From NCBI RefSeq assembly GCF_003019035.1, contig NZ_CP027447.1: a DNA stretch of 64,000 nucleotides, one strand, 5' to 3'. Positions 1 to 64,000 of this stretch are shown here, piece by piece (within the stretch, counting starts at the first letter, position 1; each line of letters starts with the position of its first letter). This stretch comes from Escherichia coli. GTDB lineage: Bacteria > Pseudomonadota > Gammaproteobacteria > Enterobacterales > Enterobacteriaceae. The notes beneath the pieces are model-generated. The model ran no database searches. It worked only from the letters and a program-made list of their open reading frames with translations, and had not been told where the DNA came from. The position numbers were made by a program, and so were the translations under genes.

Positions 1-758
<758 letters not shown>

Positions 759-868
759 CTAACGAAATATCGCTACCAGCCGTTGCGTGTCGTTAACCGC
801 CCGGCTGGTAACTGAAAAGTGGGAATAAGATAAGTTTTCTTGACTGGGAAGTAAAATCCCGTATGCGT

Positions 869-1369
869 TCAGTCGGCAAAATTTCGCCAAATATCCTGGA
901 TATCTTCCATCAGATAGCCACGATAGAGCAGAAAACGCTGGATCTTAACTTTTTCTGAAAAGGCAGTTGGCAAAGGTTCGCCATATTTTCGCGTCGCCTG
1001 ATCGCGCGCCAGTTCGCACCAGTCGATGTCACATTCACGCATCGCTTTTTCTGTCGCTTCGCGGGAAATACCTTTCTGATTCAGTTCCTGACGAATACGC
1101 GCAGGTCCATAACCTTTGCGACTACGACTGGCAATAAAGCGCGCCACAAATCGGCTGTCATCGAGATAGCCATGTTCATGGCACCAGGCGATAACCCGCT
1201 CGTAATCTTCTGCCGTAGCATCAATCTCTTCCGGGCCATTTTTGCCCATAATCGGTGCCGCGAGTTTACGCCGCAGTTCTTGCTCACTGTGATCGCGCAC
1301 CGCCAGAATGCGTACCGCACGATCCAACAGGCGAGCATATGCCGGGCGACGGGATGTTGATTCTGTCAT
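869..1369 (-). CDS. recX: RecA regulator RecX
   Basis: 166-aa ORF ([36 protein letters not shown]...) immediately downstream of recA, as in K-12. Confidence 0.95.
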
Positions 1370-1385
1370 GGCATATCCTTACAAC

Positions 1386-1419
1386 TTAAAAAAGCAAAAG
1401 GGCCGCAGATGCGACCCTT
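1386..1419 (-). terminator. recA-recX intercistronic hairpin followed by a T-run (partial terminator)
   Basis: Minus strand reads AAGGGTCGCATCTGCGGCCCTT followed by TTGCTTTTTT. It is a GC-rich stem with one mismatch. Confidence 0.7.
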
Positions 1420-1437
1420 GTGTATCAAACAAGACGA

Positions 1438-2578
<1,141 letters not shown>

Positions 2579-3076
2579 TCAAGTGTTTTGTAGAAATTGT
2601 TGCCACAAGGTCTGCAATGCATACGCAGTAGCCTGACGACGCACCGCATCACGGTCACCGCTGAAGCATTCCCGCCGGGTAATGCCTTCACCACGGGCAG
2701 TGGCAAAAGCAAACCAGACGGTGCCGACAGGCTTCTCTTCACTGCCGCCATCCGGCCCGGCGATACCACTAATAGACACAGCATAATCAGCACGAGCCGC
2801 TTTCAGTGCGCCTATCGCCATTTCCACCACGACAGGCTCGCTCACCGCGCCATGCTGCGCCAGCGTCTCTTCACGTACGCCGATCATTTGCGCTTTGGCT
2901 TCGTTACTGTAGGTGACAAATCCGCGTTCAAACCAGGCGGAGCTACCGGCAATATCGGTAATCACTTTCGCTACCCAACCACCGGTACAAGACTCAGCAG
3001 TTGTTACGGTTGCGCCACGGACTTTCAGCGCCTGCCCAACCTGTTCGCTTAACTGCATCAGTTCACTGTCAGTCAT
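2579..3076 (-). CDS. pncC: NMN amidohydrolase PncC (CinA-like)
   Basis: MTDSELMQLSEQVGQALK...QTLWQQFLQNT, 165 aa from the second ATG. Position between recA and mltB matches K-12. Confidence 0.9.
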   Translation of the reverse strand: MTDSELMQLSEQVGQALKVRGATVTTAESCTGGWVAKVITDIAGSSAWFERGFVTYSNEAKAQMIGVREETLAQHGAVSEPVVVEMAIGALKAARADYAVSISGIAGPDGGSEEKPVGTVWFAFATARGEGITRRECFSGDRDAVRRQATAYALQTLWQQFLQNT

Positions 3077-3220
3077 CACAACCTCTGTCAGTCATAAATT
3101 TATGCCGGACAAGATAGCACTTTCGTCAGGAAGATGGTGTTGGCGTTGCAATTTTACGAGGAGGATTCAGAAAAAAGCTGATTAGCCAGAGGGAAGCTCA
3201 CGCCCCCCTCTTGCAAATAG

Positions 3221-4306
3221 TTACTGCACGCGCGCCAGCGCCACGGCTTGTCCTAACTGCCAGACCGCCATTGCGTAATGGGTGCTGTGGTTATAACGGG
3301 TAATGGTGTAGAAGTTCGGCAGACCGTACCAGTACTGGTAACCTGTTCCAACATCCAGACGCAGCAGGCTGGCTTGTTGATGGTTGCCCAGCGGCTGCTG
3401 TGGCGTTAAACCTGCCGCGGCAAGTTGTGAAATGCTGTACTTGGTTTTGAAGCCATTTGGCAAGCCTGGAGCCTGACCGTTTGCCATCACCGCAACCTGA
3501 TCACCTTTCACCCAGCCGTGCGCTTTGAAATAGTTCGCCACACTACCAATGGCATCAACCGGATCCCACAGGTTGATATGCCCGTCGCCGCTGAAATCTA
3601 CCGCATATTGTTTGTAAGACGACGGCATAAACTGTCCGTAGCCCATCGCCCCGGCAAAGGAACCTTTCAGATTGAGCGGATCGTCCTGCTCATCGCGCGC
3701 CATCAGCAGGAAAGTTTCCAGCTCGCCAGAGAAATACTCCGCGCGGCGTGGGTAGTTAAATGACAGCGTTGCCAGCGCATCGAGGATACGGGTTTTCCCC
3801 ATCACGCGCCCCCAACGGGTTTCAACGCCGATAATCCCGACGATAATTTCCGGCGGTACGCCATACACCTGCCACGCGCGATTCAACGCATCTTCATACT
3901 GATTCCAGAAAACCACACCATTCTGCACGTTGTCCGGCGTAATAAATTTTTTGCGATAACGCAGCCATGCGCCGTTCGGACCTGATGGCGGTTTCACCGA
4001 TGTGGTTGGTGCCTGGTTATCCATCAGCCGCAGTACCGAATCCAGACGTTTCGCCTGAGAGAGAATTTCCTGCAACTGCTGACGATCGAAACCGTGTTTG
4101 TTCACCATTTTGTCGATGAACTGCTGGGCATTCGGGTTATTGGCGAAGTCACCGCCCATCTGCATCACATTGTGCTGCGGCTCAAGCAGGAAGCCGCCAG
4201 ACGGCGTTCCGGTGGTCGTTTCAGTCTCAGTAGGTTTTGGCTTGCTGCTACAGGCGGCAAGCAACACAAAAAGGGGAAGCAATGTTACATAACGACGCTT
4301 GAACAT
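3221..4306 (-). CDS. mltB: membrane-bound lytic murein transglycosylase B (361 aa lipoprotein)
   Basis: Start trimmed to MFKRRYVTLLPLFVLLAACSSKPKP (lipobox LAAC). The longer listed ORF adds 35 unsupported codons. Confidence 0.9.
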   Translation of the reverse strand: MFKRRYVTLLPLFVLLAACSSKPKPTETETTTGTPSGGFLLEPQHNVMQMGGDFANNPNAQQFIDKMVNKHGFDRQQLQEILSQAKRLDSVLRLMDNQAPTTSVKPPSGPNGAWLRYRKKFITPDNVQNGVVFWNQYEDALNRAWQVYGVPPEIIVGIIGVETRWGRVMGKTRILDALATLSFNYPRRAEYFSGELETFLLMARDEQDDPLNLKGSFAGAMGYGQFMPSSYKQYAVDFSGDGHINLWDPVDAIGSVANYFKAHGWVKGDQVAVMANGQAPGLPNGFKTKYSISQLAAAGLTPQQPLGNHQQASLLRLDVGTGYQYWYGLPNFYTITRYNHSTHYAMAVWQLGQAVALARVQ

Positions 4307-4544
4307 GAGGGGTCCATTTAACAGATTCAACCAGGGGCAAGTATGGTAAAGCATCCCGCCCCGCACAAGGAAGCGGTAGTCACTGCCCGATACGGACTTT
4401 ACATAACTCAACTCATTCTCCTCACTACCTTCTTTATATAAACTTTCAAAATAAAATATTTATCTTTCATTTTGCGATCAAAATAACACTTTTAAATCTT
4501 TCAATCTGATTAGATTAGATTGCCGTTTGGTAATAAAACAATAA

Positions 4545-6082
<1,538 letters not shown>

Positions 6083-6092
6083 AGGCTGAAAC

Positions 6093-7247
<1,155 letters not shown>

Positions 7248-7291
7248 TTAACAGCGGAGATCCGTTAAGGATCTCCGCGAGACTAATAGAA

Positions 7292-7324
7292 TGCCTGATG
7301 CGCTACGCTTATCAGGCCTACAGG
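7292..7324. repeat. REP (repetitive extragenic palindrome) element
   Basis: TGCCTGATGCGCTACGCTTATCAGGCCTACAGG is a typical E. coli REP. It is preceded by a 10-bp-stem hairpin at 7254..7278. Confidence 0.7.
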
Positions 7325-7352
7325 ACTTCCGCCACTACATTAAGGAGAAGTT

Positions 7353-7712
7353 ATGGTATCCGCACTCATCACCGTCGCCGTTATCGCCTGGTGTGCGCAA
7401 CTGGCCTTAGGCGGCTGGCAAATTTCTCGTTTTAACCGTGCCTTCGACACACTATGCCAGCAAGGGCGGGTTGGCGTGGGCCGTTCCAGCGGGCGCTTTA
7501 AACCGCGGGTCGTGGTCGCCATCGCCCTGGACGATCAGCAGCGCATCGTCGACACCTTGTTTATGAAAGGACTGACCGTCTTCGCCCGACCGCAAAAAAT
7601 TCCCGCAATTACCGGTATGCATGCGGGTGATTTACAGCCCGATGTGATCTTTCCCCATGATCCACTATCACAGAATGCTCTATCATTGGCGCTTAAACTG
7701 AAACGTGGATAA
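7353..7712 (+). CDS. gutM: glucitol operon activator GutM
   Basis: 119 aa with SD AGGAG upstream, at the syntenic position. Confidence 0.9.
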   Translation: MVSALITVAVIAWCAQLALGGWQISRFNRAFDTLCQQGRVGVGRSSGRFKPRVVVAIALDDQQRIVDTLFMKGLTVFARPQKIPAITGMHAGDLQPDVIFPHDPLSQNALSLALKLKRG

Positions 7713-7778
7713 TTTCGTTGTGAATGTTACTTGCTTGCGAAGTTATCATTTTGAAACCTAAATCAGGTAATCACGCCC

Positions 7779-8552
7779 ATGAAACCTCGTCAGCGTCAGG
7801 CCGCCATTCTGGAGTATCTGCAAAAGCAGGGTAAATGCTCGGTTGAAGAATTGGCGCAATACTTTGACACCACAGGCACAACCATTCGCAAAGATCTGGT
7901 CATTCTGGAACATGCCGGAACCGTCATTCGTACTTATGGCGGAGTGGTGTTGAATAAAGAGGAATCCGATCCGCCTATCGATCATAAAACACTCATCAAC
8001 ACCCACAAGAAAGAGCTGATTGCAGAAGCTGCCGTTAGTTTTATCCATGATGGCGATTCGATCATTCTTGATGCTGGCAGTACCGTTTTGCAGATGGTTC
8101 CCCTGCTCTCGCGCTTTAATAACATCACAGTGATGACCAACAGCCTGCATATCGTCAATGCGCTATCCGAACTGGATAACGAACAAACTATCCTGATGCC
8201 AGGCGGAACATTTCGTAAAAAATCGGCCTCATTTCACGGGCAACTGGCAGAGAATGCCTTCGAGCATTTCACCTTCGATAAATTGTTTATGGGCACCGAC
8301 GGCATCGATCTCAATGCGGGCGTAACCACCTTCAACGAGGTCTATACCGTCAGTAAGGCGATGTGTAATGCCGCGCGCGAAGTGATTTTGATGGCTGACT
8401 CATCGAAGTTTGGTCGTAAAAGCCCCAACGTGGTTTGTAGTCTTGAAAGCGTCGATAAGCTAATTACCGACGCAGGTATCGATCCAGCGTTTCGTCAGGC
8501 GCTGGAAGAAAAAGGGATCGACGTGATCATAACCGGAGAGAGCAATGAGTGA
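7779..8552 (+). CDS. srlR: glucitol operon repressor (DeoR family)
   Basis: 257 aa with a DeoR-type N-terminal HTH ([40 protein letters not shown]). Confidence 0.9.
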
Positions 8553-9510
8553 AGCACTACTGAACGCGGGACGTCAGACGTTAATGCTGGAGTTGCAGGA
8601 AGCAAGCCATTTACCGGAACGTCTGGGCGATGATTTTGTTCGCGCCGCCAATATCATCCTGCACTGCGAAGGCAAAGTGGTGGTTTCGGGAATTGGCAAA
8701 TCGGGCCACATTGGTAAGAAAATCGCCGCAACGCTTGCCAGCACTGGCACACCGGCTTTTTTTGTCCATCCGGCAGAAGCACTGCACGGCGATCTGGGGA
8801 TGATTGAAAGCCGCGATGTGATGCTGTTTATCTCTTACTCCGGTGGCGCGAAGGAACTGGATCTCATTATTCCGCGTCTGGAAGACAAATCTATCGCGCT
8901 GCTGGCAATGACCGGAAAACCGACGTCACCGCTGGGCCTGGCGGCGAAAGCGGTGCTGGATATCTCCGTAGAACGCGAAGCCTGCCCGATGCATCTTGCG
9001 CCGACCTCCAGCACCGTGAATACCCTGATGATGGGCGACGCGTTGGCGATGGCAGTCATGCAGGCGCGTGGTTTTAATGAAGAAGATTTTGCCCGCTCCC
9101 ACCCAGCCGGGGCACTGGGCGCTCGCTTGCTGAATAAAGTGCATCATCTGATGCGCCGTGATGACGCTATTCCGCAGGTAGCGTTAACCGCCAGCGTGAT
9201 GGATGCGATGCTGGAACTCAGCCGCACCGGTCTGGGGCTGGTGGCAGTATGTGACGCTCAGCAACAGGTACAAGGCGTCTTTACCGACGGTGATTTACGT
9301 CGCTGGCTGGTTGGCGGCGGCGCACTCACCACGCCAGTCAATGAAGCGATGACGGTCGGCGGCACCACGTTGCAATCGCAAAGCCGTGCCATCGACGCCA
9401 AAGAAATCCTGATGAAACGCAAAATCACCGCCGCACCGGTAGTGGATGAAAACGGCAAACTCACCGGCGCAATTAACCTGCAGGATTTCTATCAGGCCGG
9501 GATTATTTAA
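8545..9510 (+). CDS. gutQ: D-arabinose 5-phosphate isomerase GutQ (SIS + CBS domains)
   Basis: 321 aa with SIS motif [15 protein letters not shown]. It overlaps the end of srlR by 8 nt, as in K-12. Confidence 0.9.
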
Positions 9511-11021
9511 TCCTTCAGCCCCAGACGTTTCGCCAACCGATGCAAGTTGGCGACGTCGGTTTCCAGCATCCGTGCGCTGGCAGCCCAGTTGTGATGATTT
9601 TGTGCCAGTGCCTGACGAATGGTTTCACGCTGGAACGCTTCTGTCGCTTCACGCAGGTTTTGCTTAACGATAGGCACCGCCGCCGCTTCTGGCGGCGGCA
9701 ACGTCACCTCAGGAAAAGCAAAATGTTGCGCTTCAAGAATCACTTCATCGCCGCTGCGAGTGGCTCTCGCCAGCACTACCGCCCGATGAATAGCATGTTC
9801 CAGTTCACGAACGTTCCCCGGAAAATTGTAGTGTTGCAGTAAATTTCGCGCTCCGGCACTTAATACCACGCGGGAGAGCCCCAACCGCAGGCGGCACTGT
9901 TCGCAGAAATACCCCGCCAGCAGAATGACATCATCGCCCCGCTCACGCAGCGGCGGCACTGAAAGTGGAAACACGCTCAGGCGGTGGAACAAGTCAGCGC
10001 GAAATCGCCCTGCCAGTACCTCTTCGCGTAAGTCACGGTTAGTCGCCGCCAGCACGCGCACATCGACCCGCAAACTGCGGTCATCGCCAACGCGCTGAAT
10101 ATCGCCATACTGCAACACCCGCAGCAGCTTGGCCTGCAATGCCAACGACAACTCGCCGATCTCATCCAGAAACAGCGTGCCGTTATCCGCCATTTCAAAC
10201 TTCCCGCTGCGGTTACTGATAGCGCCAGTAAACGCCCCTTTCACGTGCCCGAACAACTCACTTTCCGCCACACTTTCCGGCAGTGCGGCACAGTTGAGAT
10301 AGACCAGCGGATTCACCGCCCTTGGCGAGGCTTCATGAATCGCTTTCGCCACCAGCTCCTTACCGGTTCCCGTCTCACCGCTGATTAAGACGTTGAGATC
10401 GGACGCCGCCACAATCTCAATCTCTTTTTTCAATTGCGTCATGCCTGGCGACAGACCGATCATCTGCGTCTGTTTCACCGCTTCAAACGGCGCGGCATCG
10501 CCCGGCAGCATATTCTGGCTTTCCAGTTGCTCAATCAGCAACGCATTGCTTAACGCTCCCGCCGCCAGCGCGGCAATCAGGCGTAACTCTTCGTCGCTGA
10601 AAACATCGAACTGATCGGGCTGCATCCCGTCGAGCGTCAATGCGCCGATCAGGTTTTGCCCGGCAAACAATGGCAGACCAACGCAGGCGTGAACCTTCAG
10701 ACTCTCCTGCCCGGGAATCAAACCGTCATAGGGATCGGGCAATTCGCTGTCTGCGGGAAAGCGCACCACGTCCCCGGCGCGGGCAATCGCTTCCAGCCGT
10801 GGATGCCCTTCCAGCGCAAAGCGTCTACCGAGTACATCCTTCGCCAGCCCGTCGATGGCAAGCGGAATAAACTGCCGCGAGTCATAACGTAGCAACGCAG
10901 AGGCATCACACTCCAGCACCTGACGCAGCGTGGTGATCAGGCGCTGAAAACGATCCTGATGACCAATCCCACGCTGCAATTCGATGGCGATATTCGCCAG
11001 CACATCAACGGAAAAACTCAT
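9507..11021 (-). CDS. norR: sigma54-dependent NO-responsive activator NorR
   Basis: 504 aa with a GAF N-terminus and an AAA+ core ([14 protein letters not shown] motif in [13 protein letters not shown]). It lies divergent from norV. Confidence 0.95.
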
Positions 11022-11033
11022 CTTTGCCTCACT

Positions 11034-11089
11034 GTCAATTTGACTATAGATATTGTCATATCGACCATTTTATTGATAGTCATTTTGAC
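11034..11089. promoter_or_regulatory. three NorR binding sites (GT-N7-AC)
   Basis: GTCAATTTGAC at 11034..11044, GTCATATCGAC at 11055..11065 and GTCATTTTGAC at 11079..11089, in the norR-norV intergenic region. Confidence 0.8.
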
Positions 11090-11144
11090 TACTCATTAAT
11101 GAGCACAATTTTATTTATAGAGTAAAAACAATCAGATAAAAAAC

Positions 11145-11160
11145 TGGCACGCAATCTGCA
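11145..11160 (+). promoter_or_regulatory. sigma54 promoter of norVW
   Basis: TGGCACGCAATCTGCA has the GG-N10-GC geometry and lies about 50 bp upstream of the norV ATG. Confidence 0.85.
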
Positions 11161-11207
11161 ATTAGCAAGACATCTTTTTAGAACACGCTGAATAAATTGA
11201 GGTTGCT

Positions 11208-12647
11208 ATGTCTATTGTGGTGAAAAATAACATTCATTGGGTTGGTCAACGTGACTGGGAAGTGCGTGATTTTCACGGTACAGAATATAAAACGCTGCGC
11301 GGCAGCAGCTACAACAGCTACCTCATCCGTGAAGAAAAAAACGTGCTGATCGACACCGTCGACCATAAATTCAGCCGCGAATTTGTGCAGAACCTGCGTA
11401 ATGAAATCGATCTGGCGGATATCGATTACATCGTGATTAACCATGCAGAAGAGGACCACGCCGGGGCGCTGACCGAACTGATGGCGCAAATTCCCGATAC
11501 GCCGATCTACTGTACAGCCAACGCTATCGACTCGATAAATGGTCATCACCATCATCCGGAGTGGAATTTTAATGTGGTGAAAACTGGCGACACGCTGGAT
11601 ATCGGCAACGGCAAACAGCTCATTTTTGTCGAAACGCCAATGCTGCACTGGCCGGACAGCATGATGACTTACCTGACAGGCGACGTGGTGCTGTTCAGTA
11701 ACGATGCTTTCGGTCAGCACTACTGCGACGAGCATCTGTTCAACGATGAAGTGGATCAGACGGAGCTTTTCGAGCAGTGCCAGCGTTACTACGCCAATAT
11801 CCTGACGCCGTTCAGCCGCCTGGTAACGCCGAAAATTACCGAGATCCTGGGCTTTAACTTGCCAGTCGATATGATAGCGACCTCTCACGGCGTGGTATGG
11901 CGCGATAACCCGACGCAAATTGTCGAGCTGTACCTGAAATGGGCGGCGGATTATCAGGAAGACAGAATCACCATTTTCTACGACACCATGTCGAATAACA
12001 CCCGCATGATGGCTGACGCTATCGCCCAGGGGATTGCGGAAACCGACCCACGCGTGGCAGTGAAAATTTTCAACGTCGCCCGAAGCGATAAAAACGAAAT
12101 CCTGACCAATGTCTTCCGCTCAAAAGGCGTGCTGGTCGGCACCTCTACGATGAATAATGTGATGATGCCGAAAATCGCCGGGCTGGTGGAGGAGATGACC
12201 GGATTACGCTTCCGTAACAAACGCGCCAGTGCTTTCGGCTCTCACGGCTGGAGCGGCGGTGCGGTGGATCGTCTTTCCACGCGCCTGCAGGATGCGGGTT
12301 TCGAAATGTCGCTTAGCCTGAAAGCCAAATGGCGACCAGACCAGGACGCTCTGGAGTTATGTCGTGAACACGGTCGCGAAATCGCCCGTCAGTGGGCGCT
12401 CGCGCCGCTGCCACAGAGCACGGTGAATACGGTGGTTGAAGAAGAAACCTCTGCCGCCACGACGGCTGACCTCGGCCCACGGATGCAGTGCAGCGTCTGC
12501 CAGTGGATTTACGATCCGGCAAAAGGCGAGCCAATGCAGGACGTTGCGCCAGGAACGCCGTGGAGTGAAGTCCCGGATAACTTCCTGTGCCCGGAATGCT
12601 CTCTCGGCAAAGACGTCTTTGACGAACTGGCATCGGAGGCAAAATGA
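11208..12647 (+). CDS. norV: anaerobic NO reductase flavorubredoxin
   Basis: 479 aa, full length. The metallo-beta-lactamase-like motif HAEEDHAG and a C-terminal rubredoxin ([10 protein letters not shown]...FLCPEC) are present. Confidence 0.95.
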
Positions 12648-13777
12648 GCAACGGCATTGTGATCATTGGTTCGGGCTTCGCCGCCCGCCAACTGGTGAAA
12701 AATATTCGCAAACAGGACGCCTGTATTCCATTAACCCTGATTGCCGTCGACAGCATGGATGAGTACAACAAACCGGATCTCAGCCATGTTATCAGTCAGG
12801 GGCAACGTGCCGACGACCTTACCCGCCAGACGGCGGGTGAATTTGCCGGGCAGTTTAATCTGCACCTGTTTCCGCACACCTGGGTGACGGATATCGATGC
12901 CGAAGCCCATGTGGTGAAAAGCCAGAATAATCAGTGGCGATACGACAAGCTGGTGCTGGCAACTGGTGCCAGCGCCTTTGTCCCGCCTGTGCCCGGGCGT
13001 GAGTTAATGCTGACGTTAAATAGTCAGCAAGAGTATCGCGCCTGTGAAACGCAACTGCGGGATGCCCGACGCGTGTTGATTGTTGGCGGTGGCTTGATTG
13101 GTAGCGAGCTGGCGATGGATTTTTGTCGGGCAGGCAAAGCGGTCACGCTGATCGACAACGCTGCCAGTATTCTGGCGTCGTTAATGCCACCGGAAGTAAG
13201 CAGCCGCTTGCAGCATCGGTTGACGGAGATGGGCGTTCATCTGCTGTTAAAATCTCAGTTGCAGGGGCTGGAAAAAACGGATTCTGGCATTCTGGCAACG
13301 CTGGACCGCCAGCGTTGCATCGAAGTGGATGCGGTAATTGCCGCCACCGGGCTGCGCCCGGAAACCGCCCTGGCACGACGCGCCGGGCTGACGATTAATC
13401 GCGGCGTTTGCGTCGATAGTTATCTGCAAACCAGTAATGCCGATATTTATGCGCTGGGCGATTGCGCGGAAATTAACGGTCAGGTATTGCCGTTCCTCCA
13501 GCCGATTCAACTTAGCGCGATGGTGCTGGCAAAAAATCTTCTCGGCAATAACACGCCGCTGAAACTCCCGGCGATGCTGGTGAAAATCAAAACGCCAGAA
13601 TTACCGCTGCATCTGGCTGGCGAAACCCAGCGTCAGGATTTACGCTGGCAAATTAATACCGAACGCCAGGGAATGGTTGCGCGCGGTGTTGACGATGGTG
13701 ACCAGCTTCGCGCCTTTGTGGTCAGTGAGGATCGGATGAAAGAGGCGTTTGGATTGTTGAAAACGTTGTCGATGTAG
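12644..13777 (+). CDS. norW: NADH:flavorubredoxin reductase
   Basis: 377 aa with FAD/NAD motifs [10 protein letters not shown] and [12 protein letters not shown]. It has an ATGA overlap with norV. Confidence 0.95.
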
Positions 13778-13786
13778 GCATGGTTT

Positions 13787-13812
13787 TCTCCCTCGCCCAA
13801 AGGGCGAGGGGA
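13787..13812. terminator. hairpin between the convergent genes norW and hypF
   Basis: TCTCCCTCGCCC-AAA-GGGCGAGGGGA, a GC-rich stem with one mismatch. No clean U-run follows on either side. Confidence 0.5.
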
Positions 13813-13855
13813 CTGTCCGCGCTACTTTTAACGCTTAGTTACGCCACATCCGCCA

Positions 13856-16096
13856 CTATGCAGCATGCAGGATGCGCGCCGCAGCAATAACCCCCTGCCC
13901 CAGAGACAAGCCGCCATCACCCGCCGGTAAACTCTGCGGAAAGAGTAATGTGAAATCAGCGAGATAATGCGCCAGGCGTGTACGCAGCAATCGGTTATGA
14001 ATAACCCCACCGCTAAATACCAGCGTAGTGATACCGCGCATCGTGGCCTGCTCACGCATCAACGCGGCAAAACCCTGCGCCAGCGCATCATGAAACGCCC
14101 ACGCGCGTTGATTAACCGGTGCCTGCCAGTTCAGCCACTGCTGCCAGAAAGTGGCGAGATCCAGTTGATTGTCCACCAGCGGTATCGTCACCGGATGCGT
14201 CACTCCGTCGCATGAGGCTGCGAGCGCCTCCAGAGCACAAGCCGCTTCACCTTCATAACTTAACGTGGCTGGCGCACAGCCCAGTGCCGCCGCCACAGCA
14301 TCGAACAAACGCCCACACGACGACGCCAGCGGCGCGTTAATTCCACGCTCAATGGCCCGCGCCAGCACGCTCCAGTTTTGCTGTTGCACACTTGCCGTTT
14401 CAGGGTAATTCTGCCACTCCGGCACAAAGCGCAGGCACTGCGCCAGCAGGTTACGCCACGGCTGCTTCGCCGCAAAATCGCCACCCGGAAGCGCCACCGC
14501 AGGCAAGCCGCCCAGATGCTGGCATTCGCGATAGTTCACCCGCAGACACTCGCCGCCCCACAAAGCGCCATTCTCCCCCATACCGATACCGTCGAGCGTC
14601 AACGCAATGACATCACCGCCATCCAGTGGCCAGTGATGTTCTGCCAGACACGCCGCCGCGTGGGCATGATGATGCAGCACCGTTTGCGTCGGCAGATTCA
14701 TTTCGCGCGCCCACTGGCTGGAGACATAGCCCGGATGCGCGTCATGCACAACGTATTGCGGAGTGAAATCGTAGATGTTTTGCATCAGGCGTAACGCTTC
14801 GCGCCACTGCATCTGGATGCCATCGTCACTTAAATCGCCCAGATGCTGACTCAACACCGCTTGTTCACCGCGCACCAGGCAGAAGGTGTTTTTCAGATCC
14901 GCGCCGAGACACAGCACAGGCGGAACATTTTTAAAGCCCGGAGGCAAAGCCAGCGCATCCGGCACATACCCCCGCGAACGGCGCAGCATTTCGCCGCTTT
15001 CGCGCACCACCGAATCATCCATCCGCTGCACGATGTCGCGGTTATGTATCAAGAATCCGTCGGCAATCCCCTGCAAATCCGCCAGCGCCTGTTCGTTGCT
15101 GATAGCTGGTGGTTTACCGCTCAGGTTGCCGGAGGTCATCACCAGCGGGCATTGCAGTTCCTGTAACAGCAAATGCTGGAGCGGGTTCGCAGGCAACATC
15201 ACCCCAACTTCGTTAAGGCCAGGGGCGATATCATCACAAAGCTCAGGTATGTATTTTTTATCCACCAGCACAATCGGCGCAGCGGGCGTGGTAAGCAACT
15301 GGCGCGCAGCGTCTGGTAAACTTTCTGCCACTGGCAACATGACTGCCAGCGGTTTCGCCGGGCGATATTTGCGCTCCCGCAGTGTTGCCACCGCGTTACT
15401 GTTACGCGCATCGCAGGCGAGATGAAATCCGCCAATCCCTTTGATGGCGACAATGTTGCCCATTTTTAACTGTGCGATAGCTGCCTGTAATGCCGCCTCT
15501 TGTTCTGCATGTTCACCATGACTTACCCATTCAAGATGTGGGCCACACTCCGGGCAGGCCACCGGCTGGGCGTGGAAGCGACGATCGAGCGGGTCGCGGT
15601 ACTCTTTATCGCAGGCCGGACATAGCGGAAACGCCTCCATCACGGTAAACGGGCGGTCGTAAGGCATCGCGCGAATAATAGTGAAACGTGGGCCGCAGTG
15701 AGTACAGTTGATAAACGGATAACGATAACGCCGCTCGCCTGGGGTATTCATTTCAGCAAGACAGGCAGGACAAGTGGCGGCATCGGGAACAATTTGCGTA
15801 TTCATGACGCCGCCTGCGCTCTGGCGGATAGTGAACTCAGTGGGCAGTTGTGACCAGATAAACGGCTCACGCTCGACGCTATCAATACGCGCCAGCGGCG
15901 GGCAGTGCTGATGCAACTGCACAAGAAACGTTTCCGGGGCTTCCAGCAGCCGGACTTCTACGCCATCGCCGTCATTACAGACATCGCCGTGAAGATTTAA
16001 TTGCTGTGCCAACTGCCAGACAAACGGACGAAAACCGACGCCCTGCACTTTGCCACGAATACGCAGTTGGACACCGCAAGATGTGTTTTTTGCCAT
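13856..16096 (-). CDS. hypF: hydrogenase maturation carbamoyltransferase HypF
   Basis: Start trimmed to [33 protein letters not shown] (acylphosphatase domain). Zinc-finger CxxC pairs and a YrdC-like region follow. Confidence 0.95.
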
Positions 16097-16248
16097 TGAG
16101 TTATTCCCGCCATCATGAATTGCGTAACCCGCCCTGCCGGACACGACAGCGTCGTATCCGGCAATCACAGGTCGGCGATACCGCCCGCTCCGTATTCTAC
16201 GAATATTTCCGGGAATTCCTTTGATGCCAGAACAGTTCAGTAAGATTT

Positions 16249-16776
16249 TTAGAACATCAGCGCCGTACGGCGACGTTTTTCTGCGCTCAGTTGTTCAAGT
16301 TTATTACGATCGACACAAATCAGCGCATGGGTCGGGCAAGCCGCCATACACGCCGGGCCGTCTTCACGATGGTTACAGAGGTCGCATTTATTAGCTTCGG
16401 CTTTGTCAGCGCGTACGTTAAGCCCTGCGCCGCTGTTGCGAATCACCGGACGTACCACCACTTCCATCGCGCCATACGGGCAAGCCACAACGCAGGTTTT
16501 GCAACCAATGCAACGTTCCTGCATCACATGAACAAACCCTTTATCACGGCTGATAGCACCATTCGGGCAGACGTTAGCGCACGGTGCATCTTCACACTGA
16601 CGGCAGACTGTTGCCGTGGAAATGTTCACACCTTTAATGACATGGATTCGCGGTAAAAAAGTTTCCGGGGTCAGCGATGCACAGTCCTGATTCTCCTGAT
16701 GAGAAACCACGCACGCCACTTCACAGGTACGGCAACCAATACATTTACTCGCGTCAGCAATGATGAAACGGTTCAT
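16249..16776 (-). CDS. hydN: 4Fe-4S ferredoxin-type electron transfer protein HydN
   Basis: [23 protein letters not shown]... with several CxxCxxCxxxC clusters. The start was trimmed by 5 codons from the listed ORF. Confidence 0.9.
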
Positions 16777-16884
16777 CAAATTCTCCAGCAATGACAGTTA
16801 ATGCGCCGATACATTCACAAATCATGCCAGTTTTTAATTTACTGTTATTTAAAGAAATTAAATTCTGTAATGCAGGAAAAACGA

Positions 16885-16910
16885 TGTCATCGACACTAGT
16901 GACGATGACA
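16885..16910. promoter_or_regulatory. 26-bp near-perfect palindrome upstream of hydN-hypF (candidate FhlA UAS)
   Basis: TGTCATCGACACTAGTGACGATGACA is a dyad with 2 mismatches. A TGGCAT-containing sigma54-like element lies near 16813..30 on the minus strand. The function is inferred from the known FhlA dependence of this operon. Confidence 0.45.
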
Positions 16911-16924
16911 TGTGTTGACAATGT

Positions 16925-17935
16925 TTATTGCGAAAGAGCAATGAGGGAGCCGCGGCGGATCAGTTTTCCGCTGAAGGTTTTCGGCGGTGAGAAATCCCCA
17001 CCATCGAGCATAAAAATCAGCCGTCCAATAATTTCCTGAATCATCTCAGTCACCGGAATTTTTACGCTGGAGAGCGCCGGAACGGTGTAGGGGGCAATAG
17101 CGATATCATCGAATCCGATAACTGACACCTGCTCTGGCACCGCTACGCCGCGCTCGTGCAACGCTTTCATCGCACCTATCGCCATATCGTCGTTACTGGC
17201 AACTAACGCGCTAAATTTAGCCCCACGTTCGAGCAACGTTTCTACCCCTTCGGCCCCGCTGGCGGGCGTCCATTTACCGTTAGCGATAAGTTTTTCATTG
17301 AGCGCAATACCATGCTGCGCCAGCGCGTCTTTATACCCGGCAAGACGTTCAACGCTGGTGGGGGAATCCATCGAGCCGGTAAGGAAAGCAATCTCCTGAT
17401 GTCCGGCGTTTATCAACTCTGCCACGGCGTTAAAGCTGGTCTGTTTATGATCGCACCAGACGCTATGGCTGGTGTTTTTGCGCAGGCGGCGATTAAGCAC
17501 CATTATCGGCTGACTGTGTGCGTCAATGATGTCATCAATCTCATCCACGCTTAAAAAACGCGGGTAAATCATAATGGCGTCGCAGCGCAAATCCAGCAGA
17601 TACTGAATCGCCTGGCGCTCTTCTTCGGCGCTGTGTTTACCATCTGCCAATAGCAACTGTCGCCCTTTCTCTTCCGCCATTCGCGCGGCATGAAACAGTA
17701 GTTCACTAAAATAAATGCCGTGGTAAAGCGTGTTGGTCACTACCAGCCCCAGCGTCTGAGTACTCTTCGCCGACAGATTGCGCGCCAGCAAGTTTGGGCG
17801 GTAACCGCTCTCTTCTACCGCCTGAAACACGCGATCTTTAGTCTCCTGGCTGACGTAGCCATTACCTGAAAGCACGCGGGAAACGGTCGCTTTTGAAACC
17901 CCGGCGCGCTTCGCCACTTCCAGCATCGTCGTCAT
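16925..17935 (-). CDS. ascG: asc operon repressor (LacI/GalR family)
   Basis: MTTMLEVAKRAGVSKATVSRVLSGNGYVSQETKDRV..., 336 aa from the ATG at 17933..17935. The gene is uninterrupted. Confidence 0.9.
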   Translation of the reverse strand: MTTMLEVAKRAGVSKATVSRVLSGNGYVSQETKDRVFQAVEESGYRPNLLARNLSAKSTQTLGLVVTNTLYHGIYFSELLFHAARMAEEKGRQLLLADGKHSAEEERQAIQYLLDLRCDAIMIYPRFLSVDEIDDIIDAHSQPIMVLNRRLRKNTSHSVWCDHKQTSFNAVAELINAGHQEIAFLTGSMDSPTSVERLAGYKDALAQHGIALNEKLIANGKWTPASGAEGVETLLERGAKFSALVASNDDMAIGAMKALHERGVAVPEQVSVIGFDDIAIAPYTVPALSSVKIPVTEMIQEIIGRLIFMLDGGDFSPPKTFSGKLIRRGSLIALSQ

Positions 17936-18021
17936 CATTTTCATCCCTTTACACGCAATCAACGCAGTGTACTGCACCGTTTGCCGATTGTCCTTGCGCA
18001 ATCGGCGGGAAAAATATTCAG

Positions 18022-18110
18022 GTGACCGGTTTCACAAATATAAAAAATGAACAATTAACTCTCTTGCTTATTTAGTGACAACTATTCATGATTTTGTGAA
18101 ACCGGTTTCC
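18022..18110. promoter_or_regulatory. two AscG-type operators in the ascG-ascF intergenic region
   Basis: GTGACCGGTTTCAC at 18022..18035 and TGTGAAACCGGTTTCC at 18095..18110 are LacI-family-style palindromes around a central CCGG. Confidence 0.6.
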
Positions 18111-18193
18111 TAATTCCGTTTCAGCATCGGCATTTTCCGTCACGTCGACTGATAACAACTACATCTACCCTACTGATAACAGGATAAAATCCG

Positions 18194-21084
<2,891 letters not shown>

Positions 21085-21092
21085 GTAACCGT

Positions 21093-21156
21093 GCCGGATG
21101 CGGCGTGAACGCCTTATCCGGCCTACAAGGCCCGATAAGCGTTGCGCATCGGGCAA
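21093..21156. repeat. pair of REP elements (BIME-like)
   Basis: GCCGGATGCGGCGTGAACGCCTTATCCGGCCTACAAGG followed by GCCCGATAAGCGTTGCGCATCGGGC. Confidence 0.7.
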
Positions 21157-21170
21157 TCTGGCGTTTGGCA

Positions 21171-21422
21171 TCAGAGCTGGTTCACCCCATCAAGAACATC
21201 CCCCTTTATCAAGCAACGCTGCGTCAGCGCCAGATCTTCCGATTGCGGGTCGCGCCCGGCGATGGGTTTGAGGACGAGTTTACGGTTGGGGGTATAAGTA
21301 AAACGCGTGAGCGCGGGATAGCTTAACTTGCCAAACCAGCCGTGAACACGCTGCCATTTGGCGTCTTTTACCTGATACAGACTGGTTATCCAGTAACCGG
21401 AATCAAACTGCATATCCAGCAA
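21171..21422 (-). pseudogene. C-terminal fragment of a host ORF split by the prophage
   Basis: (L)LDMQFDSGYWITSLYQVKDAKWQRVHGWFGKLSYP...VNQL joins in frame with the N-terminal fragment at 57707..58204 across the shared LLD codons. Confidence 0.7.
21414..21422. repeat. left copy of the 9-bp direct repeat flanking the prophage
   Basis: ATCCAGCAA is identical to 57707..57715. The adjacent bases differ, so the repeat is exactly 9 bp. Confidence 0.8.
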
Positions 21423-21450
21423 TTGCGTGTGGCCATTCCTTGATCAGACA

Positions 21451-21483
21451 TGAGATAAATGAAGGGGGATCCGTGAGATAAAT
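21451..21483 (+). repeat. left-end repeats (candidate transposase binding sites)
   Basis: TGAGATAAAT occurs at 21451..21460 and 21474..21483. The 13-mer CCGTGAGATAAAT at 21471..21483 recurs inverted at the right end (57652..57664). Confidence 0.6.
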
Positions 21484-21636
21484 AACGAATTGGAGTGGGT
21501 TAACATGGGTTCTGGTGAACAGAACTGAAATTCTTTTTCGTTATACGATAGATAAGTCGGACATTGAAATCATCCTTTCTGGCAACTTAGAATCGAGTTT
21601 GCTGAAACATGACTCGTAACAAAAAGGATGATTCCA

Positions 21637-21798
21637 ATGACTACTCAAAACAATAAGCATGATAGCCTGGATTACTCAGAAAAGCCCAAAAGCAAGCACA
21701 TCGTGACGTTCGAGCGCGATTCCGGTAGAAAAGGAGAATCGTCTTCCTCTGCCAATAAAAACACTATACCGGCAGCTCCTGCTCCGGGGAAAAAATAA
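21637..21798 (+). CDS. possible 53-aa hydrophilic ORF at the left prophage end (weak call)
   Basis: I read MTTQNNKHDSLDYSEKPKSKHIVTFERDSGRKGESSSSANKNTIPAAPAPGKK, with AAGGA 8 nt upstream. It is below the ORF-track cutoff and has no recognisable motif. Confidence 0.25.
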   Translation: MTTQNNKHDSLDYSEKPKSKHIVTFERDSGRKGESSSSANKNTIPAAPAPGKK

Positions 21799-21801
21799 AC
21801 A

Positions 21802-22434
21802 TCATTCATCGTTCGTTGCACGAACGCGCCTGATCTCCACTCTGGCAATCTGATCTGCTGGAATATAGGTTGCCAGAGCTCCCCAGTACTTATCAACCAC
21901 GCCTTTATACTCTTCCCATTCGTTACTGCCTGAAGGGCTGCTGTGTGTGACGTAAAGAACCATATCGCCTTTATTCCCCAGGGTAAACGGACCGTTAGGC
22001 CACTCTTCAAAGTTCCCTGGCAGTCGTGACATCATACCGGAACCATCGCGAAGAATCACTCTGACCTCGGTGACGCTGAAGTCTGTTTGATCAAACATTG
22101 CCTGCCATGCTGAGCTGGTATCGTCAGACCATGAAATATCATTATTCCACAGTAATCTGTACATCCATTTGCGACCGTACCTGCGCCACCACGCACCACA
22201 TGTAACAGCACACAGAAGTGCTGGTGGTGTTGCCAGCCAGGCATTCAGACCTGCCCACATAACAGCCTGGTAAGCCATCATTGCTGTCAGGCCAAAAATT
22301 AGCGAAGAAAAAGTCACCTCAATGGGTTTGTGCTGATCCTTCAGCCCCACATTCGCAATAAAATACCCAATATAGCCACTGGTCAGAGTCACCAGTGTTG
22401 CCCATGGCAAATTTAACAACGAAACGTCAAACAT
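21802..22434 (-). CDS. orphan 210-aa protein with three N-terminal TM helices and a soluble C-terminal domain
   Basis: MFDVSLLNLPWATLVTLTSGYIGYFIANVGL... with SD AGGGAGA 5 nt upstream of the ATG at 22432..22434. It is the last gene before the left end and lies downstream of a terminator. Confidence 0.7.
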   Translation of the reverse strand: MFDVSLLNLPWATLVTLTSGYIGYFIANVGLKDQHKPIEVTFSSLIFGLTAMMAYQAVMWAGLNAWLATPPALLCAVTCGAWWRRYGRKWMYRLLWNNDISWSDDTSSAWQAMFDQTDFSVTEVRVILRDGSGMMSRLPGNFEEWPNGPFTLGNKGDMVLYVTHSSPSGSNEWEEYKGVVDKYWGALATYIPADQIARVEIRRVRATNDE

Positions 22435-22471
22435 ATTTTCTCCCTGCATCCTGAATACTACAGAGAGAGCA

Positions 22472-22502
22472 TAAAAAAAGCACGGTAAGGGGTCTACCGT
22501 GC
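22472..22502 (-). terminator. rho-independent terminator after the mor-like gene
   Basis: Minus strand reads GCACGGTA-GACCCCT-TACCGTGC followed by TTTTTTTAT. Confidence 0.7.
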
Positions 22503-22548
22503 TTTTATACAATAAGGAGATTTTTGAAAGGACTTTAACAAGCAGGAA

Positions 22549-22947
22549 TTATCTGGATTTGTTAACGTCTCTCGTCTCTTCTGGCAGATCTTCATCAAAC
22601 AACCTGCCCTGCATCCGATCCAGTTCTTCTTTTCTGACCCGCTTAACCACGCTGTAGACCCACTGAAGCGAAACACCAAACTTGCGGGCCAGTTCATGGT
22701 GGTTGCGTCCGTTAAACTCCCGGAAGATTTCCCGGTCGCGCTGACTGACCTTCCATACCATGCCCATCGGGAAATAAACGTTTTGCCCGCCCCAGACCTG
22801 CATCATGCGGTTCGCGACGGCCTGACCAATCTGGTCGGCAATTGCGGGCTCAATATCAATAATCTCGCGAACGGTCTCAGAGGTATGCTGTGCCAGTTCC
22901 ACCAGGAGTTCCGGCCCTTTACTTCGAAACTGATTCAGGTCGCTCAT
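22549..22947 (-). CDS. Mor/C-family transcriptional activator
   Basis: 132 aa. The segment GGQNVYFPMG...RDREIFREFNGRNHHELARKFGVSLQWVYSVVKRVR matches the recalled Mu Mor pattern (GGxxVYxP...FNGRN..EL...YGV....VY). Confidence 0.85.
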   Translation of the reverse strand: MSDLNQFRSKGPELLVELAQHTSETVREIIDIEPAIADQIGQAVANRMMQVWGGQNVYFPMGMVWKVSQRDREIFREFNGRNHHELARKFGVSLQWVYSVVKRVRKEELDRMQGRLFDEDLPEETRDVNKSR

Positions 22948-23371
22948 GTTTTACTCCCGCAGCTCTGCGCTGCCACTTCTTCAGTTTCTCAATAACACTG
23001 CTTGCCTGTTCTGTATTGAGCCAGCGCAGGGCGCTGATGCCCGTTTCCCGCTTGATCCACCGCGCTAATGCATTTTCTGAACGGTCACGAACAATGCCGG
23101 CAGCAGCCATTTCAAGCCATAGCGCACGGATTTTCCTGGACTGCGGATGGTTATCCAGCGGTAAACCGGAGCTGGCTTTTCCGGCAGGCTTAACGCGAAA
23201 GCCTTTCCTTTTCATGGATTCCAGCACGCAGTTTAGTTGTGTGGTATCCATTCCTTTGGTTGAGGCTTTACCGGTCAGCCCCTGTAACATCTGGCGGTAG
23301 GTGTCTTCATCCATACCCAGTTCATTACGGGCAATATGAATGAGCTGGATAAGACGTTGTTTAGTCATCAT
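22919..23371 (-). CDS. GemA / Mu gp16-like early protein (DUF1018-type)
   Basis: MMTKQRLIQLIHIARNELGMDEDTYRQMLQGLTGKASTKGMDTTQLNCVLESMKRKGF is the typical GemA N-terminal pattern. The start was trimmed to the ATG at 23371. Confidence 0.8.
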   Translation of the reverse strand: MMTKQRLIQLIHIARNELGMDEDTYRQMLQGLTGKASTKGMDTTQLNCVLESMKRKGFRVKPAGKASSGLPLDNHPQSRKIRALWLEMAAAGIVRDRSENALARWIKRETGISALRWLNTEQASSVIEKLKKWQRRAAGVKHERPESVSK

Positions 23372-23576
23372 CGTTGCTCCTTTTACCTGCGCCACCGATA
23401 TAATCGACATATAAAGGAAGCGCCACAGGCCAGCACAGGAACATCACCGACCAGCTAATCCAGTAGCCGGCACCACTGTAACGTGAATAAAACCCTGAAC
23501 GGCGGTGCAGTTCAGCAGTACACCAACCGACAAAACAATACCAGAACAGGGCACATACAACAGATTCAGCCGTCAT
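23361..23576 (-). CDS. small (71-aa) two-TM membrane protein
   Basis: MTAESVVCALFWYCFVGWCTAELHRR...WSVMFLCWPVALPLYV. It is coupled by overlap to both neighbouring genes. Confidence 0.5.
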   Translation of the reverse strand: MTAESVVCALFWYCFVGWCTAELHRRSGFYSRYSGAGYWISWSVMFLCWPVALPLYVDYIGGAGKRSNDDD

Positions 23577-23796
23577 TCTGAATATCCCCCCAACTGATAT
23601 GAATATTACGGGCAGCAATGACAGGGTCGTTATCCCACCATGCACCTGACATGTATTTTTCAACCTGTTCGCGTCCGGCAATAACACCAATTGTGATCCC
23701 CGGCCTGACGTTCTTAAAAAAGGCGCGGGCAAAAAGGTATCTGGCAGATATTCGGCAGGCTTTTAATTTCCGGCTGTTACCTGATAGCGTAATCAT
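23566..23796 (-). CDS. hypothetical early protein (76 aa)
   Basis: It has an ATGA start/stop overlap with the upstream gene. No motif was recognised. Confidence 0.5.
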   Translation of the reverse strand: MITLSGNSRKLKACRISARYLFARAFFKNVRPGITIGVIAGREQVEKYMSGAWWDNDPVIAARNIHISWGDIQNDG

Positions 23797-24476
23797 CTGG
23801 CCTCCAGTTTCTGTTGTTCCTGCCCACTGACCGGGCGGTGCAGTCTGACGTTCTGCCCTTCACGAAACCCCGCATAGCGCGAGGCGTCACCATTGCGGCT
23901 TCTTCCCGGTTTACGCGCCCTGGTGGTTTGCGTTTGCGGGTATTTATGTTCCAGCCACTGCTGCATCAGTTCACGTTCGTCATCAGTCAGGGCGAAGGAC
24001 TGTATTTCACTGATAACGGCCAGCACCCAGCCTTCAGCAAACTGGTCTCCACGGCTGGTGCGGGTGGCGGTTTTTATTCTTTTGTTCTGTGTGCTGATAT
24101 ACTGCTGACGCGCCTTTTTCAGCTGGCGGGCCAGCACTTCCCAAGTGTACGCAGCCAGTGCGGCCCGTTCCCGGTTGCCGTAGAATCCCACACCCGGATA
24201 TGTGCCGGGGTGAATGATGGAGTTAACACCAAATGCCTCGCGGATGATGTTCATCAGGCCCAACATATAGCGCGGTGGACGGAGGCTGCCTGTCGGCCAG
24301 TAGTGGCTGATGGTTTCATCAATATCACTCATGGCAATGTCGGAATGTGTGATGCCGTGAACATCCATCAGTTTACGGGCACGGCGCAGTGCCAGAGCGG
24401 CCTCGTGCGGGTTGCCGGATGCAGCCAGCGCCAGCAGTTTTTTCAGTTTCTCAATGTGTTTATCCAGGTCTGTCAT
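23793..24476 (-). CDS. DUF2786-like early protein (227 aa)
   Basis: The N-terminus IEKLKKLLALAASGNPHEAALALRRARKLM is the pattern I associate with DUF2786. Confidence 0.65.
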   Translation of the reverse strand: MTDLDKHIEKLKKLLALAASGNPHEAALALRRARKLMDVHGITHSDIAMSDIDETISHYWPTGSLRPPRYMLGLMNIIREAFGVNSIIHPGTYPGVGFYGNRERAALAAYTWEVLARQLKKARQQYISTQNKRIKTATRTSRGDQFAEGWVLAVISEIQSFALTDDERELMQQWLEHKYPQTQTTRARKPGRSRNGDASRYAGFREGQNVRLHRPVSGQEQQKLEAR

Positions 24477-24778
24477 TGTTCGGTATCTCCGGTGTACATG
24501 ACGCCCAGCCGTGCGGCAAGGCGTTCCAGTTTTTTCTGTTTGTGGAAGTCAATCAGCCGGCCCATCCCCTGAAGACGCAACTGCTCTGTCATGATTTCCA
24601 CGTCTGCCAGCTCTGCCGCGAGGTCACTTTCGCTGCCCTGTCCGTTCAGGTTGCGGGCAGCACTGGCCGCCAGTTCGGCGGCCTCTTCTGTCAGTTTCAG
24701 GGCCTGTGCATCCGGCCCGAAACGCTGCAGAGCCAGACGATAGAGGGCAGTGCGTGTGAGTATGGTGTTCCGTGTCAT
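24473..24778 (-). CDS. small MazG-like nucleotide pyrophosphohydrolase candidate (101 aa)
   Basis: LTEEAAELAAS...AAELADVEIM fits the EExxE...ExxD metal-binding pattern of all-alpha MazG-like proteins. The assignment rests on this motif only. Confidence 0.5.
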   Translation of the reverse strand: MTRNTILTRTALYRLALQRFGPDAQALKLTEEAAELAASAARNLNGQGSESDLAAELADVEIMTEQLRLQGMGRLIDFHKQKKLERLAARLGVMYTGDTEQ

Positions 24779-24787
24779 GCCGCGCCC

Positions 24788-25060
24788 TCAGTGCTTCCGG
24801 TCGACGGTGATGTGCAGGCCGCCTTCTGCAGTGGTTTCCATCCGGTACGGCACCTCATGCTCTGCCGTGTGGGTGAGTGTGTTCACCAGTACCTGCAGGG
24901 CAGCCTCCTTTCCGTTGGTCGTCACAATGGCCTGAGCGGCCATGCTGATTAGCGCTGTCAGGACGTGCTTCACATCGGTGAGGTCGCGGCATTCACACTC
25001 GTTGACATAGTGTTCAACAAGGGTTCGGGTGCGCTGTCGTGCTTCCTGTGGGGTAATCAT
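24788..25060 (-). CDS. hypothetical early protein (90 aa)
   Basis: It is translationally coupled (ATGA) to the upstream zinc-ribbon ORF. Confidence 0.5.
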   Translation of the reverse strand: MITPQEARQRTRTLVEHYVNECECRDLTDVKHVLTALISMAAQAIVTTNGKEAALQVLVNTLTHTAEHEVPYRMETTAEGGLHITVDRKH

Positions 25061-25251
25061 TGCGAGTCCTCCCTGTCAGGGCGGGAGAATTCCATGACGG
25101 GCACGTCCGCTGAAAAATGTTGGCTGCAGTACGGACAGACCAGGGTGACGCGCACTGCAGGTACGTGGTACTTACCGGACATCACGGCGATGGCGCTGTG
25201 AAAACGCAGGGCTGTTATATCCCTCTCGCACTGAATACATTTAAATATCAT
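25057..25251 (-). CDS. small zinc-ribbon protein (64 aa)
   Basis: Contains CIQC...CPYC, two CxxC pairs. Confidence 0.55.
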   Translation of the reverse strand: MIFKCIQCERDITALRFHSAIAVMSGKYHVPAVRVTLVCPYCSQHFSADVPVMEFSRPDREDSQ

Positions 25252-25348
25252 GATTTAATTCTCCTCTGTTTCCGGCGTGCAGAAGCCCACGGCGCTGACG
25301 CCGGAATAAAAAAGAAAATGTTTTTATTAAATAATTAACGTGGTGTGT

Positions 25349-25879
25349 TTACTGCACATCCTGCTCAAAAGGAATTATTGAAAAATCCTCAATATCACTT
25401 TTTATGGTAATACCGGGAATATTTTTCACGGCCTCTTTTTCATTCAGAATGGCATCTTTATTTATTTCCTCTTTTACACGAATAAAGCGCTCAAGCCCCA
25501 GACGTCTCAGTAGTTCAATAACATTATCCGCTCCACGGATACTGACTGATGGCGGACGGTTTCGCCACTGCACCTCGCCGGTGGTGAGGTTAGCGAACTT
25601 CACCTTCCCGTTGCCGGTCAGTTCATCACGGTGTGCCTCACACCATGTCTGAATACCGGACTGCAGTTCGGCCATGCGTTTTTTCAGGCTCTCGGTGAGC
25701 GGGGCATAACGTGCGGTGATATCGCCAATGGCGTCATTCATTTCTGTTTCAGCCCTGACCAGTTCACGTTGTGCGTCACCGAGCAGTCTGATTCCCTCAA
25801 TGACCTCTTCGCGTGTCCCCGGTACCCAGAGTGCCGCTGCGGACTTGATACGTTTTGCCCCTTTTGTACTTTTTGCCAT
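25349..25879 (-). CDS. gam: Mu Gam-like host-nuclease inhibitor (DNA-end binding)
   Basis: MAKSTKGAKRIKSAAALWVP...ETEMNDAI...WCEAHRDELT..GKVK.ANL.TG.V.WR.RPPSVSIRG...GLERFIR.K.EINK.AIL...ITIKSDIEDFSIIPFEQ is near-colinear with recalled Mu Gam. Confidence 0.9.
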   Translation of the reverse strand: MAKSTKGAKRIKSAAALWVPGTREEVIEGIRLLGDAQRELVRAETEMNDAIGDITARYAPLTESLKKRMAELQSGIQTWCEAHRDELTGNGKVKFANLTTGEVQWRNRPPSVSIRGADNVIELLRRLGLERFIRVKEEINKDAILNEKEAVKNIPGITIKSDIEDFSIIPFEQDVQ

Positions 25880-25906
25880 ATCTTATGATTTCTCCGGTTG
25901 TGCTGA

Positions 25907-26176
25907 TTACCACAAAGATTCCGGCCACACGACGCGACAGCCGTGCAGTTCGAAAACGCCCTGACGGAAATATCCCCTGTGGTCATGTCCGGTATACAGA
26001 TAACAGGCCTTTCCCTGCTCAAGCATGCGCATGCAATGCGCACTTCGGGAAACGCGGATGACAGGTTTGTTACCCCTGATGGTGATGCTTTGTACATCCG
26101 TGTTCGTCGCCTTAAGCGCCATAATGGCTGACTGCACTTTGCTGATTTGCTGGTTGATACCTGTGGTGGATTTCAT
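25907..26176 (-). CDS. hypothetical early protein (89 aa)
   Basis: The ORF lies between the MuB-like gene and gam. No motif was recognised. Confidence 0.5.
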   Translation of the reverse strand: MKSTTGINQQISKVQSAIMALKATNTDVQSITIRGNKPVIRVSRSAHCMRMLEQGKACYLYTGHDHRGYFRQGVFELHGCRVVWPESLW

Positions 26177-26178
26177 TA

Positions 26179-27345
26179 TTAAACCCCTTTGACAACGTCA
26201 GCGTTGACCTGTGGAACCCCGATTTCAGCGGCCAGATTCATGGCGGCTATCACCAGGTTACTGACGGCCAGCGGATACAACAGGCTGACCATATTTTTAC
26301 GATGACTTCCCGGATTGCTCAGGCGGGCACGTATGGCATCCACTGCACTGGCGTCCATAATGTCCGTCAGTTGTTTACCTGCCCGTTGCAGTTTGAACGT
26401 CAGAAACTCTTCAAGGTTATTGTCCAGAGGCAGAAGTTCGACCACCTCACAGCGCTGAACGACTTCACGGACTTCCATATTGCGTTCAGACAGTTTTGTC
26501 GCCAGTTCCGGCTGGCCAATCAGCACGATGGACAGCAGTTTTTTGAAACCGGACTCCAGCTCAAAAAAGCGTTTGAGGTGTTTCAGTGTCGGAATGGGCA
26601 GACTGTGGGCCTCCTCAATCACCAGAACGTGGCTGAACCCCGCCTGGCTGCTGTCTTTCAGGACGCGATGCAACTGGCGAAAGCGGGCGTCCTGACTGCG
26701 TCTGATGCTTTCCAGTGGTGCGATGGTACTGATAATGGCTTCGGCAATAGCTGCTGCCTTCAGGGTTTTCCCTTTCACATCGTTGTCTTCCATAGCGATG
26801 ATGTATGGCTCGATAACAATTACCGGCGCATTCTCGCGGTTGATACGTTCAGTCAGGTCGCGGCGCAGCGTGGATTTACCCGCACCGGACTCACCGATGA
26901 CGGCCATAAACCCACCATGACGGGCTGTCTGGTACAACGCCTCACGCACGTAGCGAATGTCCGGGGTGGTGAACACATCATCAGAACCCTGCATGGCTTC
27001 GTCGGCGAACGGGTCACGGAAAAGACCAAACGCTTTTTTGGTTGCTGGAAATAACACCTGTTTTTTGAGTAACATATTCTCTTCCTCACTGAGGCTCGTT
27101 TTATCTGTGGTACCCGCTGTACGGGGCGTGGCCGCGCCCTGTACAGCATCAAAACTCTTCGCTGTATCAATCCCCTGACTTTCCAGCCAGGACGCAAGAC
27201 GCCGGCGCACTTCTCCGGGGCTGGTGCGGGGCCACGCGTTATGATTCACAATCTGGGCCAGCGTGGCCTCAGAAACATCGACAGCTCTCGCCACCACCGC
27301 CTGTGGAATACGGGCCTCTTTCAGTTGCTGCTTCAGTACCAGCAT
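26179..27345 (-). CDS. MuB-like AAA+ transposition ATPase / target DNA activator
   Basis: It has an N-terminal HTH-like segment and Walker A GESGAGKSTL. The start was set at MLVLKQQL (SD GGAGGG), directly after the transposase gene. Confidence 0.85.
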   Translation of the reverse strand: MLVLKQQLKEARIPQAVVARAVDVSEATLAQIVNHNAWPRTSPGEVRRRLASWLESQGIDTAKSFDAVQGAATPRTAGTTDKTSLSEEENMLLKKQVLFPATKKAFGLFRDPFADEAMQGSDDVFTTPDIRYVREALYQTARHGGFMAVIGESGAGKSTLRRDLTERINRENAPVIVIEPYIIAMEDNDVKGKTLKAAAIAEAIISTIAPLESIRRSQDARFRQLHRVLKDSSQAGFSHVLVIEEAHSLPIPTLKHLKRFFELESGFKKLLSIVLIGQPELATKLSERNMEVREVVQRCEVVELLPLDNNLEEFLTFKLQRAGKQLTDIMDASAVDAIRARLSNPGSHRKNMVSLLYPLAVSNLVIAAMNLAAEIGVPQVNADVVKGV

Positions 27346-27355
27346 GTTTCCCTCC

Positions 27356-29125
27356 TCAGTTGCCGTTAACAATGCTGATAACGCTGCTGCGGGCCGGCGT
27401 GGTCAGCGTGGCCATGACTTCATCCAGTGCGGCTTCCGGTACGCCGTCCGGGTACTGTGCCGTTAACTGGCGGTAATGTTCCGGCGTCCAGGTAAGGCCG
27501 TCGGCGCTGAACTTATCGCGCAGGGCTTTCGCGGCCTCCACATGAGTCATGGGACGTTGTTCAGTGCGCGGTCTGCGTACATCAGAGGCCTGACCGCGCT
27601 TCGGTATACAGGCCGGAAGTGTGGCGTCATCAATATGTTTATACGGGTCAAGCCGCCCGCCGAACGGCAGCGCCTTCGCCTTGCGTGCGGCAGCTGCATC
27701 TGCGGCGTTGTCTGTACCGGTGACCAGCGCTTCGGTTTCTTTTGCCGCCGTCTGTGCCGGTGTTTCCGGCAGGGCTTTGTAACTTTCGCCAAATACCGCC
27801 GCGCCTTCAGCAAAGCCAAACTCGTTCTTTCTGACCTCTTCGACCAGGAAGAACGTCTCGTGGCCGTCCTCACCGGTCAGAACCACCTGTGCCACATCGC
27901 TGCGCCATGGGTTACGGGTAATCATCAGTTTTTCACCAACCAGTACGCCCGGTACCGTTGATACGTCAAATTCAGTGCCCCGGAACGAGACACGAAGTTT
28001 TGGCGTGACTTTGCGGAGTTCTGGTGTCGTCACAGCCAGTTCACGGCATACCTCAACGGAAGGCGCTTTTTTCAGCTGCTCAGCAGTAATCTTCAGCCAG
28101 ATATCCGTGCGGGTTTTACCGTGGCGGCTGTGAACAGCTGTTGCGTTAAAGTGGCTACGCCATTTCGCGGCCAGCGCGTTGAGTTCTTCCAGACTGTGAA
28201 CCGGCCGGAACTTCAGACCCGGCTCCAGCTTGCGTTCGATAATGTCACGCGCCTTTTCCACCTGTCCGGTGGCGCGGGCGTTATGCGGCTTGTGCGCTAT
28301 CAGGTCGATGCCCAGTGAGCGGCACATGTTTTTCGTCATACCCGCGGTGTTTGCCGAGCCGGGGTCGAGATAGAGTATTTTCGGCACGCCGTGCAGCACG
28401 TCTGCGCCGCCACGCTCCTGCATGGCGTTGATAAGCACAGAACACAGGTTCTCACCGGATTCCGCACCCGTCACATACTCAACGTAAATCCAGCCGCTGG
28501 CATGGTCGGTAATCTCGTAACTCCACACGCGGTCACTGGCGATACGGGCAAGGTTAGCGGGCTTGTTCTTGTAGAACTTCGCGCTGTCCATCACCTGCAG
28601 CCCTTTGTGTCCATTGCTCAGGTAGTAAAGCGTGCAGAGAGAGGCATCAATCTGCCAGACATGATTGGGATGCAGACTGGCCACTTCGGTATGCGGCGCA
28701 GGGGCATCCAGTTGTTCCGGGTGCAGGCCATAGTTACGCAGGGCACGGCTGATAGCATCTTCGGACAACGGGAAAAACTCACCGGTGGTTTCATCTGTTC
28801 TGCCTGCGGAGATAAAGCCGTTAGCCCGCAGGGTTTCCACTGCATCTGCGATGGAATAGAGACGCTTACCGTTCTTGCGGGTGGCCTCACGTAGTGTGGC
28901 AGATATCAGCGCGGCTTCGTCGCGGGTCAGGGCGCTGCGCCCGGCATCGGCGCGTTTTTTGCGTTTATCAGTCACAGAGACCTCCTTCAGCCTGCGCAGC
29001 AGAGTGGCGCGGGACATGCCAAGTTCAGCACAGGCGGCGTCATATATTGCACCACGTTTACCATGCCCCGCGTCACGTGCCGCGCGGGCGACATAAACCA
29101 GTCGTTCAGTCAGGGCAGCATTCAT
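27356..29125 (-). CDS. Mu-type DDE transposase (589 aa)
   Basis: It has an N-terminal HTH and an rve-like core (HPNHVWQIDASLCTLYY..., LDPGSANTAG). Its position upstream of the MuB-like gene fits. Confidence 0.9.
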   Translation of the reverse strand: MNAALTERLVYVARAARDAGHGKRGAIYDAACAELGMSRATLLRRLKEVSVTDKRKKRADAGRSALTRDEAALISATLREATRKNGKRLYSIADAVETLRANGFISAGRTDETTGEFFPLSEDAISRALRNYGLHPEQLDAPAPHTEVASLHPNHVWQIDASLCTLYYLSNGHKGLQVMDSAKFYKNKPANLARIASDRVWSYEITDHASGWIYVEYVTGAESGENLCSVLINAMQERGGADVLHGVPKILYLDPGSANTAGMTKNMCRSLGIDLIAHKPHNARATGQVEKARDIIERKLEPGLKFRPVHSLEELNALAAKWRSHFNATAVHSRHGKTRTDIWLKITAEQLKKAPSVEVCRELAVTTPELRKVTPKLRVSFRGTEFDVSTVPGVLVGEKLMITRNPWRSDVAQVVLTGEDGHETFFLVEEVRKNEFGFAEGAAVFGESYKALPETPAQTAAKETEALVTGTDNAADAAAARKAKALPFGGRLDPYKHIDDATLPACIPKRGQASDVRRPRTEQRPMTHVEAAKALRDKFSADGLTWTPEHYRQLTAQYPDGVPEAALDEVMATLTTPARSSVISIVNGN

Positions 29126-29128
29126 TGG

Positions 29129-30043
29129 TTATGCCTCCAGCCCGTTAATCTGTGGCGTCGGCTCAGTCAGCCATGAAGGCGCGACATCGCCTGTTGGCTC
29201 GTCCGGCAGGTCAAATGTGGAGCGCAGGCTACGCGCTGTGCTTTCCAGTTGACAGACCAGGCCTGCCATGAAGTCTCTGGGGGTATCAATCATGTTTTCA
29301 GCACAATATGCGCACAGCGTCTCAAAAGCGCTGGACAGTCGAACGGCGATAGCAGATTCCGCCTCAACCGCTAATGCTGTCACTTCCGCCCGCAGCTTCT
29401 TAACCTCTTCATCAGGCTCAGGCGGCTGAATACGGGATTTCTTCTCCAGTTTTGTGGAAAGCGAGTCGATTTTTTCGTTTTTGTCGGCCAGCACGCGCTG
29501 TTGTGCTGCGTTGGTTTCGCGGGCTTCGCGCAGGGCCTGACGCAATTCACGTACTGACATGCGATCAACGTCGTCAAGCGTCAGGCCGGCAACTGTGCCG
29601 CCGTCGGCCAATTCATCAAGTTCTTCATTATCCAGAACCATCAGGTCGTACAGTTTGGCTTTCCCCAAAACGCTCAACGTTGAGCGTTTTGTTGGCTCAT
29701 CACCTTCTCCCAAAAACTTCATACTGGCTTGCATCATGCGGCGAGCAACTTGTGGTGCAAGTCCGAGTTCATTTTCTAAAATGTTTGTAAAATCACCGTG
29801 TGGCTCATTTTCTTTTAAGATGATCAGCCGTTTACCCGCTTCCAGCATAGATTCAGCACTCTGCGCCATATAAAAACGTGCTTCGTGAACAATGCGATCA
29901 CGTTCATAAGGCAGTCCATCACCAAACTGCTGCATAATTTCCATGCGATGCTGTGTCATAGCGTTCAAATTGACATTGATGTTATCTGACAGCGGAACCT
30001 CAACATTCAGTTCAGTGTTAACGGGTGATTTGGTGCGTCCCAT
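29129..30043 (-). CDS. DUF3102-like coiled-coil early protein (304 aa)
   Basis: It is a conserved partner upstream of the transposase in Mu-like elements (from memory). It has a central coiled coil. Function unknown. Confidence 0.6.
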   Translation of the reverse strand: MGRTKSPVNTELNVEVPLSDNINVNLNAMTQHRMEIMQQFGDGLPYERDRIVHEARFYMAQSAESMLEAGKRLIILKENEPHGDFTNILENELGLAPQVARRMMQASMKFLGEGDEPTKRSTLSVLGKAKLYDLMVLDNEELDELADGGTVAGLTLDDVDRMSVRELRQALREARETNAAQQRVLADKNEKIDSLSTKLEKKSRIQPPEPDEEVKKLRAEVTALAVEAESAIAVRLSSAFETLCAYCAENMIDTPRDFMAGLVCQLESTARSLRSTFDLPDEPTGDVAPSWLTEPTPQINGLEA

Positions 30044-30053
30044 TGATTACTCC

Positions 30054-30362
30054 TTACAAACGACTACCTGAAATAACTCGTTGGTTGATTTCGTTAATAC
30101 GATCCTGTGCACGCGCCATCTCGTGACTGTGAGCCATGGCGATCTGTAGTAACTGGATTCCCGGTGCGAAACGTCCGTTCTCTAATTTCATGGCCAGTCC
30201 CTCTTCAATAAGGGTATTAAGTGCTCGATTGATATTCGCCGGGGACTCCCCCAGGGCTGATGCCAGTTCACCGTTAGAAACACCGTTCAGAGCATGACCG
30301 CGTAGAGCTTTGAGTACACGTAGGATGCGGCTCCCGGAACTGGAAATATTTACTTTACTCAT
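30054..30362 (-). CDS. winged-helix (IclR-N/MarR-like) DNA-binding protein
   Basis: SRILRVLKALRGHALNGVSNGELASALGESPANINRALNTLIEEGL. An alternative start at 30425 would overlap the end of the ner-like gene. Confidence 0.6.
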   Translation of the reverse strand: MSKVNISSSGSRILRVLKALRGHALNGVSNGELASALGESPANINRALNTLIEEGLAMKLENGRFAPGIQLLQIAMAHSHEMARAQDRINEINQRVISGSRL

Positions 30363-30382
30363 GTCACATTTCCATTTTTGCA

Positions 30383-30693
30383 ATATGTGATAACCTGTTG
30401 CATATGTGGAAAATTTATGCCGCATTTGACGTGGGTTTTAATCCCAGTTTTACGGCAATTTCATGGGCTTTGCCGTAACGAGCTTTGGTCTGTCCATTGA
30501 GAACACGATAGACCTCATTGCGGCTGTAGCCGTGTTCTTCGGCCCAGCGGGTAAACGTGATACCACGCTGACGGAAGAGATTTTTAACTTGTTCGGAAGT
30601 CATTGTTGTCTCCTTTGTTGATGCAATGATGTTTGTTTTATATGTGATAGATTATGTGAACTATTGTTCTCATTGTCAATGAGGTTTATGTGA
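30383..30693. promoter_or_regulatory. five copies of WTATGTGR (candidate repressor/Ner operators)
   Basis: ATATGTGA at 30383 and 30640, ATATGTGG at 30402, TTATGTGA at 30652 and 30686. All five read the same way on the + strand, and the last overlaps the repressor GTG start. Confidence 0.5.
30415..30603 (-). CDS. Ner/Cro-like small HTH regulator, first gene of the early operon
   Basis: 62 aa (ITFTRWAEEHGYSRNEVYRVLNGQTKARYGKAHEIAVKLGLK), divergent from the repressor gene. Confidence 0.7.
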   Translation of the reverse strand: MTSEQVKNLFRQRGITFTRWAEEHGYSRNEVYRVLNGQTKARYGKAHEIAVKLGLKPTSNAA

Positions 30694-31115
30694 ATTTTGA
30701 TTCTCTTTGCGCGTCGCGGTTCAAAGCTGAGCGTTCGCGGTTATCACTCAAGCAGGCTGAAGTAGCAGCCCTTTGTGGCGTTTCAAGAGAAATGTGGGGG
30801 AAATATGAACGAGGGGTTGCTGTTCCCGGAGGTGAGTTACTTGCAGCCTTTGCAAGAATTGGGGCCAATGTACAGTTCATTCTTACCGGGGAGTCATCAG
30901 GTATAACTTTATCACGTGATGAAATGGAGTTACTGCAGCACTACCGGCAAGCACCGTTACAGGTCAAAGGTTCAGTTTTGTCGGCTTTGACTACTGGCTC
31001 CTCCAGAGAACGGGCGGAACAGGTTATTCATGGAGATGTTCTGGGGAATGTTATCAAAGGTAACGTAACCATAGGAACAGGTGGAATAATGAACAAAAAT
31101 ACCAAGAGAAGATGA
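30690..31115 (+). CDS. XRE-family HTH protein, probable prophage repressor (c analogue)
   Basis: GTG start with GAGG upstream. HTH LSLKQAEVAALCGVSREMWGKYERG. Divergent from the early operon. The C-terminal tail is VIHGDVLGNVIKGNVTIGTGG. Confidence 0.75.
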   Translation: MNFDSLCASRFKAERSRLSLKQAEVAALCGVSREMWGKYERGVAVPGGELLAAFARIGANVQFILTGESSGITLSRDEMELLQHYRQAPLQVKGSVLSALTTGSSRERAEQVIHGDVLGNVIKGNVTIGTGGIMNKNTKRR

Positions 31116-32098
31116 GTAAAGAGAAGCAAACAGTTAACGGGGATGTGGGTAACGTTGTCAGCGGTGATGTTACCATTCATAACTATTCTGCTGACATACT
31201 TCCTTCTGCCCAGCAACCAATTTCGTTGCTGCAAAAACGCGATTTACACAGATTGATGGATGAATTGGTTGATCTGGGGGAAAGTAAGCGCGAGCTATGG
31301 ATGACGATCCACACGAAACTTAATACCAAAACAGTTAATGAAATGACTGCGGCTGATTATCATGGTGCGGTTGAGATCCTTCAGAGATATGCACAACAGA
31401 TCCAGAATATGAAGGACTGTAATCTTCTGGTCAGCAAAATAATGGCGCTTACTGACCCTGGGTATCGTCTTGACCGTGACAGATACTGTCTGAAGCATTT
31501 CGGTACAACCCATCTTAAAGGCCTGGACAAAGAGCAGTTGCAGGCTGTGTTTGGTTATTTTGATGATCTGCTGAATATTCGTGATGAGAGTAAAACTCTA
31601 TCACCTCCATCGGAAAGCGGTGCAAAATCAGTCGCAACTGTACCAACCAGAAGCCGGAAGCCTCATGTAGTAGTGTTGGGGGGAGCGTTAGTTCTTGTAG
31701 CAATATTTTTCGTGGGAATGATTGTGTTCGCTGGTAAATGGGGAAATGCTAAAGCAGTAGCTTCTACTGAAACCAGCGTTTTTAACATTAAAACCAACGA
31801 CAAAATAATAGAAGATTCCATCCCCGCACTGCGCAGCATGTTTCCAGGATTAAATAAGTACTCAGATGATTTCCATTCGGTTTCAAGCTACAAGCAAAAA
31901 ACGGGCTGGCATACCCTTAAATTTACTGTATCAGCAAAGGCATCCGTCCCCGAAAATTATAGTGTTAAGGGCAAGGTTTGTTACATTAACATAAACCCTG
32001 ATGGTAGTTATGCTCGGGTTTTGACTGCTCCATGTCGTTCACTGCTACTTGATCAGCAAAGCACTCCTGACAGTAAGTACCGTTTTATTCTTAAATAG
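31112..32098 (+). CDS. orphan 328-aa single-pass membrane protein coupled to the repressor gene
   Basis: ATGA overlap with the repressor stop. The N-terminus is VNGDVGNVVSGDVTIHNY, the TM segment is HVVVLGGALVLVAIFFVGMIVFAG, and about 110 aa follow it. The coding DNA is AT-rich. Confidence 0.7.
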   Translation: MSKEKQTVNGDVGNVVSGDVTIHNYSADILPSAQQPISLLQKRDLHRLMDELVDLGESKRELWMTIHTKLNTKTVNEMTAADYHGAVEILQRYAQQIQNMKDCNLLVSKIMALTDPGYRLDRDRYCLKHFGTTHLKGLDKEQLQAVFGYFDDLLNIRDESKTLSPPSESGAKSVATVPTRSRKPHVVVLGGALVLVAIFFVGMIVFAGKWGNAKAVASTETSVFNIKTNDKIIEDSIPALRSMFPGLNKYSDDFHSVSSYKQKTGWHTLKFTVSAKASVPENYSVKGKVCYININPDGSYARVLTAPCRSLLLDQQSTPDSKYRFILK

Positions 32099-32182
32099 AA
32101 AATAACAGCTGAATTACCATGGGAGCAGAAAAAAGACAAAGGCGATATCATGCTGCGTTCTAAAATTTTAATGTAAAAGGTG

Positions 32183-32290
32183 ATGAACATGGCAGGGATT
32201 CAGGTTATCGCAGGAAGTTTTCCTAAAGGGTGGGCAAGCATGGGGTTCGGTACCATCGTGTTTGCCACCAATCCATGGAACGATGGGTAA
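32183..32290 (+). CDS. possible 35-aa peptide ORF (weak call)
   Basis: MNMAGIQVIAGSFPKGWASMGFGTIVFATNPWNDG, with AAGG close upstream. It lies inside the region between the 328-aa gene and the terminator. Confidence 0.2.
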   Translation: MNMAGIQVIAGSFPKGWASMGFGTIVFATNPWNDG

Positions 32291-32338
32291 TGTCTGCATT
32301 TTCATAATCTGTAAGCCTTTTACAATTATTAAAAATAT

Positions 32339-32448
32339 GGCAGGCTAGTCTGGTCTCGCGAGACTGACTGAACCTCGGTCGGCTCACAGTGCATTCCTGT
32401 GGGACGATGGCCAGCCCGGCTTTCGGGTGCCGGGCTGGTCGTTCTTTC
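32339..32448 (+). ncRNA. candidate structured RNA / 3' UTR element ending in a terminator
   Basis: It contains the 12-nt palindrome GTCTCGCGAGAC, the hairpin CACAG-TGCATTC-CTGTG and a long terminal stem. No ORF on the + strand spans this stretch. The 5' end is a guess. Confidence 0.3.
32411..32448 (+). terminator. rho-independent terminator closing the repressor-side transcription unit
   Basis: CCAGCCCGG-CTTTCGGGTG-CCGGGCTGG followed by TCGTTCTTTC. The stem can be extended by GACGA/TCGTT. Confidence 0.6.
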
Positions 32449-32494
32449 ATGATGCGGCAGGGATAGTGGGATTTCTGTTAATGTGGTTTAGGGA

Positions 32495-32710
32495 TTATCC
32501 GGGGTGATTGTCTGCCTTTATCTGGTCCAGGGCATAAGTGATCCCTTCAGCAAAAACAGAAGTATCGAACTGCTTTTGTATTTCCTGAAAATGAACAGTG
32601 GCACGACAGATACTCAGTTCTCCGCGATGTAACCGGATAATATCTTCCAGAACATTGTTCACTGCTTCGGCACGGCGCTGATGTTCTGTTAACGTTAATC
32701 GGGGATTCAT
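32495..32710 (-). CDS. orphan 71-aa protein
   Basis: Strong SD (TAAGGAG, 6-nt spacer). Its ATG shares 2 nt with the ATG of the divergent 134-aa ORF. Confidence 0.55.
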   Translation of the reverse strand: MNPRLTLTEHQRRAEAVNNVLEDIIRLHRGELSICRATVHFQEIQKQFDTSVFAEGITYALDQIKADNHPG

Positions 32711-33113
32711 GATGCACTCCTTAAATGATGATTTTTATGTACTCACCGGCAAAATATTCTGCCGATTACTGAACACGCATCCGGCACCTCAGGTTTTGAT
32801 TTATTCTGGTTTTTTCGATATCCCGGACCAGGTTGATCACGACCAGAAAAAGTGCCGGTATTTTATTGATACGCTGATATGGCTTCGGGATAACAGCTAT
32901 ATTCGTTACTCTCAGTTGCTGGCTGTGGGAGCGGCTGATGTCGTCCTCACGGAAAAAACGCTCTGTCTGCTCAATGCCATGCCGACCTTTCTGCAGCCCC
33001 GGCCCGTACCATTTAAAGAGTTGCTTCTGGATGCAGTAAAAACCGGCGAAAATGCAGTCATCGCTGAATGCGTATCCCGGATTATGCGTTACGTGTTTAA
33101 TGAACGTAAGTGA
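32709..33113 (+). CDS. orphan 134-aa protein, possibly winged-helix-like
   Basis: Coding-like codon pattern with GGGGA upstream. The segment IDTLIWLRDNSYIRYSQ...VVLTEKTLCLLN loosely resembles a wHTH recognition helix and wing. That reading is an inference. Confidence 0.55.
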   Translation: MMHSLNDDFYVLTGKIFCRLLNTHPAPQVLIYSGFFDIPDQVDHDQKKCRYFIDTLIWLRDNSYIRYSQLLAVGAADVVLTEKTLCLLNAMPTFLQPRPVPFKELLLDAVKTGENAVIAECVSRIMRYVFNERK

Positions 33114-33832
33114 GGTTTATCTGCTGTCTGCATAATCCCGATAGCCAGTGCGAGGGGAAGTAATTCCGGGGAAACTCTTTCAAACAGCGATGCCCATTCT
33201 CCTCTCGCCATCACTCTGTCCAGCCCGCCCCCCAGCTGCATTTCAGCAATCTTCCTGATTTCCCGGAACAACGCCGCTTTGATCTCTTCATGCTCAGCTT
33301 TATTTTCCGGTGTCAGAATGTATTCGTCGAAGAACCGGGGAGGCTGGTTAACGGGGATTGTGTTTACCGGGATGTGTTCCTGTTTCCCGTACTTCGGGGA
33401 CGAACAACATTCTGTTGGCTGACCGGTGAGTTTACGTAACTCCTTCATGAGCAGCTCCTGATCGTAAACTGTCATCAGTGCCGCAATGGTGGCATGCAGT
33501 GCATCGGGCAGTATCCAGGGTTGCCGGCCCGTGGGGCATATAACATCCAGTAGCTCATTCGTCCGACAGATACGCTCCTCTCCGTATGACAACAGGCCCT
33601 GTCCCGTGTATTCCTCCAGCCTGATCACTGTGCCAGCCCGTGGCTTCTGCCAGGTCGTCAGATCATCGCCACTCATACGGCGCTCATTCTCCACGTCAGC
33701 AGCATCGACAATGACGCTGTTTCCGAGTTCCTGTTTCACCACTTCCTCTATCCGCGCCAGTACGTAACTTTTACCGCTGCCCACAGGACCGGACACGGTG
33801 ACAGTGATGACCGGATTCAGTGTATGTGTCAT
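33089..33832 (-). CDS. orphan 247-aa P-loop protein
   Basis: Walker A VSGPVGSGKSYVL at residues 13-25 and a possible Walker B SVIVDAAD. SD GAGGAG. Divergent from the lysis genes, and its 3' end overlaps the 134-aa ORF by 25 nt. Confidence 0.7.
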   Translation of the reverse strand: MTHTLNPVITVTVSGPVGSGKSYVLARIEEVVKQELGNSVIVDAADVENERRMSGDDLTTWQKPRAGTVIRLEEYTGQGLLSYGEERICRTNELLDVICPTGRQPWILPDALHATIAALMTVYDQELLMKELRKLTGQPTECCSSPKYGKQEHIPVNTIPVNQPPRFFDEYILTPENKAEHEEIKAALFREIRKIAEMQLGGGLDRVMARGEWASLFERVSPELLPLALAIGIMQTADKPHLRSLNT

Positions 33833-33904
33833 GTTGCATTCTCCTCTGTGAATAATTCATCGTTTATCCTGCACATCCCGTATCCCCGGCTCTCTTAACG
33901 CGCT

Positions 33905-33943
33905 TTAAAATCCTTCGCGCCCTGTATTTGTGATGCTGTCTCC
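33905..33943 (+). promoter_or_regulatory. late-promoter-like bipartite motif, copy 1 (upstream of the lysis genes)
   Basis: TTAAAATC at 33905 and CTGTCTCC at 33936, with 31-nt start-to-start spacing. TAAAAT is -10-like, no -35 is evident, and a C-tract lies upstream. Confidence 0.4.
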
Positions 33944-33962
33944 ACCAGACAAGGAGACACAC

Positions 33963-34313
33963 ATGAAAAACCTGAAAAAATTCATTCCCCCTGTTAAAAA
34001 ACCTCGCCTCAGCGGCTGGCTGCTGACCTCAGTGCTGTTGCTGGGCACCATCGCTCTGGTCTCGCCACAGCAGCTGCCTGTTGTGATCTACAAGCTGGCA
34101 CTCATCACGCTGGCAGCAGTGCTGGGTTACTGGCTTGACCGTTCACTCTTCCCCAAAGCCCGTCCCGGTCAGTACCTGAAACATGAAGACAGGCTGATGG
34201 CTGAAGGGCGTTTCCCTGTGCAGACCGGCCTTCACCTTGTATTTTCTGCTGCGTTAATCCGCCGTGCACTGATTGTTGCAGCGGTCTGTCTGGCTGTGGC
34301 AACAGGACTGTGA
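33963..34313 (+). CDS. putative holin (116 aa, 3 TM)
   Basis: SD AAGGAG. MKNLKKF... has three hydrophobic segments. It is the first gene of the lysis cassette, so the call is by position and topology. Confidence 0.6.
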   Translation: MKNLKKFIPPVKKPRLSGWLLTSVLLLGTIALVSPQQLPVVIYKLALITLAAVLGYWLDRSLFPKARPGQYLKHEDRLMAEGRFPVQTGLHLVFSAALIRRALIVAAVCLAVATGL

Positions 34314-34315
34314 CC

Positions 34316-35038
34316 ATGAACTGGCCTCAAATCACCCTCATTATTCTGTTCGCCTTTGGTCTGGGCGTAACCGCCATCAGACACGGAGAACCACGTAACG
34401 ATAAATACAGCTTCTGGTGGCAGCTTGCTGGCAACCTGGTGATTGTCTGGCTGCTCTGGTGTGGCGGCTTCTTCAGTCAGGCCCGCGCAGCGCAGCCTCC
34501 GCAGGCTGCGCTGCAGTATCGCGATGATGTGATCCGTAATGCCCGGCTTGAATGGGGACTGTCTGCGCCGGTGGCCGATTTCGCTGCGCAACTGCATCAG
34601 GAAAGCGGCTGGCGACCTGATGCGGTCTCGCCGGCTGGCGCTCAGGGACTGGCGCAGTTCATGCCCGCCACTGCTGACTGGATAAGTCAGCTGATGCCGG
34701 GGCTTAACAGCCGTGAGCCGTTTAATCCGGCATGGGCCATCCGGGCGCTGGTCAGCTATGACCGCTGGCTGTGGCAGCGCGTCAGCGCCGCCAGTGACTG
34801 CGAACGTATGGCCATGACACTGTCGGGCTATAACGGTGGTCTGGGCTGGGTACAACGGGACAGGCAGCTAGCATCACAGAAAGGCCTGGACAGTACCCGC
34901 TGGTTCGGGCATGTCGCCACGGTGAATGCCGGACGCAATGCTGCCAGCTGGCGGGAGAACCGCCATTATCCGCAGCGCATCCTGCACGAACTGGCCCCCC
35001 GTTATCTGACATGGGGGGGCGGCAGCTGTGTGGACTAA
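34316..35038 (+). CDS. membrane-anchored lytic transglycosylase (endolysin, SLT domain)
   Basis: SLT motif LHQESGWRPDAVSPAGAQGLAQFMP, preceded by two hydrophobic helices. Confidence 0.8.
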   Translation: MNWPQITLIILFAFGLGVTAIRHGEPRNDKYSFWWQLAGNLVIVWLLWCGGFFSQARAAQPPQAALQYRDDVIRNARLEWGLSAPVADFAAQLHQESGWRPDAVSPAGAQGLAQFMPATADWISQLMPGLNSREPFNPAWAIRALVSYDRWLWQRVSAASDCERMAMTLSGYNGGLGWVQRDRQLASQKGLDSTRWFGHVATVNAGRNAASWRENRHYPQRILHELAPRYLTWGGGSCVD

Positions 35039-35681
35039 CCTGCTAAAAAATCTGCCGTGGCGCAGTCTGCTGCTGGCTGTGCTCATAAATGCTTTTCTGA
35101 TTGGACTTTATTACCTGGGCTACAAAAGCGGGCATGAAAACGCCACGCGCGACGGCGATAAGGCGATCAGTGAGTTGCAGTCAGCATTCGACACATACAA
35201 AACGGAGCAGGCAATGCTTGAGAACGCTGCGTTGCGAGCATGGGCAAAACGGTATCAGGAGCAGGTGGCCGCCGGGCAGCGGGCTGAAGCCGGTTATCTT
35301 GAGCAGATTGCTCAACTGGAGAGCCGGAACAAACAACTACAGGGGCAAATTAACGATGTCACACAGCGCTGGATTGATGAAAAAGGTAAGAGCCATCCCA
35401 TTGAGTGCGTGTTTACTCGCGGTTTCGTGCGCCAGTACAACGCCGCACTCGGGTATGACAACGCATCCGTCGACACCGGTCATTCAGACGCAACTGCCGC
35501 CGCTGGCACCGGCACTGGCGCAGCGACCGGGCAACCTGAAACCGCTGACGCCCGGTTACGCAATTCGGGTGTCTCCCAGCGTGACGTCCTCGCCAACATC
35601 ATCGACAACGCAGGGCAATGTCGTCGCTGGCGAAACCAGATAAACGCGCTGCTGGATGAACGGGAAGGATTACAGAAATGA
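35028..35681 (+). CDS. Rz-like i-spanin
   Basis: N-terminal TM (LLLAVLINAFLIGLYYLGY) followed by a long coiled coil. GTG start overlapping the end of the endolysin gene. Confidence 0.7.
   Translation: MWTNLLKNLPWRSLLLAVLINAFLIGLYYLGYKSGHENATRDGDKAISELQSAFDTYKTEQAMLENAALRAWAKRYQEQVAAGQRAEAGYLEQIAQLESRNKQLQGQINDVTQRWIDEKGKSHPIECVFTRGFVRQYNAALGYDNASVDTGHSDATAAAGTGTGAATGQPETADARLRNSGVSQRDVLANIIDNAGQCRRWRNQINALLDEREGLQK
35377..35643 (+). CDS. Rz1-like o-spanin embedded in the +1 frame of the Rz-like gene
   Basis: MKKVRAIPLSACLLAVSCASTTPH... has a lipobox-like AVSC and then a Pro/Thr-rich 88-aa product. It lies wholly inside 35028..35681. Confidence 0.65.
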   Translation: MKKVRAIPLSACLLAVSCASTTPHSGMTTHPSTPVIQTQLPPLAPALAQRPGNLKPLTPGYAIRVSPSVTSSPTSSTTQGNVVAGETR

Positions 35682-36004
35682 CACTGCAGGTTGAATTCTG
35701 GACGGTGGTGAGTTTTCTGCTCACCTTCATGGGGTTTGTTGGAGGGCTCGCCAAATGGTTGTTCAGTAAAACAGAAGAACGCCAGGCGGCACGATTCGCC
35801 TCCCTTGAACAGGCCCTGCAACAGTCCGCCTCCAACTGGGGCGAGCTGGAAAAGGAATTTATGCGATTTAAAGCGGATTTACCGCTGAATTATGTCCGTC
35901 GCGAGGATTATATCCGTGGCCAGACAGTCATCGAGGCCAAACTGGACGCACTTTACAACAAACTGGAAGTGGTACAGCAGTACCGCAATACCGGAGGTCA
36001 ATAA
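35678..36004 (+). CDS. small membrane protein (108 aa; Mu gp25/DUF2730-like by position)
   Basis: One N-terminal TM followed by a coiled coil. ATGA overlap with the Rz-like gene. Confidence 0.5.
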   Translation: MTLQVEFWTVVSFLLTFMGFVGGLAKWLFSKTEERQAARFASLEQALQQSASNWGELEKEFMRFKADLPLNYVRREDYIRGQTVIEAKLDALYNKLEVVQQYRNTGGQ

Positions 36005-36315
36005 TGGTCGATATTACCCGGGTACGCCGCGAATCCCTGCGCTGGAGTCTGCTGGTTGCCCTGAACAAAACCCGCCCTTACACCGCCAGCGAAACGTTGC
36101 TGCTGGACGTGTCCCGTGCCATCTACCCGGACACCACGCAACTGGAGCTGCGCCGGGAGCTTGATTATCTGGCAGATCGCAAAATGGTGGAGCTGGAGAA
36201 GAGACCGTCCGGTGACTGGTTTGCCGATCTGAGTCGCCTTGGTGTGGATATTGTGGAATACACCGTGGAATGCGGCCCGGGTATTGCCCGCCCGGAAAAA
36301 TACTGGAGTGAGTGA
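36004..36315 (+). CDS. hypothetical protein (103 aa)
   Basis: Its start overlaps the upstream stop (TAATG). No motif was recognised. Confidence 0.5.
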   Translation: MVDITRVRRESLRWSLLVALNKTRPYTASETLLLDVSRAIYPDTTQLELRRELDYLADRKMVELEKRPSGDWFADLSRLGVDIVEYTVECGPGIARPEKYWSE

Positions 36316-36317
36316 TT

Positions 36318-36866
36318 ATGGGACGTCGCAGCAGCATTGATTCTCTGCCGACGGAGGTCCGCCGCTGGCTGGAGCGGGCACTGACGGAGAATAACTTCAG
36401 TGGATATGCCCGGCTGGAAGCCCTGCTGAAGGAGAAGGGATACGTCATCACCCGCTCTTCCCTGCAGCGGTTTGGCTACAAAATGGAGCGACAACTGGCC
36501 CGCATCCGCGCCGCCACCGAGGCCGCGCGTCTGATGGCGCAGGAAGCCGGTGACGAGGCGGACGATCGTTCTGCCGGGATGATGGCACTGATTCAGACCG
36601 AGATGCTGGATGTTCTGATGCGTCTGCAGGAAATCGGGGAAAGTGATGATCCTGCAAAACGCGCAAAACTGCTGGCCACTGCTTCGGAAAGTATAGCCAC
36701 ACTGGTACGGGCTTCGGTGACCCACAAGCGATTCCGGGCCGAGGTGCTGGCAAAAATTGAGGCGCGGATGAATGCTCTGGAAAAACAGGCGAAGTCCGGC
36801 GACACCCGCCTGAGTCTGGAAACCCTGAAGATGGTGCGGGAACAGATTTACGGGGTGATCTCATGA
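36318..36866 (+). CDS. DUF3486 / Mu gp27-like small terminase subunit
   Basis: MGRRSSIDSLPTEVRRWLERAL... is the characteristic Mu gp27-family N-terminus. Confidence 0.75.
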   Translation: MGRRSSIDSLPTEVRRWLERALTENNFSGYARLEALLKEKGYVITRSSLQRFGYKMERQLARIRAATEAARLMAQEAGDEADDRSAGMMALIQTEMLDVLMRLQEIGESDDPAKRAKLLATASESIATLVRASVTHKRFRAEVLAKIEARMNALEKQAKSGDTRLSLETLKMVREQIYGVIS

Positions 36867-38179
36867 CAGCGGCCATTCAGCTGTATCCCTATCAGCAGTC
36901 GTGGTTTCTGGATCGTGCCCGTTTCAAGATTGGTATGTTTGCCCGTCAGACGGGCAAGACGTTCACCACCACGCTGGAACTGGTTGATGACTGTTTTGAA
37001 ACGGAGGCCTCAGGGGGACGTACACGCTGGGTGATCCTCTCGCGCGGGGAGCGTCAGGCAAAAGAAGCCATGGTGGAGGGGGTGAAAAAACACTGCAGCG
37101 CCTACCGGATGGCGGCCCGTGAGGTGGAAAGTTATTACCGTGCTGAAAGCGGCGAACGCTACACCATGCTTGAGGTGGAGTTACCCGGCGGCTCCCGTAT
37201 CACGGCCCTGCCGGCGAATCCCGACACGGCTCGTGGGTTTGCGGCTAACGTCTTTCTGGATGAGTTCGCCTTCCATGCCGACAGTCGCAAAATCTGGACC
37301 GCTCTGTTTCCGGTCATTTCCAACGGCTACAGACTGCGTGTGACATCGACACCGAACGGCAAGGGAAACAAGTTTTATGAACTGATGACCAGCAACGCCC
37401 TTGAAAATGTCTGGTCACGTCACATCGTGGATATTTACCGTGCCGTGCGTGATGGTCTGCCGCGGGATATTGCACAGATGCGACAGGCGCTCAACGATGA
37501 TGACGCCTGGGCACAGGAGTTTGAACTGAAGTGGCTGGATGAGGCATCGGCCTGGCTGACGTTTGAACTGATTGACGGCGTGGAGCACGATGCTGCCGGG
37601 CTGCCGGTGCACTATACGGGTGGCCCCTGCTTTGTGGGGGTGGATATTGCTGTTCGTAATGACCTGTTTGTCATCTGGGTGCTTGAACAGGTGGGGGATG
37701 TCTACTGGACCCGGGAAATCATCACCCGTAAACGGGCCACCTTTGCTGAGCAGGATGCTTTGCTGGATGACGTATTTTTCCGTTACCGCGTGCTGCGCTG
37801 CTGTATGGATCAGACCGGGATGGGAGAAAAGCCGGTGGAGGATGCACAGGGTCGCCATGGCAGAAGCCGTGTGGAGGGGGTGATATTTAACAGCCCGAAC
37901 AAGCTCACCCTCGCGACCCGTGGCAGGGAGATGTTTGAGGACCGCCGCCTGCGTATTCCGGCGGGAGATGTGGTCCTGCGCAGTGATCTGCATAAACTTC
38001 GCAAGGTTACCGGGCCTACCGGAACTCCCCGCTTTGTGGCCGAAAGTGATGCAGCAGGTCACGCCGACCGCACATGGGCCTGTTTTCTGGCAATAAACGC
38101 CACTGACGGACCGTCAGGGCCGGTGATGGCCCGTTCGCGTCACCGCCGTGAGGCTGGTCATATACTGGAGGGATTCTGA
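36863..38179 (+). CDS. terminase large subunit (Mu gp28-like)
   Basis: 438 aa with Walker A-like ARQTGKTF. It sits between the DUF3486 gene and the portal gene. Confidence 0.85.
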   Translation: MTAAIQLYPYQQSWFLDRARFKIGMFARQTGKTFTTTLELVDDCFETEASGGRTRWVILSRGERQAKEAMVEGVKKHCSAYRMAAREVESYYRAESGERYTMLEVELPGGSRITALPANPDTARGFAANVFLDEFAFHADSRKIWTALFPVISNGYRLRVTSTPNGKGNKFYELMTSNALENVWSRHIVDIYRAVRDGLPRDIAQMRQALNDDDAWAQEFELKWLDEASAWLTFELIDGVEHDAAGLPVHYTGGPCFVGVDIAVRNDLFVIWVLEQVGDVYWTREIITRKRATFAEQDALLDDVFFRYRVLRCCMDQTGMGEKPVEDAQGRHGRSRVEGVIFNSPNKLTLATRGREMFEDRRLRIPAGDVVLRSDLHKLRKVTGPTGTPRFVAESDAAGHADRTWACFLAINATDGPSGPVMARSRHRREAGHILEGF

Positions 38180-39675
38180 TGGCGAGGGGTATCTGGGTTT
38201 CACCCGATGAATTTGTTGCTTTTTCTGAGCCTCAGAAATCACTGACCGCGCAGATTGCCTCCCGCAGCCGCGCGATCGACTTTTACGGACTGGGCATGTA
38301 TCTGCCCAATCCTGATCCCATTCTCAAGGCTCAGGGACGGGATATCCGTATCTACCGCGAACTGCGCACCGACCCGCTGGTCGGGGGCTGTATCCGCAGA
38401 CGTAAAGCAGCGCTCAAATCGCTGGAGCGTGGACTGGAGCGCGGTCACGCTTCTGCCCGGGTCTTCCGTTTCATCCGCGACATGCTCGACGATCTGGATC
38501 TGTCCCGCATCATCGGTGAGATGAGCGATGCCGTGCTCTACGGGTATCAGCCCTGTGAAATCATGTGGGGCCGTTCGGTCAGGGCGTGGGCGGTGACGGA
38601 TATTGTCGGCAAACCGCCTGAGTGGTTTCAGTTTGATACGGACAACTGCCTGCGCTTCCGGGCGCGTGATGCGGGTGTGGAGGGTGAGCTGCTGTCACCG
38701 TCAAAATTCGTGGTGCCGGCACAGGATGCCTCGTATGACAATCCTTACGGTTTCCCTGACCTGTCCATGTGCTTCTGGCCGGTCGCCTTCAAGAAAGGCG
38801 GGATGAAATTCTGGCTCCGCTTTGCCGAAAAGTTTGGCTCCCCATGGGTGATCGGTAAGCACCCGAGGGGTGCAAATGATGCAGAGATTGAAAAACTGCT
38901 GGACTCCATGGAGCAGATGGTGGAGGACGCGGTGGCCGCCATCCCTGATGACAGCAGCATCGAACTCAAAGCAGCGGATGGCAAGGCGGACAGCAGCGAG
39001 GTATTCCGCGAGCTGATCACACTGTCACGCAGTGAGATCTCCATTGCATTACTCGGTCAGAATCAGACCACGGAAGCGAACAGTAACAAGGCCTCTGCAC
39101 AGGCCGGGCTGGAGGTGACGGCTGATATCCGCGATGCGGATGCGGACATCATTCAGGCGGCAGTGAATCAGGTCATAAGAACGGTGGTCACCCTGAACTT
39201 CGGCGATGTGCCGTGTCCGGTCTGGGCCATGTGGGAACAGGAGGCCATTGATGACACCCGTGCCACCCGCGACGAAAAACTCACCCGGGCGGGTCTGCGT
39301 CTGACCCCGCAATACTTCAAGCGTGAGTACCAGCTGCAGGACGGCGATATTGACGAGACACCACCGTCAGAACGCGAGAAGAACATGCTGCCGCTGTCAT
39401 TTGCCGAGGCGATTGATGCCGATATTCAGGCTCAACAGCAGCTTGACGACGCGCTGGACATTCTGATGAACGGAGGTGTGTTAAATGGCACGCTGGAACC
39501 CGTCCTGGCACCTCTGTTTAAGCGGGTCGAAAACGGGGTTAACCCGTCTGAGCTGCTGGGCGAACTGGCGGAGCTCTACCCTCAGATGAACACGGACGAT
39601 CTGCAGGAACGGCTGGCCCGCATTCTCTTTGTGGCAAATATCCGGGGGCGTCTGCATGAGCGTGACAACGGCTGA
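38179..39675 (+). CDS. portal protein (Mu gp29 / DUF935-like)
   Basis: 498 aa. YLPNPDPILKAQGRDIRIYRELRTDPLVGGCIRRRK is the typical N-terminal pattern. Confidence 0.85.
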   Translation: MARGIWVSPDEFVAFSEPQKSLTAQIASRSRAIDFYGLGMYLPNPDPILKAQGRDIRIYRELRTDPLVGGCIRRRKAALKSLERGLERGHASARVFRFIRDMLDDLDLSRIIGEMSDAVLYGYQPCEIMWGRSVRAWAVTDIVGKPPEWFQFDTDNCLRFRARDAGVEGELLSPSKFVVPAQDASYDNPYGFPDLSMCFWPVAFKKGGMKFWLRFAEKFGSPWVIGKHPRGANDAEIEKLLDSMEQMVEDAVAAIPDDSSIELKAADGKADSSEVFRELITLSRSEISIALLGQNQTTEANSNKASAQAGLEVTADIRDADADIIQAAVNQVIRTVVTLNFGDVPCPVWAMWEQEAIDDTRATRDEKLTRAGLRLTPQYFKREYQLQDGDIDETPPSEREKNMLPLSFAEAIDADIQAQQQLDDALDILMNGGVLNGTLEPVLAPLFKRVENGVNPSELLGELAELYPQMNTDDLQERLARILFVANIRGRLHERDNG

Positions 39676-40477
39676 ACTGGCGTACTGCATGACGCTTCCC
39701 CCGAAGCGGGCAGTCAGTTACCTGAAGTCCAAAGGGTATCAGATTACCTGGGACTGGGAAGAAATGTGGCAGGAAGCCCATGCCCGCGCCTTTACCGTCG
39801 CTAAAGTGACCCGCCTGGATATTCTGGAAGATATTCGCGGGGCACTGCAGCAGGCTGTCGATGAAGGAAAAACCGATCGCTGGTTCCGGCAGGAGCTGGA
39901 GCCGGTGCTGAAGCGTAAGGGATGGTGGGGACCACGTGACACGACTGACCCGGTAACGGGTGAGCCGGTCACCATTCAGCAGGGCAGCCCGTGGCGGCTC
40001 GACACCATCTTTCGCACCAATATGTCCGTACTCTACAGCGCCGGTCGTTGGGCGGAGCAGATGGAAAACGTCGACGACAGGCCGTACTGGATGTATACCG
40101 GCATCAACGACAGCCATACCCGCAGGAGCCATCTGGCGCTGCATGGTCTGGTGCTGCGCTGGGATGACCCGTTCTGGCAGGCATTTTACCCGCCGAACGG
40201 CTGGCGCTGCCGCTGTAGTGTGATTGCCCTGAGTGCGGCGGATGTACGTGCCCGGGGCCTGAAGGTTATCAGCTCCGGCTCTGCCATGGGCCAGGAACTG
40301 AAACTGGTCTCAGAGAAAACCGGCGAAATGCGGAACGTGGCCACCTTTAATACCGGCACCACGAAGGTGACCACCGACGTCGGCTGGTCTTATGCACCGG
40401 GGGCAGCATACCGTCCCGACCTGGCCCGCTATCAGGGTACGCTTCAGCCACTGGCACAACAGGAACTGAGAGGATAA
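39656..40477 (+). CDS. Mu F-like (gp30) head morphogenesis protein
   Basis: WDWEEMWQEAHARAFTVAKV...HTRRSHLALHG...PPNGWRCRCSV are Phage_Mu_F hallmarks. Confidence 0.8.
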   Translation: MSVTTAELAYCMTLPPKRAVSYLKSKGYQITWDWEEMWQEAHARAFTVAKVTRLDILEDIRGALQQAVDEGKTDRWFRQELEPVLKRKGWWGPRDTTDPVTGEPVTIQQGSPWRLDTIFRTNMSVLYSAGRWAEQMENVDDRPYWMYTGINDSHTRRSHLALHGLVLRWDDPFWQAFYPPNGWRCRCSVIALSAADVRARGLKVISSGSAMGQELKLVSEKTGEMRNVATFNTGTTKVTTDVGWSYAPGAAYRPDLARYQGTLQPLAQQELRG

Positions 40478-40479
40478 CA

Positions 40480-40938
40480 ATGGCTTCCGATAACCTGGTC
40501 AGTATCACCATTAACGATAAATCCCTGCGCCGGAGCCTCCGTGCGCTGGATCTTGCTGCCACAGACCTGGAGCCCGCGATGCGCAAAATCGCCGGAACCC
40601 TGCTGGCGGAAACACAGTTTAACTTTCTTGATGAGGGGCGTCCGGGGTGGATGCCCTCGCTGGCAGCGGAAGAACGTGACGGGCAGACACTGCAGGATAC
40701 CGGGCGTCTGATGGGGTCAGTATCAACCGACCATGACGCCCGGCAGGCTGTTGTGGGGACCAACGTTGTTTACGGTGCCATTCACCAGTTCGGGGGTAAA
40801 ACGGGGCGTAATGAGTCTGTTGAACTTCCGGCCCGCCCGTTCCTGCCGGTGACGGGGGATGGAGAACTACAGCCTGAAGTGGTAATCCCCATCCTCGATA
40901 CCATTGTCCGCCATCTTGAATCAGCGGCCCGTCGCTGA
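40480..40938 (+). CDS. virion morphogenesis protein (Mu G / gp31-like)
   Basis: 152 aa. VVYGAIHQFGGKTGRN...LPARPFL is the typical motif. Confidence 0.75.
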   Translation: MASDNLVSITINDKSLRRSLRALDLAATDLEPAMRKIAGTLLAETQFNFLDEGRPGWMPSLAAEERDGQTLQDTGRLMGSVSTDHDARQAVVGTNVVYGAIHQFGGKTGRNESVELPARPFLPVTGDGELQPEVVIPILDTIVRHLESAARR

Positions 40939-40980
40939 GTTTTCTCTCTTCAGGCGGGTGATTTATCATTGCCAGCGAAT

Positions 40981-41026
40981 GAGGGGCTGTATTACCTTTA
41001 TAAAGGCTTTACAGCCTCTGTTTTAT
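40981..41026 (+). terminator. hairpin plus T-run ending the first late unit
   Basis: GAGGGGCTGTA...TACAGCCTC with an inner palindrome CCTTTATAAAGG, followed by TGTTTTAT. Confidence 0.55.
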
Positions 41027-41089
41027 AACCGCTTCCGGTTCACCGCATTGCTTTCCCTGTCCTTCTCCCCTGATGTTTTCTAAAGCAGA

Positions 41090-41128
41090 TTAAAATCGCC
41101 GGGCCTGCATTTCTCACAAACTGTCTCC
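41090..41128 (+). promoter_or_regulatory. late-promoter-like bipartite motif, copy 2 (upstream of the protease/scaffold gene)
   Basis: TTAAAATC at 41090 and CTGTCTCC at 41121, with the same 31-nt spacing as copy 1. Confidence 0.4.
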
Positions 41129-41152
41129 GACAACATAACGCGGGACAGCAAA

Positions 41153-42268
41153 ATGTCAGCCATTCACATTTTTAAAGCCGGTACTCATACCGATATGCAC
41201 GGCAAAAAACTGCCGTTCACGCCAGACGATCTTGCCGCCTGCGTGAAAGCCTATGACCCGTCCGTCCATGAAGCACCACTCGTGATTGGTCATCCCAGAA
41301 CGGAAGACCCGGCGTGGGGCTGGGTGAAAGCCCTGTCGCTCAGCGGCGTCGATCTGATGGCAGAGCCTGCCCAGCTGGACCCGCAGTTTGCTGAGATGGT
41401 CACCGACGGACGATTCAAAAAAGTGTCCGCCTCTTTCTACCTCCCGGATTCACCGTCCAATCCGAAGCCCGGCGTGCTCTACCTGCGCCATGTGGGCTTT
41501 CTCGGGGCACAGCCACCTTCCGTCAAGGGGCTGAAACAGGTGTCCTTCAGTGAGCAGGAAGAAGGTGTGGTGGAGTTCGCCGACTGGCAGGCCATCACGA
41601 ATGCCTCCCTGTGGGGAAAGCTGCGCGATTTTCTGATCGCCCGCTTCAGTCTGGACGAGGCAGAAAAAGTCCTGCCGGAATGGCAGCTCAACAGTCTGCG
41701 CGAAGAGGCGTACCGCGACACACTGTCGCAGGATGCAGCAGGTGCCCAATTCAGTGAGACAGGCCCGGGGCCGTCTTCCGCAAGTAACGAGGAATCATCG
41801 ATGACAAAAGAAGAGATTGAAGCCCTTCAGGAGGAGAACCGCCGCCTGAAGCAGCAGGCTGCTGATCGCGATGCGCGTGATGCACAGGTCAGACAGGAGC
41901 AACTGCATAAGGACAATGTGGCCTTTGCAGAAAAACTGGTCGCAGAGGGCCGTCTGGCTCCCCGCGCCTCCTCCGTGGTGGTTGCCCTGCTGGATGCCGT
42001 CGCCGGTGGCGACAAGCCGGTGGAGTTTGCTGAGGGGGAAAGCCGCACACCGCTGGCCACCGCCTTTCGTTCATTGCTCTCCGACGGGGAGCCGGTGATG
42101 AATTTCGCCGAACAGGCCACAAAAGAGCGTGTCGGCGACACGGTGAAGGTGGATGTGGCGGAGTTTGCGGAAGCCGATCCTGAGCGTCTGGCCCTGCATC
42201 AGAAAGCAGTGGCCCTGTCCAAAAAAGAAGGCATCAGCTATGAGGCTGCTGTCGCACGCTGCCTGTAA
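41153..42268 (+). CDS. head protease/scaffold protein (Mu gpI-like)
   Basis: The N-terminal HIFKAGTHTDMHGKKLPFTPDDL...VIGHPRTEDPAWGWV pattern is followed by an Ala/Glu-rich coiled-coil C-terminal half. It lies immediately before the capsid gene. Confidence 0.7.
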   Translation: MSAIHIFKAGTHTDMHGKKLPFTPDDLAACVKAYDPSVHEAPLVIGHPRTEDPAWGWVKALSLSGVDLMAEPAQLDPQFAEMVTDGRFKKVSASFYLPDSPSNPKPGVLYLRHVGFLGAQPPSVKGLKQVSFSEQEEGVVEFADWQAITNASLWGKLRDFLIARFSLDEAEKVLPEWQLNSLREEAYRDTLSQDAAGAQFSETGPGPSSASNEESSMTKEEIEALQEENRRLKQQAADRDARDAQVRQEQLHKDNVAFAEKLVAEGRLAPRASSVVVALLDAVAGGDKPVEFAEGESRTPLATAFRSLLSDGEPVMNFAEQATKERVGDTVKVDVAEFAEADPERLALHQKAVALSKKEGISYEAAVARCL

Positions 42269-42282
42269 TTTAAGGAGAAATC

Positions 42283-43236
42283 ATGTCTGATTACTTAAAA
42301 GGTAAACGTGTCGTTGATCCGGTACTGACCAGTATCGCCCGTGGCTATAAAAATGCCGCATTCATCGGCGAACGTATTTTCCCCGTCGTGCTGACGGACA
42401 AGGAAGGCGTGCGTGTACCGACCTTCGGGAAAACCGCCTTTGTGGAATATGACACCGAGCGCGCCGTCGGGGCGGACAGCAATGTTCTGGTCCGTGAGAA
42501 AACCGGCACGCTTGATCTGGTGCTGGGTGAACACGATCTGGCAGCGCCGGTGGATTACCGCGAACAGGCGGAGTCCATGTTTAACGAGGAGAGCAAGGCC
42601 ATCCGTCGCGCCACGAATGGCGTGAACCTGCGCCGTGAACTTATCGCTGCCCGTCTGGCTCAGGATGAAAAGGTCTACCGTACCGGACACGTCAAAAAAC
42701 TGACGTCCGGCGACCGCTGGGCCGGTGGTAAGGGTGACCCCATCGGGGTGATTGAAGCCGGTATGGAAGCGGTCCGTACGGCCACAGGGCTGCGTCCTAA
42801 CCTGATGACCATGGGTGCCGGCGTGATGGCGCTGCTGAAGTTCCATCCAGCACTTCAGGCAGCCATCGGAGCCAACGAGCGTAAGCGCATCACCACGGAG
42901 ATCCTGCAGGACCTCTTTCAGATCGAAGAGATCGTCATCGGTGCTCCTGTTTCCCTGCCATCCATGAAAGCGGCAATGGATAAAAACAGCGTGCCGGCGG
43001 ATATCTGGGGAGACAACCTGATGCTGCACTATGTCGGCAAACCGCAGCCCGGGGCGGACAGCGCGGACGAGAACGAGCCGTCCTTCGGCTACACTCTGCG
43101 TCGTAAGGGGATGCCTGTTGCTGACAAATACGACGGAGCCGGTGGCAAGGTGAAGTACTGCCGTTATACCGATATCTACAAAGTCGCCGTGGTTGGTGGC
43201 GATGCCGGGTATCTCATCACCGGTATCAGTAAATAA
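42283..43236 (+). CDS. major capsid protein
   Basis: 317 aa. The call is by position (after the scaffold gene, before the DUF2190 gene) and size. SD AAGGAGA. Confidence 0.75.
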   Translation: MSDYLKGKRVVDPVLTSIARGYKNAAFIGERIFPVVLTDKEGVRVPTFGKTAFVEYDTERAVGADSNVLVREKTGTLDLVLGEHDLAAPVDYREQAESMFNEESKAIRRATNGVNLRRELIAARLAQDEKVYRTGHVKKLTSGDRWAGGKGDPIGVIEAGMEAVRTATGLRPNLMTMGAGVMALLKFHPALQAAIGANERKRITTEILQDLFQIEEIVIGAPVSLPSMKAAMDKNSVPADIWGDNLMLHYVGKPQPGADSADENEPSFGYTLRRKGMPVADKYDGAGGKVKYCRYTDIYKVAVVGGDAGYLITGISK

Positions 43237-43245
43237 GGAGGCGTT

Positions 43246-43584
43246 ATGGGAACCACTCAGCAGGTCATTCTGATTACAACCGTAACGGCAGGGGCAGAAC
43301 TGGCACAGCAGCGTTTTGTCGGGGCAGATAATACCCCCTGTAAAGCCGGTGCCGCAGCGCTCGGGGTTGCCGATGTGGATGCTGTTACCGGCGACAGCAC
43401 GCCGGTGAGCGTTCTGGGCATTATTGCTGTTGAGGCCGGTGCTGCGGTCAGCCGTGGTGTGGCTGTTCAGTCAGATGCTCAGGCCAGAGCCGTGCCGCAG
43501 TCCGGCGACGGTAAATCCTGTGGTATTGCACTTGATGAAGCCGGGGGTGAAGGCGACGTCATTCGTATCCTGCGCGGGGTGTGA
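43246..43584 (+). CDS. DUF2190-like head decoration/cement protein
   Basis: 112 aa, Ala/Gly/Val-rich, ending GDVIRILRGV. This is typical of the small beta-protein encoded after capsid genes. Confidence 0.6.
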   Translation: MGTTQQVILITTVTAGAELAQQRFVGADNTPCKAGAAALGVADVDAVTGDSTPVSVLGIIAVEAGAAVSRGVAVQSDAQARAVPQSGDGKSCGIALDEAGGEGDVIRILRGV

Positions 43585-43585
43585 C

Positions 43586-44032
43586 ATGTACTGCACCCTG
43601 GAGGATTTGCTTGCGCAGGTGCCGGAACGAACGCTGATCGAGCTCACCAGTGAAGAGATGGACTTCGACTCGCCTGCAACAGTGAATACCCGTGTGGTGG
43701 ACAGCTGTATCCGCTATGCCGACGAGCTGATTGATGCCCATCTGCGCGGACGCTATATCCTGCCACTGGCAGAGATACCGACTGTTCTGCGGGACATTGC
43801 CATCACGCTGGTCCGTTACCGGCTCTACGCCCGCCGCCCGGAAGGTGACCTCCCGGATACGGTGAAGGATGACCACAAAGAAGCGCTGCGGCAACTCAGG
43901 GAGTTACGTGATAACAGGCTCACGCTGGGGCTGCCGTCCACTCAGAAAGATGTGCCTGAGCCTGGCGAGTTTCGTGTACGCAGCCGCCTGGCCACTTTCG
44001 GCGGTCGTGACGGTTTACTGGAGAAATACTGA
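43586..44032 (+). CDS. head-tail connector protein (Mu gp36 / DUF1320-like)
   Basis: MYCTLEDLLAQVPERTLIELT...ADELIDAHLRGRYILPL is the characteristic DUF1320 start. The listed longer ORF was trimmed. Confidence 0.65.
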   Translation: MYCTLEDLLAQVPERTLIELTSEEMDFDSPATVNTRVVDSCIRYADELIDAHLRGRYILPLAEIPTVLRDIAITLVRYRLYARRPEGDLPDTVKDDHKEALRQLRELRDNRLTLGLPSTQKDVPEPGEFRVRSRLATFGGRDGLLEKY

Positions 44033-44496
44033 TGAACGTTCTGCCCGTCCTTGATGCGGTACTGGCCCGGTTACGCGAGAAGCTGCCGCAACTGCAGGTG
44101 GAGTACTTCCCGGAGAAACCGGCTGAATATCGCCTGAACCATCCGGTTGGCGCGTTGCTGCTGAGCTATGCCGGTTCGCGCTTTGACAGGCCGGATGATA
44201 CCGGTGCGGTGATCCAGTCTCAGACTATCCAGCTCTACGTCACGGTGGTCTTCCGCCAGCTCAACGGTAAAAAAGGGGCGATTAATGTCCTGGATGCTGT
44301 CCGCCGCATTCTCGGCGGCCACACCCCGCCCGGCTGCCGCCGCCGTATCTGGCTGACCCGCGAGGTGTTCATCGGTGAAGTCAGGGGGCTGTGGCAATAC
44401 GCCCTCGACTTCGCGACTGAAAGCGTCTTTATCGAAGACAGCGATTTACCGTCCGGCCCGCTGTTAACCGAAGTGAACTATGAGGAAAGCGAGTGA
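44032..44496 (+). CDS. Mu gp37-like tail completion/neck protein
   Basis: 154 aa with an ATGA overlap. The call is by position. Confidence 0.55.
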   Translation: MNVLPVLDAVLARLREKLPQLQVEYFPEKPAEYRLNHPVGALLLSYAGSRFDRPDDTGAVIQSQTIQLYVTVVFRQLNGKKGAINVLDAVRRILGGHTPPGCRRRIWLTREVFIGEVRGLWQYALDFATESVFIEDSDLPSGPLLTEVNYEESE

Positions 44497-44747
44497 TGAA
44501 AGAATACCGCTATTCCGGCCCGGCCAGCGGCGTCACGCTGTGGGACGGAACCGAAATCCTGCTCTGGCCGGGGAAGACGGTTTCCCTGCCGGAGGAGCAT
44601 GACTACGTGAAGGTACTGGTGGCGCTGAAGCATCTGACGCCGGTACCAGAAGATACTAAACCCGCCGTCACACCGGCAGTGCAGTCACCAAAGCGCAGAA
44701 GCAGCAGTGACAGCGAAGTGAAAACGGAGGACTCCCATGGCAGCTAA
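44493..44747 (+). CDS. hypothetical protein (84 aa)
   Basis: Coupled ORF between the neck and sheath genes. Confidence 0.5.
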   Translation: MMKEYRYSGPASGVTLWDGTEILLWPGKTVSLPEEHDYVKVLVALKHLTPVPEDTKPAVTPAVQSPKRRSSSDSEVKTEDSHGS

Positions 44748-46164
44748 CTATCTGCATGGCGTCGAAACCATTGAGGTGGAAAACGGAGCCCGCCCGGTTA
44801 AAACGGTGAAATCTGCCGTTATTGGCCTGATTGGTACCGCCCCGATGGGGGATGTCAATACGCTGGTACAGTGCCTGTCTGAGAAAGACGCTGCGGCATT
44901 TGGCAGCCAGTTCACCGGCTTTACCATTCCGCAGGCGCTGGATGCGATTTATGACCATGGTGCAGGCACCGTTCTGGTCATTAACGTACTCGATCCGTCT
45001 GTGCATAAAACCGCTGTGGTCAGTGAGAATGTGTCGTTCGACAAGGCGACAGGCAGAGCCCGGCTGGCTAATCCGGTGGTCGCGCAGCTGGTACTGAAAC
45101 CGGACAGCGACGGTCAGCCTTATGTTGAAGGTCAGGACTACTCGCTTGATGCACAGACCGGGGTGATTACTAACCTGGGTAAAAGCATTGCTGCAGATGC
45201 AACGGTGAAGGCCAGCTATAACTATGCTGATCCGACCAAAGTCACCCCGGCTGATATCATCGGTACCGTTAACGCTGCAGGCAACCGTACCGGCATGAAG
45301 CTGCTTAACGACAGTTTTAACCTGTTTGGCTACTTCGCCAAAATCCTGATTGCTCCGGTATTCTGCACCCAGAATAGCGTCTCGGTTGAGCTTATCGCCA
45401 TGGCTGAGAAACTGGGAGCAGTAACCTATATTGATGCGCCGGTTGGTACCACTTTTGCGCAGGCTCTGGCGGGACGTGGCCCGGAAGGCACCATTAACTT
45501 TAATACCAGCTCTGACCGTGTCCGCCTGTGCTACCCGCATGTGAAGGTATATGACCCGGTGACGAACACGGAGCGTCTGGAGCCACTGAGCCAGCGTGCG
45601 GCGGGCCTGCGTGCCAAAGTCGACCTGGACAAAGGGTACTGGTGGTCATCCTCCAATCAGGAAATTCTGGGGATCACCGGCGTGGAGCGCCAGCTGTCGG
45701 CAATGATTGACGATCCGCAGAGCGAGGTGAACCTGCTTAACGAACAGGGGATCACCACGGTATTCAGCAGTTACGGCAGCGGCCTTCGTCTGTGGGGTAA
45801 CCGGACGGCAGCATGGCCAACGGTCACCCATATGCGTAACTTTGAGAACGTTCGCCGCACCGGTGATGTGATCAACGAGTCCATTCGTTACTTCAGCCAG
45901 CAGTACATCGACATGCCGATTACTCAGGCGCTGATTGATGCACTGACGGAGTCGGTCAACGCCTACGGTCGCAAAATGACTGGTGATGGTGCGGTACTGG
46001 GCTTCCGTTGCTGGTTTGATCCGGCCCGCAATCCGGAGACGGAGCTGGCCGCCGGGCACCTGTTGCTGAGCTACAAATATACGCCACCACCGCCGCTGGA
46101 GCGACTGACGTTTGAGACTGAAATCACCTCGGAATACCTGTTAACCCTGAAAGGGGGCAACTGA
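44737..46164 (+). CDS. contractile tail sheath protein (P2 FI-like)
   Basis: MAANYLHGVETIEVENGARPVKTVKSAVIGLIGTAP...LRLWGNRT...YKYTPPPPLERLTF parallels recalled P2 FI. Confidence 0.9.
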   Translation: MAANYLHGVETIEVENGARPVKTVKSAVIGLIGTAPMGDVNTLVQCLSEKDAAAFGSQFTGFTIPQALDAIYDHGAGTVLVINVLDPSVHKTAVVSENVSFDKATGRARLANPVVAQLVLKPDSDGQPYVEGQDYSLDAQTGVITNLGKSIAADATVKASYNYADPTKVTPADIIGTVNAAGNRTGMKLLNDSFNLFGYFAKILIAPVFCTQNSVSVELIAMAEKLGAVTYIDAPVGTTFAQALAGRGPEGTINFNTSSDRVRLCYPHVKVYDPVTNTERLEPLSQRAAGLRAKVDLDKGYWWSSSNQEILGITGVERQLSAMIDDPQSEVNLLNEQGITTVFSSYGSGLRLWGNRTAAWPTVTHMRNFENVRRTGDVINESIRYFSQQYIDMPITQALIDALTESVNAYGRKMTGDGAVLGFRCWFDPARNPETELAAGHLLLSYKYTPPPPLERLTFETEITSEYLLTLKGGN

Positions 46165-46685
46165 TGTCAAAGATTGAGATAAACCGAATCACGAATGCCA
46201 ACATCTATCTGGATGGTACTAACCTGCTGGGACGGGCTGAGGAAGTTAAACTCCCCGATGTCTCCATGATTATGCAGGAGCACAAGGCACTGGGGATGGT
46301 GGGTAAGGTGGAACTCCCGGCTGGTTTTGACAAACTGGAAGGCGAAATCAAATGGAACAGCTTTTACCGCGATGCGATGTTGTCTGCCGCGAACCCGTAC
46401 AGGTCGCTGGCGCTGCAGTGTCGCTCCAGCGTCCAGCGCTACAGCTCGCAGGGGCTGATCGACGAAATCCCGCTGGTCACCTTCCTGACAATTATGTTCA
46501 AGAAGAACCCGCTGGGGACGTTCAAACAGCACGAGAACGCCGAGTTCTCCAGTAGCTTCACCTGCACGTATATCAGACAGGTACTGGATGGTGAAGAGTT
46601 GCTGCAACTGGACTATCTGGCCAACATCTTCCGCGTCGGTGGCGTTGATCAACTGACTGACTATCGAATCAATATCGGGGGCTGA
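46164..46685 (+). CDS. tail tube protein (P2 FII-like)
   Basis: 173 aa. NANIYLDGTNLLGRAEEVKLP...GVDQLTDYRINIGG resembles the FII pattern. Confidence 0.85.
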   Translation: MSKIEINRITNANIYLDGTNLLGRAEEVKLPDVSMIMQEHKALGMVGKVELPAGFDKLEGEIKWNSFYRDAMLSAANPYRSLALQCRSSVQRYSSQGLIDEIPLVTFLTIMFKKNPLGTFKQHENAEFSSSFTCTYIRQVLDGEELLQLDYLANIFRVGGVDQLTDYRINIGG

Positions 46686-46687
46686 CG

Positions 46688-46969
46688 GTGAGTGTTGAAC
46701 TGACTGACAAAGGAGGGCGATGTGCGTCACTGGGCATGTCAAATGGTACGTGGTTTACCCTCCTTGATATTCCGGGGGTGGAGACCCTCTTTAATACCCG
46801 TAAAACCAATGACCCGATTGACTGCACACGTTCAAAGGCCCGCAAACTGGCCGATTTGATTGAAGCATGGGAGCCGCCCGACCAGTGGTTCTCCGGCACC
46901 GGCAACTCTGAGGGAAAGGCGCTTCTCATCGCTTTCCTGCGTAACTGCAAGGGTTTTCGCACTTGCTGA
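46688..46969 (+). CDS. orphan 93-aa protein between the tube and tail-chaperone genes
   Basis: GTG start 2 nt after the tube stop. It contains four Cys. It is followed directly by a terminator. Confidence 0.45.
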   Translation: MSVELTDKGGRCASLGMSNGTWFTLLDIPGVETLFNTRKTNDPIDCTRSKARKLADLIEAWEPPDQWFSGTGNSEGKALLIAFLRNCKGFRTC

Positions 46970-46976
46970 CATCACA

Positions 46977-46998
46977 GGGGCTCCGGCCCCTTCTTTTT
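46977..46998 (+). terminator. rho-independent terminator inside the tail region
   Basis: GGGGC-TCCG-GCCCC followed by TTCTTTTT. Confidence 0.6.
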
Positions 46999-47006
46999 AA
47001 TCCCCT

Positions 47007-47045
47007 TTAATATCCGTCACGTCCACCGCCAGACATACTGCTCTG
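47007..47045 (+). promoter_or_regulatory. late-promoter-like bipartite motif, copy 3 (upstream of the tail chaperone gene)
   Basis: TTAATATC at 47007 and CTGCTCTG at 47038, spacing 31 nt. The flanking CCTTTAATATC is shared with copy 4. Confidence 0.35.
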
Positions 47046-47066
47046 AATTTACAAAGGAGTATGATC

Positions 47067-47402
47067 ATGTCACAGACCCAGTCCGATACTTTTACGCTGT
47101 CTTATCCTTTCACCACTGCTGCAGGTACCAGAATTGAACAGATTGAACTGAAACGCCTGACAGTAAAAGACCTGAAGCAGGTGCGCAAAATCAACAAAGA
47201 CCCGACAGACTGGGACGAACCACTGATTGCCCGTAGCACCGGTATCCTCCCGGAAGACCTCGATAACATGGATCTTGCCGACTATATGGAGCTGCAGAAA
47301 CGATTTCAGAAAATCACTGGGCTGGGCAAGAGCGACAAAAACACTGATGCAGGCGCAGGGCCTGCTGGCGAGATGGTTCAGGTTTCAACCGGGGGAGATT
47401 GA
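47067..47402 (+). CDS. tail assembly chaperone (P2 gpE-like)
   Basis: MSQTQSDTFTLSYPFTTAAGTRIEQIELKRLTVKDLKQV. SD AAGGAG lies 7 nt upstream of the ATG at 47067. Confidence 0.75.
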   Translation: MSQTQSDTFTLSYPFTTAAGTRIEQIELKRLTVKDLKQVRKINKDPTDWDEPLIARSTGILPEDLDNMDLADYMELQKRFQKITGLGKSDKNTDAGAGPAGEMVQVSTGGD

Positions 47403-47484
47403 TGCCCTCGATACTGACGATCTGGAGATGTGGCTGGAGCAGGCTGAAGAGCAAATCAAAAGCGAGTTCGGCGACAATCAGTAA
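47067..47484 (+). CDS. frameshift-extended chaperone (gpE+E'-like); the shift site is somewhere in 47227..47399
   Basis: An overlapping ORF (47227..47484) in the +1 frame encodes ...WFRFQPGEIDALDTDDLEMWLEQAEEQIK. Fusion of the two frames is inferred by analogy with P2 E/E+E'. Confidence 0.55.
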
Positions 47485-47577
47485 CAACGTATCACTTAAC
47501 AGCCGCCAGTCGCGGCTGTTCTGCATGGGTTTCAGACACTTCCCTTCCGTTTTTTTTGCTTTCAGAGGATAGCCACC

Positions 47578-50043
47578 GTGGCCAGTGAATTTTCAGTCGG
47601 CGTCATTATTGGCGGCATTGTCGGGAGCAGCTTCCGCTCAGCCGTCAGTGGCACCCGACGCGCCCTTGATTCCCTTGGTGATACCTCCCGCCGTCTGCAG
47701 GAACGCCAGAATGCCTTAACCCGGGCAACAGAACGTTATGGTCAACTGGGTTCTTCCCGGATGCAGCATCTCAACAGCGAGTTGCTGCGGGTAAGCCGCA
47801 CCATGGAGCAAATTGAACGTCAGCAGCGCCGTCTGTCAGCAGTATCAGCCACCGGTGATGCGTTGAAGGCTAACCGCCTGGCGCTCTATGGTCAGGGTGC
47901 AGAAACCTATGCTATTGGCAGAACGCTGGGCGCACCGGTCATGGCCTCGGTTAAACAATATGCCTCGTTTGAATCACAGTTGCGGGATATCAGTGTCACA
48001 GGAGACCTGGATGCAAAACAGGAACGTGCAATTGGCCAGGCTATCAGACAGGCCTCGCTGAAGGTTAACCAACTGCAGGAGTCTCTGTTAGGGGGAGTCG
48101 GACAATTAGTTGCTGATGGTATGGCCCCCGAACGGGCAGCAACGTTTGCAGAGATGCTTGGAAAGACCGCTACAGCAACCAAAGCCGATATGACCGACCT
48201 TGCCAAAATGACTTATGCCTTCAGCGATGCACTCAGAATCACTGATGCGAAAGAACTTGAACAGGCGTTTGGTATTGCGGCAACAGGAGCCAAACTTGGG
48301 TCATTTGAGCTGAAGGATATGGCAAAAGCATTACCCGGTATGGCTAAAGCCTTCGCTGCTCGTGGTATTTATGGAAAAGATGCGATTACCCAGATTGTTG
48401 CCAGTCTGGAGGTCGGTAAAGGTAGTGGCTCTGCAGAGGAAGCGGTCACCAATATGTCCAACTGGCTGGCAGCAATGGGCCGCGGAGATACCATCCAGAA
48501 ATATGCTAAAGCCGGGGTGGATTACCAGGGGTCAATGCAGAATTACGTCGCTCAGGGTTTTTCGCAGTACGAAGCTTCACTGATGATTGCCAACCGTTTT
48601 ATCGACAGTAAAGGCAAAGCGTTCTTGCAGCAATGGAAAGCTGCAGGAGCAAGAGGCGATCAGGAAGGTCAGCAGAAACTCATGGAGTCATTTGGTCTGG
48701 CTGAGGTCTTTACCGATATTCAGACTGTCAACCATTTACTGTCAATGCGACAGGGCTGGGATAAATACCTTTCCAGTAAGCAGGAAATGAATGCTCCGGC
48801 TGCAATGTCTACCCTGGATAAGGATGCTGCAAAGCAGAATGATACGCTTGAAGGTCGCTGGCGCAGAATGCAGATCGGCTTTAATGATTCTGCTATCAGC
48901 ATCGGGCAATCCTTGCGTCCGGCTTTGCTCCAGTTGGGTGAAACATTTATTCCTTTAATGGACAGCGTCGGCAAATGGATAGCGGCAAATCCGCAGCTCG
49001 TCAGCAGCACCATAAAGGTTGTGGGCGCATTACTCGCTTTCAGGATGGCCACTATCGGTCTCAAGTTTGGGCTGAATCTCCTTATTTCCCCCTTTGTAAG
49101 CGTCTGGAAAAATGCTGTTTTACTTCGGGCCAACTGGCTTCGTCTGATGCTCGCACTGGGGGAAGGCGGTAAACTCCGCTGGCTGGTGACAGGCTTTGGT
49201 GCCGTCGCCAGAGGAGCCAGAACACTGGGGGGTGTGCTCTCAGGGGGGCTGGTTCGCGGAATTATGAGCGCCGGGCGTGCCGTTCTCTGGATTGGCCGGG
49301 CGCTGATGATGAATCCCATCGGTCTCGCTATCACCGCCGTCGCGGCAGCAGCTTACCTTATCTACCGCAACTGGGGCGCGGTCAGTAGCTGGTTTAAACA
49401 GCGCTGGGCTGACATTCAGGAAGCCTTTAACGGCGGTATCGCGGGAATTGGTAAACTGCTGGTTAACTGGTCTCCGGCAGGTCTGCTTTATAAAGCCTTT
49501 GCGGCTGCGCTGAAATATCTCGGCGTTGATTTGCCGGCGAAATTCACCGACTTCGGTGGTCATCTTATTGACGGGCTGATAAATGGCATCAGAAACAAAT
49601 GGGAGTCACTGAAAACCAGCATAACCGGAATGGGTGACAGCATCAGTGACTGGTTCAGCGAAAAGCTGGGCATCCATTCACCGAGTCGCGTGTTTATAGG
49701 CTTTGGTGACAATATCGCGCAGGGTGCCGCCATTGGCCTGCAACGGACCACTCCGCTTGCTGCACTGGCCGGGCAGCGCCTGGCCGCTGAAATGACACCG
49801 GATGTTCCCCGTATCCCGTCGCCGGAAATCATGGCTGCCGGATATTCAGGCCGTGGCGCAACGGCAACCGGCGGTGGAGCGTCTGGCGGTATCCAGGTCA
49901 GCTTTAATCCTCAGTTTTTCCTCAATGGTAAGGAAACCGCAGCGCCTGCCGGGCTGACTGGTGCCCTGAATATGAGCCTGCATGAGCTGGAAAAAATGCT
50001 GGAGCGTCTGCTGGCTCAGAAACAACGTAAGGAGTACAGCTGA
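47578..50043 (+). CDS. tail tape measure protein
   Basis: 821 aa, alpha-helical and Ala/Gly-rich with hydrophobic central segments. GTG start. Confidence 0.85.
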   Translation: MASEFSVGVIIGGIVGSSFRSAVSGTRRALDSLGDTSRRLQERQNALTRATERYGQLGSSRMQHLNSELLRVSRTMEQIERQQRRLSAVSATGDALKANRLALYGQGAETYAIGRTLGAPVMASVKQYASFESQLRDISVTGDLDAKQERAIGQAIRQASLKVNQLQESLLGGVGQLVADGMAPERAATFAEMLGKTATATKADMTDLAKMTYAFSDALRITDAKELEQAFGIAATGAKLGSFELKDMAKALPGMAKAFAARGIYGKDAITQIVASLEVGKGSGSAEEAVTNMSNWLAAMGRGDTIQKYAKAGVDYQGSMQNYVAQGFSQYEASLMIANRFIDSKGKAFLQQWKAAGARGDQEGQQKLMESFGLAEVFTDIQTVNHLLSMRQGWDKYLSSKQEMNAPAAMSTLDKDAAKQNDTLEGRWRRMQIGFNDSAISIGQSLRPALLQLGETFIPLMDSVGKWIAANPQLVSSTIKVVGALLAFRMATIGLKFGLNLLISPFVSVWKNAVLLRANWLRLMLALGEGGKLRWLVTGFGAVARGARTLGGVLSGGLVRGIMSAGRAVLWIGRALMMNPIGLAITAVAAAAYLIYRNWGAVSSWFKQRWADIQEAFNGGIAGIGKLLVNWSPAGLLYKAFAAALKYLGVDLPAKFTDFGGHLIDGLINGIRNKWESLKTSITGMGDSISDWFSEKLGIHSPSRVFIGFGDNIAQGAAIGLQRTTPLAALAGQRLAAEMTPDVPRIPSPEIMAAGYSGRGATATGGGASGGIQVSFNPQFFLNGKETAAPAGLTGALNMSLHELEKMLERLLAQKQRKEYS

Positions 50044-50927
50044 TGTTTGCCGTACTGGGTGATATTGAGTTTGAACTGATTACCTACTGGGACGGCTTCG
50101 AGGCCACGTTTGGCGTCGATTATGCGGAGCATGCCCGCATCGAGGGTAAACCCGGCCTGCAGTTCGTCGGCGACAGGCTGGACGAAATCCAGATAAGCCT
50201 GGTCTTCCATCAGCATTATTGTGTGCCCGACGTGGAGCTGGCGAGAGTGCGAACAGCCATGAAGGCCCATCAGGCACTGGCGCTGGTCTTCGGCAACGGT
50301 GACTATCGCGGCTGGTTCGTGATTACCGATGTGACCGCAACCAGCGAGCAGACAGACAGCACCGGTAACGTGCTGGCTGTCAGTGCCACCGTGTCTCTCC
50401 GGGAATACACCGGTGACCCGAAAAATCCTCTGCAACCGCCGGCAATACGCAGGCAGGTTCCCGGTGCCGGGGCCGTATCTGGTGCTGTTCCATCGCCTTC
50501 CGGGGTGGCGCAGTTCGTCCGTAACGGCGTCAACTATGCGAAACAGGCGCAGTCTGTACTCCAGACCACCATCAGTGCCGTTCGGGTGGCACAGAAAATG
50601 AAGGGTAACCCTGTTGTCGCGCTGACCCGTGTACCGGGACTGATGAGCGGACTGGGTAATATATCCGTGGCTCTGGGGAAAAGTGTTCCGGCGTTTAATG
50701 CACTCTCTGAATCCATGCCCGATGCCATCAGTCTGGCCAGAACAGCCAGTGAGGCAGCCACGTATGTACAGCAGGCGCAGTCGGCGCTGAGTGGTGTGGA
50801 CAAAAGAAATATTGCAGGTGCTCTGGATACCGTTTCCGGGCAGCTTAACGCCGCCGGCACAGCATTCAACCGCATGTCTCCGGGATTAAGTGCAATGGCC
50901 GCCAGAATACTGACGAGGAGTGTGTGA
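50043..50927 (+). CDS. P2 gpU-like tail protein (Mu N/gp43-like)
   Basis: MFAVLGDIEFELI...IQISLVFHQHY...GWFVITDV is a gpU-type N-terminal domain. Confidence 0.75.
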   Translation: MFAVLGDIEFELITYWDGFEATFGVDYAEHARIEGKPGLQFVGDRLDEIQISLVFHQHYCVPDVELARVRTAMKAHQALALVFGNGDYRGWFVITDVTATSEQTDSTGNVLAVSATVSLREYTGDPKNPLQPPAIRRQVPGAGAVSGAVPSPSGVAQFVRNGVNYAKQAQSVLQTTISAVRVAQKMKGNPVVALTRVPGLMSGLGNISVALGKSVPAFNALSESMPDAISLARTASEAATYVQQAQSALSGVDKRNIAGALDTVSGQLNAAGTAFNRMSPGLSAMAARILTRSV

Positions 50928-51139
50928 TGTTTCTTGAACATATTACCCGTGACGGAGAGCGCTGGGATTCGCTGGCATGGCAGTACTACGGTGACCCGCT
51001 GGGCTATCCCCGGATTATTGCAGCCAATCCGCACGTGGCCATTACGCCGGTGCTGCCCTCCGGGTTGTTGTTACTGATCCCGGTTATTGAGGCTGAAGAT
51101 GCCCGTACAGAAGAGGATATTGCCCCATGGCTGAGATAA
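50924..51139 (+). CDS. P2 gpX-like tail protein
   Basis: 71 aa. GERWDSLAWQYYGDP...IIAANPHV...LLLIP resembles the gpX pattern. Confidence 0.75.
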   Translation: MMFLEHITRDGERWDSLAWQYYGDPLGYPRIIAANPHVAITPVLPSGLLLLIPVIEAEDARTEEDIAPWLR

Positions 51140-52281
51140 ACAGTACTGCGCAAGCCACATCAGCGTTAACCGGCGTCAGCGATGTGCTGACGCCGGTATT
51201 CACTCTGTGGTATCTGCAGAAAAACATCACCTCTGATATCGCGCCTTATGTCACCCGTGTGGTCTGGAGCGATAACATCAAAAATGAGTCCGATACCATT
51301 GAGGTGGAGCTGGACGACACCGATGGCCGCTGGCTGGATAAGTGGTATCCGGGCAAGGGTGACACGCTGACGCTGAAAATGGGTTATCAGGGCGAGAAAC
51401 TGCTGTCCTGCGGTACATTCTCAATAGACGAGATCGAAGTGAGTTCGCCCGCGTCCGTTGTCGCTATCCGTGGGGTGGCCACCTCGGTTAACAGTGCTCT
51501 GCGGACTAAATCCAGCCGTGGTTTTGAGAACACCACGCTGGCAGCTGTTGCGGGGCGGATTGCCAGAAAGCACCGGCTGAAACTGGTGGGCAGCATTGAG
51601 TCCATCAGAATCGACCGGGTGACCCAGTATGCTGAAACCGACGTGGGTTTTCTGCGCCGGCTGGCCAGCGAGTATGGTTATGCAGTGAAAGTGGTCAGTG
51701 ACCAGTTGATTTTTTCTCATCTGGCCACACTGCGCAGTCAGGAGCCGGTCAGGCAGTTAAAACCGCAGGATGTGGCCTGCTTTTCCCTGCGTGACACCAT
51801 CAACCGGGTCTATAAATCTGCAAAGGTAAAACACCAGAAAAGCAGCAGTAAAAAACTGATCGTCTACGAAGCTGATGGTGGTACCCGTGAAAGCGACAAA
51901 AAGCTCAAAGGCGGTAAGGTTACCAGCGCTGACTCACTTAAAGTTAACAGCCGCGTCAGCGACCCGGACAGTGCCCGGATTAAAGCGGATTCAGCACTGG
52001 CCAGACATAACGAATACCAGCAGAACGGCTCCCTGACGCTGACGGGAACGCCTCAACTGACAGCAGGCAACAAAATTGAACTGGTGGGCTTTGGACAGTT
52101 ATCCGGTCCATGGCTGATAATCACTGCCCGCCATGCGTTTGAGCGTAACAGCGGCTACACCACAGAGCTGGAAGTGGCACGGGGGCCAGTCACAAGAGGG
52201 AAAAAACAAAAAACTCAGAAACTCACGGTTTATCACCCGGATGGCAGTACATCGACGGTGATTAAGGAGAAGAAAAAATGA
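51127..52281 (+). CDS. P2 gpD-like tail/baseplate hub protein
   Basis: 384 aa. The call is by position and the pattern (WYPGKGDTLTLKMGY...FSIDEIE). Confidence 0.8.
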   Translation: MAEINSTAQATSALTGVSDVLTPVFTLWYLQKNITSDIAPYVTRVVWSDNIKNESDTIEVELDDTDGRWLDKWYPGKGDTLTLKMGYQGEKLLSCGTFSIDEIEVSSPASVVAIRGVATSVNSALRTKSSRGFENTTLAAVAGRIARKHRLKLVGSIESIRIDRVTQYAETDVGFLRRLASEYGYAVKVVSDQLIFSHLATLRSQEPVRQLKPQDVACFSLRDTINRVYKSAKVKHQKSSSKKLIVYEADGGTRESDKKLKGGKVTSADSLKVNSRVSDPDSARIKADSALARHNEYQQNGSLTLTGTPQLTAGNKIELVGFGQLSGPWLIITARHAFERNSGYTTELEVARGPVTRGKKQKTQKLTVYHPDGSTSTVIKEKKK

Positions 52282-52805
52282 CTGGTGTCACCCGTCAGAT
52301 CGGTACGGTCAGTGCCGTTGATGCCGACAGGGTTCAGGCCCGCGTTCGTCTGCCTGAATGCGATAATCTGCGCACAAACTGGCTTAACGTGCTACAGCGC
52401 AATACCCAGGATAACAAGGATTACTGGCTCCCTGACGTGGGGGAGCAGGTTGAGGTGCTGCTCGATGCCAACGGCGAGGATGGTGTTATTCTGGGCGCGG
52501 TGTACTCAGACGTCGATAAACCGCCGTTCAGTGATAAAAACGTCCGGGGTACGAAATACGCTGATGGCGCGGAGTTCAGTTATAACCGCGCGACCCATAC
52601 GCTGACGGTCAGAGGAGGTATTGAGCGTATCGTGGTGGAGGTTGCCGCTGATATCTCTCTCAAAGGGAAAAAACTCGACCTCACGGGAGTTACCACGATC
52701 AACGGCCCCGCGACACTCAATGGTGATCTGGAAATCAACGGAAGCGCCCATGCAACGGGTAACATATTTGCTGATGGTCAGAACTCTAATCACCATTCCC
52801 ATTGA
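52278..52805 (+). CDS. baseplate spike protein (P2 gpV / Mu gp45-like)
   Basis: 175 aa. VRLPECDNLRTNWLNVLQ...WLPDVGEQVEVL is an OB-fold spike motif. Confidence 0.8.
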   Translation: MTGVTRQIGTVSAVDADRVQARVRLPECDNLRTNWLNVLQRNTQDNKDYWLPDVGEQVEVLLDANGEDGVILGAVYSDVDKPPFSDKNVRGTKYADGAEFSYNRATHTLTVRGGIERIVVEVAADISLKGKKLDLTGVTTINGPATLNGDLEINGSAHATGNIFADGQNSNHHSH

Positions 52806-52821
52806 ACCTTCTTAAACGCCT

Positions 52822-52861
52822 TTAATATCGGCGCTTACTTCCCGGGGGCAATACTGCCTCC
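52822..52861 (+). promoter_or_regulatory. late-promoter-like bipartite motif, copy 4 (upstream of the baseplate W gene)
   Basis: TTAATATC at 52822 and CTGCCTCC at 52854, spacing 32 nt. The second box abuts the ATG at 52862. Confidence 0.35.
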
Positions 52862-53209
52862 ATGAAAACGACCTCAGTATTCTGGCAACCAGCTCTGCAG
52901 GCTCCCGGCGAAATCGTCCGGGGGCTGGATGATATCCGGCAGTCCATCCAGATCATCCTGCGGACTCCCCGCGGCAGCGACCCGCATCGCCCGGAGTTCG
53001 GCAGCAATCTGCACCTTTATATCGACTGGCCTGTCGACCGGGCCATTCCGCATGTGGTTCGCGAATCCGTCGATGCCATCAGGCGCTGGGAACCCCGCTG
53101 CCAGCTTATGTCGGTTAAACCCGCCGTCGACGGCGAACATCTTACGCTCCGGGTGAGCTGGAAAGGCTCAGACGGACAACCCCGTACTCAGGAACTGCTA
53201 TGGCGCTGA
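52862..53209 (+). CDS. baseplate wedge protein (GPW/gp25-like)
   Basis: 115 aa. IRQSIQIILRTPRGSDPHRPEFGSNL is the hallmark motif. Confidence 0.8.
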   Translation: MKTTSVFWQPALQAPGEIVRGLDDIRQSIQIILRTPRGSDPHRPEFGSNLHLYIDWPVDRAIPHVVRESVDAIRRWEPRCQLMSVKPAVDGEHLTLRVSWKGSDGQPRTQELLWR

Positions 53210-54303
53210 CAGAACCCGATTTTATTGAACGCGATGCCGATAAAATCACGGCAGAAATGATTGCGAAGTATGAAGAGGATACCGGAAAAACGCTGTACCC
53301 GGCACAGGCTGAACGTCTGCTGATTGACCTGTGGGCCTATCGCGAAATGCTGGTCAGGGTGGCAGTACAGGAGGCGGCGAAGCAGAATCTGGTCGCTTTT
53401 TCCCGTGAGCCGATGATTGATTACCTCGGTGAACTGGTCGGTGTATACCGCCTTGCCGCGCAGCCTGCCACCACCACACTTCAGTTCTCTGTGGATGAGG
53501 CACTGGCCATTGATGTGCTGATCCCGGCAGGCACCCGCGTCAGCGCTTCCGACAGTATTATTTTTGCCACCGATACAGACGTGGTGCTGAAGGCCGGATT
53601 GCTGCTGGTCAATGTCACGGCCACCTGTACCGAGCCGGGTACCGCTGGCAACGGCTGGCAACCGGCGCAGGTCAGTCAGTTACTCGATGAGATTGATAAC
53701 ATTGACCTGCTGGTGACCAATCTGACGGCCAGCTCTGGCGGTTCAGAGCAGGAAGACGATGACCGGCTCCGGGAGCGTATCAGGCTGGCCCCGGAGTCAT
53801 TCACCAATGCCGGAAGCCGTGGTGCATACCGTTTTCATGCTATGGGGGCGCATCCCGGCATTGTCGACGTTGCTGTTCTTTCTCCCGCTCCCGGCACTGT
53901 CGAGCTGTATCCGCTGCTCAGCACTGGTCTGCCGGACAGCAGTATCCTCACTCTGGTAGAGAGTTTCTGTTCTGACGAAAAAGTCAGACCACTCACTGAT
54001 ACCGTGCGGGCTAAAACACCTGTTCAGGTGGATTACACCATTGAAGCCAGGATTACGATCTATCGTGATCAGGATGCAAGGTTGGTAAAGGACAACGCTA
54101 ACAGCGCCATACAGAACTGGGTGGCATCCCGTACCGCCACGCTGGGGCGCGATATTGTTCCCAGCCAGATTATCAGCGTGTTGTCCGTTTCCGGGGTGTA
54201 CCAGGTCGAACTGGTGACACCGGCACTGAGGGTGGTGGCAGAAAACGAATGGGCAAACTGTACGGCGATCACTCTTAACATGACCGGGGTGTCCGATGGC
54301 TAA
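53200..54303 (+). CDS. baseplate J-like protein (Mu gp47)
   Basis: 367 aa. FIERDADKITAEMIAKYEEDTGKTLYPAQAERLLIDLWAY is typical of the J family. Confidence 0.85.
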   Translation: MALTEPDFIERDADKITAEMIAKYEEDTGKTLYPAQAERLLIDLWAYREMLVRVAVQEAAKQNLVAFSREPMIDYLGELVGVYRLAAQPATTTLQFSVDEALAIDVLIPAGTRVSASDSIIFATDTDVVLKAGLLLVNVTATCTEPGTAGNGWQPAQVSQLLDEIDNIDLLVTNLTASSGGSEQEDDDRLRERIRLAPESFTNAGSRGAYRFHAMGAHPGIVDVAVLSPAPGTVELYPLLSTGLPDSSILTLVESFCSDEKVRPLTDTVRAKTPVQVDYTIEARITIYRDQDARLVKDNANSAIQNWVASRTATLGRDIVPSQIISVLSVSGVYQVELVTPALRVVAENEWANCTAITLNMTGVSDG

Positions 54304-54874
54304 GGTGCTACAACTCCCGCCACCGCTTGAGGGTGATATCAGTCTCAGAACGCTGGGAAGACTGGCCGGACGGCTGGATAACATCGACCTGAGCGTACTG
54401 ATGGTCGGTCTCGTCGATATTGTCGACAGTTCCGCGCTGCCATGGCTTGGCGAGCAGTTCTCGCTGTTCGGCGATGGCTGGGAACTGGCGGAATCGGACG
54501 ATGTACGCCGCATGCTTATCAAATCCGCTATCGAGCTACACCGCTATAAAGGAACACCGTGGTCAATCCGGGAAATTATCCGCCGTTTTGGCTTCGGCGA
54601 AGTGGATCTGATTGAAGGTACGGGGCAGATTGGCTATGACGGCAGACACACGTACAACGGGCTTTTCGTCCATGGTGATGCACAAGCCTGGGCAGTCTAT
54701 CGCGTCATCTTTCAACAACCCATCACTAACGATCAGGCGGCGCTGTTACGTCAGACGCTTGCTGCCTTTGCTCCGGCTCGCTGTCATCTGGCAAGTCTGG
54801 AATATCAGTCTGTCGCCATTCGATACAACAGTACTACCTGTTATGACGGTAGTTACAACCACGGGAGCAGTTAA
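54296..54874 (+). CDS. P2 gpI-like tail protein (Mu gp48)
   Basis: 192 aa. LLPPPLEGD...HRYKGTPWSIREII is typical of the family. Confidence 0.8.
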   Translation: MAKVLQLPPPLEGDISLRTLGRLAGRLDNIDLSVLMVGLVDIVDSSALPWLGEQFSLFGDGWELAESDDVRRMLIKSAIELHRYKGTPWSIREIIRRFGFGEVDLIEGTGQIGYDGRHTYNGLFVHGDAQAWAVYRVIFQQPITNDQAALLRQTLAAFAPARCHLASLEYQSVAIRYNSTTCYDGSYNHGSS

Positions 54875-54876
54875 TT

Positions 54877-55845
54877 ATGGCAAATCTACCCGAAACCCCG
54901 CAGTGGGAAAGCGGCATCTACCAGATTGAGGTCTCTGACCCCGTTCTGGGCGGACCTGACGGAATTTCTAACCGCCAGGCTAAACAACTGGCCAGCCGAA
55001 CGTCATACCTCAAACAGAAGGTCGAAAAAAGCGGAACAGACCTGGCTGCACATATCGCGGCAGTTGACCCGCATACCCAGTACGCGACGAAAGCCAGTCC
55101 GACATTCACCGGCACACCAACAGCACCTACACCTGCAAATGGTGATAACAGCAAAAAGCTGGCGACGACGGAGTTTGTGGCCAAAGCACTTGCGGCACTT
55201 GCAGGCAGCGCCCCTGAGACACTGGATACGCTTAAAGAGCTGGCTGACGCTCTCGGTAATGATCCAAACTTTGCGACTACGGTACTGAACAAGCTGGCGG
55301 AAAAGCTGGCTAAAGACCAGAACGGCGCAGATATTCCTGAGCCTGCGCTGTTTGTCAAAAACCTTGGTTTGGGGGAAGGCTCTGCACTGCCCGTTGGTGT
55401 GCCCGTTCCGTGGCCCTTAGCAACACCACCAACGGGCTGGCTGAAATGTAACGGTGCAGCATTTTCTTCTGAAATGTACCCCAAACTGGCAAAAGCCTAC
55501 CCCGCGAATAAATTACCGGATTTACGCGGAGAATTTATCCGTGGCTGGGATGATGGGCGAGGAATTGATGCGGCACGCGCTTTATTGAGCATTCAAAACG
55601 GGATGTTGGAAAAACACCGCCATATTGTTGTAGCTAACGATGGATATGACACAAAAGATGAATGGGAGTTGGCTACGATTTTCAAAAAAACATATACACA
55701 AGGCAGGGGGCTTGATGCCACAAATACAGGAGGGAGTTTGACTCCATCACCAACGCTTCATTCACGAGGAAGTATTGGTAACACAGGTGGTAGTGAAACC
55801 CGCCCCCGCAATATTGCATTTAACTATATCGTGAGGGCGGCTTAG
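54877..55845 (+). CDS. tail fibre, currently expressed form (constant N-terminus plus variable tip A)
   Basis: 322 aa. The N-terminus is MANLPETPQWESGIYQIEVSDPVLGGPDGISNRQAKQLA. The gene crosses the left inversion site at 55352..55377. The tip ends ETRPRNIAFNYIVRAA. Confidence 0.85.
   Translation: MANLPETPQWESGIYQIEVSDPVLGGPDGISNRQAKQLASRTSYLKQKVEKSGTDLAAHIAAVDPHTQYATKASPTFTGTPTAPTPANGDNSKKLATTEFVAKALAALAGSAPETLDTLKELADALGNDPNFATTVLNKLAEKLAKDQNGADIPEPALFVKNLGLGEGSALPVGVPVPWPLATPPTGWLKCNGAAFSSEMYPKLAKAYPANKLPDLRGEFIRGWDDGRGIDAARALLSIQNGMLEKHRHIVVANDGYDTKDEWELATIFKKTYTQGRGLDATNTGGSLTPSPTLHSRGSIGNTGGSETRPRNIAFNYIVRAA
55352..55377. repeat. left inversion crossover site (gix/hix-like)
   Basis: TTGTCAAAAACCTTGGTTTGGGGGAA. 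Compare the recalled hix reverse strand TTATCAAAAACCTTGGTTTTCAAGAA. Confidence 0.75.
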
Positions 55846-55851
55846 TTATAT

Positions 55852-56469
55852 TCAACTGGCTGCTGCCAGAGGCATTTCCGGCCAGTTGATATCCGGTGCA
55901 GTGCTGATGTCAGTCGCATTAAGCACATCTATGAAATCAAGCACGGCGTTTAGTTTTTCCGTCTCCTGGGGCGTCAATCGGCGTCCGGCTCGTAGTTTGA
56001 GATTTATAAGCTCAACAGATGCCATTGCCTGTTCCTCAAGTTGCTGACGATGCACTCCGGCAGCTTCCAGTTCTGCTGCGTGCTGTCGTCCCGCATCTGT
56101 CACCCAGGTCTCACCATCCCAGACATCATAGATAGTAGCTGGCTGTTTCACCGTCGTATCAGGAGGGTAATCTCCCGGTTGTGTGATTTGCACAGCGTTA
56201 CCATTCTCTGTGCTGTAAACCGTTTCGCCTCTGTGGTCTGGAACATATTTCCAGATGTTCTGGTCGGTATCACGACAGACAGCGAAGCCGGGGCGTTTTT
56301 CTGGTGGCGCGTCAATGCATGAGTGAGCCGGAATTCCAACACCATAAGCGAGATACTCAACAGTGGCAGAGAGATATTCACGGTTTTCAGCATCGTAGTT
56401 ATAAACGGTAATATCGCCTGCAGTTATAGCGATACCATTCTGATCAAGTACTGCAGCAGCATTATTCAT
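55852..56469 (-). CDS. tail fibre assembly chaperone (Tfa/Mu U-like), serving the silent tip B
   Basis: 205 aa. ITVYNYDAENREYL...IYDVWDGETWVTD...LNAVLDFIDVLNATDIS is a typical Tfa. Its start overlaps the tip B stop (TAATG). Confidence 0.8.
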   Translation of the reverse strand: MNNAAAVLDQNGIAITAGDITVYNYDAENREYLSATVEYLAYGVGIPAHSCIDAPPEKRPGFAVCRDTDQNIWKYVPDHRGETVYSTENGNAVQITQPGDYPPDTTVKQPATIYDVWDGETWVTDAGRQHAAELEAAGVHRQQLEEQAMASVELINLKLRAGRRLTPQETEKLNAVLDFIDVLNATDISTAPDINWPEMPLAAAS

Positions 56470-56972
56470 TAAGTAGCCCTTACAATATAGTTAAACGCAA
56501 TATTACGGGGGCGGTTTTCCGTTCCTGTATTCCCTCCGTTGGCACCTAATCTATAAACACCACGAGTGCCAATAGCACGTAGTGAAGATGGAACTTTTAC
56601 ACCTGACTCATCTGTTTTAACAATCCCGCCATCACCGTATGTAGCCAGTATACCAGGGTTTGTTCCTGCACGGGTGCTATTTGCGGCAAGCCCTTCACCA
56701 GTCCATAACTCCATATAGTGAATATGATCTATAACCGAATGTGATTGTGCATTAAGCAAGGAACGCCCTGAATCAATTCCCCGCCCGTCATCCCAGCCGC
56801 GAATAAACTCACCCCGTAAATCCGGTAATTTATTCGCGGGGTAGGCTTTTGCCAGTTTGGGGTACATTTCAGAAGAAAATGCTGCACCGTTACATTTCAG
56901 CCACCCTGCTGGCGGTGTGGCTGAGGGCCACGGAACGGGCACACCAACGGGCAGTGCAGAGCCTTCCCCCAA
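56469..56972 (-). CDS. alternative tail-fibre tip B cassette (silent in this orientation)
   Basis: GEGSALPVGVPVPWPSATPPAGWLKCNGAAFSSEMYPKLAKAYPANKLPDLRGEFIRGWDDGRGID closely matches tip A residues, then diverges. It has no start context of its own. Confidence 0.75.
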   Translation of the reverse strand: MGEGSALPVGVPVPWPSATPPAGWLKCNGAAFSSEMYPKLAKAYPANKLPDLRGEFIRGWDDGRGIDSGRSLLNAQSHSVIDHIHYMELWTGEGLAANSTRAGTNPGILATYGDGGIVKTDESGVKVPSSLRAIGTRGVYRLGANGGNTGTENRPRNIAFNYIVRAT

Positions 56973-56989
56973 ACCAACGTTTTCGTCTT
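56964..56989. repeat. right inversion crossover site (gix/hix-like)
   Basis: TTCCCCCAAACCAACGTTTTCGTCTT. Its inner half is the exact inverted copy of the left site's inner half (GGTTTGGGGGAA). The central dinucleotide is TT/AA. Confidence 0.75.
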
Positions 56990-57043
56990 AACTCCCACCT
57001 ATACCAGCTATGTATTTTTAACAAAACAAAGAGGATATTTTTC

Positions 57044-57616
57044 ATGCAAATTGGCTACATTCGTGTGTCAACAAATGACCAGAATACAGATTTACAACGA
57101 AACGCACTGAACTGCGCAGGATGTGAACTGATTTTTGAGGATAAAATCAGCGGAACAAAGTCAGCCCGACCGGGATTGAAAAAGCTGCTCAGAACGTTAT
57201 CAGAAGGAGATACGCTCGTTGTCTGGAAGCTGGACAGGCTGGGCAGAAGCATGAAACACCTCATCACTCTTATTGAGGAACTGCGGGAAAAAGGGGTTAA
57301 CTTCCGTAGTCTTACAGACAGCATTGATACGTCAACACCCATGGGACGTTTCTTTTTTCACGTCATGGGGGCTTTAGCGGAAATGGAGCGTGAATTAATA
57401 GTTGAACGAACACTGGCCGGACTTGAAGCAGCACGTGCACAGGGGCGTATTGGTGGACGTCGTCCGAAACTGACAAAAGAGCAACATGAACAAATAGCAA
57501 GGCTGATCAAAAATGGCTATAGCAGGAAACAGTTGGCAATTATTTACGATATCGGTATATCGACGATTTATCGTTATCACCCTGTAGAGGAACTTCAAAC
57601 TCAAGCTGAGTTGTAA
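57044..57616 (+). CDS. serine DNA invertase (Gin/Hin/Pin family)
   Basis: MQIGYIRVSTNDQNTDLQRNAL...VVWKLDRLGRSMKHLI...MGRFFFHVMGALAEMERELIVERT is very close to recalled Pin/Gin. The listed longer ORF was trimmed to this ATG. Confidence 0.9.
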   Translation: MQIGYIRVSTNDQNTDLQRNALNCAGCELIFEDKISGTKSARPGLKKLLRTLSEGDTLVVWKLDRLGRSMKHLITLIEELREKGVNFRSLTDSIDTSTPMGRFFFHVMGALAEMERELIVERTLAGLEAARAQGRIGGRRPKLTKEQHEQIARLIKNGYSRKQLAIIYDIGISTIYRYHPVEELQTQAEL

Positions 57617-57651
57617 TTCTTTTTCTGATATTGAAATGCCGCGGCGATGTA

Positions 57652-57664
57652 ATTTATCTCACGG
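57652..57664 (-). repeat. right-end copy of the terminal 13-mer (candidate transposase binding site)
   Basis: ATTTATCTCACGG is the inverted copy of CCGTGAGATAAAT at 21471..21483. A degenerate copy (CGTTTATCGC) lies nearer the end, at about 57674..57683. Confidence 0.55.
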
Positions 57665-57706
57665 AAATAGGTACGTTTATCGCGCGGCGCATCAATTCCT
57701 TTGTAA

Positions 57707-57715
57707 ATCCAGCAA
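57707..57715. repeat. right copy of the 9-bp direct repeat flanking the prophage
   Basis: ATCCAGCAA is identical to 21414..21422. Confidence 0.8.
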
Positions 57716-58204
57716 ATCATCAATGCCAGTTTCACTTGCGGTATAAAAACTATCGGACTGAAAAACACACGGGCGACCTTGCTGATTAAAGGTCATCAGA
57801 ATCAAAAACGCGTTAGGTGCCAGACCATTTCCTGAAATACCCCGCCAGATAACCAGATCCTGAATGCCGTTACGATCAAGATCGGCACGGTAAAGTTGCG
57901 CATTACCCGCCATATTTTGCAGCACCCCCACAGGCACAGACCAGGATTTACCGGCGCGATCTTTACCGTTCAATTGCCATTCACTATCATCATTTGGCAT
58001 CTTTTCAAGCGTCACGCCAGCAACGCCGACTTTTCTAAAATGCCAGGTTTGCTCGGCATCATAAGGCATGGTCAGGAGAGGTTTCAGCGCCCGCTTTTGC
58101 GCGTATTCGCTGTCACTCATCGGCAGATATTCGGTAAAGCTGGTGGCCTGTGCAGGCAGCACTAAGCTCAATAAAAAAGCGCACATCCCTGTTCTGATGT
58201 TCAA
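57707..58204 (-). pseudogene. N-terminal fragment of the host ORF split by the prophage (secreted protein)
   Basis: MNIRTGMCAFLLSLVLPAQATSF is a signal peptide. The fragment continues ...ADLDRNGIQDLVIW...SETGIDDLLD, after which 4 phage-derived codons and a stop follow (listed ORF 57692..58204). Confidence 0.7.
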
Positions 58205-58228
58205 TTCCCTGAATTCCTTACTGAAAAA

Positions 58229-58699
58229 CTACTCTTCTTCCACCGCTAACTGCGCGAAGCCGCCGTTCCCTTCCCAGCCTTCCAGACGTTGATAAACGGT
58301 TTCCACCGCATCTTTAATCGGCTGGGTCATCGGGTAGTAAAAGCCGACGATATCCGGCTGGATGCCGAGGAAAATCACTTCGCCAATGTCTTCTTTCAAC
58401 TGGTCGATAAGGTAGTTCAGCGGCATGTTATGGGTAGTCATCATAAACATCTCGGCGATGTCATCCGGGTCGATGATGCGGATCTCGCCGGGGTTTAGCC
58501 CCATATCCGTGGCGTCGACAATCAGCAGTCGTGTCGGGCGCAGTTCACGGATGGCGACGATATCGTTTTCCGGTGCGCTACCGCCGTCAATCACCACCCA
58601 GTTACCTTTCGGCGCGGCGGCGCACTTTTCCGCCAGCAGCGGGCCTGCGCCATCATCGCCCATCATGCTATTGCCAACACAGAGTAAAACGTCAGTCAC
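58229..58699 (-). CDS. hycI: hydrogenase 3 maturation protease
   Basis: 156 aa ([25 protein letters not shown]...). Confidence 0.95.
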   Translation of the reverse strand: MTDVLLCVGNSMMGDDGAGPLLAEKCAAAPKGNWVVIDGGSAPENDIVAIRELRPTRLLIVDATDMGLNPGEIRIIDPDDIAEMFMMTTHNMPLNYLIDQLKEDIGEVIFLGIQPDIVGFYYPMTQPIKDAVETVYQRLEGWEGNGGFAQLAVEEE

Positions 58700-59102
58700 G
58701 CAATCTCCTCACCATCAAATAGATGGCATTTTCCTGATAAATATCATGCAGCATACTTAACAGCATGGTACTCCATTCTTTCTGCTGCGAAGTTTGCGCT
58801 GCCCGGGCTTTATCGAATGCGTTAGCCAGCATCGGCACATGGTTAATGTCGATGACGATCTCACCGTACTTCGGCACGCCTTCCATTTTACGGCGGGCTT
58901 CACTGCCCGCCTCCAGAGTGGCAATCCATGCCAGATATTCATCCCACGGGCAGGTGAGCGCGGCTTCCAGGCAATCGATAACCCCAAGGTGGTGACCAAT
59001 CGCCAGGCTGTAATAGACCACCTGCTGCGCCTCGGCGGGCGTGGCATCGTTCTCATCAATAAATTTACGGCTCAGTTGACTGAACACCACCTTTTCACTC
59101 AT
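58692..59102 (-). CDS. hycH: formate hydrogenlyase maturation protein HycH
   Basis: 136 aa at the syntenic position, overlapping hycI. Confidence 0.95.
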
Positions 59103-59866
59103 CGGATACGCGCCTCTTCAACAACATGATTCAGATGGCTGACAATCTCGTTCAGACGCGGATCGTTTTCCGCTTCCAGCCAGCGTGCAACCTGTTCTTC
59201 ACCCTGCCCTAACTGTGTCAGGAAGTCATCGGCAATCTGACGACCGTAACGATAACCCGCCAGGCGGCGTGCTTCGCGATCCACTTTCACACGCAGCGGC
59301 TGCACCATATCGCCATGAAGGATTTCCGCCGGTTGTTCATCCTGCTCACCCGGGCCACGGGCGTGAATTTTCTGCTCCAGCAGGCCGAGCGCCATTGCAA
59401 AGCCGTACAGCGTGGCGGCTGGCGTTGGCGGGCACCCCGGAATGTAGACATCCACCGGGACGATTTTATCCGTACCGCCCCACACGCAGTAGAGATCGTG
59501 GAAAATGCCGCCGCTGTTACCGCAGGCACCGTAGGAGATACAGATTTTCGGGTCCGGCGCGGACTGCCACGCACGCAGCGCAGGGGATCGCATTGCACGG
59601 GTGACCGCGCCGGTAAACAGTAAAATATCCGCATGACGCGGTGACGGGACGACTTTAATGCCGAAGCGTTCTGCATCGAACAGCGGCGAAAGCGTGGCGA
59701 AAATTTCGATTTCACAGCCGTTGCAGCCGCCGCAGTCCACGCGGTAAACGTAGGCAGAACGTTTGATTTTTTTCAGTAACGACGCCTTCATGCTGGCGAT
59801 GGATTCATCCACCGTCATCGGGACCGGAATGCCGTTGGCGTCACGGGGGCCTAATAAATTGCTCAT
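59099..59866 (-). CDS. hycG: hydrogenase 3 small subunit
   Basis: 255 aa with the NuoB-like cysteine motif [10 protein letters not shown] and the later motif GCPP. Confidence 0.95.
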
Positions 59867-60408
59867 CAGATGGCCTCTTTCATATGGCGAGTCAGTTCAA
59901 TACGGTCGGACGGCACCAGGCATTTCTGGCGCTTACATTCCGGGCAAGTCTCAAAGCTTTCGCGGTGGTTTTCCGCGCGGCTGTCACCATTGTGCTTAAG
60001 CAGCGCAATGGCGTAGTCGATCTCTTTCTGGACGGCGAAAGGACGATTGCAGACGCGGCAGTTGCACAGCGCGAAGCGGGACTGTTGCAGGAAGTCTTCT
60101 TTCTTCCACACCGCCAGTTCGTACTCTTGCGACAGTTTGATCGCCGCCGTCGGGCAAACTTCTTCGCAGCGTCCACAGAAGATGCAGCGCCCGAGATTAA
60201 ACTCCCAGGCAAGCTCTCCTGTGGCGAGGTCGGTTTCAACCGTTAAGGCGTTTGACGGGCAGGCATTGACGCAGGCCGCGCAGCCGATGCACTGCTGCGG
60301 GTTCTGCTCTGGCTTACCACGGAAGTTTTTATCAACCGCAATCGGCTCCAGCGGATAAGACGAGGTCGCCGTGCCGGTTTTGATGACTTTTTTGATAAAG
60401 GTAAACAT
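59866..60408 (-). CDS. hycF: formate hydrogenlyase 4Fe-4S subunit
   Basis: 180 aa with [12 protein letters not shown] and [12 protein letters not shown] clusters. Confidence 0.95.
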
Positions 60409-60417
60409 GGCGATTCC

Positions 60418-62127
60418 TTATTTCAGCGGCGAGTTTTTACGCTCAATGCTGTAGCGCTCGAGTTCTTTGTACGGCACCACTTTGCTCTTCTTCTTACGTA
60501 CATCGACCACGGTCATGCGGTCGGTACAGGAGTAGCAAGGGTCCAGGCTACCGATAATCAGCGGCGCATCGGAAACGGTGTTGCCGCGCAGCATGTAGCG
60601 CAGGGTCGGCCAGTTCGCGTAGGTCGCCGCACGGCAGCGCCAGCGGTACAGCTTCTGGTTGTCGCCGGTCATGCTCCAGTGGATATCGTCGCCGCGCGGC
60701 GCTTCGGCAAAGCCCAGCGCGAAACGGTGCGGAATATAGGTAAAGCCTTCCACCATCAGCGGACCGCCCGGCAGGTTATCCAGACCGTAGTCGATCATGT
60801 TCAGCGCGGTATAGACCTCGTTGATTCGCACTTTCAGACGGGAAATAACGTCGCAGCCCTGCTCGCTGTGGACTTCCATTGGCAGCAGGCCATAACCGAC
60901 AAACGGGTGATCGGCGCGAGTATCGCGGGCGTGACCGCTGGCGCGAACCATCGGGCCAACGTTACTGAAGTCGCGAGCGATTTCCGGGTCCAGACGACCA
61001 ATACCGACGGTGCGTTGTTCCATGTTCGGTGTGCTCAGCAGCACATCCACCAGCTCCTGCACTTCACGACGCATCTGTTGTGCCAGCTGGCGGGTCTGGA
61101 TCATGTCGTCTTTCAGCAGATCGCGACGAATCCCGCCGATCAGGTTCAGGCCGTAGGTTTTACGTGCACCGGTAAGGATCTCTGCCATTTTCATGGAGGT
61201 TTCACGCACGCGGAAGAACTGCATAAAGCCGGAGTCGAAGCCGGTAAAGTGACAGGCCAGGCCGAGATTGAGCAGATGCGAGTGCAGGCGTTCTACCTCC
61301 AGCAGAATGGCGCGGATCATCTGCGCGCGTTCTGGCACCTGAATACCCATCGCGTTTTCCACCGACGTGGTATAGGCGGTGCTGTGAGCAAAGCCGCAGA
61401 TCCCGCACACACGGTCAGAGAGGAAGGTCACTTCGTTGTAACCCATACGGGTTTCCGCCAGTTTTTCCATGCCGCGATGGACGTAGAACAGGCGGTAGTC
61501 GGCGTCGATAATGTTTTCACCATCGACGAACAGACGGAAGTGACCCGGTTCGTCAGAAGTGACGTGCAGTGGACCAATCGGCACGACATTGTTTTTCTTG
61601 TCGCCCAGTTCGTTGATGAACTCGTAGGTTTCAGCATCAGTAGTCGGTGCCGGACGCTGACGATAATCCATGCTGTCTTTACGCAGCGGATAAAGTTCAT
61701 CCGGCCAGTCATCCGGCAGCACCAGACGACGTTCATCCGGCAGACCAACCGGAATCAAACCGTACATATCGCGCACTTCGCGCTCGCCCCACACCGCCGC
61801 CGGAACGCGCGGCGTTACGGACGGATATTCCGGTTTGTTGGCGTCAACTTCGACGCGCACCGTTACCCAGCACTTAGTCCCCTTCTCCATCGACAGCACG
61901 TAGTAAACGGCGTAATGACCATTAAGTTTGCGTTCGTCGTTACCAAACAGCACCGACAGCCAGCCCCCCTGCTTGTAATAGAGAAACTCCACCACTTCCG
62001 GCAGGTAGTTCACCTTCACGGTCACGGTCAGCTGATCTTTGGTCTGCCAGGCGTGGTCCAGCACGACGCCCGGAAATGCCTCATTCAGCGCGGCGAGATA
62101 ATGTTGACCTAATTTTTCTTCAGACAT
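60418..62127 (-). CDS. hycE: hydrogenase 3 large subunit
   Basis: MSEEKLGQHYLAALNEAFPGVVLDHAW...DPCYSCTDR, 569 aa from the ATG at 62125..62127. Confidence 0.95.
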   Translation of the reverse strand: MSEEKLGQHYLAALNEAFPGVVLDHAWQTKDQLTVTVKVNYLPEVVEFLYYKQGGWLSVLFGNDERKLNGHYAVYYVLSMEKGTKCWVTVRVEVDANKPEYPSVTPRVPAAVWGEREVRDMYGLIPVGLPDERRLVLPDDWPDELYPLRKDSMDYRQRPAPTTDAETYEFINELGDKKNNVVPIGPLHVTSDEPGHFRLFVDGENIIDADYRLFYVHRGMEKLAETRMGYNEVTFLSDRVCGICGFAHSTAYTTSVENAMGIQVPERAQMIRAILLEVERLHSHLLNLGLACHFTGFDSGFMQFFRVRETSMKMAEILTGARKTYGLNLIGGIRRDLLKDDMIQTRQLAQQMRREVQELVDVLLSTPNMEQRTVGIGRLDPEIARDFSNVGPMVRASGHARDTRADHPFVGYGLLPMEVHSEQGCDVISRLKVRINEVYTALNMIDYGLDNLPGGPLMVEGFTYIPHRFALGFAEAPRGDDIHWSMTGDNQKLYRWRCRAATYANWPTLRYMLRGNTVSDAPLIIGSLDPCYSCTDRMTVVDVRKKKSKVVPYKELERYSIERKNSPLK

Positions 62128-62144
62128 GCTCAAACTCTCTTTAA

Positions 62145-63068
62145 TCACGCCGCCAGCAAGGAGACGAACGCTAAAAATGCAAAGCCAAACCCGGCCCAGG
62201 TAATGCGTGGTGTAATATCAAGACGCAGACGGGCCATGCTGTTTTCGAACAGCGCGATAACCAGGACGCCAACCACCAGTTTGACGATGGCAATCACCAG
62301 CGCCAGCAGCAGCCCACCGACGGTGAAGGTTTCCATTTGTCCCCACGGAATAAACACCCCGACGAACATCTGCAACACCACCAACTGTTTCAGGCTGATG
62401 CCCCATTTCATGACGCCAAAACCGCTGCCGCTATACTCAGAGAGCGGACCTTCCTGCAACTCCTGCTCGGCTTCCGCCAGGTCGAACGGCAGTTTGCCCA
62501 TTTCGATAAAAGTGGCGAACGCACAGGCACAAAGCGCCAGCACCAGCGGGATGCTCTGGCTCAGTGGCCAGTGATAAACGGTGTCGGTGATGTTGCTGAT
62601 GTTGGTGGAACCGGCAACCTGTGCGGCAACCCACAGACCAAGCAGCAGCATCGGTTCAACCAACACGCCAAGCATCGCTTCACGGCTCGCGCCGATAGCG
62701 GTAAACGGGCTACCGGTATCCAGACCAGAAATGGCAAAGAAGAAACGCGCGATGGCGAAGAGATACAGTAAGGTGATCAAATCGCCCAGTTGCGGCAGCG
62801 GAGAACCGACGGTCACCACCGGCAGCGCAGTGGCGATAGTCAGCATGACGCCCACCATCACATACGGCGTCAGGCGGAACACCCAGCCGGAGGCATCCGG
62901 GCCAACGCTCTGACGCCCCAGCAGTTTGATAATGTCGCGATACTCCTGCAACACACCCGGCCCACGACGGTTATGCAGACGGGCGCGCGCTACGCGGGTA
63001 ATACCGGAGAGCAGCGGCGCAACGGCAAATAGCACCAGCGCCTGAATTAACGGATATAAAACACTCAT
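62145..63068 (-). CDS. hycD: formate hydrogenlyase membrane subunit
   Basis: 307 aa, polytopic (NuoH-like). Confidence 0.95.
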   Translation of the reverse strand: MSVLYPLIQALVLFAVAPLLSGITRVARARLHNRRGPGVLQEYRDIIKLLGRQSVGPDASGWVFRLTPYVMVGVMLTIATALPVVTVGSPLPQLGDLITLLYLFAIARFFFAISGLDTGSPFTAIGASREAMLGVLVEPMLLLGLWVAAQVAGSTNISNITDTVYHWPLSQSIPLVLALCACAFATFIEMGKLPFDLAEAEQELQEGPLSEYSGSGFGVMKWGISLKQLVVLQMFVGVFIPWGQMETFTVGGLLLALVIAIVKLVVGVLVIALFENSMARLRLDITPRITWAGFGFAFLAFVSLLAA

Positions 63069-63070
63069 TC

Positions 63071-64000
63071 TCAGGCTCCTCGTGAAACAATAATCACCAC
63101 CAGCACCGCCAGTTCAACCAGCGCCATCCGGCGGAACAGCAACGCACTCCCCTCGCACTGCCAGCCCGGTACCAGCGACACCGGATTCAGCCATTTGCGC
63201 AGTTTCAGCACCGGCGCAAACGCCTGTTTCACCGGCATGGCAAAACCGTGAGCGGTAATCACCATTGATTTTTCATGGTCGTAGCCGCACACCCAGGCCG
63301 CGCCGCGGGAACGCGACGGCAAACGATCGCCTTTGCAAATCGCCATAATGATGAATGGCAGCAGCGGGCAGGCAATCAGCAGCAACGTGATCATTGGTTG
63401 AGAAACGGTGGTGTTAGCAGGCTCCAGCGGCAGAGGTACAGCAGCAGAGAGCATCGGCAGTAGCCACGGCGCAGCAACACCGCCAATTACGCAGCAAATC
63501 GCCAGTGCCACTACGCTTACGCTCATCAGGAGCGGCGCACAGGTGGCGTTTTCGGCTTCTTTGGTACGCGGCGCGCCGAGGAAAGTAACACCATAGACTT
63601 TCGCCATACACATCACCGCCAGCGCACCGGTAATTGCCAGCCCCACGGCGAGCAGCGGCCCGAGAAGACGGGCAACAAACGCGCCACTATTGCTCAGTTT
63701 GAAGAAGGATTGATAGATAACCCATTCCCCGGCAAACCCGTTCAGTGGCGGCAGCGCAGCCATTGCCATCAGCCCGACTAACATGGCGATGGAGATAACC
63801 GGCATTTTCTTGCCAATACCACCGAGTTTTTCGATATCGCGATGACCGGTACGGAACCAGACGCTCCCCGCCCCGAGGAAAAGCACGCTTTTGAACAGGC
63901 TATGGTTAAGCAGATGGTACAGACCACCGACCAGGCCAAGGGCAATCAGCGCCGGTTGTTCGAGCGCGATACCCGTTACGCCAGCGCCCAGCCCCAGCAG
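63071..64000 (-). CDS. hycC: formate hydrogenlyase membrane subunit (C-terminal part; gene runs off the window end)
   Basis: The frame stays open to 64000. It reads ...LGLGAGVTGIALEQPALIALGLVGGLYHLLNHSLFKSVLFLGAGSVWFRTGHR...VVIIVSRGA, matching recalled HycC. Confidence 0.9.
   Translation of the reverse strand: MLGLGAGVTGIALEQPALIALGLVGGLYHLLNHSLFKSVLFLGAGSVWFRTGHRDIEKLGGIGKKMPVISIAMLVGLMAMAALPPLNGFAGEWVIYQSFFKLSNSGAFVARLLGPLLAVGLAITGALAVMCMAKVYGVTFLGAPRTKEAENATCAPLLMSVSVVALAICCVIGGVAAPWLLPMLSAAVPLPLEPANTTVSQPMITLLLIACPLLPFIIMAICKGDRLPSRSRGAAWVCGYDHEKSMVITAHGFAMPVKQAFAPVLKLRKWLNPVSLVPGWQCEGSALLFRRMALVELAVLVVIIVSRGA

Follow-up and report, generated by a model that had tools for sequence, protein, structure and literature searches.

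An orphaned copy of a dam-linked structured small RNA in Escherichia coli: a putative countertranscript of the phage dam leader

A 64,000-nucleotide stretch of Escherichia coli DNA (RefSeq assembly GCF_003019035.1, contig NZ_CP027447.1; hereafter the window) was analysed downstream of a 328-aa gene whose stop codon, as originally stated, ends at 32098. The following 350 nt or so had been described in the original prediction as structured and essentially non-coding. This applied to the right-hand ~100 nt, while the left-hand ~200 nt consist of gene stumps. Judged from the alignments, the interval is a recombination scar at 32099–32305 followed by an intact small RNA gene at approximately 32353–32448 on the + strand. 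The outcome for the window itself is thus modest in that a puzzling 350 nt is resolved into a recombination scar and an orphaned RNA copy.

The scar opens with a spacer (32099–32188, +) that, in the ancestral cassette, separates the 328-aa gene from the gene after it and includes the ribosome-binding site of that second gene. The spacer was ~99% identical to prophages of the E. coli IAI39 type, in which a gene for a 193-aa membrane protein comes next. Alignment with the translation of L211:4578-5159 identified a 5' stump of this gene, 26 codons in length (MAGIQVIAGSFPKGWASMGFGTIVFA), at 32189–32267 (+). On the opposite strand, codons 1–15 of a phage dam gene (MKMQTLPIVPWIGGK) run from 32305 down to 32261, as determined by alignment with the dam-bearing loci L001 and L003, the former encoding a Dam with the N-terminus MKMQSLPIVPWIGGK. 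The dam stump sits within a 45-aa minus-strand ORF in the reading frame of the window; the full-length frame, which encodes 254–284 aa in relatives, is absent, and homology of the dam-bearing relatives with the window begins at 32261. Aligning the window with both IAI39 and E. coli 12089 placed the junction at an 8-bp microhomology common to both parental sequences (GTTTGCCA, 32260–32267). As 32189–32267 matches the first 26 codons of the IAI39-type 193-aa gene, the segment was assigned to a recombination scar. By this comparison, recombination at the microhomology removed dam beyond its first 15 codons and fused the cassette to the 193-aa gene stump, downstream of the repressor and 328-aa genes. 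The dam-less state was observed only in the window and in 2 of 5426 E. coli genomes and therefore says little about selection; the position of the RNA in the window is a recent accident.

A short ORF that had been noted within the interval is present from 32183 (or from a GTG at 32180) to 32290, although it did not hold up as a gene. This 35-aa frame is mostly the 193-aa gene stump preceded by two in-frame codons; it departs from the parent frame past the junction and exists as a unit in the recombinant only, without conservation in relatives, where the same sequences are the start of the 193-aa gene and antisense dam. That it encodes a small protein, or that a 75-aa minus-strand ORF (32223–32450) does so, is a proposition of negligible probability. 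The good Shine-Dalgarno sequence in front of the 35-aa ORF, AAAGGTG, is inherited from the 193-aa gene, and what follows is a truncated protein N-terminus joined to antisense-dam sequence. The 75-aa ORF spans the RNA helices described below and is not kept in relatives, in which compensatory changes track base pairing and not codons.

The small RNA gene (~96 nt, 32353–32448, +) was delimited by the covariance model R1. The segment 32340–32451 scored 79.5 bits (E = 6e-20) against R1 built from relatives and was 100% identical to the copy in the dam-linked E. coli 12089. These matches make 32353–32448 an intact representative of a conserved family of structured small RNAs, and the originally predicted discrete structured non-coding RNA with a promoter-like element and a terminator-like 3' end is supported from sequence. 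Upstream of it lies a control region (32306–32352) shared by both strands. The minus strand carries the dam Shine-Dalgarno and start region (AAAAGGCTTAC, complement of 32311–32321) and the plus strand carries the sRNA promoter, made up of a -35-like TTTACA (32319–32324), a 16-nt spacer, TG (32338–32339) and the -10 hexamer CAGGCT (32341–32346). The pattern of conservation indicates that the sRNA carries an extended -10 promoter element of its own, TGG-CAGGCT. Among 75 distinct family members the hexamer reads TANNNT/CANNNT; all 75 have A2 and T6, 60 have G at -14, and the hexamer lies ~7 nt 5' of the 5' hairpin at a distance fixed across the family. TANNNT occurs on the sRNA strand at one position common to 68 of 78 members, while on the dam strand no position is common to more than 12 of the 78. 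An A/T-rich run at 32328–32337, which had been likened to a -10 element (TTAAAAATAT), is present but is not the conserved hexamer and is probably promoter spacer. GAAAAT/AAAAAT at 32331–32336 was likewise rejected as the -10, since CAGGCT/TAGGCT/TAGAAT aligns across all lineages instead. We infer G32353 as the 5' end of the RNA; a second start may lie upstream of the one directed by CAGGCT.

The probable 3' end lies in the U-rich tail within 32441–32448 (+), a segment comprising the 3' strand of helix P1 (GTTC) and the tail proper (TTTC) that forms the right-hand boundary of the mobile sRNA-dam cassette. Homology between lineages ends directly after the U-rich run, and KP12, Phi06 and E. coli A24 part from the window immediately past 32450. 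The tail is U-rich on the + strand only. In nearly all members a P1-closed junction is followed by a U-rich run, which in the window is short (UUUC), with three consecutive U only. A strong terminator had been placed at 32411–32448. Its hairpin, CCAGCCCGG-N10-CCGGGCTGG, is indeed present at 32411–32438 and followed by TCGTTCTTTC, but a simple terminator scan made no call at the 3' end of the window sRNA.

The consensus fold comprises a 5' hairpin, a three-way junction in which P1 closes SL2 and SL3, and then directly the U-rich tail. The 5'-terminal hairpin SL1a is the perfect 12-nt palindrome GTCTCGCGAGAC at 32353–32364 (+), one base to the left of the approximate start originally given, 32354. 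It was predicted in almost all members, the sequences of which differ at this point yet are nearly always perfectly palindromic. The 5' strand of P1 (GAAC, 32370–32373, +) pairs with GTTC at 32441–32444 to close the junction; P1 is just 4 bp in the E. coli variant of the window, and across the family it showed double compensatory changes in 6/6 column pairs with 96.7% of cells paired. SL2 (32379–32407, +) consists of TCGGCTCACAG, the loop TGCATTC and CTGTGGGACGA, and contains the hairpin CACAG-TGCATTC-CTGTG that had been noticed at this site and was located at 32385–32401. No other part of the RNA is as conserved in sequence as the SL2 stem, the apical portion of which covaries from CACAG/CUGUG to CACUG/CAGUG in Burkholderia and CACAUG/CAUGUG in VP882, with many G·U pairs in SL2 that are valid on the + strand only. 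SL3 (32409–32440, +), which includes the terminator hairpin of the original prediction, is a G+C-rich 12-bp hairpin with compensatory changes in 13/13 column pairs; in KP12 it contains a U·G wobble that is again valid on the + strand only.

Conservation of the hairpins had been named as decisive for the non-coding RNA, and they were found to be conserved and covarying across many related elements. In the family alignment, which was itself fitted to the covariance model, double changes were observed in 28 of 30 base pairs, 92.7% of cells were paired (72.5% in shuffles) and the covariation score was 0.614, a value reached by 0/500 shuffles, against 0.231 in shuffles and at most 0.145 in slid controls. 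RNAalifold applied to a separate MAFFT alignment gave compensatory changes in 13/37 pairs. Unconstrained minimum free energy folding of single sequences recovered P1 in 75, SL2 in 73 and SL3 in 77 of 81 members. The 97-nt + strand RNA folded with z = -4.88 and none of 200 shuffles folded as well; the predicted minimum free energy structure of the window variant is a different fold at -52.2 kcal/mol, compared with about -40 kcal/mol for the consensus fold. The transcribed strand was fixed as + by the excess of G·U cells (337) over A·C cells (54). The same counts speak against a structure on the dam-sense strand, that is, an element of the dam 5' UTR, for which RNAalifold on the minus strand also gave a poorer result with loss of the lower SL2 stem.

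R1 detected 83 loci (E = 1e-8 to 1e-28) in phages and prophages of Gamma- and Betaproteobacteria, including BcepMu-like elements, phiE125, KS9, VP882 and B3. At each of them the RNA and dam occupied opposite strands, with the RNA immediately upstream of dam or com-dam; scores on the reverse strand did not exceed 25.7 bits. A pattern scan of IMG/VR from the side of the RNA found an adjacent divergent dam in 73 among the 80 matches listed, the other 7 being 3 that fit R1 but lie at a contig or locus edge and 4 without an R1 match. The spacing from the Dam N-terminal region to the CCUUGG motif of the RNA is fixed at ~48–83 nt. In VP882 the family member lies upstream of the methylase gene gp37, and in B3-type loci it precedes com-dam, at the place corresponding to the mom control region. 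Across these loci, gene order consistently sets the RNA back-to-back with DNA adenine methylase (Dam) genes of a single clade. This dam-linked clade is distinct from the Hia5/Hin1523 family, B3 ORF48 being absent among the 1000 closest sequences. A link to Hia5/Hin1523 or M.EcoGII was considered and discarded, as the literature has B3 ORF48 not close to Hia5 and M.EcoGII as beta-class.

The downstream neighbour on the RNA strand varies, from holin in Photorhabdus to antisense Rz in phiE125, antisense tail gene D in VP882 and an antisense 71-aa gene in the window. A riboswitch or cis-acting leader of a same-strand downstream gene was rejected as no such gene is conserved, and a type I toxin-antitoxin system was rejected as the partner is a 254-aa enzyme and not a small hydrophobic toxin peptide. 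In Photorhabdus, Xenorhabdus and Brenneria the RNA directly precedes a conserved motif and the holin gene, an arrangement reminiscent of a late (lysis) operon leader such as lambda pR'-6S-tR' or put RNA. In phiE125, KS9, VP882 and B3 the RNA nevertheless stays by dam, and the idea was dropped because genome positions differ widely and the downstream context is unconserved. The suggestion that the interval is the RNA component of the neighbouring orphan genes did not survive comparison, the constant partner elsewhere being dam, of which only 15 codons are left here. Neither of the two adjoining orphan protein modules is related to the small RNA; Pfam and PHROG scans of the neighbouring genes returned families of 'unknown function' only.

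The element could be merely the intrinsic terminator or 3' UTR of the repressor/328-aa operon, as it is the first strong hairpin and U-rich tail past the 328-aa gene on the same strand in the recombinant. We regard this as highly improbable. Among the 634 E. coli genomes that carry the element, a convergent dam or another genome position separates it from the repressor in 632, and in lineages other than E. coli the RNA is likewise parted from the repressor by a convergent dam or lies at quite different positions; moreover, the element has its own conserved promoter and its current location is a recent accident. The 3' UTR idea of the original prediction hence holds in a secondary sense only, in that the RNA has come to lie at the 3' end of the repressor/328-aa unit in the recombinant. 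In this position the window RNA probably also terminates the repressor-side transcript.

In phiE125, KS9, VP882, B3 and PhiKM, dam is directly downstream of co-directional genes, which makes read-through transcription into dam probable. In BcepMu-like prophages without cargo genes (Photorhabdus, Xenorhabdus, Brenneria) a divergent holin lies beyond the RNA, so that a promoter for dam would be required there, and none was found; family comparison likewise revealed no conserved dam promoter inside the RNA or beyond it. Gene order, together with the failure to find a conserved -10 on the dam strand of the cassette, leads us to infer that the dam transcript overlaps the sRNA gene. The sRNA promoter in turn overlaps the ribosome-binding site and start codon of the opposite-strand dam (of com in com-dam operons). 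Promoter and terminator could by themselves form a DNA-level insulator, blocking or colliding with dam-ward polymerases and cutting antisense transcription short, with the RNA functionless. The location of the sRNA promoter over the dam/com translation start, directed against incoming transcription in phiE125, KS9, VP882, B3 and PhiKM, is in line with such a role, as is the coincidence of the cassette boundary with a terminator. Any terminator would do for this purpose, however, and interference alone would not explain why three helices covary or why the G·U pairs, the SL2 stem sequence and the junction strand are conserved; we consider the insulator rather unlikely.

Taken on balance, we lean towards the RNA being a countertranscript-type antisense regulator of the dam leader, the target of which has been lost in the window. 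On this model, transcription of dam would probably run through the sRNA gene from the upstream co-directional genes, and the sRNA, fully complementary to the dam leader, would act in the manner of a plasmid countertranscript. Contact with the nascent leader would probably begin at the SL2 loop, and pairing would reduce dam expression through RNase III cleavage, attenuation or interference with translation; RNA polymerase occupying the sRNA promoter or initiating from it would contribute transcriptional interference as well. Counting against the model are the cargo-free prophages with a divergent holin beyond the RNA and, for the E. coli variant, the 4-bp P1, the short U run, the different predicted fold and the missing terminator call. 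In the window, where the target is gone, the orphaned RNA would be left with the likely role of ending the repressor-side transcript, and such termination would stop that transcript from running antisense into the 71-aa gene. Two more specific pairings were considered and rejected. Pairing of AAGCCU with AGGCUU in the dam leader, of the type SD/anti-SD, is invariant in enterics but lost where the -10 is TAGAAT (Burkholderia), and is probably a by-product of promoter and Shine-Dalgarno conservation. For pairing of the CCUUGG junction strand with the dam Shine-Dalgarno sequence, co-variation was not seen on inspection; the fourth junction base varies while the Shine-Dalgarno sequence stays constant.

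Some properties of the RNA could also suit a trans-acting sRNA with its own promoter, host or phage mRNA targets and perhaps a requirement for Hfq, situated beside dam only as part of a co-mobile cassette. It has its own promoter and a terminator-like end, the nearly invariant single-stranded junction strand (G)CCUUGG is a possible seed, and the RNA is kept intact in the window without dam. In addition, VP882, which carries a family member, is reported to encode VpdS, a trans-acting, Hfq-binding sRNA (PMC12197685). VpdS is listed at ~50 nt, however, against ~100 nt for the family RNA, and the VP882 member is unlikely to be identical to it. Further, linkage to dam is essentially absolute and its spacing fixed, which would be needless for a free-standing trans regulator. 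The RNA is G+C-rich and highly structured, without an A/U-rich Hfq-type site beside the terminator, and the dam-less state (the window and 2/5426 E. coli genomes) is too rare to show selection. A trans-acting sRNA therefore appears unlikely.

The SL2 stem and the CCUUGG junction strand are more strongly conserved in sequence than a purely antisense function would require, which hints at a protein or tertiary contact. A structured RNA that binds Dam, Com, RNA polymerase or a small molecule, serving in methylase titration or as a switch of its own terminator, would account for the conserved junction nucleotides, the conserved tandem G·U pairs in SL2 and the obligate co-inheritance with one enzyme. 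In several lineages the 5' strand of P1 can moreover pair with sequence of the -10 region instead, such that helices compete. A start 7 nt past the -10 would leave the competing 5' arm untranscribed, and hence no switch, while the unconserved downstream context on the RNA strand excludes cis-regulation of a downstream gene. A binding RNA of this general kind seems quite improbable to us. The more specific possibility that the three-way junction binds Dam, Com, RNA polymerase or a metabolite, switches SL1-base/P1 pairings and thereby gates methylase expression or activity is a fairly unlikely one; if true, this would be an RNA-controlled epigenetic cassette that moves as a unit between unrelated phage types.

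A scan against Rfam 15, one of the checks originally suggested, returned no family at gathering score anywhere in the 64-kb window, and literature searches found no prior description of the RNA family. The nearest Rfam family was a plasmid countertranscript, RF00236 (ctRNA_pGA1), the matches to which were sub-threshold: 38.4 bits in phiE125 and 30.7 bits in L029 against a gathering threshold of 45. Both matches were on the same strand as the RNA and ran end-to-end with SL2, SL3 and the tail. RF00236 gave no match to the window even at E <= 10, none to VP882, and nothing at gathering score in 20 Burkholderia-type loci. Countertranscript mechanisms are established for CopA/CopT of R1 and RNAI/RNAII of pT181 and pMV158. 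These RNAs and RF00236 resemble the dam-linked RNA in being ~80–100 nt in length, in the order of recognition hairpin, G+C-rich hairpin and U tail and, if dam is the target, in lying on the opposite strand in the leader upstream of the controlled gene. Unlike them, the dam-linked RNA begins with an additional hairpin, and its helix P1 forms a three-way junction ahead of the U tail; while ctRNA_pGA1 targets a plasmid rep leader, the neighbour here is phage dam or com-dam in 83/83 loci.

Lambda OOP, P22 sar and IS10 RNA-OUT are short antisense RNAs of temperate mobile elements that are expressed from constitutive promoters, end in an intrinsic terminator and oppose expression of a neighbouring gene, features that the dam-linked RNA would share. 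Each of them reaches into the coding region or the ribosome-binding site of its target, whereas the dam-linked RNA would cover the leader only, beginning ~47 nt ahead of the dam ATG. None of the three showed a sequence or Rfam relationship to the window RNA. Rna0 and Rna1 of EcoRI are antisense RNAs inside the restriction gene of a complete restriction-modification pair and would be alike as small antisense transcripts tied to the control of a DNA-methylation system; in the present case an intergenic RNA accompanies an orphan phage methylase, and there is no sequence relationship. Mu com-mom would offer a parallel, as an example of unusually tight control of a phage DNA-modification gene at several levels, with mom controlled by the C, OxyR/Dam and Com proteins and no antisense RNA described (PMC3299994).

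Few accessory genes are as common in temperate phages as those for orphan Dam methylases, which affect restriction evasion, host epigenetics and phage decisions; the restraint of such genes is known mainly from Mu com-mom. If the countertranscript model is true, one Dam clade across BcepMu-, phiE125-, VP882- and B3-like phages travels with a dedicated countertranscript, which would open a mechanism of control to direct testing and give annotation a new RNA family that Rfam 15 does not cover.

Outside the RNA, a partial copy (CTGTTAATGTGGTTTA) of a motif was observed at 32475–32490 (+). The full copy, which comprises 33892–33907 and the AAATCC after it, is found just upstream of the holin gene, and the partial copy marks the left edge of the inserted cargo genes.

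The region examined, 32099–32450, lies in an E. coli transposable prophage of the BcepMu-like (Bcepmuvirus) type. The gene layout was drawn from the window's own genes and from annotated relatives. The transposase gene (27356–29125, minus strand) is followed by genes for a DUF3102 protein and two small DNA-binding proteins, then by the HTH repressor gene (30690–31115, plus strand) and a 328-aa gene (31112–32098, plus strand) whose start overlaps the repressor stop (ATGA). As it is co-transcribed with the repressor, the 328-aa gene is likely expressed in the lysogen. To the right of the region are a 71-aa gene (32495–32710, minus strand), a 134-aa gene (plus strand), a 247-aa cargo gene (33089–33832, minus strand) and the holin and SLT lysis cassette (plus strand). 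Pfam and PHROGs scans placed the neighbouring genes in families of unknown function only. The 328-aa protein has one predicted membrane-spanning segment (VVVLGGALVLVAIFFVGMIVFAG), and its PHROGs matches are all of unknown function, plus a weak match to one membrane-protein moron family.

All sequence features described in the original prediction were found: the palindrome GTCTCGCGAGAC (32353–32364), the hairpin CACAG-N7-CTGTG (32385–32401), the hairpin CCAGCCCGG-N10-CCGGGCTGG (32411–32438) followed by TCGTTCTTTC, an A/T-rich run (32328–32337) and a short ORF (32183–32290). They had been read as one structured non-coding unit of roughly 350 nt; this holds for the right half, which is a conserved RNA, while the left half is a scar left by recombination. 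A scan against Rfam 15 gave no match at the gathering score in the whole 64-kb window, and at E ≤ 10 a single chance terminator-like match in the region.

The scar was located with megablast searches of 5426 complete E. coli genomes. Positions 32260–32750 were common to 634 of these, two of which (CUVET21-PYO5 and A24) were the only ones to share 31900–32260 as well. In annotated examples of the remaining genomes the left neighbour is a minus-strand dam, the phage DNA adenine methylase gene. Homology to dam-bearing relatives starts at 32261, and the minus strand, read from 32305 to 32261, encodes MKMQTLPIVPWIGGK, Dam codons 1–15. Positions 31112–32267 are common to 126 E. coli genomes including IAI39, where a 193-aa gene continues whose first 26 codons (MAGIQVIAGSFPKGWASMGFGTIVFA) correspond to window 32189–32267. 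Three-way alignment placed the crossover at 32260–32267, where GTTTGCCA is common to both parents, so the window is a recombinant of two prophage variants that has lost almost all of dam together with the 3' portion of the 193-aa gene. The 35-aa ORF pointed out previously is in this alignment a stump of the 193-aa gene that continues into antisense-dam sequence.

The block 32261–32450 is about 93% identical in E. coli A24 and about 85% in Klebsiella phage KP12 and Escherichia phage Phi06_2974 B, homology ending directly after the U-rich tail in all three. A search with a relative's Dam protein yielded 80 dam loci, each from a different species. Similarity in the ~190 nt upstream of dam was detectable to Photorhabdus, Xenorhabdus, Brenneria, Symbiopectobacterium, Serratia and Citrobacter, with obvious helix-preserving substitutions, and the same architecture was observed upstream of dam in Burkholderia, Paraburkholderia, Nitrosomonas, Methylophilaceae and phages phiE125, KS9, VP882 and B3. 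A covariance model (R1), built from 46 sequences with the helices P1, SL2 and SL3, found 83 loci with E-values from 1e-8 to 1e-28, all (83/83) on the strand opposite dam.

The plus-strand 97-mer folded far better than shuffles (z = −4.88) and the minus strand more weakly (z = −3.22). RNAalifold predicted SL2, SL3 and outer pairs on the plus strand, with compensatory changes in 13 of 37 predicted pairs, and a poorer consensus on the minus strand. A further helix, P1, became apparent when the wider set was inspected; in it, the segment 3' of the 5' hairpin pairs with that directly after SL3 (GGGAGC/GCUCCC, GGAAGC/GCUUCC, CAGGGC/GCCCUG; GAAC/GUUC in the window). In the 83-sequence alignment, whose pairing and covariation counts are inflated as it was fitted to R1, 92.7% of cells were paired (72.5% shuffled, 35.6–45.7% in slid controls) and the covariation score was 0.614 (0.231 shuffled, reached in 0/500; 0.145 or less in slid controls). 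The conservation and covariation anticipated for the hairpins were borne out there, with double changes in 28 of 30 pairs and covariation in 6/6 P1 pairs. Unconstrained single-sequence MFE folds contained P1 in 75, SL2 in 73 and SL3 in 77 of 81 members. The transcribed strand is fixed as that of the small RNA by the excess of G·U over A·C cells (337 vs 54) and by the U-rich run directly 3' of P1. Sequence conservation in the SL2 stem and the CCUUGG junction strand would also be compatible with a contact to a protein or a tertiary contact.

The 5' hairpin (window 32353–32364; same position in L007–L090 of the collected loci) forms a near-perfect 12–16 bp palindrome at the DNA level in nearly every lineage despite differing sequence. 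Its centre is self-complementary (CGCG, TCGA, CCGG, ACGT, TGCA, GGCC and others), expected by chance for only 1 in 16 4-nt loops. It could stem from template-switch mutation, from a site for a dimeric protein or from both transcripts carrying identical hairpins.

Every member carries a TANNNT-type hexamer 7 nt ahead of this hairpin (TAGGCT, TAGAAT, TACGCT, TAAACT and others; in the group of E. coli and KP12 it reads CAGGCT). A2 and T6 were invariant in 75/75 distinct sequences, 60 of which had G at −14, and a weak TTnnCA-type −35 was usual. On the plus strand of the window the predicted promoter comprises the −35 TTTACA (32319–32324), TG (32338–32339) and the −10 CAGGCT (32341–32346), which would place the RNA start at G32353. 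On the opposite strand, the −35 region coincides in part with the SD and start of dam, or in B3-type loci with the com start.

The small RNA was present in 83 of about 88 dam loci, being missing in L010, L032, L046, L071 and L077, with L059 cut by a contig end. Conversely, when IMG/VR was scanned with a degenerate pattern for the RNA, 73 of the 80 loci listed had a divergent dam next to it; of the other seven, three match R1 at a contig or locus edge and four fail R1. Homology between lineages stops at the U-rich tail, so the unit moving between phage types is [sRNA <- | -> (com) dam]. In L037, L049, L057, L058, L082, L083, L086, L090 and others the RNA lies 150–300 nt further from dam, upstream of a small gene preceding it. 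This gene is annotated in B3 as a Com-like translational regulator (ORF47), so some cassettes combine the RNA with Com-type control. L010 (Pantoea stewartii) retains the dam start, SD and sRNA promoter region as far as the −10, followed by unrelated sequence in place of the RNA body; this natural RNA-less dam mirrors the dam-less RNA of the window. Nine Paraburkholderia copies (L056, L065, L068, L074, L076, L079, L080, L084, L085) share a further palindrome, (GGT)CAAAGTnACTTTG, about 20–40 nt past the RNA 3' end, just outside the cassette boundary.

The dam strand of the cassette has no conserved −10-like hexamer at any position (78 members), the best position being common to 12/78 vs 68/78 on the RNA strand. 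In PhiKM, phiE125, KS9, VP882 and B3, co-directional genes precede dam and the RNA gene fills the gap. Both observations are most simply read as transcription running through the RNA gene into dam, in which case the small RNA would be complementary over its full length to the dam leader. We propose antisense control of dam, in which pairing with the leader would be followed by attenuation, effects on translation or cleavage by RNase III, and promoter interference would contribute. Plasmid countertranscripts have the same geometry. RF00236 (ctRNA_pGA1), the sole Rfam similarity found, aligned end to end with the part formed by SL2, SL3 and the tail, on the correct strand but with scores under the threshold (38.4 bits in phiE125 and 30.7 in L029 vs 45), and fits a countertranscript reading; nothing among the family loci scanned reached an Rfam gathering score. 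Neither a description in the literature searched nor an Rfam family was found; VP882 is reported to encode an Hfq-binding sRNA, VpdS, listed as about 50 nt (PMC12197685). The small RNA would belong to the known class of cis-antisense or countertranscript-type RNAs, set apart by an unusual putative branched terminator and its unusually strict methylase-gene partnership.

In the window, the RNA gene (32340–32451) shows 100% identity to its dam-linked counterpart in E. coli 12089; it is intact but has lost its partner. Here it also sits at the 3' end of the transcription unit of the repressor and 328-aa genes, which it probably terminates ahead of the convergent 71-aa gene. The E. coli variant has a P1 of only 4 bp and a G·A mismatch in the lower SL2 stem, and its thermodynamic optimum is an alternative fold.

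Further observations concern the cargo and lysis genes. The 247-aa protein has a Walker-A-like motif, GPVGSGKS, at its start and only a weak, sub-threshold AAA_30 match (17 bits vs 27), and may be a defence or exclusion moron; relatives carry fragments annotated 'KAP family NTPase' or 'ABC transporter ATPase' at this position. The motif CTnTTAAYGYnnTTTA(AAATCC), nearly palindromic in TTAAnGC|GCnTTAA, occurs as a partial copy directly after the sRNA (32475–32490) and as a full copy (33892–33913) about 50 nt before the holin ATG, bracketing the 71-aa, 134-aa and 247-aa genes. It occurs once in relatives without cargo (Photorhabdus, Xenorhabdus, Brenneria, Symbiopectobacterium) and twice, around different cargo, in KP12 and Trabulsiella. 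One possibility is that a late promoter or an activator site serves here as a recombination hotspot for cargo exchange. Finally, a hairpin, TGTCTCC-N9-GGAGACA (33937–33959), buries the holin Shine-Dalgarno (AAGGAG) in its 3' arm ahead of the ATG at 33963; it is conserved in E. coli, KP12, Trabulsiella, Serratia, Citrobacter, Brenneria and Symbiopectobacterium, which suggests that the timing of lysis is controlled at translation.

Follow-up and report, generated by a model that had tools for sequence, protein, structure and literature searches.

Three neighbouring ORFs in a prophage of Escherichia coli, placed on alternating strands and overlapping at both of their junctions, raise the question of whether they are unrelated orphans or form a unit whose geometry matters. 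We analysed them within a window of 64,000 nucleotides (the whole stretch of DNA considered here, from contig NZ_CP027447.1), in which they sit between the repressor/Dam and the holin genes, in the variable region of a BcepMu-like transposable prophage. The window represents a hybrid carrying a truncated Dam. All three ORFs were confirmed by the ORF list of the window, and we refer to the 134-aa gene as X, to its small partner as Y (Y1 for the 71-aa copy present here) and to the related domain at the C-terminus of the 247-aa protein as Y2. The features of the locus are as follows:

32407..32443, plus strand: hairpin with a 15-bp stem, then UCGUUCUUUC; terminator-like, just upstream of the cassette in the plus-strand sense
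32495..32710, minus strand: Y1 gene, 71 aa, phrog_4490, head-to-head with X
32701..32723: dual-use junction of X and Y1, with the SDs of both genes and their common CATG
32709..33113, plus strand: gene X, phrog_2266, 134 aa, running antisense to its minus-strand neighbours
33089..33113: tail-to-tail overlap of X and the 247-aa gene, 25 nt
33089..33832, minus strand: P-loop-DWV fusion gene, 247 aa, phrog_3787
33089..33310, minus strand: C-terminal DWV-like domain Y2 of the fusion, residues about 175-247, paralogue of Y1
33311..33607, minus strand: middle mosaic part of the fusion, residues about 76-174, absent or replaced in relatives
33608..33832, minus strand: mini P-loop N-terminal module of the fusion, residues 1-75, with Walker A and hhhhD (VIVD)
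33833..33960: intergenic region from which the P-loop gene and the holin/lysis/late operon diverge, as given by the gene order

The start codons of Y1 and X are combined in a palindromic CATG at 32708-32711, which contains the CAT of Y1 (32708-32710) and the ATG of X (32709-32711) with a 2-nt overlap and is followed by a second ATG in frame for X at 32712. Ahead of the plus-strand gene, GGGGA at 32701-32705 forms the SD of X, and that of Y1 (CTCCTTA at 32717-32723, reading TAAGGAG on the minus strand) is encoded by codons 3-5 of X. An initial annotation had pointed out this start overlap, the reciprocal SDs and the 25-nt overlap at the 3' end of X, all of which are present in the sequence and the ORF list. 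It was also right in that the stretch between the two minus-strand genes is free of further minus-strand ORFs of at least 60 aa in the ORF list, and in that a minus-strand transcript can only arrive at the 71-aa gene by crossing the 134-aa gene in antisense, as follows from the gene layout. To our knowledge, head-to-head overlaps represent the rarest class of gene overlaps in bacteria.

Each of the three ORFs matched a PHROG family profile over its full length, namely phrog_2266 for X (E = 1.1e-43), phrog_4490 for the 71-aa protein (E = 1.3e-49) and phrog_3787 for the 247-aa protein (E = 1.1e-166), so the earlier label of orphans had to be dropped; all three families are labelled 'unknown function' in PHROG. 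The ORFs are annotated by PGAP in relatives of the prophage and are all under purifying selection, with dN/dS values of about 0.1-0.6 (0.14-0.20 for X versus Serratia, with saturated synonymous sites, and 0.2-0.6 for Y1, which is homologous to a Serratia protein of 73 aa). The codon-position counts of the three genes lean towards position 3. These data bear on the reading that X is an accidental frame opposite an untranslated spacer within an operon of the P-loop, 71-aa and Dam genes on the minus strand, as might be suggested by the genome CP061758, which lacks most of X and has the two minus-strand genes close together (see below), and by the annotators of PhiKM, who left X uncalled. However, the full-length match to phrog_2266, the presence of homologues at 24-53% identity on unrelated phage backbones, the low dN/dS values and the annotation of X by PGAP and other gene callers stand against it. 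We regard this reading as extremely unlikely and, by the homology and dN/dS data, as effectively refuted.

We show that, far from being three unrelated orphans, the genes form an accessory cassette that is mobile and conserved among temperate phages. A Serratia BcepMu-like prophage keeps the trio at 38%, 53% and 46% identity, and in two Salmonella BcepMu-like lineages X converges on the P-loop-DWV fusion and is paired head-to-head with a Y of 69 or 65 aa, the start overlap of X and Y measuring 2 nt or 8 nt. The initial annotation had staked its proposal on the co-occurrence of the three ORFs elsewhere and on the coding conservation of the overlapping frames; the trio occurs together as one unit in E. 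coli, Serratia and also Salmonella, and the dN/dS values indicate coding conservation in all three ORFs. X also has homologues in other Mu-like phages and in P2-like and lambda-like ones. In a Pseudomonas-type lambda-like lineage, the gene order is TerL(-), X(+), Y of 83 aa (-), gpW and portal, with a CATG overlap of X and Y, and all 42 sampled P2-like loci share the X/Y arrangement and an invariant CATG, the arrangement being present in three isolated phages as well. The partner of X in the P2-like loci is a different small protein (phrog_2454), and other small partners were detected at loci L137 and L150. In metagenomes, the CATG is present at 26 of 32 X starts.

The dual-use layout, with an SD upstream of X and a CTCC within X codons 3-5, was found in every lineage compared, and the head-to-head CATG junction with its reciprocal SDs is kept across lineages sharing 26-53% X identity. 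The 3' overlap of X amounts to 25 nt in the window, 37 nt in Serratia and 4 nt and 54 nt in Salmonella, and the lambda-like lineage shows no such overlap, with a 1-nt gap between X and TerL. Because its length varies in this way among relatives, the 3' overlap is not the conserved feature. Because the ORFs are annotated by PGAP, match PHROG families over their full length and are under purifying selection, and because the geometry is kept in Serratia and in other phages, the geometry of the trio exceeds chance.

The cassette is present in 635 of 5,426 complete E. coli genomes (roughly a tenth), including ST131-type clinical strains. The region between repressor/Dam and holin varies among these 635 genomes, and the identities of the trio genes vary independently among the E. 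coli loci, which characterises it as a mosaic region. Two scans of one-genome-per-species contigs revealed no relatives. The P2-like X/Y pair sits beside RT-XRE, Fic or DinI genes in the gpA-gpQ interval of P2, which has been described as a defence hotspot (Rousset et al. 2022, PMC9122126).

X is the constant element of the cassette, whose core is X set backwards in an opposite-strand operon and head-to-head with a small helical partner Y. In every lineage compared, X is opposite in strand to both of its neighbours, and in this prophage it has a Y-family paralogue on either side, namely the 71-aa gene at its 5' side and the fused copy at the C-terminus of the P-loop protein at its 3' side. Because about a third to a half of the X homologues are without a head-to-head partner, X can work alone. 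In a Mu-like prophage of Helicobacter pullorum, X follows Mor on the same strand, which would point to lytic-phase expression in this case, and locus L074 contains an X paralogue that is co-directional with and downstream of the c repressor. Because of the latter arrangement and of the plus-strand terminator ahead of the cassette, which argues for a promoter of its own, X may be expressed in the prophage state.

Neither X of the window nor its Serratia orthologue gave any Pfam match at E values up to 10, and profile searches of PDB sequences with the X alignments came back empty. The best Pfam result among the X homologues was a weak match of a single homologue to YjcQ (E = 0.083). The AlphaFold2 model of X reached a pLDDT of 50, and a Foldseek search of this low-confidence model against the PDB returned noise. 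A UniRef entry names the Serratia orthologue DUF2513, the annotators of Midge called X a putative transcriptional regulator, and a central motif of X (WL..xGYI ... V.LT.KGL..LN, alignment A5) resembles a winged-helix end. As no significant match was obtained in Pfam, PDB or fold searches, the earlier description of the 134-aa protein as 'wHTH-like' is putative at most.

Several of the small partners and the C-terminus of the 247-aa protein belong to a family defined here as DWV-like, which comprises the 71-aa protein, the Serratia proteins of 73 and 89 aa, the Salmonella proteins of 65 and 69 aa, the Pseudomonas-type protein of 83 aa and the C-terminus of the 247-aa protein. The family shares a gap-free core (A..L..I..QL.G..D..RA..W...L......LAEALT..L, alignment A10), and its members are connected by a BLASTP network and by shuffle z-scores of 7-11, with none of 1000 shuffles reaching the score. 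Y1 is linked to the 69-aa protein of Salmonella locus L114 (z = 7.3, 0/1000 shuffles), and this protein in turn to Y2 (z = 8.2); the link is transitive, as the direct comparison of Y1 with the 247-aa C-terminus gave a non-significant z of about 0. Y2 is represented in Serratia by a free-standing 89-aa protein (BLASTP E = 2e-11) and reaches z-scores of 8.2-8.9 versus the 69-aa protein of L114, the 65-aa protein of L116 and the 83-aa protein of L099. By these comparisons, Y1 and the C-terminal ~70 residues of the 247-aa protein are distant paralogues within one small helical family.

An HMM based on A10 recovered DWV-type partners at 11 metagenomic loci with E values of 3e-10 or better, and the family is old and widespread across Proteobacteria and not hypervariable. 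A profile of the same alignment found no match among PDB sequences. The partner in P2-like phages (63/64 aa, phrog_2454) showed no homology to the 71-aa protein or the DWV family that was detectable by hhalign, and we make no claim that all partners of X are homologous to each other. The association of X with the DWV domain takes two geometries, namely tail-to-tail (with the fusion or the 89-aa gene) and head-to-head.

The 247-aa protein is a two-part fusion of a separate P-loop N-terminus and a Y-related C-terminus. As noted in the initial annotation, it contains GPVGSGKS at residues 15-22 and SVIVDAAD at residues 39-46. The former agrees with the Walker A pattern GxxxxGK[ST], with G15, G20 and K21 being invariant in alignments A1 and A4, and VIVD (residues 40-43), a candidate Walker B of the hhhhD type, is conserved. 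In some distant homologues the Walker A is degenerate (GAESSGKN or GAENAGKN), N replacing S/T. The roughly 170 further residues, which the annotation had listed as unrecognised, are indeed present but resolve into mosaic modules, the last of which is the paralogue of the 71-aa protein. Variants of 182 aa are without residues 52-124, variants of 141-158 aa end after about residue 140, and the modules are shuffled among homologues. An exhaustive profile search yielded 65 representative clusters, most of which match residues 1-75 only and have unrelated C-termini, and the ~75-aa P-loop module was found on many mosaic proteins adjoining the holin of BcepMu-like phages. Where the P-loop protein carries a DWV C-terminus (window, L114, L116), X is adjacent; where it does not (L020, L113), neither X nor Y is present.

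None of the Pfam P-loop families scored above its cut-off with the 247-aa protein (best AAA_30, 17 bits vs. 27), the best PDB sequence match was a de novo designed minimal ATPase (E = 0.034), and the AlphaFold2 model was of low confidence (pLDDT 47). We rejected the RefSeq name of the 141-158-aa variants, ABC transporter ATPase: the homologues reached 17.5-18.2 bits versus a cut-off of 25 and did so in the Walker A region only, the ABC models of NCBIfam gave E values of 0.016 or worse, far below their cut-offs, and the 247-aa protein itself had no ABC_tran match in Pfam. Scans of all lineages with Pfam, NCBIfam and PADLOC-DB v2.0.0 revealed nothing significant, with zero PADLOC matches for X or Y. 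Below threshold, the P-loop protein showed similarities to Zeta_toxin (E = 0.12, 12 bits vs. a cut-off of 22), KAP and BrxC/D and, in PADLOC, to SngB and HerA (E = 0.01-0.04, Walker A region only).

Either partner is lost in natural variants of the cassette. In the complete genome CP061758, X is removed by an in-frame deletion corresponding to window positions 32763-33080, with the Y1 and P-loop genes remaining intact. This deletion spares exactly the 54 nt bearing the Y1 initiation region and the 33 nt bearing the 3' end of the P-loop gene and leaves the two minus-strand genes 53 nt apart, as in an ordinary operon. A nonsense allele of X beside intact Y1 and P-loop genes was found in a viral contig (L016). 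Y is lost next to an intact X at four loci (L112, L122, L123 and L126), and these deletions retain the first 19-20 codons of Y, which are located upstream of X. The natural deletions respect the initiation region of the respective partner, suggesting that the expression signals matter.

The hairpin upstream of the cassette at 32407..32443 has a folding energy of -38.8 kcal/mol (z = -4.3, with none of 200 shuffles being as stable in strand folding), and an equivalent hairpin with a T-run is located at the same place in Serratia (L003, 4737-4780). It looks like a terminator that would shield X from repressor-side read-through. A consensus promoter scan found no sigma-70 promoter at 33833..33960, and scans for sigma-70 promoters and terminators inside the cassette stayed at chance level for E. 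coli, Serratia and Midge. At 33895-33908 there is a dyad that is also conserved in Serratia, and the short repeats and palindromes near the junction are insufficiently conserved to call operators. The minus-strand transcript that would cross X in antisense is presumed to originate in the intergenic region at 33833..33960.

The initial annotation had suggested a toxin-antitoxin-like control layer. In an addiction or abortive-infection module of this kind, one protein would be toxic (e.g., a zeta-toxin-like P-loop protein) and another would neutralise it, in agreement with small, tightly coupled, prophage-borne genes in defence hotspots and with the very weak similarities of the P-loop protein to Zeta_toxin, KAP, BrxC/D, SngB and HerA. 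Type II TA systems, including zeta/epsilon, likewise consist of two or three small linked genes on a mobile element, and a Walker A is present here. However, the matches mentioned lie far below the family thresholds and are confined to the Walker A region, and some homologues carry the degenerate version GAESSGKN. The cassette genes are not co-transcribed from one strand as a bicistronic operon, since X is opposite to both neighbours in every lineage, and neither a known toxin or antitoxin family (Pfam, NCBIfam, PADLOC) nor any PADLOC defence model was matched in any lineage. Natural X-null variants with intact Y1 and P-loop genes (CP061758, L016) and Y-null variants with intact X (four loci) argue indirectly against addiction: either partner can be lost next to retained genes of putative activity. 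We therefore rejected the toxin-antitoxin model and consider this type of module very unlikely. It is also distinctly unlikely, in our view, that the trio consists of independent morons packed by mosaic recombination, with the overlaps being incidental compaction of no regulatory meaning. The region is highly mosaic, with the three gene identities varying independently among E. coli loci and the window itself being a hybrid with a truncated Dam; the 3' overlap of 4-54 nt is not conserved, X and Y are each losable, and the P-loop module occurs without X or Y. However, a CATG junction with embedded SDs that is kept at 26-53% X identity on different backbones, the co-occurrence of the DWV domain and X in two geometries, and natural deletions that leave the initiation region of the partner in place all argue against mere compaction.

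Alternatively, X might be a small, Aca-like DNA-binding regulator of the winged-helix type and Y an exchangeable anti-defence or exclusion cargo, the overlap placing the operator of X on the promoter of Y. Partners of the conserved X come from no fewer than two unrelated families, DWV-like and phrog_2454, besides the partners at L137 and L150, and the cassette is located in hotspots; the winged-helix-like central motif, the weak YjcQ match of one homologue (E = 0.083), the DUF2513 name of the Serratia protein and the 'putative transcriptional regulator' label in Midge point in the same direction. The known acr-aca systems, which are co-directional operons of an anti-CRISPR and an HTH regulator, similarly combine a conserved small putative regulator with exchangeable small partners and are inserted at odd positions of temperate phages, including inside structural operons. 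On the other hand, they do not form head-to-head overlaps, X matches no Aca or HTH model and has no significant HTH support in Pfam, PDB or fold searches, the DWV-like partner is old and conserved across Proteobacteria rather than hypervariable, and X is often partnerless. Therefore, we regard a regulator-and-cargo arrangement as unlikely.

Because the geometry is conserved, the trio co-occurs and a minus-strand transcript must cross X in antisense, a regulatory coupling of the overlapping genes can reasonably be inferred. We tentatively favour an antisense-coupled two-state accessory module, in which X would be made when the operon is silent and Y when the operon is read, as a possibility that still falls short of being probable. 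As long as the surrounding operon is silent, which is most likely the case in the prophage, X would be produced from its own promoter, and this promoter would have to lie inside Y1 because the terminator hairpin is located just beyond this gene. When the operon strand is transcribed (from 33833-33960 in this prophage, or with the late packaging operon in the lambda-like lineage), polymerase and transcript would run through X in antisense, shutting down X and producing Y. Y would probably bind pre-existing X protein and neutralise or redirect it, and the DWV-like domain may represent an X-binding module that was recruited by the P-loop protein as an adaptor. The output of the cassette would most likely be a 'moron' function of the prophage (superinfection exclusion, defence or host modulation, for instance), which we propose because it fits the position of the cassette in hypervariable accessory/defence hotspots. 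Several findings speak against this model: the order Mor-X on one strand in H. pullorum, the many partnerless X homologues, the P2-like partner phrog_2454 with no homology to the DWV family in hhalign, the chance-level promoter and terminator scans inside the cassette, and the fold, domain and defence-system searches, which gave no match offering a biochemical handle.

We found no published description of the cassette genes in the literature, including that on BcepMu-like E. coli prophages and on overlapping start codons. Face-to-face promoter switches, in which pR and pL fire convergently across a short common segment and interfere with each other's transcription, are present in P2/186-type phages and follow the same logic as the proposed module, the activity of one strand depressing the other and resulting in alternative expression states. 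In contrast to these switches, which have non-overlapping coding sequences and employ the proteins CI and Apl/Cox, the X/Y cassette has overlapping start codons and RBSs, codes for proteins unrelated to CI or Cox, and is accessory and mobile. The transposable Pseudomonas phage Fc02 contains overlapping genes on opposite strands next to its repressor (olg1/olg2 vs. gene 10); their transcription is divided between lysogeny and the lytic phase, and the products of both give superinfection exclusion (PMC9936078). Both cases involve small, overlapping accessory genes on opposite strands beside the immunity region of a Mu-like phage, and superinfection exclusion is the kind of output proposed for the X/Y cassette. 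However, Fc02 shows extensive antisense coding instead of a CATG junction of start codons, and the likeness noted here is one of gene layout. Like old, tin, retrons and PARIS-type systems, which are defence and accessory cargo of the gpA-gpQ hotspot of P2, the P2-like X/Y pair is located in this interval, and the BcepMu-like cassette occupies an equally variable slot. Unlike that cargo, no version of X/Y is matched by a PADLOC model, and the P2-like pair seems to recur next to variable cargo without belonging to it.

All proteins of the cassette are annotated as 'hypothetical', and this work defines two new protein families and a family of mosaic mini-P-loop proteins. The shared CATG and the reciprocal RBSs are kept across BcepMu-like, P2-like and lambda-like phages of Enterobacteria and Pseudomonas-type hosts, and in the lambda-like lineage the cassette interrupts the essential terminase-portal operon. 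In the broadest version of our proposal, which we regard as plausible but doubtful, X/Y would be an unrecognised, widespread phage switch/effector built on a gene that is set antisense into an operon, even the late terminase-portal one, and has its start codon in common with a partner, and in which the transcriptional state picks which of two interacting proteins is made, with X being active in the prophage as an exclusion/defence factor or a brake on late transcription and Y acting as a lytic antagonist. If true, this would establish a new architectural class of self-regulated prophage modules and possibly a new defence/anti-defence pair. If the two-state model holds, the cassette would represent a compact natural design for mutually exclusive expression and would add to the known defence hotspots an accessory function that is new and likely serves exclusion or defence.

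The arrangement of the three genes was borne out exactly by the ORF list and the sequence, including the shared start codons and SD motifs described in the initial annotation, and the 25-nt 3' overlap and the Walker A motif GPVGSGKS of the 247-aa protein were found in the sequence as well. The following features belong to the cassette and its left-hand surroundings, with the 134-aa gene designated X and the 71-aa gene Y1:

30690..31115, plus strand: 141-aa HTH repressor-like protein, in the module replacing Dam
31112..32098, plus strand: 328-aa protein (phrog_10002), in the same module
32407-32443, plus strand: 15-bp GC-rich hairpin, then UCGUUCUUUC (U-rich tail); −38.8 kcal/mol, z = −4.3
32495..32710, minus strand: 71-aa ORF, Y1 (phrog_4490; ORF list and sequence)
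32701-32705, plus strand: GGGGA upstream of X (sequence)
32708-32711, both strands: palindromic CATG shared by the divergent start codons of X and Y1 (sequence)
32709..33113, plus strand: 134-aa ORF, X (phrog_2266; ORF list and sequence)
33089-33113, both strands: convergent 25-nt overlap of X and the 247-aa gene (sequence)
33089..33832, minus strand: 247-aa P-loop ORF (phrog_3787; ORF list and sequence)

X has a second in-frame ATG at 32712, and its codons 3-5 (CAC TCC TTA) read TAAGGAG on the opposite strand, immediately 5' of the Y1 start. A near-perfect 18-nt palindrome, CGGCAAAATATTCTGCCG, is located at 32747-32764 within X codons 13-19, ~40 nt upstream of the Y1 start on the other strand. 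These codons specify GKIFCRL, the best-conserved stretch of X, and the palindrome could represent either an operator or a mere by-product of the coding sequence.

The small partners of X form one family (Y, or DWV-like), whose members are tied together by pairwise BLASTP and shuffle controls (z = 7-11; 0/1000 shuffles reaching the score). It comprises free proteins from E. coli (71 aa), Serratia (73 and 89 aa), Salmonella (69 and 65 aa) and a Pseudomonas-type lineage (83 aa), together with the C-terminal domains of the 247-aa protein and of two mosaic P-loop proteins, P0055 and P0060. The alignment of all ten is gap-free across a ~50-residue core; direct comparison of the 71-aa protein with the 247-aa C-terminus gave z ~0, the link between these two being transitive only. 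Based on the family links and this alignment, the trio is, as judged from sequence, an X gene with Y paralogues at both sides on the opposite strand, one free and one fused to a mini-P-loop module.

Co-occurrence of the trio elsewhere, which the initial annotation had suggested checking, is found in prophages of Serratia and Salmonella. A Serratia BcepMu-like prophage shows the matching layout of Dam (minus), 73 aa (minus), 139 aa (plus), 89 aa (minus) and holin (plus), with the same CATGATG junction, a 3' overlap of 37 nt, and identities of 38% to the 71-aa and 53% to the 134-aa protein. Because its 89-aa protein aligns only to residues 182-233 of the 247-aa protein (46% identity, E = 2e-11), the latter represents a fusion. 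An exhaustive profile search with the P-loop protein yielded 65 representative clusters, most of which have only residues 1-75 in common (consensus MTxTLNPTITITVSGPTGSGKS...IIDAPD...W.KPRSGTIFKLEE), followed by shuffled, unrelated C-terminal modules; several members of this mini P-loop family carry a degenerate Walker A motif (GAESSGKN). The 75-aa module (window 33608-33832) heads mosaic proteins of 200-364 aa (P0049-P0076). The RefSeq name of truncated variants, "ABC transporter ATPase", is unsupported by the data. In Salmonella prophages, P0060 and P0055 end in the C-terminal domain of the 247-aa protein. Next to each comes a phrog_2266-like gene (147 or 168 aa) that converges on it and overlaps it, and beyond this a small head-to-head gene (69 or 65 aa) whose overlap measures 2 nt (CATG) or 8 nt. 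Mosaic proteins without this domain (loci L020 and L113) have neither X nor Y as a neighbour.

The junction extends to other phage lineages. Using the Serratia X protein as tblastn query, we found homologues of 26-27% identity in the P2-like phages Midge (Escherichia), ST147-VIM1phi7.1 (Klebsiella) and FSL SP-004 (Salmonella), where a 143-aa X is oriented head-to-head with a 63/64-aa gene and CATG is common to both, an arrangement kept in 42/42 related viral contigs. No homology between this partner (phrog_2454) and the DWV family could be detected. The cargo beside the P2-like pair differs (L028 3071-4307; L030 1068-2108), the neighbours being a reverse transcriptase and an XRE regulator in ST147-VIM1phi7.1, a Fic-type gene in FSL SP-004 and a DinI-like gene in Midge. 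In a lambda-like lineage with Pseudomonas relatives, an X of 145-146 aa stands in reverse orientation, flanked by the large terminase gene and gpW/portal, and shares CATG head-to-head with an 83-aa DWV-type Y (L099 2233-2923); this insertion site recurs at ~20 viral and metagenomic loci (among them L104, L107, L108 and L119-L134). There, X lies inside an essential late operon, with the small partner present in some loci and missing from others. A metagenome scan revealed the CATG context at 26 of 32 X starts; 11 loci carried an HMM-confirmed DWV-type partner overlapping by 2 nt or directly abutting, 2 had other small partners, 3 retained just a Y remnant of 20 codons, and about 12 were partnerless. 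Throughout all lineages, X is preceded by an SD motif, and CTCC in its codons 3-5 provides GGAG to Y. The 3' overlap shows no conservation, its length varying between 4 and 54 nt or a gap of 1 nt taking its place. The cassette represents an X/Y module that is conserved in several temperate phage families and joined at start codons shared by both genes. A second, divergent phrog_2266 paralogue (~27-32% identical to X) occurs without a head-to-head partner in some BcepMu-like prophages (L010 3070-3534, also L073 and L074-L079); in L010 it is located between Dam and a hairpin, and in L074 the c repressor and a 178-aa membrane protein lie upstream of it.

Escherichia phage PhiKM, which is assigned to Bcepmuvirus, shares 95.7% identity with this region of the window, and a prophage of E. 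coli CUVET21-PYO5 shares 99.1%. The BcepMu-like order runs from transposase and early genes (minus) via a c-type HTH repressor (plus) and Dam (minus) to the 71-aa (minus), 134-aa (plus) and 247-aa (minus) genes, followed by holin, SLT transglycosylase, spanins, terminase and head genes (plus). Matches to the segment were present in 635 of 5,426 complete E. coli genomes, covering almost all of it in 477. The repressor-holin interval is hypervariable among prophages: certain ones contain only a 158-aa P-loop protein without the 71-aa or 134-aa gene, others a DUF2441 protein instead. The window itself is a hybrid (30690-32305): of Dam, only the N-terminal 45 aa remain (32168..32305, including PIVPWIGGK). 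In most relatives the Dam methylase gene precedes the cassette, and in the window a plus-strand module takes its place; the resemblance of its 328-aa protein to Flk is weak and stays below threshold (46 bits, cut-off 353; E = 3.5e-12), and the HTH/328-aa module also occurs in cassette-less prophages (L020, L021).

Pfam, NCBIfam and PADLOC contain no model matching X or Y from any lineage, and PDB profile searches were empty. AlphaFold models were of low confidence, the single fold search returned noise, and P-loop matches were confined to the Walker A region and below every family cut-off. The "wHTH-like" label of X goes back only to motif resemblance and a sub-threshold YjcQ match. Regarding expression, the hairpin at 32407-32443, a short way upstream of the cassette in the space separating the Dam start from the 71-aa gene stop, looks like a plus-strand terminator; its position is kept in Serratia, there with a clean T-run. 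With this hairpin upstream, X probably has a promoter of its own inside Y1; consensus promoter scans were uninformative. In L010 and L074 a hairpin follows the plus-strand X paralogue, and from this position the window hairpin may be a leftover terminator of such a paralogue. One BcepMu-like prophage has its X paralogue co-directional behind the c repressor, compatible with prophage-state expression, whereas X follows Mor in a Helicobacter Mu-like prophage, which is at odds with it. A dyad, TTAACGCGCTTTAA, in the P-loop/holin intergenic region (33895-33908) is kept in Serratia as TTAAAGCCCTTTAA (L003, about 5705-5720), ~70 nt upstream of the holin start, and may be a Mor-type activator site for the late promoter.

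That X is a spurious plus-strand ORF is hardly conceivable, because each of the three supposed orphans has a full-length PHROG match (to families all of unknown function), PGAP calls all of them in relatives, and the coding conservation that was to be checked is evident from dN/dS (Nei-Gojobori) and codon-position bias. The values were ~0.2-0.3 for the 247-aa gene, 0.07-0.67 across E. coli alleles and 0.14-0.20 versus Serratia for X, and mostly 0.2-0.6 for the 71-aa gene, for which a handful of nearly identical pairs that differ by very few substitutions exceed 1; variable sites favour codon position 3. The toxin-antitoxin-like control layer of the initial annotation has become very improbable in view of natural knock-outs. 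In E. coli O68:H12 strain 97.3, window 32763-33080 is missing through an in-frame 318-nt deletion that spares 17 codons at the start and 11 at the end of X as well as both minus genes, and in one viral contig X is interrupted by a nonsense codon at residue 41; conversely, four lambda-like loci have Y reduced to its first 19-20 codons beside an intact X. Either gene is therefore tolerated without its partner, a point against toxin-antitoxin addiction. The X ends retained in strain 97.3 are exactly those that carry the Y1 initiation region and the 3' end of the P-loop gene, and the stubs kept in X and Y knock-outs alike are segments that would carry the expression signals of the partner. An incidental juxtaposition of the genes appears improbable, and an Aca-like regulator with its effector is somewhat less so, though still unlikely.

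We tentatively prefer an antisense-coupled, two-state model with a moron-type output. Because X and Y are antisense to each other at their 5' ends, with X running against the Y-carrying operon, the two would be made in alternative states: operon-strand transcription through X, starting here in the divergent region 33833-33960 and supplied in the lambda-like lineage by the late packaging transcript, would silence X and produce Y. The DWV domain is associated with X in two different geometries, and mosaic proteins carry it only where X adjoins; both observations suggest an X-binding role for Y. The P2 gpA-gpQ interval is an accessory/defence hotspot (Rousset et al., PMC9122126). Cassettes reside in this interval and in the variable slot of BcepMu-like prophages, a location that points to a moron-type function, e.g., exclusion or defence. 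Phage Fc02 provides a precedent for the expression we infer here: near its repressor, genes that overlap on opposite strands differ in being expressed in the lysogenic or the lytic state, and both mediate exclusion (PMC9936078). Literature searches yielded no description of the X/Y module, and its proteins are "hypothetical" in all sources. The cassette is more interesting than three orphans: from its function and regulation as we infer them, it would be an accessory prophage module whose control is antisense or convergent.

Follow-up and report, generated by a model that had tools for sequence, protein, structure and literature searches.

Four copies of a bipartite motif in a Mu-like prophage of Escherichia coli most probably represent the late promoters of the phage, dependent on its Mor-family activator and following the ordinary Mu design; from their sequence and the analogy with Mu we give this reading a probability of about 80%. 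The motif lies in a stretch of 64,000 nucleotides (the window) and consists of two boxes, TTAAWATC and CTGYCTCC. The former would be the proximal half of a YTAA-N6-TTAA activator site together with adjacent bases overlapping the −35 position, and the latter probably comprises C-8 and T-7 of a −10 hexamer, G-6 and a pyrimidine run that reaches up to the start purine. A single Mor/C-family protein, the product of the final gene of the early operon, would bind YTAA-N6-TTAA at the four late promoters, at a site centred about 42–43 bp upstream of each transcription start, and the bound protein would recruit sigma-70 RNA polymerase to promoters that possess only a −10. We infer the binding of the Mor-like protein, the dependence of the promoters on it and the exact starts from these sequences and their counterparts in Mu. 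Such a reading would provide an operator/promoter consensus (YTAA-N6-TTAA, 27 bp, nAnnCT-G) for a Mor-family activator found in a very common group of prophages, which occur in many Enterobacterales and Burkholderia; 646 of 5426 complete E. coli genomes (~12%) carry a related copy. It would also make the late operons of the group annotatable, and it suggests that the start codon of BcepMu gp32, at least, should be corrected. A search of the available literature found no description of late promoters in BcepMu-type phages.

The window holds a ~36-kb transposable (Mu-like) prophage of the BcepMu type. Between positions 22000 and 46000 it shares 95% identity with Escherichia phage PhiKM (genus Bcepmuvirus) and ~86% with Klebsiella phage KP12. 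The early genes are oriented leftward, and their order leads from an HTH/ner-like gene region (around 30.4 kb) by way of the transposase gene and gemA to a Mor-family gene. The late genes point rightward and extend from the holin gene (33963) as far as the tail fibres, around 55.8 kb. The four sites, here called P1 to P4 in order of position, head the lysis/packaging, head, tail and baseplate/fibre units, respectively. All four are intergenic and on the coding strand, which agrees with the first-pass annotation in placing them in non-coding gaps at the heads of late units, and the terminators that it had seen ahead of the second and third copies were both recovered by folding and by their U-tracts. 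An immunity-type HTH gene and the ORFs following it are oriented towards the lysis genes in the window, and likewise gp17–gp20 of BcepMu run into the holin gene gp21.

The two boxes occur at 33905/33936 (TTAAAATC...CTGTCTCC), at 41090/41121 (both boxes identical to those of the first copy), at 47007/47038 (TTAATATC...CTGCTCTG) and at 52822/52854 (TTAATATC...CTGCCTCC). The spacings from box to box are 31, 31, 31 and 32 nt, exactly as originally described, and CCTTTAATATC and ATACTGC are indeed common to copies 3 and 4. The consensus CTGYCTCY proposed for the second box at all four places fits copies 1, 2 and 4 but not copy 3, whose CTGCTCTG deviates from it. TTAAWATC by itself is not significantly enriched in the window (6 matches against 2.4 expected), and the combination TTAAWATC-N23-CTG gives 3 matches against 0.04 expected. 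When the first box was extended to YTAA-N6-TTAAWATC with one mismatch allowed, only these four sites matched, against 0.53 expected, and none of 100 shuffles did as well. We further scanned both strands of the 64 kb with a two-part weight matrix whose training set comprised only relatives and excluded the window. The four sites scored 41–49 bits, and the scan found no fifth copy, whether ahead of the Mor gene, ahead of an accessory gene or elsewhere, the best other score being 14 bits at 19868 on the minus strand.

The function of each box was assigned by comparison with three phage records and 50 loci from species-representative genomes of Mixta, Pantoea, Erwinia, Photorhabdus, Xenorhabdus, Pectobacterium, Brenneria, Dickeya, Serratia, Symbiopectobacterium, Salmonella diarizonae and Undibacterium. 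The search of related prophages that had been suggested for the motif found it at the same four junctions from E. coli to Burkholderia. In the alignment of every site, a conserved block extends from ~4 nt upstream of the distal TTAA to just past TTAAWAT and is followed by a variable spacer of 19 nt and then by a second conserved block. The C-tracts once noted upstream of the boxes are not kept in the relatives, and nothing is conserved in the region upstream of TAAWAT where an activator site would be expected from a start set by that box. We then aligned 96 distinct promoter copies by the TTAA-N6-TTAA site alone, an anchor that makes no assumption about the −10, and counted positions from p, the first T of the proximal TTAA. 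Four downstream positions were nearly invariant, with A in 97% of copies at p+28 (A-11), C in 92% at p+31 (C-8), T in 96% at p+32 (T-7) and G in 95% at p+33 (G-6), and a purine occupied p+39, the predicted start position, in 88%. A-11 and T-7 are the bases most needed for −10 recognition by sigma-70. The distance from the proximal TTAA to the −10 is 27 bp in every relative and 28 bp only at P4 of the window. The last T of TAAWAT (p+6), which the first-pass annotation had taken for the end of a −10, was T in 62% of the 96 copies and G in 33%, the variants including TTAAAAGC at P2 of most relatives and TTAACAGC in Pectobacterium. The −35 position reads WATCSN, so that a recognisable −10 (nAnnCT) stands without a −35 hexamer. 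The proposed −10 hexamers are weak (GATGCT, CAAACT), and a sigma-70 consensus scan called none of the four sites, as expected of promoters that lack a −35. From the fixed offset and the conserved hexamer, the second box is predicted to span −8 to −1 rather than +15 to +25 as first supposed, and it would therefore not be transcribed from its own promoter. With the box so placed, the unexplained transcribed element largely dissolves, and a remaining role at the RNA level is plausible on read-through transcripts only, where the box would act as an anti-Shine-Dalgarno arm. The suggestion that the sites are activator-dependent promoters of the Mor/C type gains from the same comparison, in which a −10 without −35 and a site of the 4-N6-4 form stand together at the heads of late units. 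The resulting features of the four sites are as follows.

33895..33912, plus strand: predicted activator site of P1, TTAACGCGCTTTAAAATC, with the distal TTAA at 33895-98 and the proximal TTAA at 33905-08 (47.4 bits).
33929..33944, plus strand: predicted core promoter of P1, with TG at 33929-30, −10 GATGCT at 33932-37, discriminator GTCTCC at 33938-43 and predicted +1 at A33944.
33937..33959, plus strand: inverted repeat of P1, TGTCTCC-N9-GGAGACA, whose 5' arm is promoter −7 to −1.
40982..41027, plus strand: intrinsic terminator ending the lysis/packaging unit, just before P2 (hairpin 40982-41019 followed by the U-tract UGUUUUAU; −20.7 kcal/mol, z −4.2).
41080..41097, plus strand: predicted activator site of P2, CTAAAGCAGATTAAAATC (41.0 bits), with TTAAAAGC at this place in most relatives.
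41117..41129, plus strand: predicted core promoter of P2, with −10 CAAACT at 41117-22, discriminator GTCTCC at 41123-28 and predicted +1 at G41129 (offset 27).
41121..41148, plus strand: inverted repeat of P2, CTGTCTC-N14-GGGACAG, just before the protease/scaffold gene (ATG 41153).
46976..46999, plus strand: intrinsic terminator ending the head/sheath/tube unit, a hairpin at 46976-46991 and a U-tract that reaches the distal TTAA of P3.
46997..47014, plus strand: predicted activator site of P3, TTAATCCCCTTTAATATC (45.2 bits).
47034..47046, plus strand: predicted core promoter of P3, with −10 CATACT at 47034-39, discriminator GCTCTG and predicted +1 at A47046 (offset 27).
52812..52829, plus strand: predicted activator site of P4, TTAAACGCCTTTAATATC (49.2 bits, the best site).
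52844..52864, plus strand: predicted core promoter and hairpin of P4, with GGGGGCA at 52844-50, ATAC and TGCCTCC at 52855-61; the −10 AATACT lies at 52850-55 (offset 28), and the predicted +1, A52862, is the A of the gene W ATG.

At P1, the activator site is found in all relatives, the upstream flank and the 19-nt spacer diverge, and the second box as first drawn (33936-43) corresponds to −8 to −1. P3 precedes the tail assembly chaperone gene (Pfam Phage_TAC_7), which begins at ATG 47061 or, more likely, at ATG 47067. The half-sites are direct repeats of TTAA, which is itself palindromic, so that recognition of a dyad and of a direct repeat cannot be told apart here.

The arrangement closely resembles that of Mu, whose four late promoters have −10 but not −35 hexamers (Jiang and Howe, PMC2582627). 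The same authors describe the binding site of Mu C as a 16-bp imperfect dyad with its centre at −43.5 and an overlap with the −35 position, and they state that the promoters require −52 to −34 in addition to the −10. For Mu, we used the sequence of the genome record together with the oligonucleotide table of PMC4461284, in which +1 had been set by S1 mapping. In the Mu late promoters, two 4-bp half-sites stand 6 bp apart (TTAT-N6-ATAA at Pmom, the others retaining the proximal ATAA), and from the start of the proximal ATAA to the −10 (TAGACT, CAAACT, TATCCT and TAAGAT) the distance is exactly 28 bp in each of the four. Relative to the hexamer with A-11 and T-7, TAAWAT thus occupies the position of the proximal C half-site of Mu. 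With +1 placed 7 nt after T-7, the predicted start, the site centre here would be −42.5, as compared with −43.5 for Mu C. Plys, PI, PP and Pmom likewise make four late promoters, each with a −10, no −35 and a 4-N6-4 site near −43; P1 and P2 match Plys (lysis genes) and PI (protease/scaffold gene I) in position, and the PI hexamer is CAAACT followed by G, the same as that of P2. The −10 regions are also alike, with TAGACTGCC and CAAACTGAC in Mu and CAAACTGTC, CATACTGCT and AATACTGCC here. The two systems differ in several details: the half-sites are TTAT/ATAA(C)CCC in Mu and TTAA/TTAA here, the offset is 28 bp in Mu and 27 bp here (28 bp at P4), and P3 and P4 precede the tail chaperone gene and baseplate gene W, whereas the remaining Mu promoters precede P and mom. 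In BcepMu itself, a Burkholderia phage, four sites of equal motif and spacing stand at equal gene junctions.

The gene for the candidate activator immediately follows gemA and closes the leftward early operon:

22549..22947, minus strand: Mor/C-family transcription activator gene (Pfam PF08765 Mor, 1.1e-43).

A terminator-like hairpin lies 3' of the gene. The protein is 31% identical to Mu Mor (BLASTP 1e-15) and 35% identical to Mu C (BLASTP 6e-15), and hence about as similar to the one as to the other. The earlier remark that only one activator gene of this family is visible held good, as the Pfam match identified this gene and tblastn with Mu Mor and Mu C found no second homologue in the window. 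In Mu, Mor activates Pm through a proposed dyad-symmetrical element, and adjacent downstream bases matter too (PMC2582627). Mor drives one promoter in Mu, from which C is made, and C drives the late genes. Here, the gene occupies the mor position, behind gemA as the final early gene, and its product appears to drive four late promoters directly, one activator serving without the middle step from Mor through Pm to C. Since the activator gene is in the mor position and the weight-matrix scan of the 64 kb found no motif copy ahead of any regulator gene, BcepMu-type phages appear, as judged by gene order and motif content, to use a cascade of two steps (early and late) and Mu one of three. The annotation of KP12 suggests a link to RdgB, a Mor homologue of Pectobacterium, which we mention as a lead only.

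The predicted starts (33944, 41129, 47046 and 52862) can be checked independently against the start codon of gene W. The first start codon of the W ORF is at 52862, exactly on the predicted +1; no Shine-Dalgarno (SD) sequence accompanies it, the sequence ahead of it is CTGCCTCC, and T-7 lies 7 nt upstream. A distance of 7–8 nt from T-7 to the W ATG recurs in E. coli, Photorhabdus, Xenorhabdus, Dickeya, Symbiopectobacterium, Undibacterium and BcepMu, and gene I of BcepMu and Undibacterium also has an SD-less ATG at that distance. The annotated start of BcepMu gp32 (18850) falls within the predicted −10, and the ATG at 18862, 8 nt after T-7, aligns with the N-terminus of the window protein. The presence of SD-less ATGs at the predicted +1 supports the assignment of the starts and predicts leaderless translation, so that the W mRNA is predicted to be leaderless. 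The lambda cI transcript from PRM is a leaderless mRNA, with its start codon at +1 and no SD; the same would apply here to W everywhere and to gene I in BcepMu and Undibacterium, given the predicted starts. Unlike lambda cI, W would, as a leaderless gene, stand at the head of a structural (baseplate/fibre) operon.

The bases just before the start also take part in inverted repeats. At P1, TGTCTCC at −7 to −1 is the exact complement of GGAGACA, the SD of the holin gene (ATG 33963); at P2, CTGTCTC is matched by GGGACAG, and a similar but weaker pairing exists at P3. The partner of TGCCTCC at P4 is GGGGGCA, situated just before the −10, and the hairpin abuts the W ATG. Folding of read-through RNA gave −14.2, −10.7, −10.5 and −12.7 kcal/mol for P1 to P4 (z −3.0, −2.0, −1.25 and −2.2), compared with only −0.5 to −5.9 kcal/mol for RNA begun at the predicted +1, which has little stable structure; that of P1 from 33944 is unstructured. 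RNAalifold recovered the stems in alignments of the relatives. At P1, 98.9% of alignment cells are paired in 25 relatives, with C-G (E. coli), U.G (Photorhabdus) and U-A (Xenorhabdus) variants, and covariation is not significant (155 of 500 shuffles) because both arms hardly vary. At P2, 93.4% of cells are paired, and covariation is 0.41 compared with 0.25 in shuffles (0 of 500), a T-A pair of the window being C-G in Photorhabdus; at P4 the figures are 94.7% and 2 of 500 shuffles, and all these shuffle tests are inflated by the relatedness of the sequences. The pairing probability of −6 to −1 was 0.84 as against 0.47 in dinucleotide shuffles (42 promoters, 12 lineages). Among the 28 late genes, the ribosome-binding sites of the four first genes rank as the 3rd, 5th, 7th and 8th least accessible, and they open up in RNA begun at the predicted +1. 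The arm at −6 to −1 faces the SD or start codon at P1–P3 and in most lineages, whereas at P4 and at P1 and P2 of BcepMu the hairpin flanks the −10, which in BcepMu P1 leaves the SD free. The arms of P1 could also be conserved for other reasons, one being promoter sequence and the other an SD. A search of 33000-54000 against Rfam returned no family at E up to 1. Among the four late promoters of Mu, pairing of the discriminator occurs only at PI, which indicates that the hairpin is not general to Mor/C promoters.

Two readings would deny the boxes the roles given above. The original one, which we consider very unlikely, took TAAAAT or TAATAT as the −10, with a start ~7 nt downstream and CTGYCTCC transcribed at +15 to +25, where it would act as RNA or DNA. 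These hexamers are indeed closer to TATAAT than those of the GATGCT type, and with such a start the hairpins would lie in the mRNA leader and could control translation, as Com does on mom in Mu. However, G would then stand in place of T-7 in 33% of the orthologous promoters (as TTAAAAGC or, in Pectobacterium, TTAACAGC), the conserved stretch stops 14 nt before the box and no conserved bases occur at −35 or between −40 and −55, TAAWAT has the same position relative to the downstream hexamer as the footprinted C half-site of Mu, and W would receive a leader of 27 nt that lacks an SD and carries a stable hairpin abutting its AUG. It is more improbable still that the boxes are sites of another protein (a repressor, IHF/Fis, or a transposition or packaging factor) or remnants of duplicated DNA. 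The AT-rich TTAA-N6-TTAA could suit a nucleoid protein, but all four sites are on the coding strand at the heads of late units, at a fixed distance from a −10-like hexamer and a start purine; they stand at the same four junctions from E. coli to Burkholderia and have the geometry of Mu C sites, and their flanks are unrelated, which argues against duplication.

The other two readings concern the second box and its repeats. That this box is kept mainly as an anti-SD arm acting on read-through RNA, on top of an ordinary promoter, is compatible with Mor-dependent late promoters of Mu design, and we put it only slightly short of an even chance. Boxes of the CTCC type complement SDs of the GGAG type at P1 and P2, compensatory or wobble changes are seen in Photorhabdus (CTGCCTCTAT/ATAGAGGCAG) and in one Xenorhabdus locus, L020 (CTGTTTCC/GGAAACAG), the excess pairing of −6 to −1 extends over the 12 lineages, the 5' arm ends at −1 or −2, and in both the window and BcepMu an immunity-type HTH gene with its ORFs points at the lysis genes. 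Yet strong terminators already precede P2 and P3, the partner arm is upstream of the −10 and is not an SD at P4 and at BcepMu P1 and P2, promoter function alone explains G-6 and C-8/T-7, and the statistics are moderate and confounded by phylogeny. In the other reading, the inverted repeats around the −10 and discriminator would act on DNA and not in RNA, for example by extrusion of stem-loops or by altered melting or escape at Mor-activated promoters: P4 of the window and P1, P2 and P4 of BcepMu have the −10 as the loop of a perfect 5–8 bp inverted repeat that ends at −1, and Mu C reportedly unwinds or distorts the DNA of its promoters and has a role that follows recruitment (PMC4461284; bioRxiv 10.1101/2025.05.02.651988). 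We regard this as unlikely, as the partner arm at P1–P3 of the window is 10–20 nt downstream of +1 and has no obvious role in initiation, the tolerance of G.U-type variants (T opposite G) is more in keeping with RNA than with a DNA cruciform, and the stems are short for extrusion.

Within the reading of the four sites as Mor-dependent late promoters, the hairpins admit a further proposal, which we make tentatively and at somewhat less than even odds on the basis of folding. RNA reading through from upstream, be it from the co-oriented immunity operon of a lysogen or from the preceding late unit, would fold the ribosome-binding site of the first gene away, whereas RNA initiated at the promoter would lack the 5' arm and be translatable; as the 5' arm ends at −1 or −2, locally initiated RNA would be free of it. 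The six bases before the start might thus double as an anti-ribosome-binding-site arm, such that only activator-initiated RNA is translated, in the extreme case as a leaderless message. The HTH operon pointing at the lysis genes would give a reason to mask the ribosome-binding site of the holin gene in lysogens. If true, this would amount to a translational insulator built into the promoter and shared by phages from Enterobacterales to Betaproteobacteria; if confirmed, the anti-SD discriminator and the leaderless W would together form a compact tie of translation to the correct promoter. Beyond annotation, only these masking hairpins and the leaderless W mRNA would be of interest to a specialist. 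Translation of the IS10/Tn10 transposase is said, after work by Davis, Simons and Kleckner in 1985, to be subject to fold-back inhibition on read-through transcripts. There, a complement of the ribosome-binding site lies just upstream of the element's own start, the same geometry as is predicted here; the IS10 case concerns a transposase gene, whereas the present one is a prediction for four phage late promoters, in which the partner arm is sometimes upstream of the −10.

The start of the baseplate gene W was compared at three junctions:

52844-52864, W junction of the window
30807-30825, W junction of phage BcepMu (NC_005882)
W junction of the Undibacterium relative

A conserved hairpin lies immediately 5' of the W ATG, a Shine-Dalgarno sequence is absent, and in every lineage the ATG is found 7-8 nt past the predicted T-7, the last base of the -10 hexamer. 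From its sequence, the W mRNA is predicted to be leaderless. The same may hold for gp32 of BcepMu, whose start region is as follows:

18849-18864 (BcepMu), gp32 start region, with the annotated start at 18850 and an alternative ATG at 18862

The annotated start at 18850 falls within the predicted -10 (GATGAT), while the ATG at 18862 matches the N-terminus of the window protease/scaffold protein in the alignment and is 8 nt past T-7. The annotated start of gp32 is probably wrong, and its mRNA is also predicted to be leaderless.

In phage Mu, the late promoter PI (~7025-7048) contains a perfect inverted repeat, CTGCTCA-N10-TGAGCAG, spanning the mapped start and the stretch just 5' of the gene I Shine-Dalgarno sequence, and is analogous to the hairpin at P2, the predicted late promoter before the window protease/scaffold gene. 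Discriminator pairing was absent at Mu Plys, PP and Pmom. A further hairpin is the terminator after the Mu G-like gene:

40982-41019, terminator hairpin of the window
18733-18760, terminator hairpin of BcepMu

The hairpin and the TTTATAAAGGCTTTAC motif at its centre are conserved between E. coli and the Burkholderia phage BcepMu, and such conservation is uncommon for terminators.

Upstream of P1, the predicted promoter before the holin gene, lie the following:

30690-33113 (+), immunity-type HTH gene with the ORFs that follow it, all reading in the direction of the lysis cassette
9226-11488 (+), their BcepMu counterparts
33089-33832 (-), 247-aa ORF directly 5' of P1, with only a weak AAA_30 match

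BcepMu has no opposing gene between these ORFs and its lysis genes, so its lysogens run a real risk that transcription reads through into the gene for holin. KP12, a related Klebsiella phage, and Phi06_2974 B carry unrelated sequence in place of the 247-aa ORF, and the 30.7-33.8 kb region of the window is a variable cargo slot.

The Mor-like protein (22549-22947, minus strand) ends in ...RMQGRLFDEDL, in which QGRLF is a candidate clamp-binding motif, being similar to those that PMC12867686 reports in the Mor/MuC family.

55852-56972 (-), tail-fibre assembly ORF (Caudo_TAP) and collar-domain ORF, inverted relative to the late operon

Together with an invertase seen in KP12, these inverted ORFs suggest an invertible host-range segment, like the G segment of Mu.

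The top non-promoter match of the two-part weight matrix, at 19868 on the minus strand (14 bits, CTTTATAACGATGATAAAAATC ... AAAACT), is a probable chance hit located outside the late region.

Follow-up and report, generated by a model that had tools for sequence, protein, structure and literature searches.

A putative +1 frameshift site, CGA-TTT-C, in the overlapping tail assembly chaperone frames of a BcepMu-like Escherichia coli prophage

The window analysed here is a stretch of 64,000 nucleotides of Escherichia coli DNA (contig NZ_CP027447.1, assembly GCF_003019035.1), and it contains a prophage with a Mu-type head and a P2-type tail. The tail genes are arranged in a P2-like order in the window, i.e., sheath, tube, a 93-aa ORF, E, tape measure, gpU, X and D. 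The E ORF lies in the interval from tube to tape measure, with the extra 93-aa ORF separating it from the tube gene, and the counterpart of the downstream partner is annotated as tape measure protein in relatives (Table 1). The start of E was placed at ATG 47067, which PGAP also chose in near-identical E. coli records, and ATG 47061 is a second possible start. Phage_TAC_7 matches residues 8-82 of E with 78.4 bits (E=4e-22, cut-off 25), and homologues of E carry the names 'phage tail assembly protein' or FluMu gp41. We regard this locus as the tail assembly chaperone pair of a BcepMu-like transposable E. coli prophage, homologous to E and E+E' of P2.

Table 1. Features of the chaperone locus, in coordinates of the window.
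Feature	Position	Strand	Evidence
Tail tube gene, upstream partner	46164..46685	+	Pfam Phage_tube, E=3e-53
Shine-Dalgarno AAGGAG of E-like gene	47054..47059	+	Read from sequence; 7 nt before ATG 47067
E-like tail assembly chaperone ORF, frame 0, 111 aa, short product	47067..47402	+	Pfam Phage_TAC_7
Open +1 frame, full extent	47227..47484	+	TGA at 47224 upstream, TAA 47482-47484
Proposed +1 shift site CGA_TTT_C	47301..47307	+	Conservation, stop-codon limits, phase change point
E' extension read after the proposed shift, +1 frame, 58 aa + stop TAA 47482-47484	47308..47484	+	Translation, synonymous fractions
Invariant +1-frame Trp codon TGG, 19 nt after TTT	47323..47325	+	Alignment
A5 run GAC-AAA-AAC, feature of the window's lineage, not conserved	47337..47341	+	
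GpE-like domain, +1 frame (LARWFRFQPGEIDALDTDDLEMWLEQAEEQIK)	47365..47463	+	Pfam, BLASTP, HMM
G5 run, shift site in the original prediction; by-product of +1 codons CCG-GGG-GAG (Pro-Gly-Glu)	47391..47395	+	
Tape measure protein gene, downstream partner defining the chaperone locus	47578..50043	+	Pfam PhageMin_Tail, E=8e-16

Codons of the E-like ORF start at positions divisible by 3, and its stop is the TGA at 47400-47402. A second frame, in which the codon positions leave a remainder of 1, reads ...LLARWFRFQPGEIDALDTDDLEMWLEQAEEQIKSEFGDNQ and overlaps E at 47227-47402, so that the extension is in the +1 frame. The overlap presents a second ORF in another frame with no conserved start of its own, as is found in the chaperone class. 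To pass from the frame of E into that of the extension, a shift of +1 or -2 is required. The original prediction, made from the sequence of this locus, had described the same ORF and extension and had concluded that this P2-E-type chaperone could be joined to it only by a shift of +1 or -2, not by the canonical -1; re-reading of the sequence confirmed its coordinates and frames, and the frame positions upheld the conclusion. Its statement that the overlap lacks a -1 heptamer also held, as no X_XXY_YYZ was found in frame 0 between 47227 and 47402.

The overlap region was then compared in related phages, a check that had been proposed together with the prediction. The extension was in the +1 frame in 120 of the 122 loci of a first set and in all 65 loci with both parts of a second, more distant set, where a hidden Markov model built from 7 family members located the GpE-like domain in the +1 frame of 65 further loci. 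When both sets were pooled, the +1 arrangement was observed in 185 of 187 related loci having both parts, a count which, like the others reported here, overstates the number of independent observations because the sequences are phylogenetically related. The two exceptions were a P2-like Pasteurella phage using a -1 shift and one locus with a 1-nt deletion. As judged from these alignments, the two-frame arrangement is neither chance nor sequencing error. An assembly error in the G run, the concern attached to the prediction, does not explain the frame relation, on which the 185 loci agree.

The conservation pattern showed in which frame each part of the overlap is read. The synonymous fraction in frame +1 was 0.37 at 47308-47349, 0.63 at 47350-47399 and 0.38 at 47403-47481, against 0.25, 0.16 and 0.19, respectively, in frame 0. 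Right after TTT_C, the +1-frame fraction is already the same as in the segment that codes in +1 only, and the fraction in frame 0 has fallen to background. The Trp codon TGG occupied the aligned column at 47323 in all 84 enteric unique sequences. In two loci (L005 and L006) the alignment is offset, yet a Trp is found 4-6 codons past the Phe, and in BcepMu it is 3 codons past. Read in frame 0, the bases of TGG are variable, giving Leu, Met or Val and then Gly, Ala or Asp.

The extension resembles the GpE part of P2 E+E'. Phage_P2_GpE matched residues 100-132 of the fusion with 17.5 bits (16.4-17.5 bits across the searches), below its gathering score of 23, and over 27 residues BLASTP aligned the extension with P2 E' at E=0.002. 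The extension, P2 and the Pasteurella phage have the motif F-x-[FW]-x-P-[SG]-E-[IL]...W in common, and PGAP names the extension ORF 'GpE family'. In the original prediction, WFRFQP had itself been counted in the conserved extension. On a fusion shifted at F80, the Phage_TAC_7 match covers residues 8-84 and scores 83.5 bits (cut-off 25).

The phase of third-position variability changes from frame 0 to frame +1 at 47310, and the conserved slippery element CGA_TTT_C was found at this switch. It consists of the E-site codon CGA (Arg79), the P-site codon TTT (Phe80) and a following C, so that an in-frame UUU followed by C stands at 47304-47307, where +1 coding starts. Stop codons in the relatives limit the shift to -8 to +24 nt about TTT, i.e., to about 32 nt. 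In L005, L006, L141, L145-151 and L185-193, 8 nt separate the end of the last +1-frame stop from TTT, and frame-0 stops occur 24-33 nt past TTT in L142, L183, L184 and L088. Inside this interval, in-frame TTT_C is the sole slippery element common to the relatives. The per-site entropies across CGATTTC are 0.09, 0.09, 0.22, 0, 0, 0 and 0, and those of the neighbouring frame-0 third positions are 0.8-1.2.

Codon choice at this site was restricted. Phe80 is encoded by TTT in 86 of 86 unique enteric sequences, and the other Phe codons of E are TTT (105) and TTC (81). Arg79 is CGA in 83/85 unique enteric sequences and 114/138 overall, and a control Arg at 47154 is encoded by CGC (58), CGT (19), CGG (7) or CGA (2); the E-site codon is kept beyond what the protein needs. 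All the other conserved residues of E show mixed codons, and CGA and TTT alone are fixed at their synonymous positions. Other lineages have TCC, GCC or GTG in the E site, hence the conservation of CGA is lineage-specific. Part of the conservation of Phe80 is at the protein level, because the chaperone domain itself conserves this Phe; such a constraint leaves the fixed TTT codon and the fixed following C unexplained.

Of 143 unique sequences spanning Enterobacterales, Burkholderia, Pseudomonas and Ralstonia, 138 have TTT_C, which occurred in at least eight codon contexts (AAA-CGA-TTT-CAG, TCC-TTT-CGC in BcepMu, GCC-TTT-CGC, GTG-TTT-CGG, TTT-TTT-CGT, TGT-TTT-CGC, CGA-TTT-CTG and CGA-TTT-CGC). 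The residue after Phe is Q, H, R or L, always with C as the first base, and the 0-frame A-site codons are CAG (79), CAA (21), CGC (16), CGG (9) and CTG (8). A slowly decoded codon is absent from this position, the codons after TTT being mostly common in E. coli and usually CAG. Five unique loci of one lineage (L152, L153, L155, L156 and L161) have GTG-TTG-CGG in place of GTG-TTT-CGG and retain both the +1 arrangement and the tight stop-codon interval; re-pairing of tRNA-Leu there would be poor.

We propose that the overlapping chaperone frames are probably joined by a +1 slip at CGA-TTT-C, which would give a 138-aa E+E'. Most ribosomes would make the 111-aa E. In a minority, the peptidyl-tRNA-Phe in the P site on UUU (47304-47306) would slip +1 to UUC (47305-47307), and these ribosomes would read the +1 frame from AGA 47308 to the TAA at 47482-47484. 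The predicted product consists of residues 1-80 of E and 58 further residues, which would bear the GpE-like domain. Re-pairing would be favoured, as the single tRNA-Phe (anticodon GAA) pairs with UUC better than with UUU, and the E-site CGA, a rare codon that is near-invariant here, may assist. The data show the frame relation, the homology, the place where coding changes frame and the conserved tetranucleotide, and from these we infer the slip, its +1 rather than -2 direction, its efficiency and any part played by CGA; a -2 re-pairing of TTT onto GAT, or of CAG onto TTC, appears implausible from the bases involved.

No RNA stimulator structure was found in single-sequence folds of 16 diverse relatives and of 47285-47410, where the z-scores were about 0 and no helix was shared; the predicted folds differ between relatives. 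A Shine-Dalgarno-like stimulator upstream of the site was found in the Pseudomonas lineage only (GAGGTG-TTT-C) and was absent in the other relatives. Because a conserved RNA structure, an internal Shine-Dalgarno element and a slow A-site codon are all lacking, the efficiency is probably a few per cent, by analogy with other chaperone frameshifts; that of Mu is about 2% (PMC3498833). Slippage of this type has precedents. In influenza PA-X, P-site +1 slippage on UUU_C (UCC_UUU_CGU) was shown by mass spectrometry in a study that also reported an effect of the E-site codon and predicted that UUU_C sites form a class (PMC3498833). When P-site codons were compared in an E. coli cell-free assay, UUU was one of those most prone to shifting (bioRxiv 10.1101/2025.10.02.679949).

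Besides TTT_C, the in-frame +1 candidates at this locus are AAA_A at 47310, AAA_A at 47337 and GGG_G at 47391. The last of these belongs to the G5 run (ACC-GGG-GGA-GAT-TGA in frame 0), about 85 bases downstream of CGA-TTT-C, where the original prediction had placed the shift. The idea was reasonable because the experimentally verified -2 chaperone site of Mu is a G5 run, CGG-GGG-CGA, according to its record note and sequence; moreover, re-pairing on the run is perfect, and 54 of 86 unique enteric sequences contain it. A slip there, either +1 by tRNA-Gly on GGG_G or a Mu-like -2 from GGA back to GGG, would yield a product of 139 or 140 aa (...VSTG(G)EIDALD...). The comparison with relatives makes this highly improbable. 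In 58 of 120 close loci, or 43 of 86 unique sequences, frame 0 ends upstream of the run; in the KP12 type (GTT-TAG-ATT), for example, a frame-0 stop precedes its position, and neither of the two substitutions changes a residue of the +1 frame. Of 86 unique sequences, 32 lack the run and have Pro-Ser-Glu instead of Pro-Gly-Glu in the +1 frame, and the BcepMu, Pseudomonas and Ralstonia relatives lack it as well. The run sits within the conserved GpE-like domain (LLARWFRFQPGE), where codon substitutions are synonymous in the +1 frame only. A shift at the run would also drop LLARWFRFQP, about 10 positions of the GpE-like domain upstream of it, and this segment is under +1-frame constraint (0.63 versus 0.16 synonymous), its Arg being kept by AGG, AGA, CGG and CGC. 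Assemblies that are seemingly fused at the G run proved to be read errors in a G4 homopolymer. Thus the frame claim of the original prediction stands and its G5 site was not borne out, and the better-supported CGA-TTT-C lies within the interval it had flagged. A lineage-specific +1 slip of tRNA-Lys on AAA_A, at 47310-47313 (CAG-AAA-ATC) or 47337-47340 (GAC-AAA-AAC), is an unlikely alternative. Each is an XXX_X tetramer in frame, on which re-pairing would be perfect; the tendency of tRNA-Lys to shift on AAA is well known, AAA ranks with the P-site codons most prone to shifting, and the tetramer at 47310 falls in the interval allowed by the stop codons. That tetramer is, however, confined to the 'FRKS' sub-lineage. 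Just 6 of 86 unique sequences have the one at 47337, which is situated downstream of both the invariant +1-frame Trp and the earliest frame-0 stop (L088), and the A5 run that contains it was rejected as the shift site; those 6 sequences have GACAAAAACA, and the others have GACGAAAACG, AACCAGGGCG and similar variants.

A separate gene could also account for the second frame, if the GpE-like ORF were translated as a 45-aa product from its own ATG at 47347 with no frameshift. PGAP calls a 'GpE family phage tail protein' CDS from the equivalent ATG in two listed genomes, and an ATG is found at this position in many close relatives. This is nonetheless very unlikely, as no Shine-Dalgarno sequence was found at a suitable distance from ATG 47347, the PhiKM type has ACG in its place, and five lineages (L006, L020, L021, L081 and L095) have no +1-frame ATG, GTG or TTG before the GpE motif. 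In addition, the +1-frame coding signal and the invariant Trp begin about 40 nt upstream of ATG 47347, and the homologous P2 extension is produced as a fusion only. Finally, the frame could be changed by RNA polymerase slippage or by an indel in the DNA (phase variation, pseudogene or assembly error), as might be suggested by in-frame E-E' fusions at various points in the databases (P0010, P0011, P0013, P0065, P0106 and L026). This is hardly credible. Productive transcriptional slippage generally requires about 6-9 A or T, and the longest runs here, A5 and G5, as well as the T3 at the conserved site, are too short. The two-frame arrangement is retained in 185 of 187 loci with both parts. The fusion points of the 138-aa database proteins are scattered (G run, A run and far upstream), and the contigs examined bear G4 and other homopolymer indels typical of read errors; these proteins were rejected as evidence of the natural junction.

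Among the closest known counterparts of the +1 slip proposed at CGA-TTT-C is the P2 gpE/gpE+E' pair, whose proteins are homologous to those of the prophage, with Phage_TAC_7 and a Phage_P2_GpE-like extension, and whose gene likewise lies between tube (FII) and tape measure (T). In P2 E+E', TAC_7 covers residues 7-85, the shift follows residue 85 and GpE covers 104-139. With the proposed prophage shift, the architecture is the same in both systems, with the shift at the C-terminal edge of TAC_7, a linker of 17-19 residues and then the GpE or GpE-like domain, and the fusions are of similar length (138 aa predicted for the prophage, 142 aa in P2). The P2 site has no downstream RNA structure, like that of the prophage (PMC3091744). 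The direction would differ, as P2 has a -1 site annotated in its record at 19685, G-TTT-TTT-G (T-TTT-TTG), in agreement with what the original prediction had stated. P2 uses a heptanucleotide with a tandem slip, whereas the putative prophage site is the tetranucleotide UUU_C, which would involve a single P-site slip, and the tail of the short product past the shift site is 31 low-complexity residues in the prophage and 6 residues in P2. An identical position of the two slippery Phe codons was rejected, as they are about 3 residues apart by Pfam coordinates; the two sites appear to share the domain boundary and not the codon.

Mu gp41 is likewise the tail chaperone of a transposable phage with its extension in the same relative frame (+1 equals -2), and Xu, Hendrix and Duda reportedly described its -2 frameshift in 2004. 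It matches TAC_7 only weakly (24.7 bits, just under the 25-bit cut-off) and belongs to Pfam Gp41_Mu (119 bits), for which the prophage protein gives no match, and its extension is not GpE-like, unlike that of the prophage. The G5 run used by Mu for its -2 shift lies 8 codons before the stop; the run in the prophage is unconserved and behind the frame-0 stops mentioned above. Lambda gpG/gpGT occupies the same genomic position and also comprises a short chaperone and a rare frameshifted fusion, but it has no sequence similarity to the prophage proteins and uses a -1 shift on G-GGA-AAG. Neither gpG nor gpGT is present in the virion (PMC5009743).

With respect to the site itself, influenza PA-X is similar in having UUU in the P site followed by C and an E-site codon conserved beyond protein needs, and BcepMu and its closest relatives have UCC_UUU_CGC, which is nearly the PA-X nonamer UCC_UUU_CGU. 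In PA-X the decoding ribosome is eukaryotic and the A-site codon CGU is one that its hosts use rarely, whereas the A-site codon of the prophage family is usually the common CAG and the enteric E-site codon is CGA. The E. coli prfB (RF2) site, CUU_UGA_C, is also a bacterial +1 P-site slip, and its efficiency depends on the E-site codon, as cited in PMC3498833. It requires that a stop codon stand in frame in the A site and that a Shine-Dalgarno-like element lie upstream, and neither feature is present or conserved in the prophage. The BcepMu reference record places slippage on another ORF pair, gp42/gp43, and the KS10 paper states that a slippery site for its gp41-like gene could not be found. 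A literature search on BcepMu frameshifting and on tail assembly chaperones with UUU returned no description of the UUU_C site, which is weak evidence given incomplete coverage.

Frameshifted tail chaperones are nearly universal in long-tailed phages, where tail assembly is governed by the ratio between the two products; in lambda and P2, both are required for tails to form. To our knowledge, almost all described chaperone shifts are -1, and the -2 shift of Mu is regarded as a notable exception. The recognised directions are -1, -2 or +1 (PMC5009743), and the proposed prophage shift would be a variant of this known tail-chaperone frameshifting (-1, -2 in Mu and some +1). On balance, we favour the view that the site represents an undescribed bacterial +1 class common to BcepMu-like myophages of Gamma- and Betaproteobacteria, in which a bare, E-site-tuned P-site slip on [CGA/UCC/GUG]_UUU_C, lacking a stop codon, a rare codon, an internal Shine-Dalgarno element and an RNA structure, would have replaced the P2-type -1 heptamer at the same domain boundary, as a bacterial counterpart of PA-X; the direction of the shift would then have flipped during the evolution of one protein family.

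This type of prophage was found in 636 of 5,426 complete E. coli genomes, where the database annotation either misses the extension or calls it a separate 45-aa gene. Predictors that seek -1 heptamers, or +1 motifs tied to a rare codon, would overlook a UUU_C site. If the proposal is correct, homologues of P2 E/E' are fused by +1 slippage on no more than a minimal UUU_C, and this family would provide a natural bacterial system, accessible with easy E. coli reporters, for stimulator-free +1 slippage and the effects of the E-site codon.

Passage from the chaperone frame to the extension frame requires a +1 or a -2 shift. The original prediction had placed the GpE-like extension (E') one nucleotide later than the frame of E, the P2-E-like tail assembly chaperone, and this was confirmed on the sequence, as was its second point that no -1 heptamer (X_XXY_YYZ) lies in frame 0 of the overlap. 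To compare relatives, 121 related loci were taken from annotated records, GTDB genomes and IMG/VR, and the chaperone domain and the extension were positioned in each by tblastn. Of 122 loci, the window included, 120 had the extension in the +1 frame; a Pasteurella phage of the P2 type (-1) and a locus that has lost 1 nt were the two exceptions. Homologues from BcepMu, Ralstonia, Pseudomonas and Salmonella seeded a second scan, which added 68 loci, and all 65 whose extension was detectable were +1. Since the arrangement is kept across both sets, a sequencing error in the window was excluded as its cause. Apirhabdus apintestini (CP138906) lacks 1 nt about 13 nt upstream of TTT_C, which brings chaperone domain and extension into the same frame and leaves the fused protein as all that could be made; the deletion may be genuine, mark a pseudogene or come from faulty assembly.

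Positions of the features in the window
Feature	Position	Description
93-aa ORF	46688-46969	between tube and chaperone genes
Terminator-like hairpin	46976-47001	AGGGGC-TCCG-GCCCCT then TCTTTTT; between 93-aa ORF and E gene
AAGGAG before ATG 47067	47054-47059	read from sequence
Chaperone ORF (E), 111 aa	47067 (ATG) to 47400-47402 (TGA)	codon starts divisible by 3
Second frame, one nt later	open 47227 (TGA at 47224) to TAA 47482-47484	ends in ...LLARWFRFQPGEIDALDTDDLEMWLEQAEEQIKSEFGDNQ
Proposed shift site, CGA-TTT-C	47301-47307	Arg79 and Phe80
G5 run (G-run)	47391-47395	
Perfect 7-bp hairpin	47500-47518	CAGCCGC-CAGTC-GCGGCTG; between E' stop and tape measure gene
Inverted repeats	55500-55569 / 56772-56841	70 nt, 90%
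Inverted repeats	55795-55844 / 56470-56519	50 nt, 86%

The first ORF was identified as a Phage_TAC_7 chaperone (Pfam, E=4e-22), and its neighbours (sheath, tube, the 93-aa ORF, tape measure, gpU, X and gpD) match the FI-FII-E-T-U-D gene order of P2. P2 has no counterpart of the 93-aa ORF, whose position is conserved in PhiKM, KP12 and E. coli prophages and whose Pfam match to DUF7739 is weak (25.8 bits, below the cut-off of 27). The prophage DNA is 99.8% identical to that of the E. coli A31 prophage, where a Mu-like transposase and Mu-like head genes accompany a P2-like tail, and related copies were found in 636 of 5,426 complete E. coli genomes. Among named phages, PhiKM (genus Bcepmuvirus) and a KP12 clone come nearest. 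The first ORF is named 'phage tail assembly protein' by the NCBI pipeline, which in some genomes also called a 45-aa 'GpE family phage tail protein' as a gene of its own, starting at the counterpart of ATG 47347, and in others left the second ORF unannotated. Annotation by PGAP varied even among near-identical prophages: the GpE-like ORF was a CDS of its own in 2 of 15 listed E. coli RefSeq records and was omitted elsewhere, and a ribosomal-slippage join was given in none of the 15.

Other features were observed around these genes. The terminator-like hairpin falls within the presumed single late tail operon and might lower transcription of E, T and the tail genes further downstream. The 7-bp hairpin is kept with small changes in PhiKM-type relatives; it was not called in the terminator scan because its T tract is poor. 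Both pairs of inverted repeats flank tail-fibre-region ORFs of opposite orientation, and a recombinase gene adjoins the tail-fibre genes in the near-identical A31 prophage, so the region is consistent with an invertible host-range switch like the G segment of Mu.

Slippage at the G-run, as originally suggested, was rejected on three independent arguments. Frame 0 stops before the position of the run in 58 of 120 loci (43 of 86 unique sequences). In the KP12 type it reads ...GAG-GTG-GTT-TAG, with the stop 21 nt before that of the window and upstream of the run; this stop is made by TTC to TTT and AGG to AGA, both synonymous in the +1 frame. The run itself is patchy, being confined to sequences with Pro-Gly-Glu (CCG-GGG-GAG) in the +1 frame; Pro-Ser-Glu relatives carry CCG-AGT-GAG instead (32 of 86 unique sequences), and the run is absent in the BcepMu, Pseudomonas and Ralstonia relatives. 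Finally, the motif LLARWFRFQP, which aligned to positions 4-13 of Pfam Phage_P2_GpE and to VAVIFHWPPSEL of P2 E' (BLASTP E=0.002), is located upstream of the run and evolves under +1-frame constraint. The synonymous fraction of single-step codon changes at 47350-47399 was 0.63 in frame +1 versus 0.16 in frame 0, and the second Arg of the motif is preserved via AGG, AGA, CGG and CGC, where frame 0 has Gln, a stop, Pro or Ser. The frame-0 tail over the same positions (...GAGPAGEMVQVSTGGD) appears conserved in amino acids among relatives (GAGAAGEVVPVSAE), a likeness that is a by-product of +1-frame constraint because its synonymous fraction is at background level. The verified -2 site of Mu, CGG-GGG-CGA, is a real precedent for the G-run idea, which does not appear to carry over to this chaperone family. 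Several public assemblies (Logan contigs L194-L197, encoding database protein P0011) have G4 rather than G5, giving a predicted 138-aa fusion. Such database fusion-like proteins at the G-run are probably products of read errors, as their contigs have G4 together with other homopolymer indels; a 'fusion' predicted in a large protein collection may thus be misleading.

In relatives, stop codons bracket the shift within about 32 nt. On the upstream side, Ralstonia, Pseudomonas and several other lineages have their last +1-frame stop ending 8 nt before the Phe80 codon; on the downstream side, frame 0 ends 24, 27 or 33 nt past that codon (loci L142, L183/L184 and L088, respectively). TTT followed by C was present inside the bracket in all 86 unique enteric sequences, and 54 of 59 distant unique sequences had exactly one in-frame TTT_C in the permitted interval. 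With duplicates removed from the pool this gives 138/143, although the sequences are related and the counts are not independent observations. The eight differing codon contexts indicate several deep lineages; they include AAA-CGA-TTT-CAG (enteric), TCC-TTT-CGC (BcepMu), GTG-TTT-CGG (Pseudomonas phages), CGA-TTT-CTG (Ralstonia type), TTT-TTT-CGT and TGT-TTT-CGC. The codon after Phe is always C-initial though the residue differs (Gln, His, Arg, Leu). Comparison of the overlap in relatives bore out the frame relation of the original prediction, and TTT_C rather than the G-run was the shared element. In five unique IMG/VR loci of one lineage, GTG-TTG-CGG-GAA stands where relatives have GTG-TTT-CGG-GAA; the +1 arrangement is retained, with a +1-frame stop just 4 codons upstream, and the interval left by stop codons is as narrow as in the other lineages. 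No good re-pairing was evident at this TTG, and CGG_G is a possible alternative shift site there.

Codon choice is frozen at Arg79 and Phe80. Phe80 is TTT in 86 of 86 sequences, and elsewhere in these genes Phe is encoded by TTT 105 times and by TTC 81 times; Arg79 is CGA in 83 of 85, and the invariant Arg at 47154 is CGC 58, CGT 19, CGG 7 and CGA 2. All other conserved residues have mixed synonymous codons. Per-site entropies across 47301-47307 are 0.09, 0.09, 0.22, 0, 0, 0 and 0, with 0.8-1.2 at nearby third positions. Variability peaks at third positions of frame 0 until about 47300 and, from about 47313 on, at those of frame +1, and the best change point of the three-base periodicity is 47310. 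Synonymous fractions at 47308-47349 (0.37 for frame +1, 0.25 for frame 0 and 0.22 for the -1 control) match those past the E stop, where only +1 can code (0.38, 0.19 and 0.21).

Independent initiation of the extension at ATG 47347 was contradicted: this ATG has no ribosome-binding site and is not conserved, five lineages lack any start codon, and the +1 coding signal begins 40 nt upstream of it; an invariant +1-frame Trp (TGG 47323-47325) lies 19 nt past TTT. An AAA_A slip at 47310 or 47337 is a less likely reading, specific to this prophage, but neither site is conserved. With runs of 3-5 nt at the longest, transcriptional slippage is unlikely.

We therefore favor TTT_C, where, in the simplest reading, peptidyl-tRNA-Phe in the P site would slip from UUU to UUC. 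UUU-pyrimidine sites are reportedly prone to +1 shifts in E. coli (Fu and Parker in 1994; Schwartz and Curran in 1997). A -2 event is implausible here, since re-pairing would fail both for TTT onto GAT and for CAG onto TTC. For influenza PA-X (UCC_UUU_CGU), a P-site slip model was established by mass spectrometry and mutagenesis, in which the lone tRNA-Phe pairs better with UUC and the E-site codon modulates efficiency, and its authors predicted a class of UUU_C sites (PMC3498833). In a cell-free assay with E. coli components, UUU was one of the P-site codons most prone to shift (bioRxiv 10.1101/2025.10.02.679949). CGA is rare in E. coli, at 3.8 per 1000 codons (table in PMC3498833), and the conserved CGA in the E site may loosen E-site pairing via I:A wobble, favoring the slip.

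A +1 shift at TTT_C yields a predicted 138-aa protein, MSQ...MELQKRF-RKSLGWARATKTLMQAQGLLARWFRFQPGEIDALDTDDLEMWLEQAEEQIKSEFGDNQ, with a Pfam match to TAC_7 at residues 8-84 (83.5 bits, 5 bits above unshifted E) and a sub-threshold one to GpE at residues 100-132. In P2 E+E', TAC_7 spans 7-85, the shift follows residue 85, and GpE spans 104-139. The matching layouts therefore suggest a common plan, in which the chaperone domain is followed by the shift, then a 17-19 residue linker, then the GpE domain. In the profile about 3 residues separate the slippery Phe codons of the two, indicating the same boundary and not the same codon; P2-like phages keep TTTTTTG (PMC3091744). Tail chaperone genes are already well known to frameshift, with -2 in Mu and +1 in some viruses among the cases (PMC5009743, PMC2628397). 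The literature searched yielded no account of a +1 UUU_C site for the P2-E family. In the BcepMu reference record (AY539836, region 4603-5364), the E homologue gp41 is called 'conserved protein' and gp42/gp43 are labelled a lambda G/T-like slippage pair; gp42 is the GpE-like +1 ORF overlapping gp41, with TCC-TTT-CGC at the junction. BcepMu gp43 resembles a GC-rich frame-0 ORF and has no counterpart in the window.

Among the relatives, no conserved RNA structure was found around the shift site, no upstream Shine-Dalgarno-like element was general, and no slow A-site codon follows TTT; low efficiency is therefore expected. Mu shifts at about 2% (PMC3498833), and the G:GT ratio of lambda is about 30:1 (PMC5009743). 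Low efficiency is what a ratio of chaperone to fusion like that in lambda or Mu requires.
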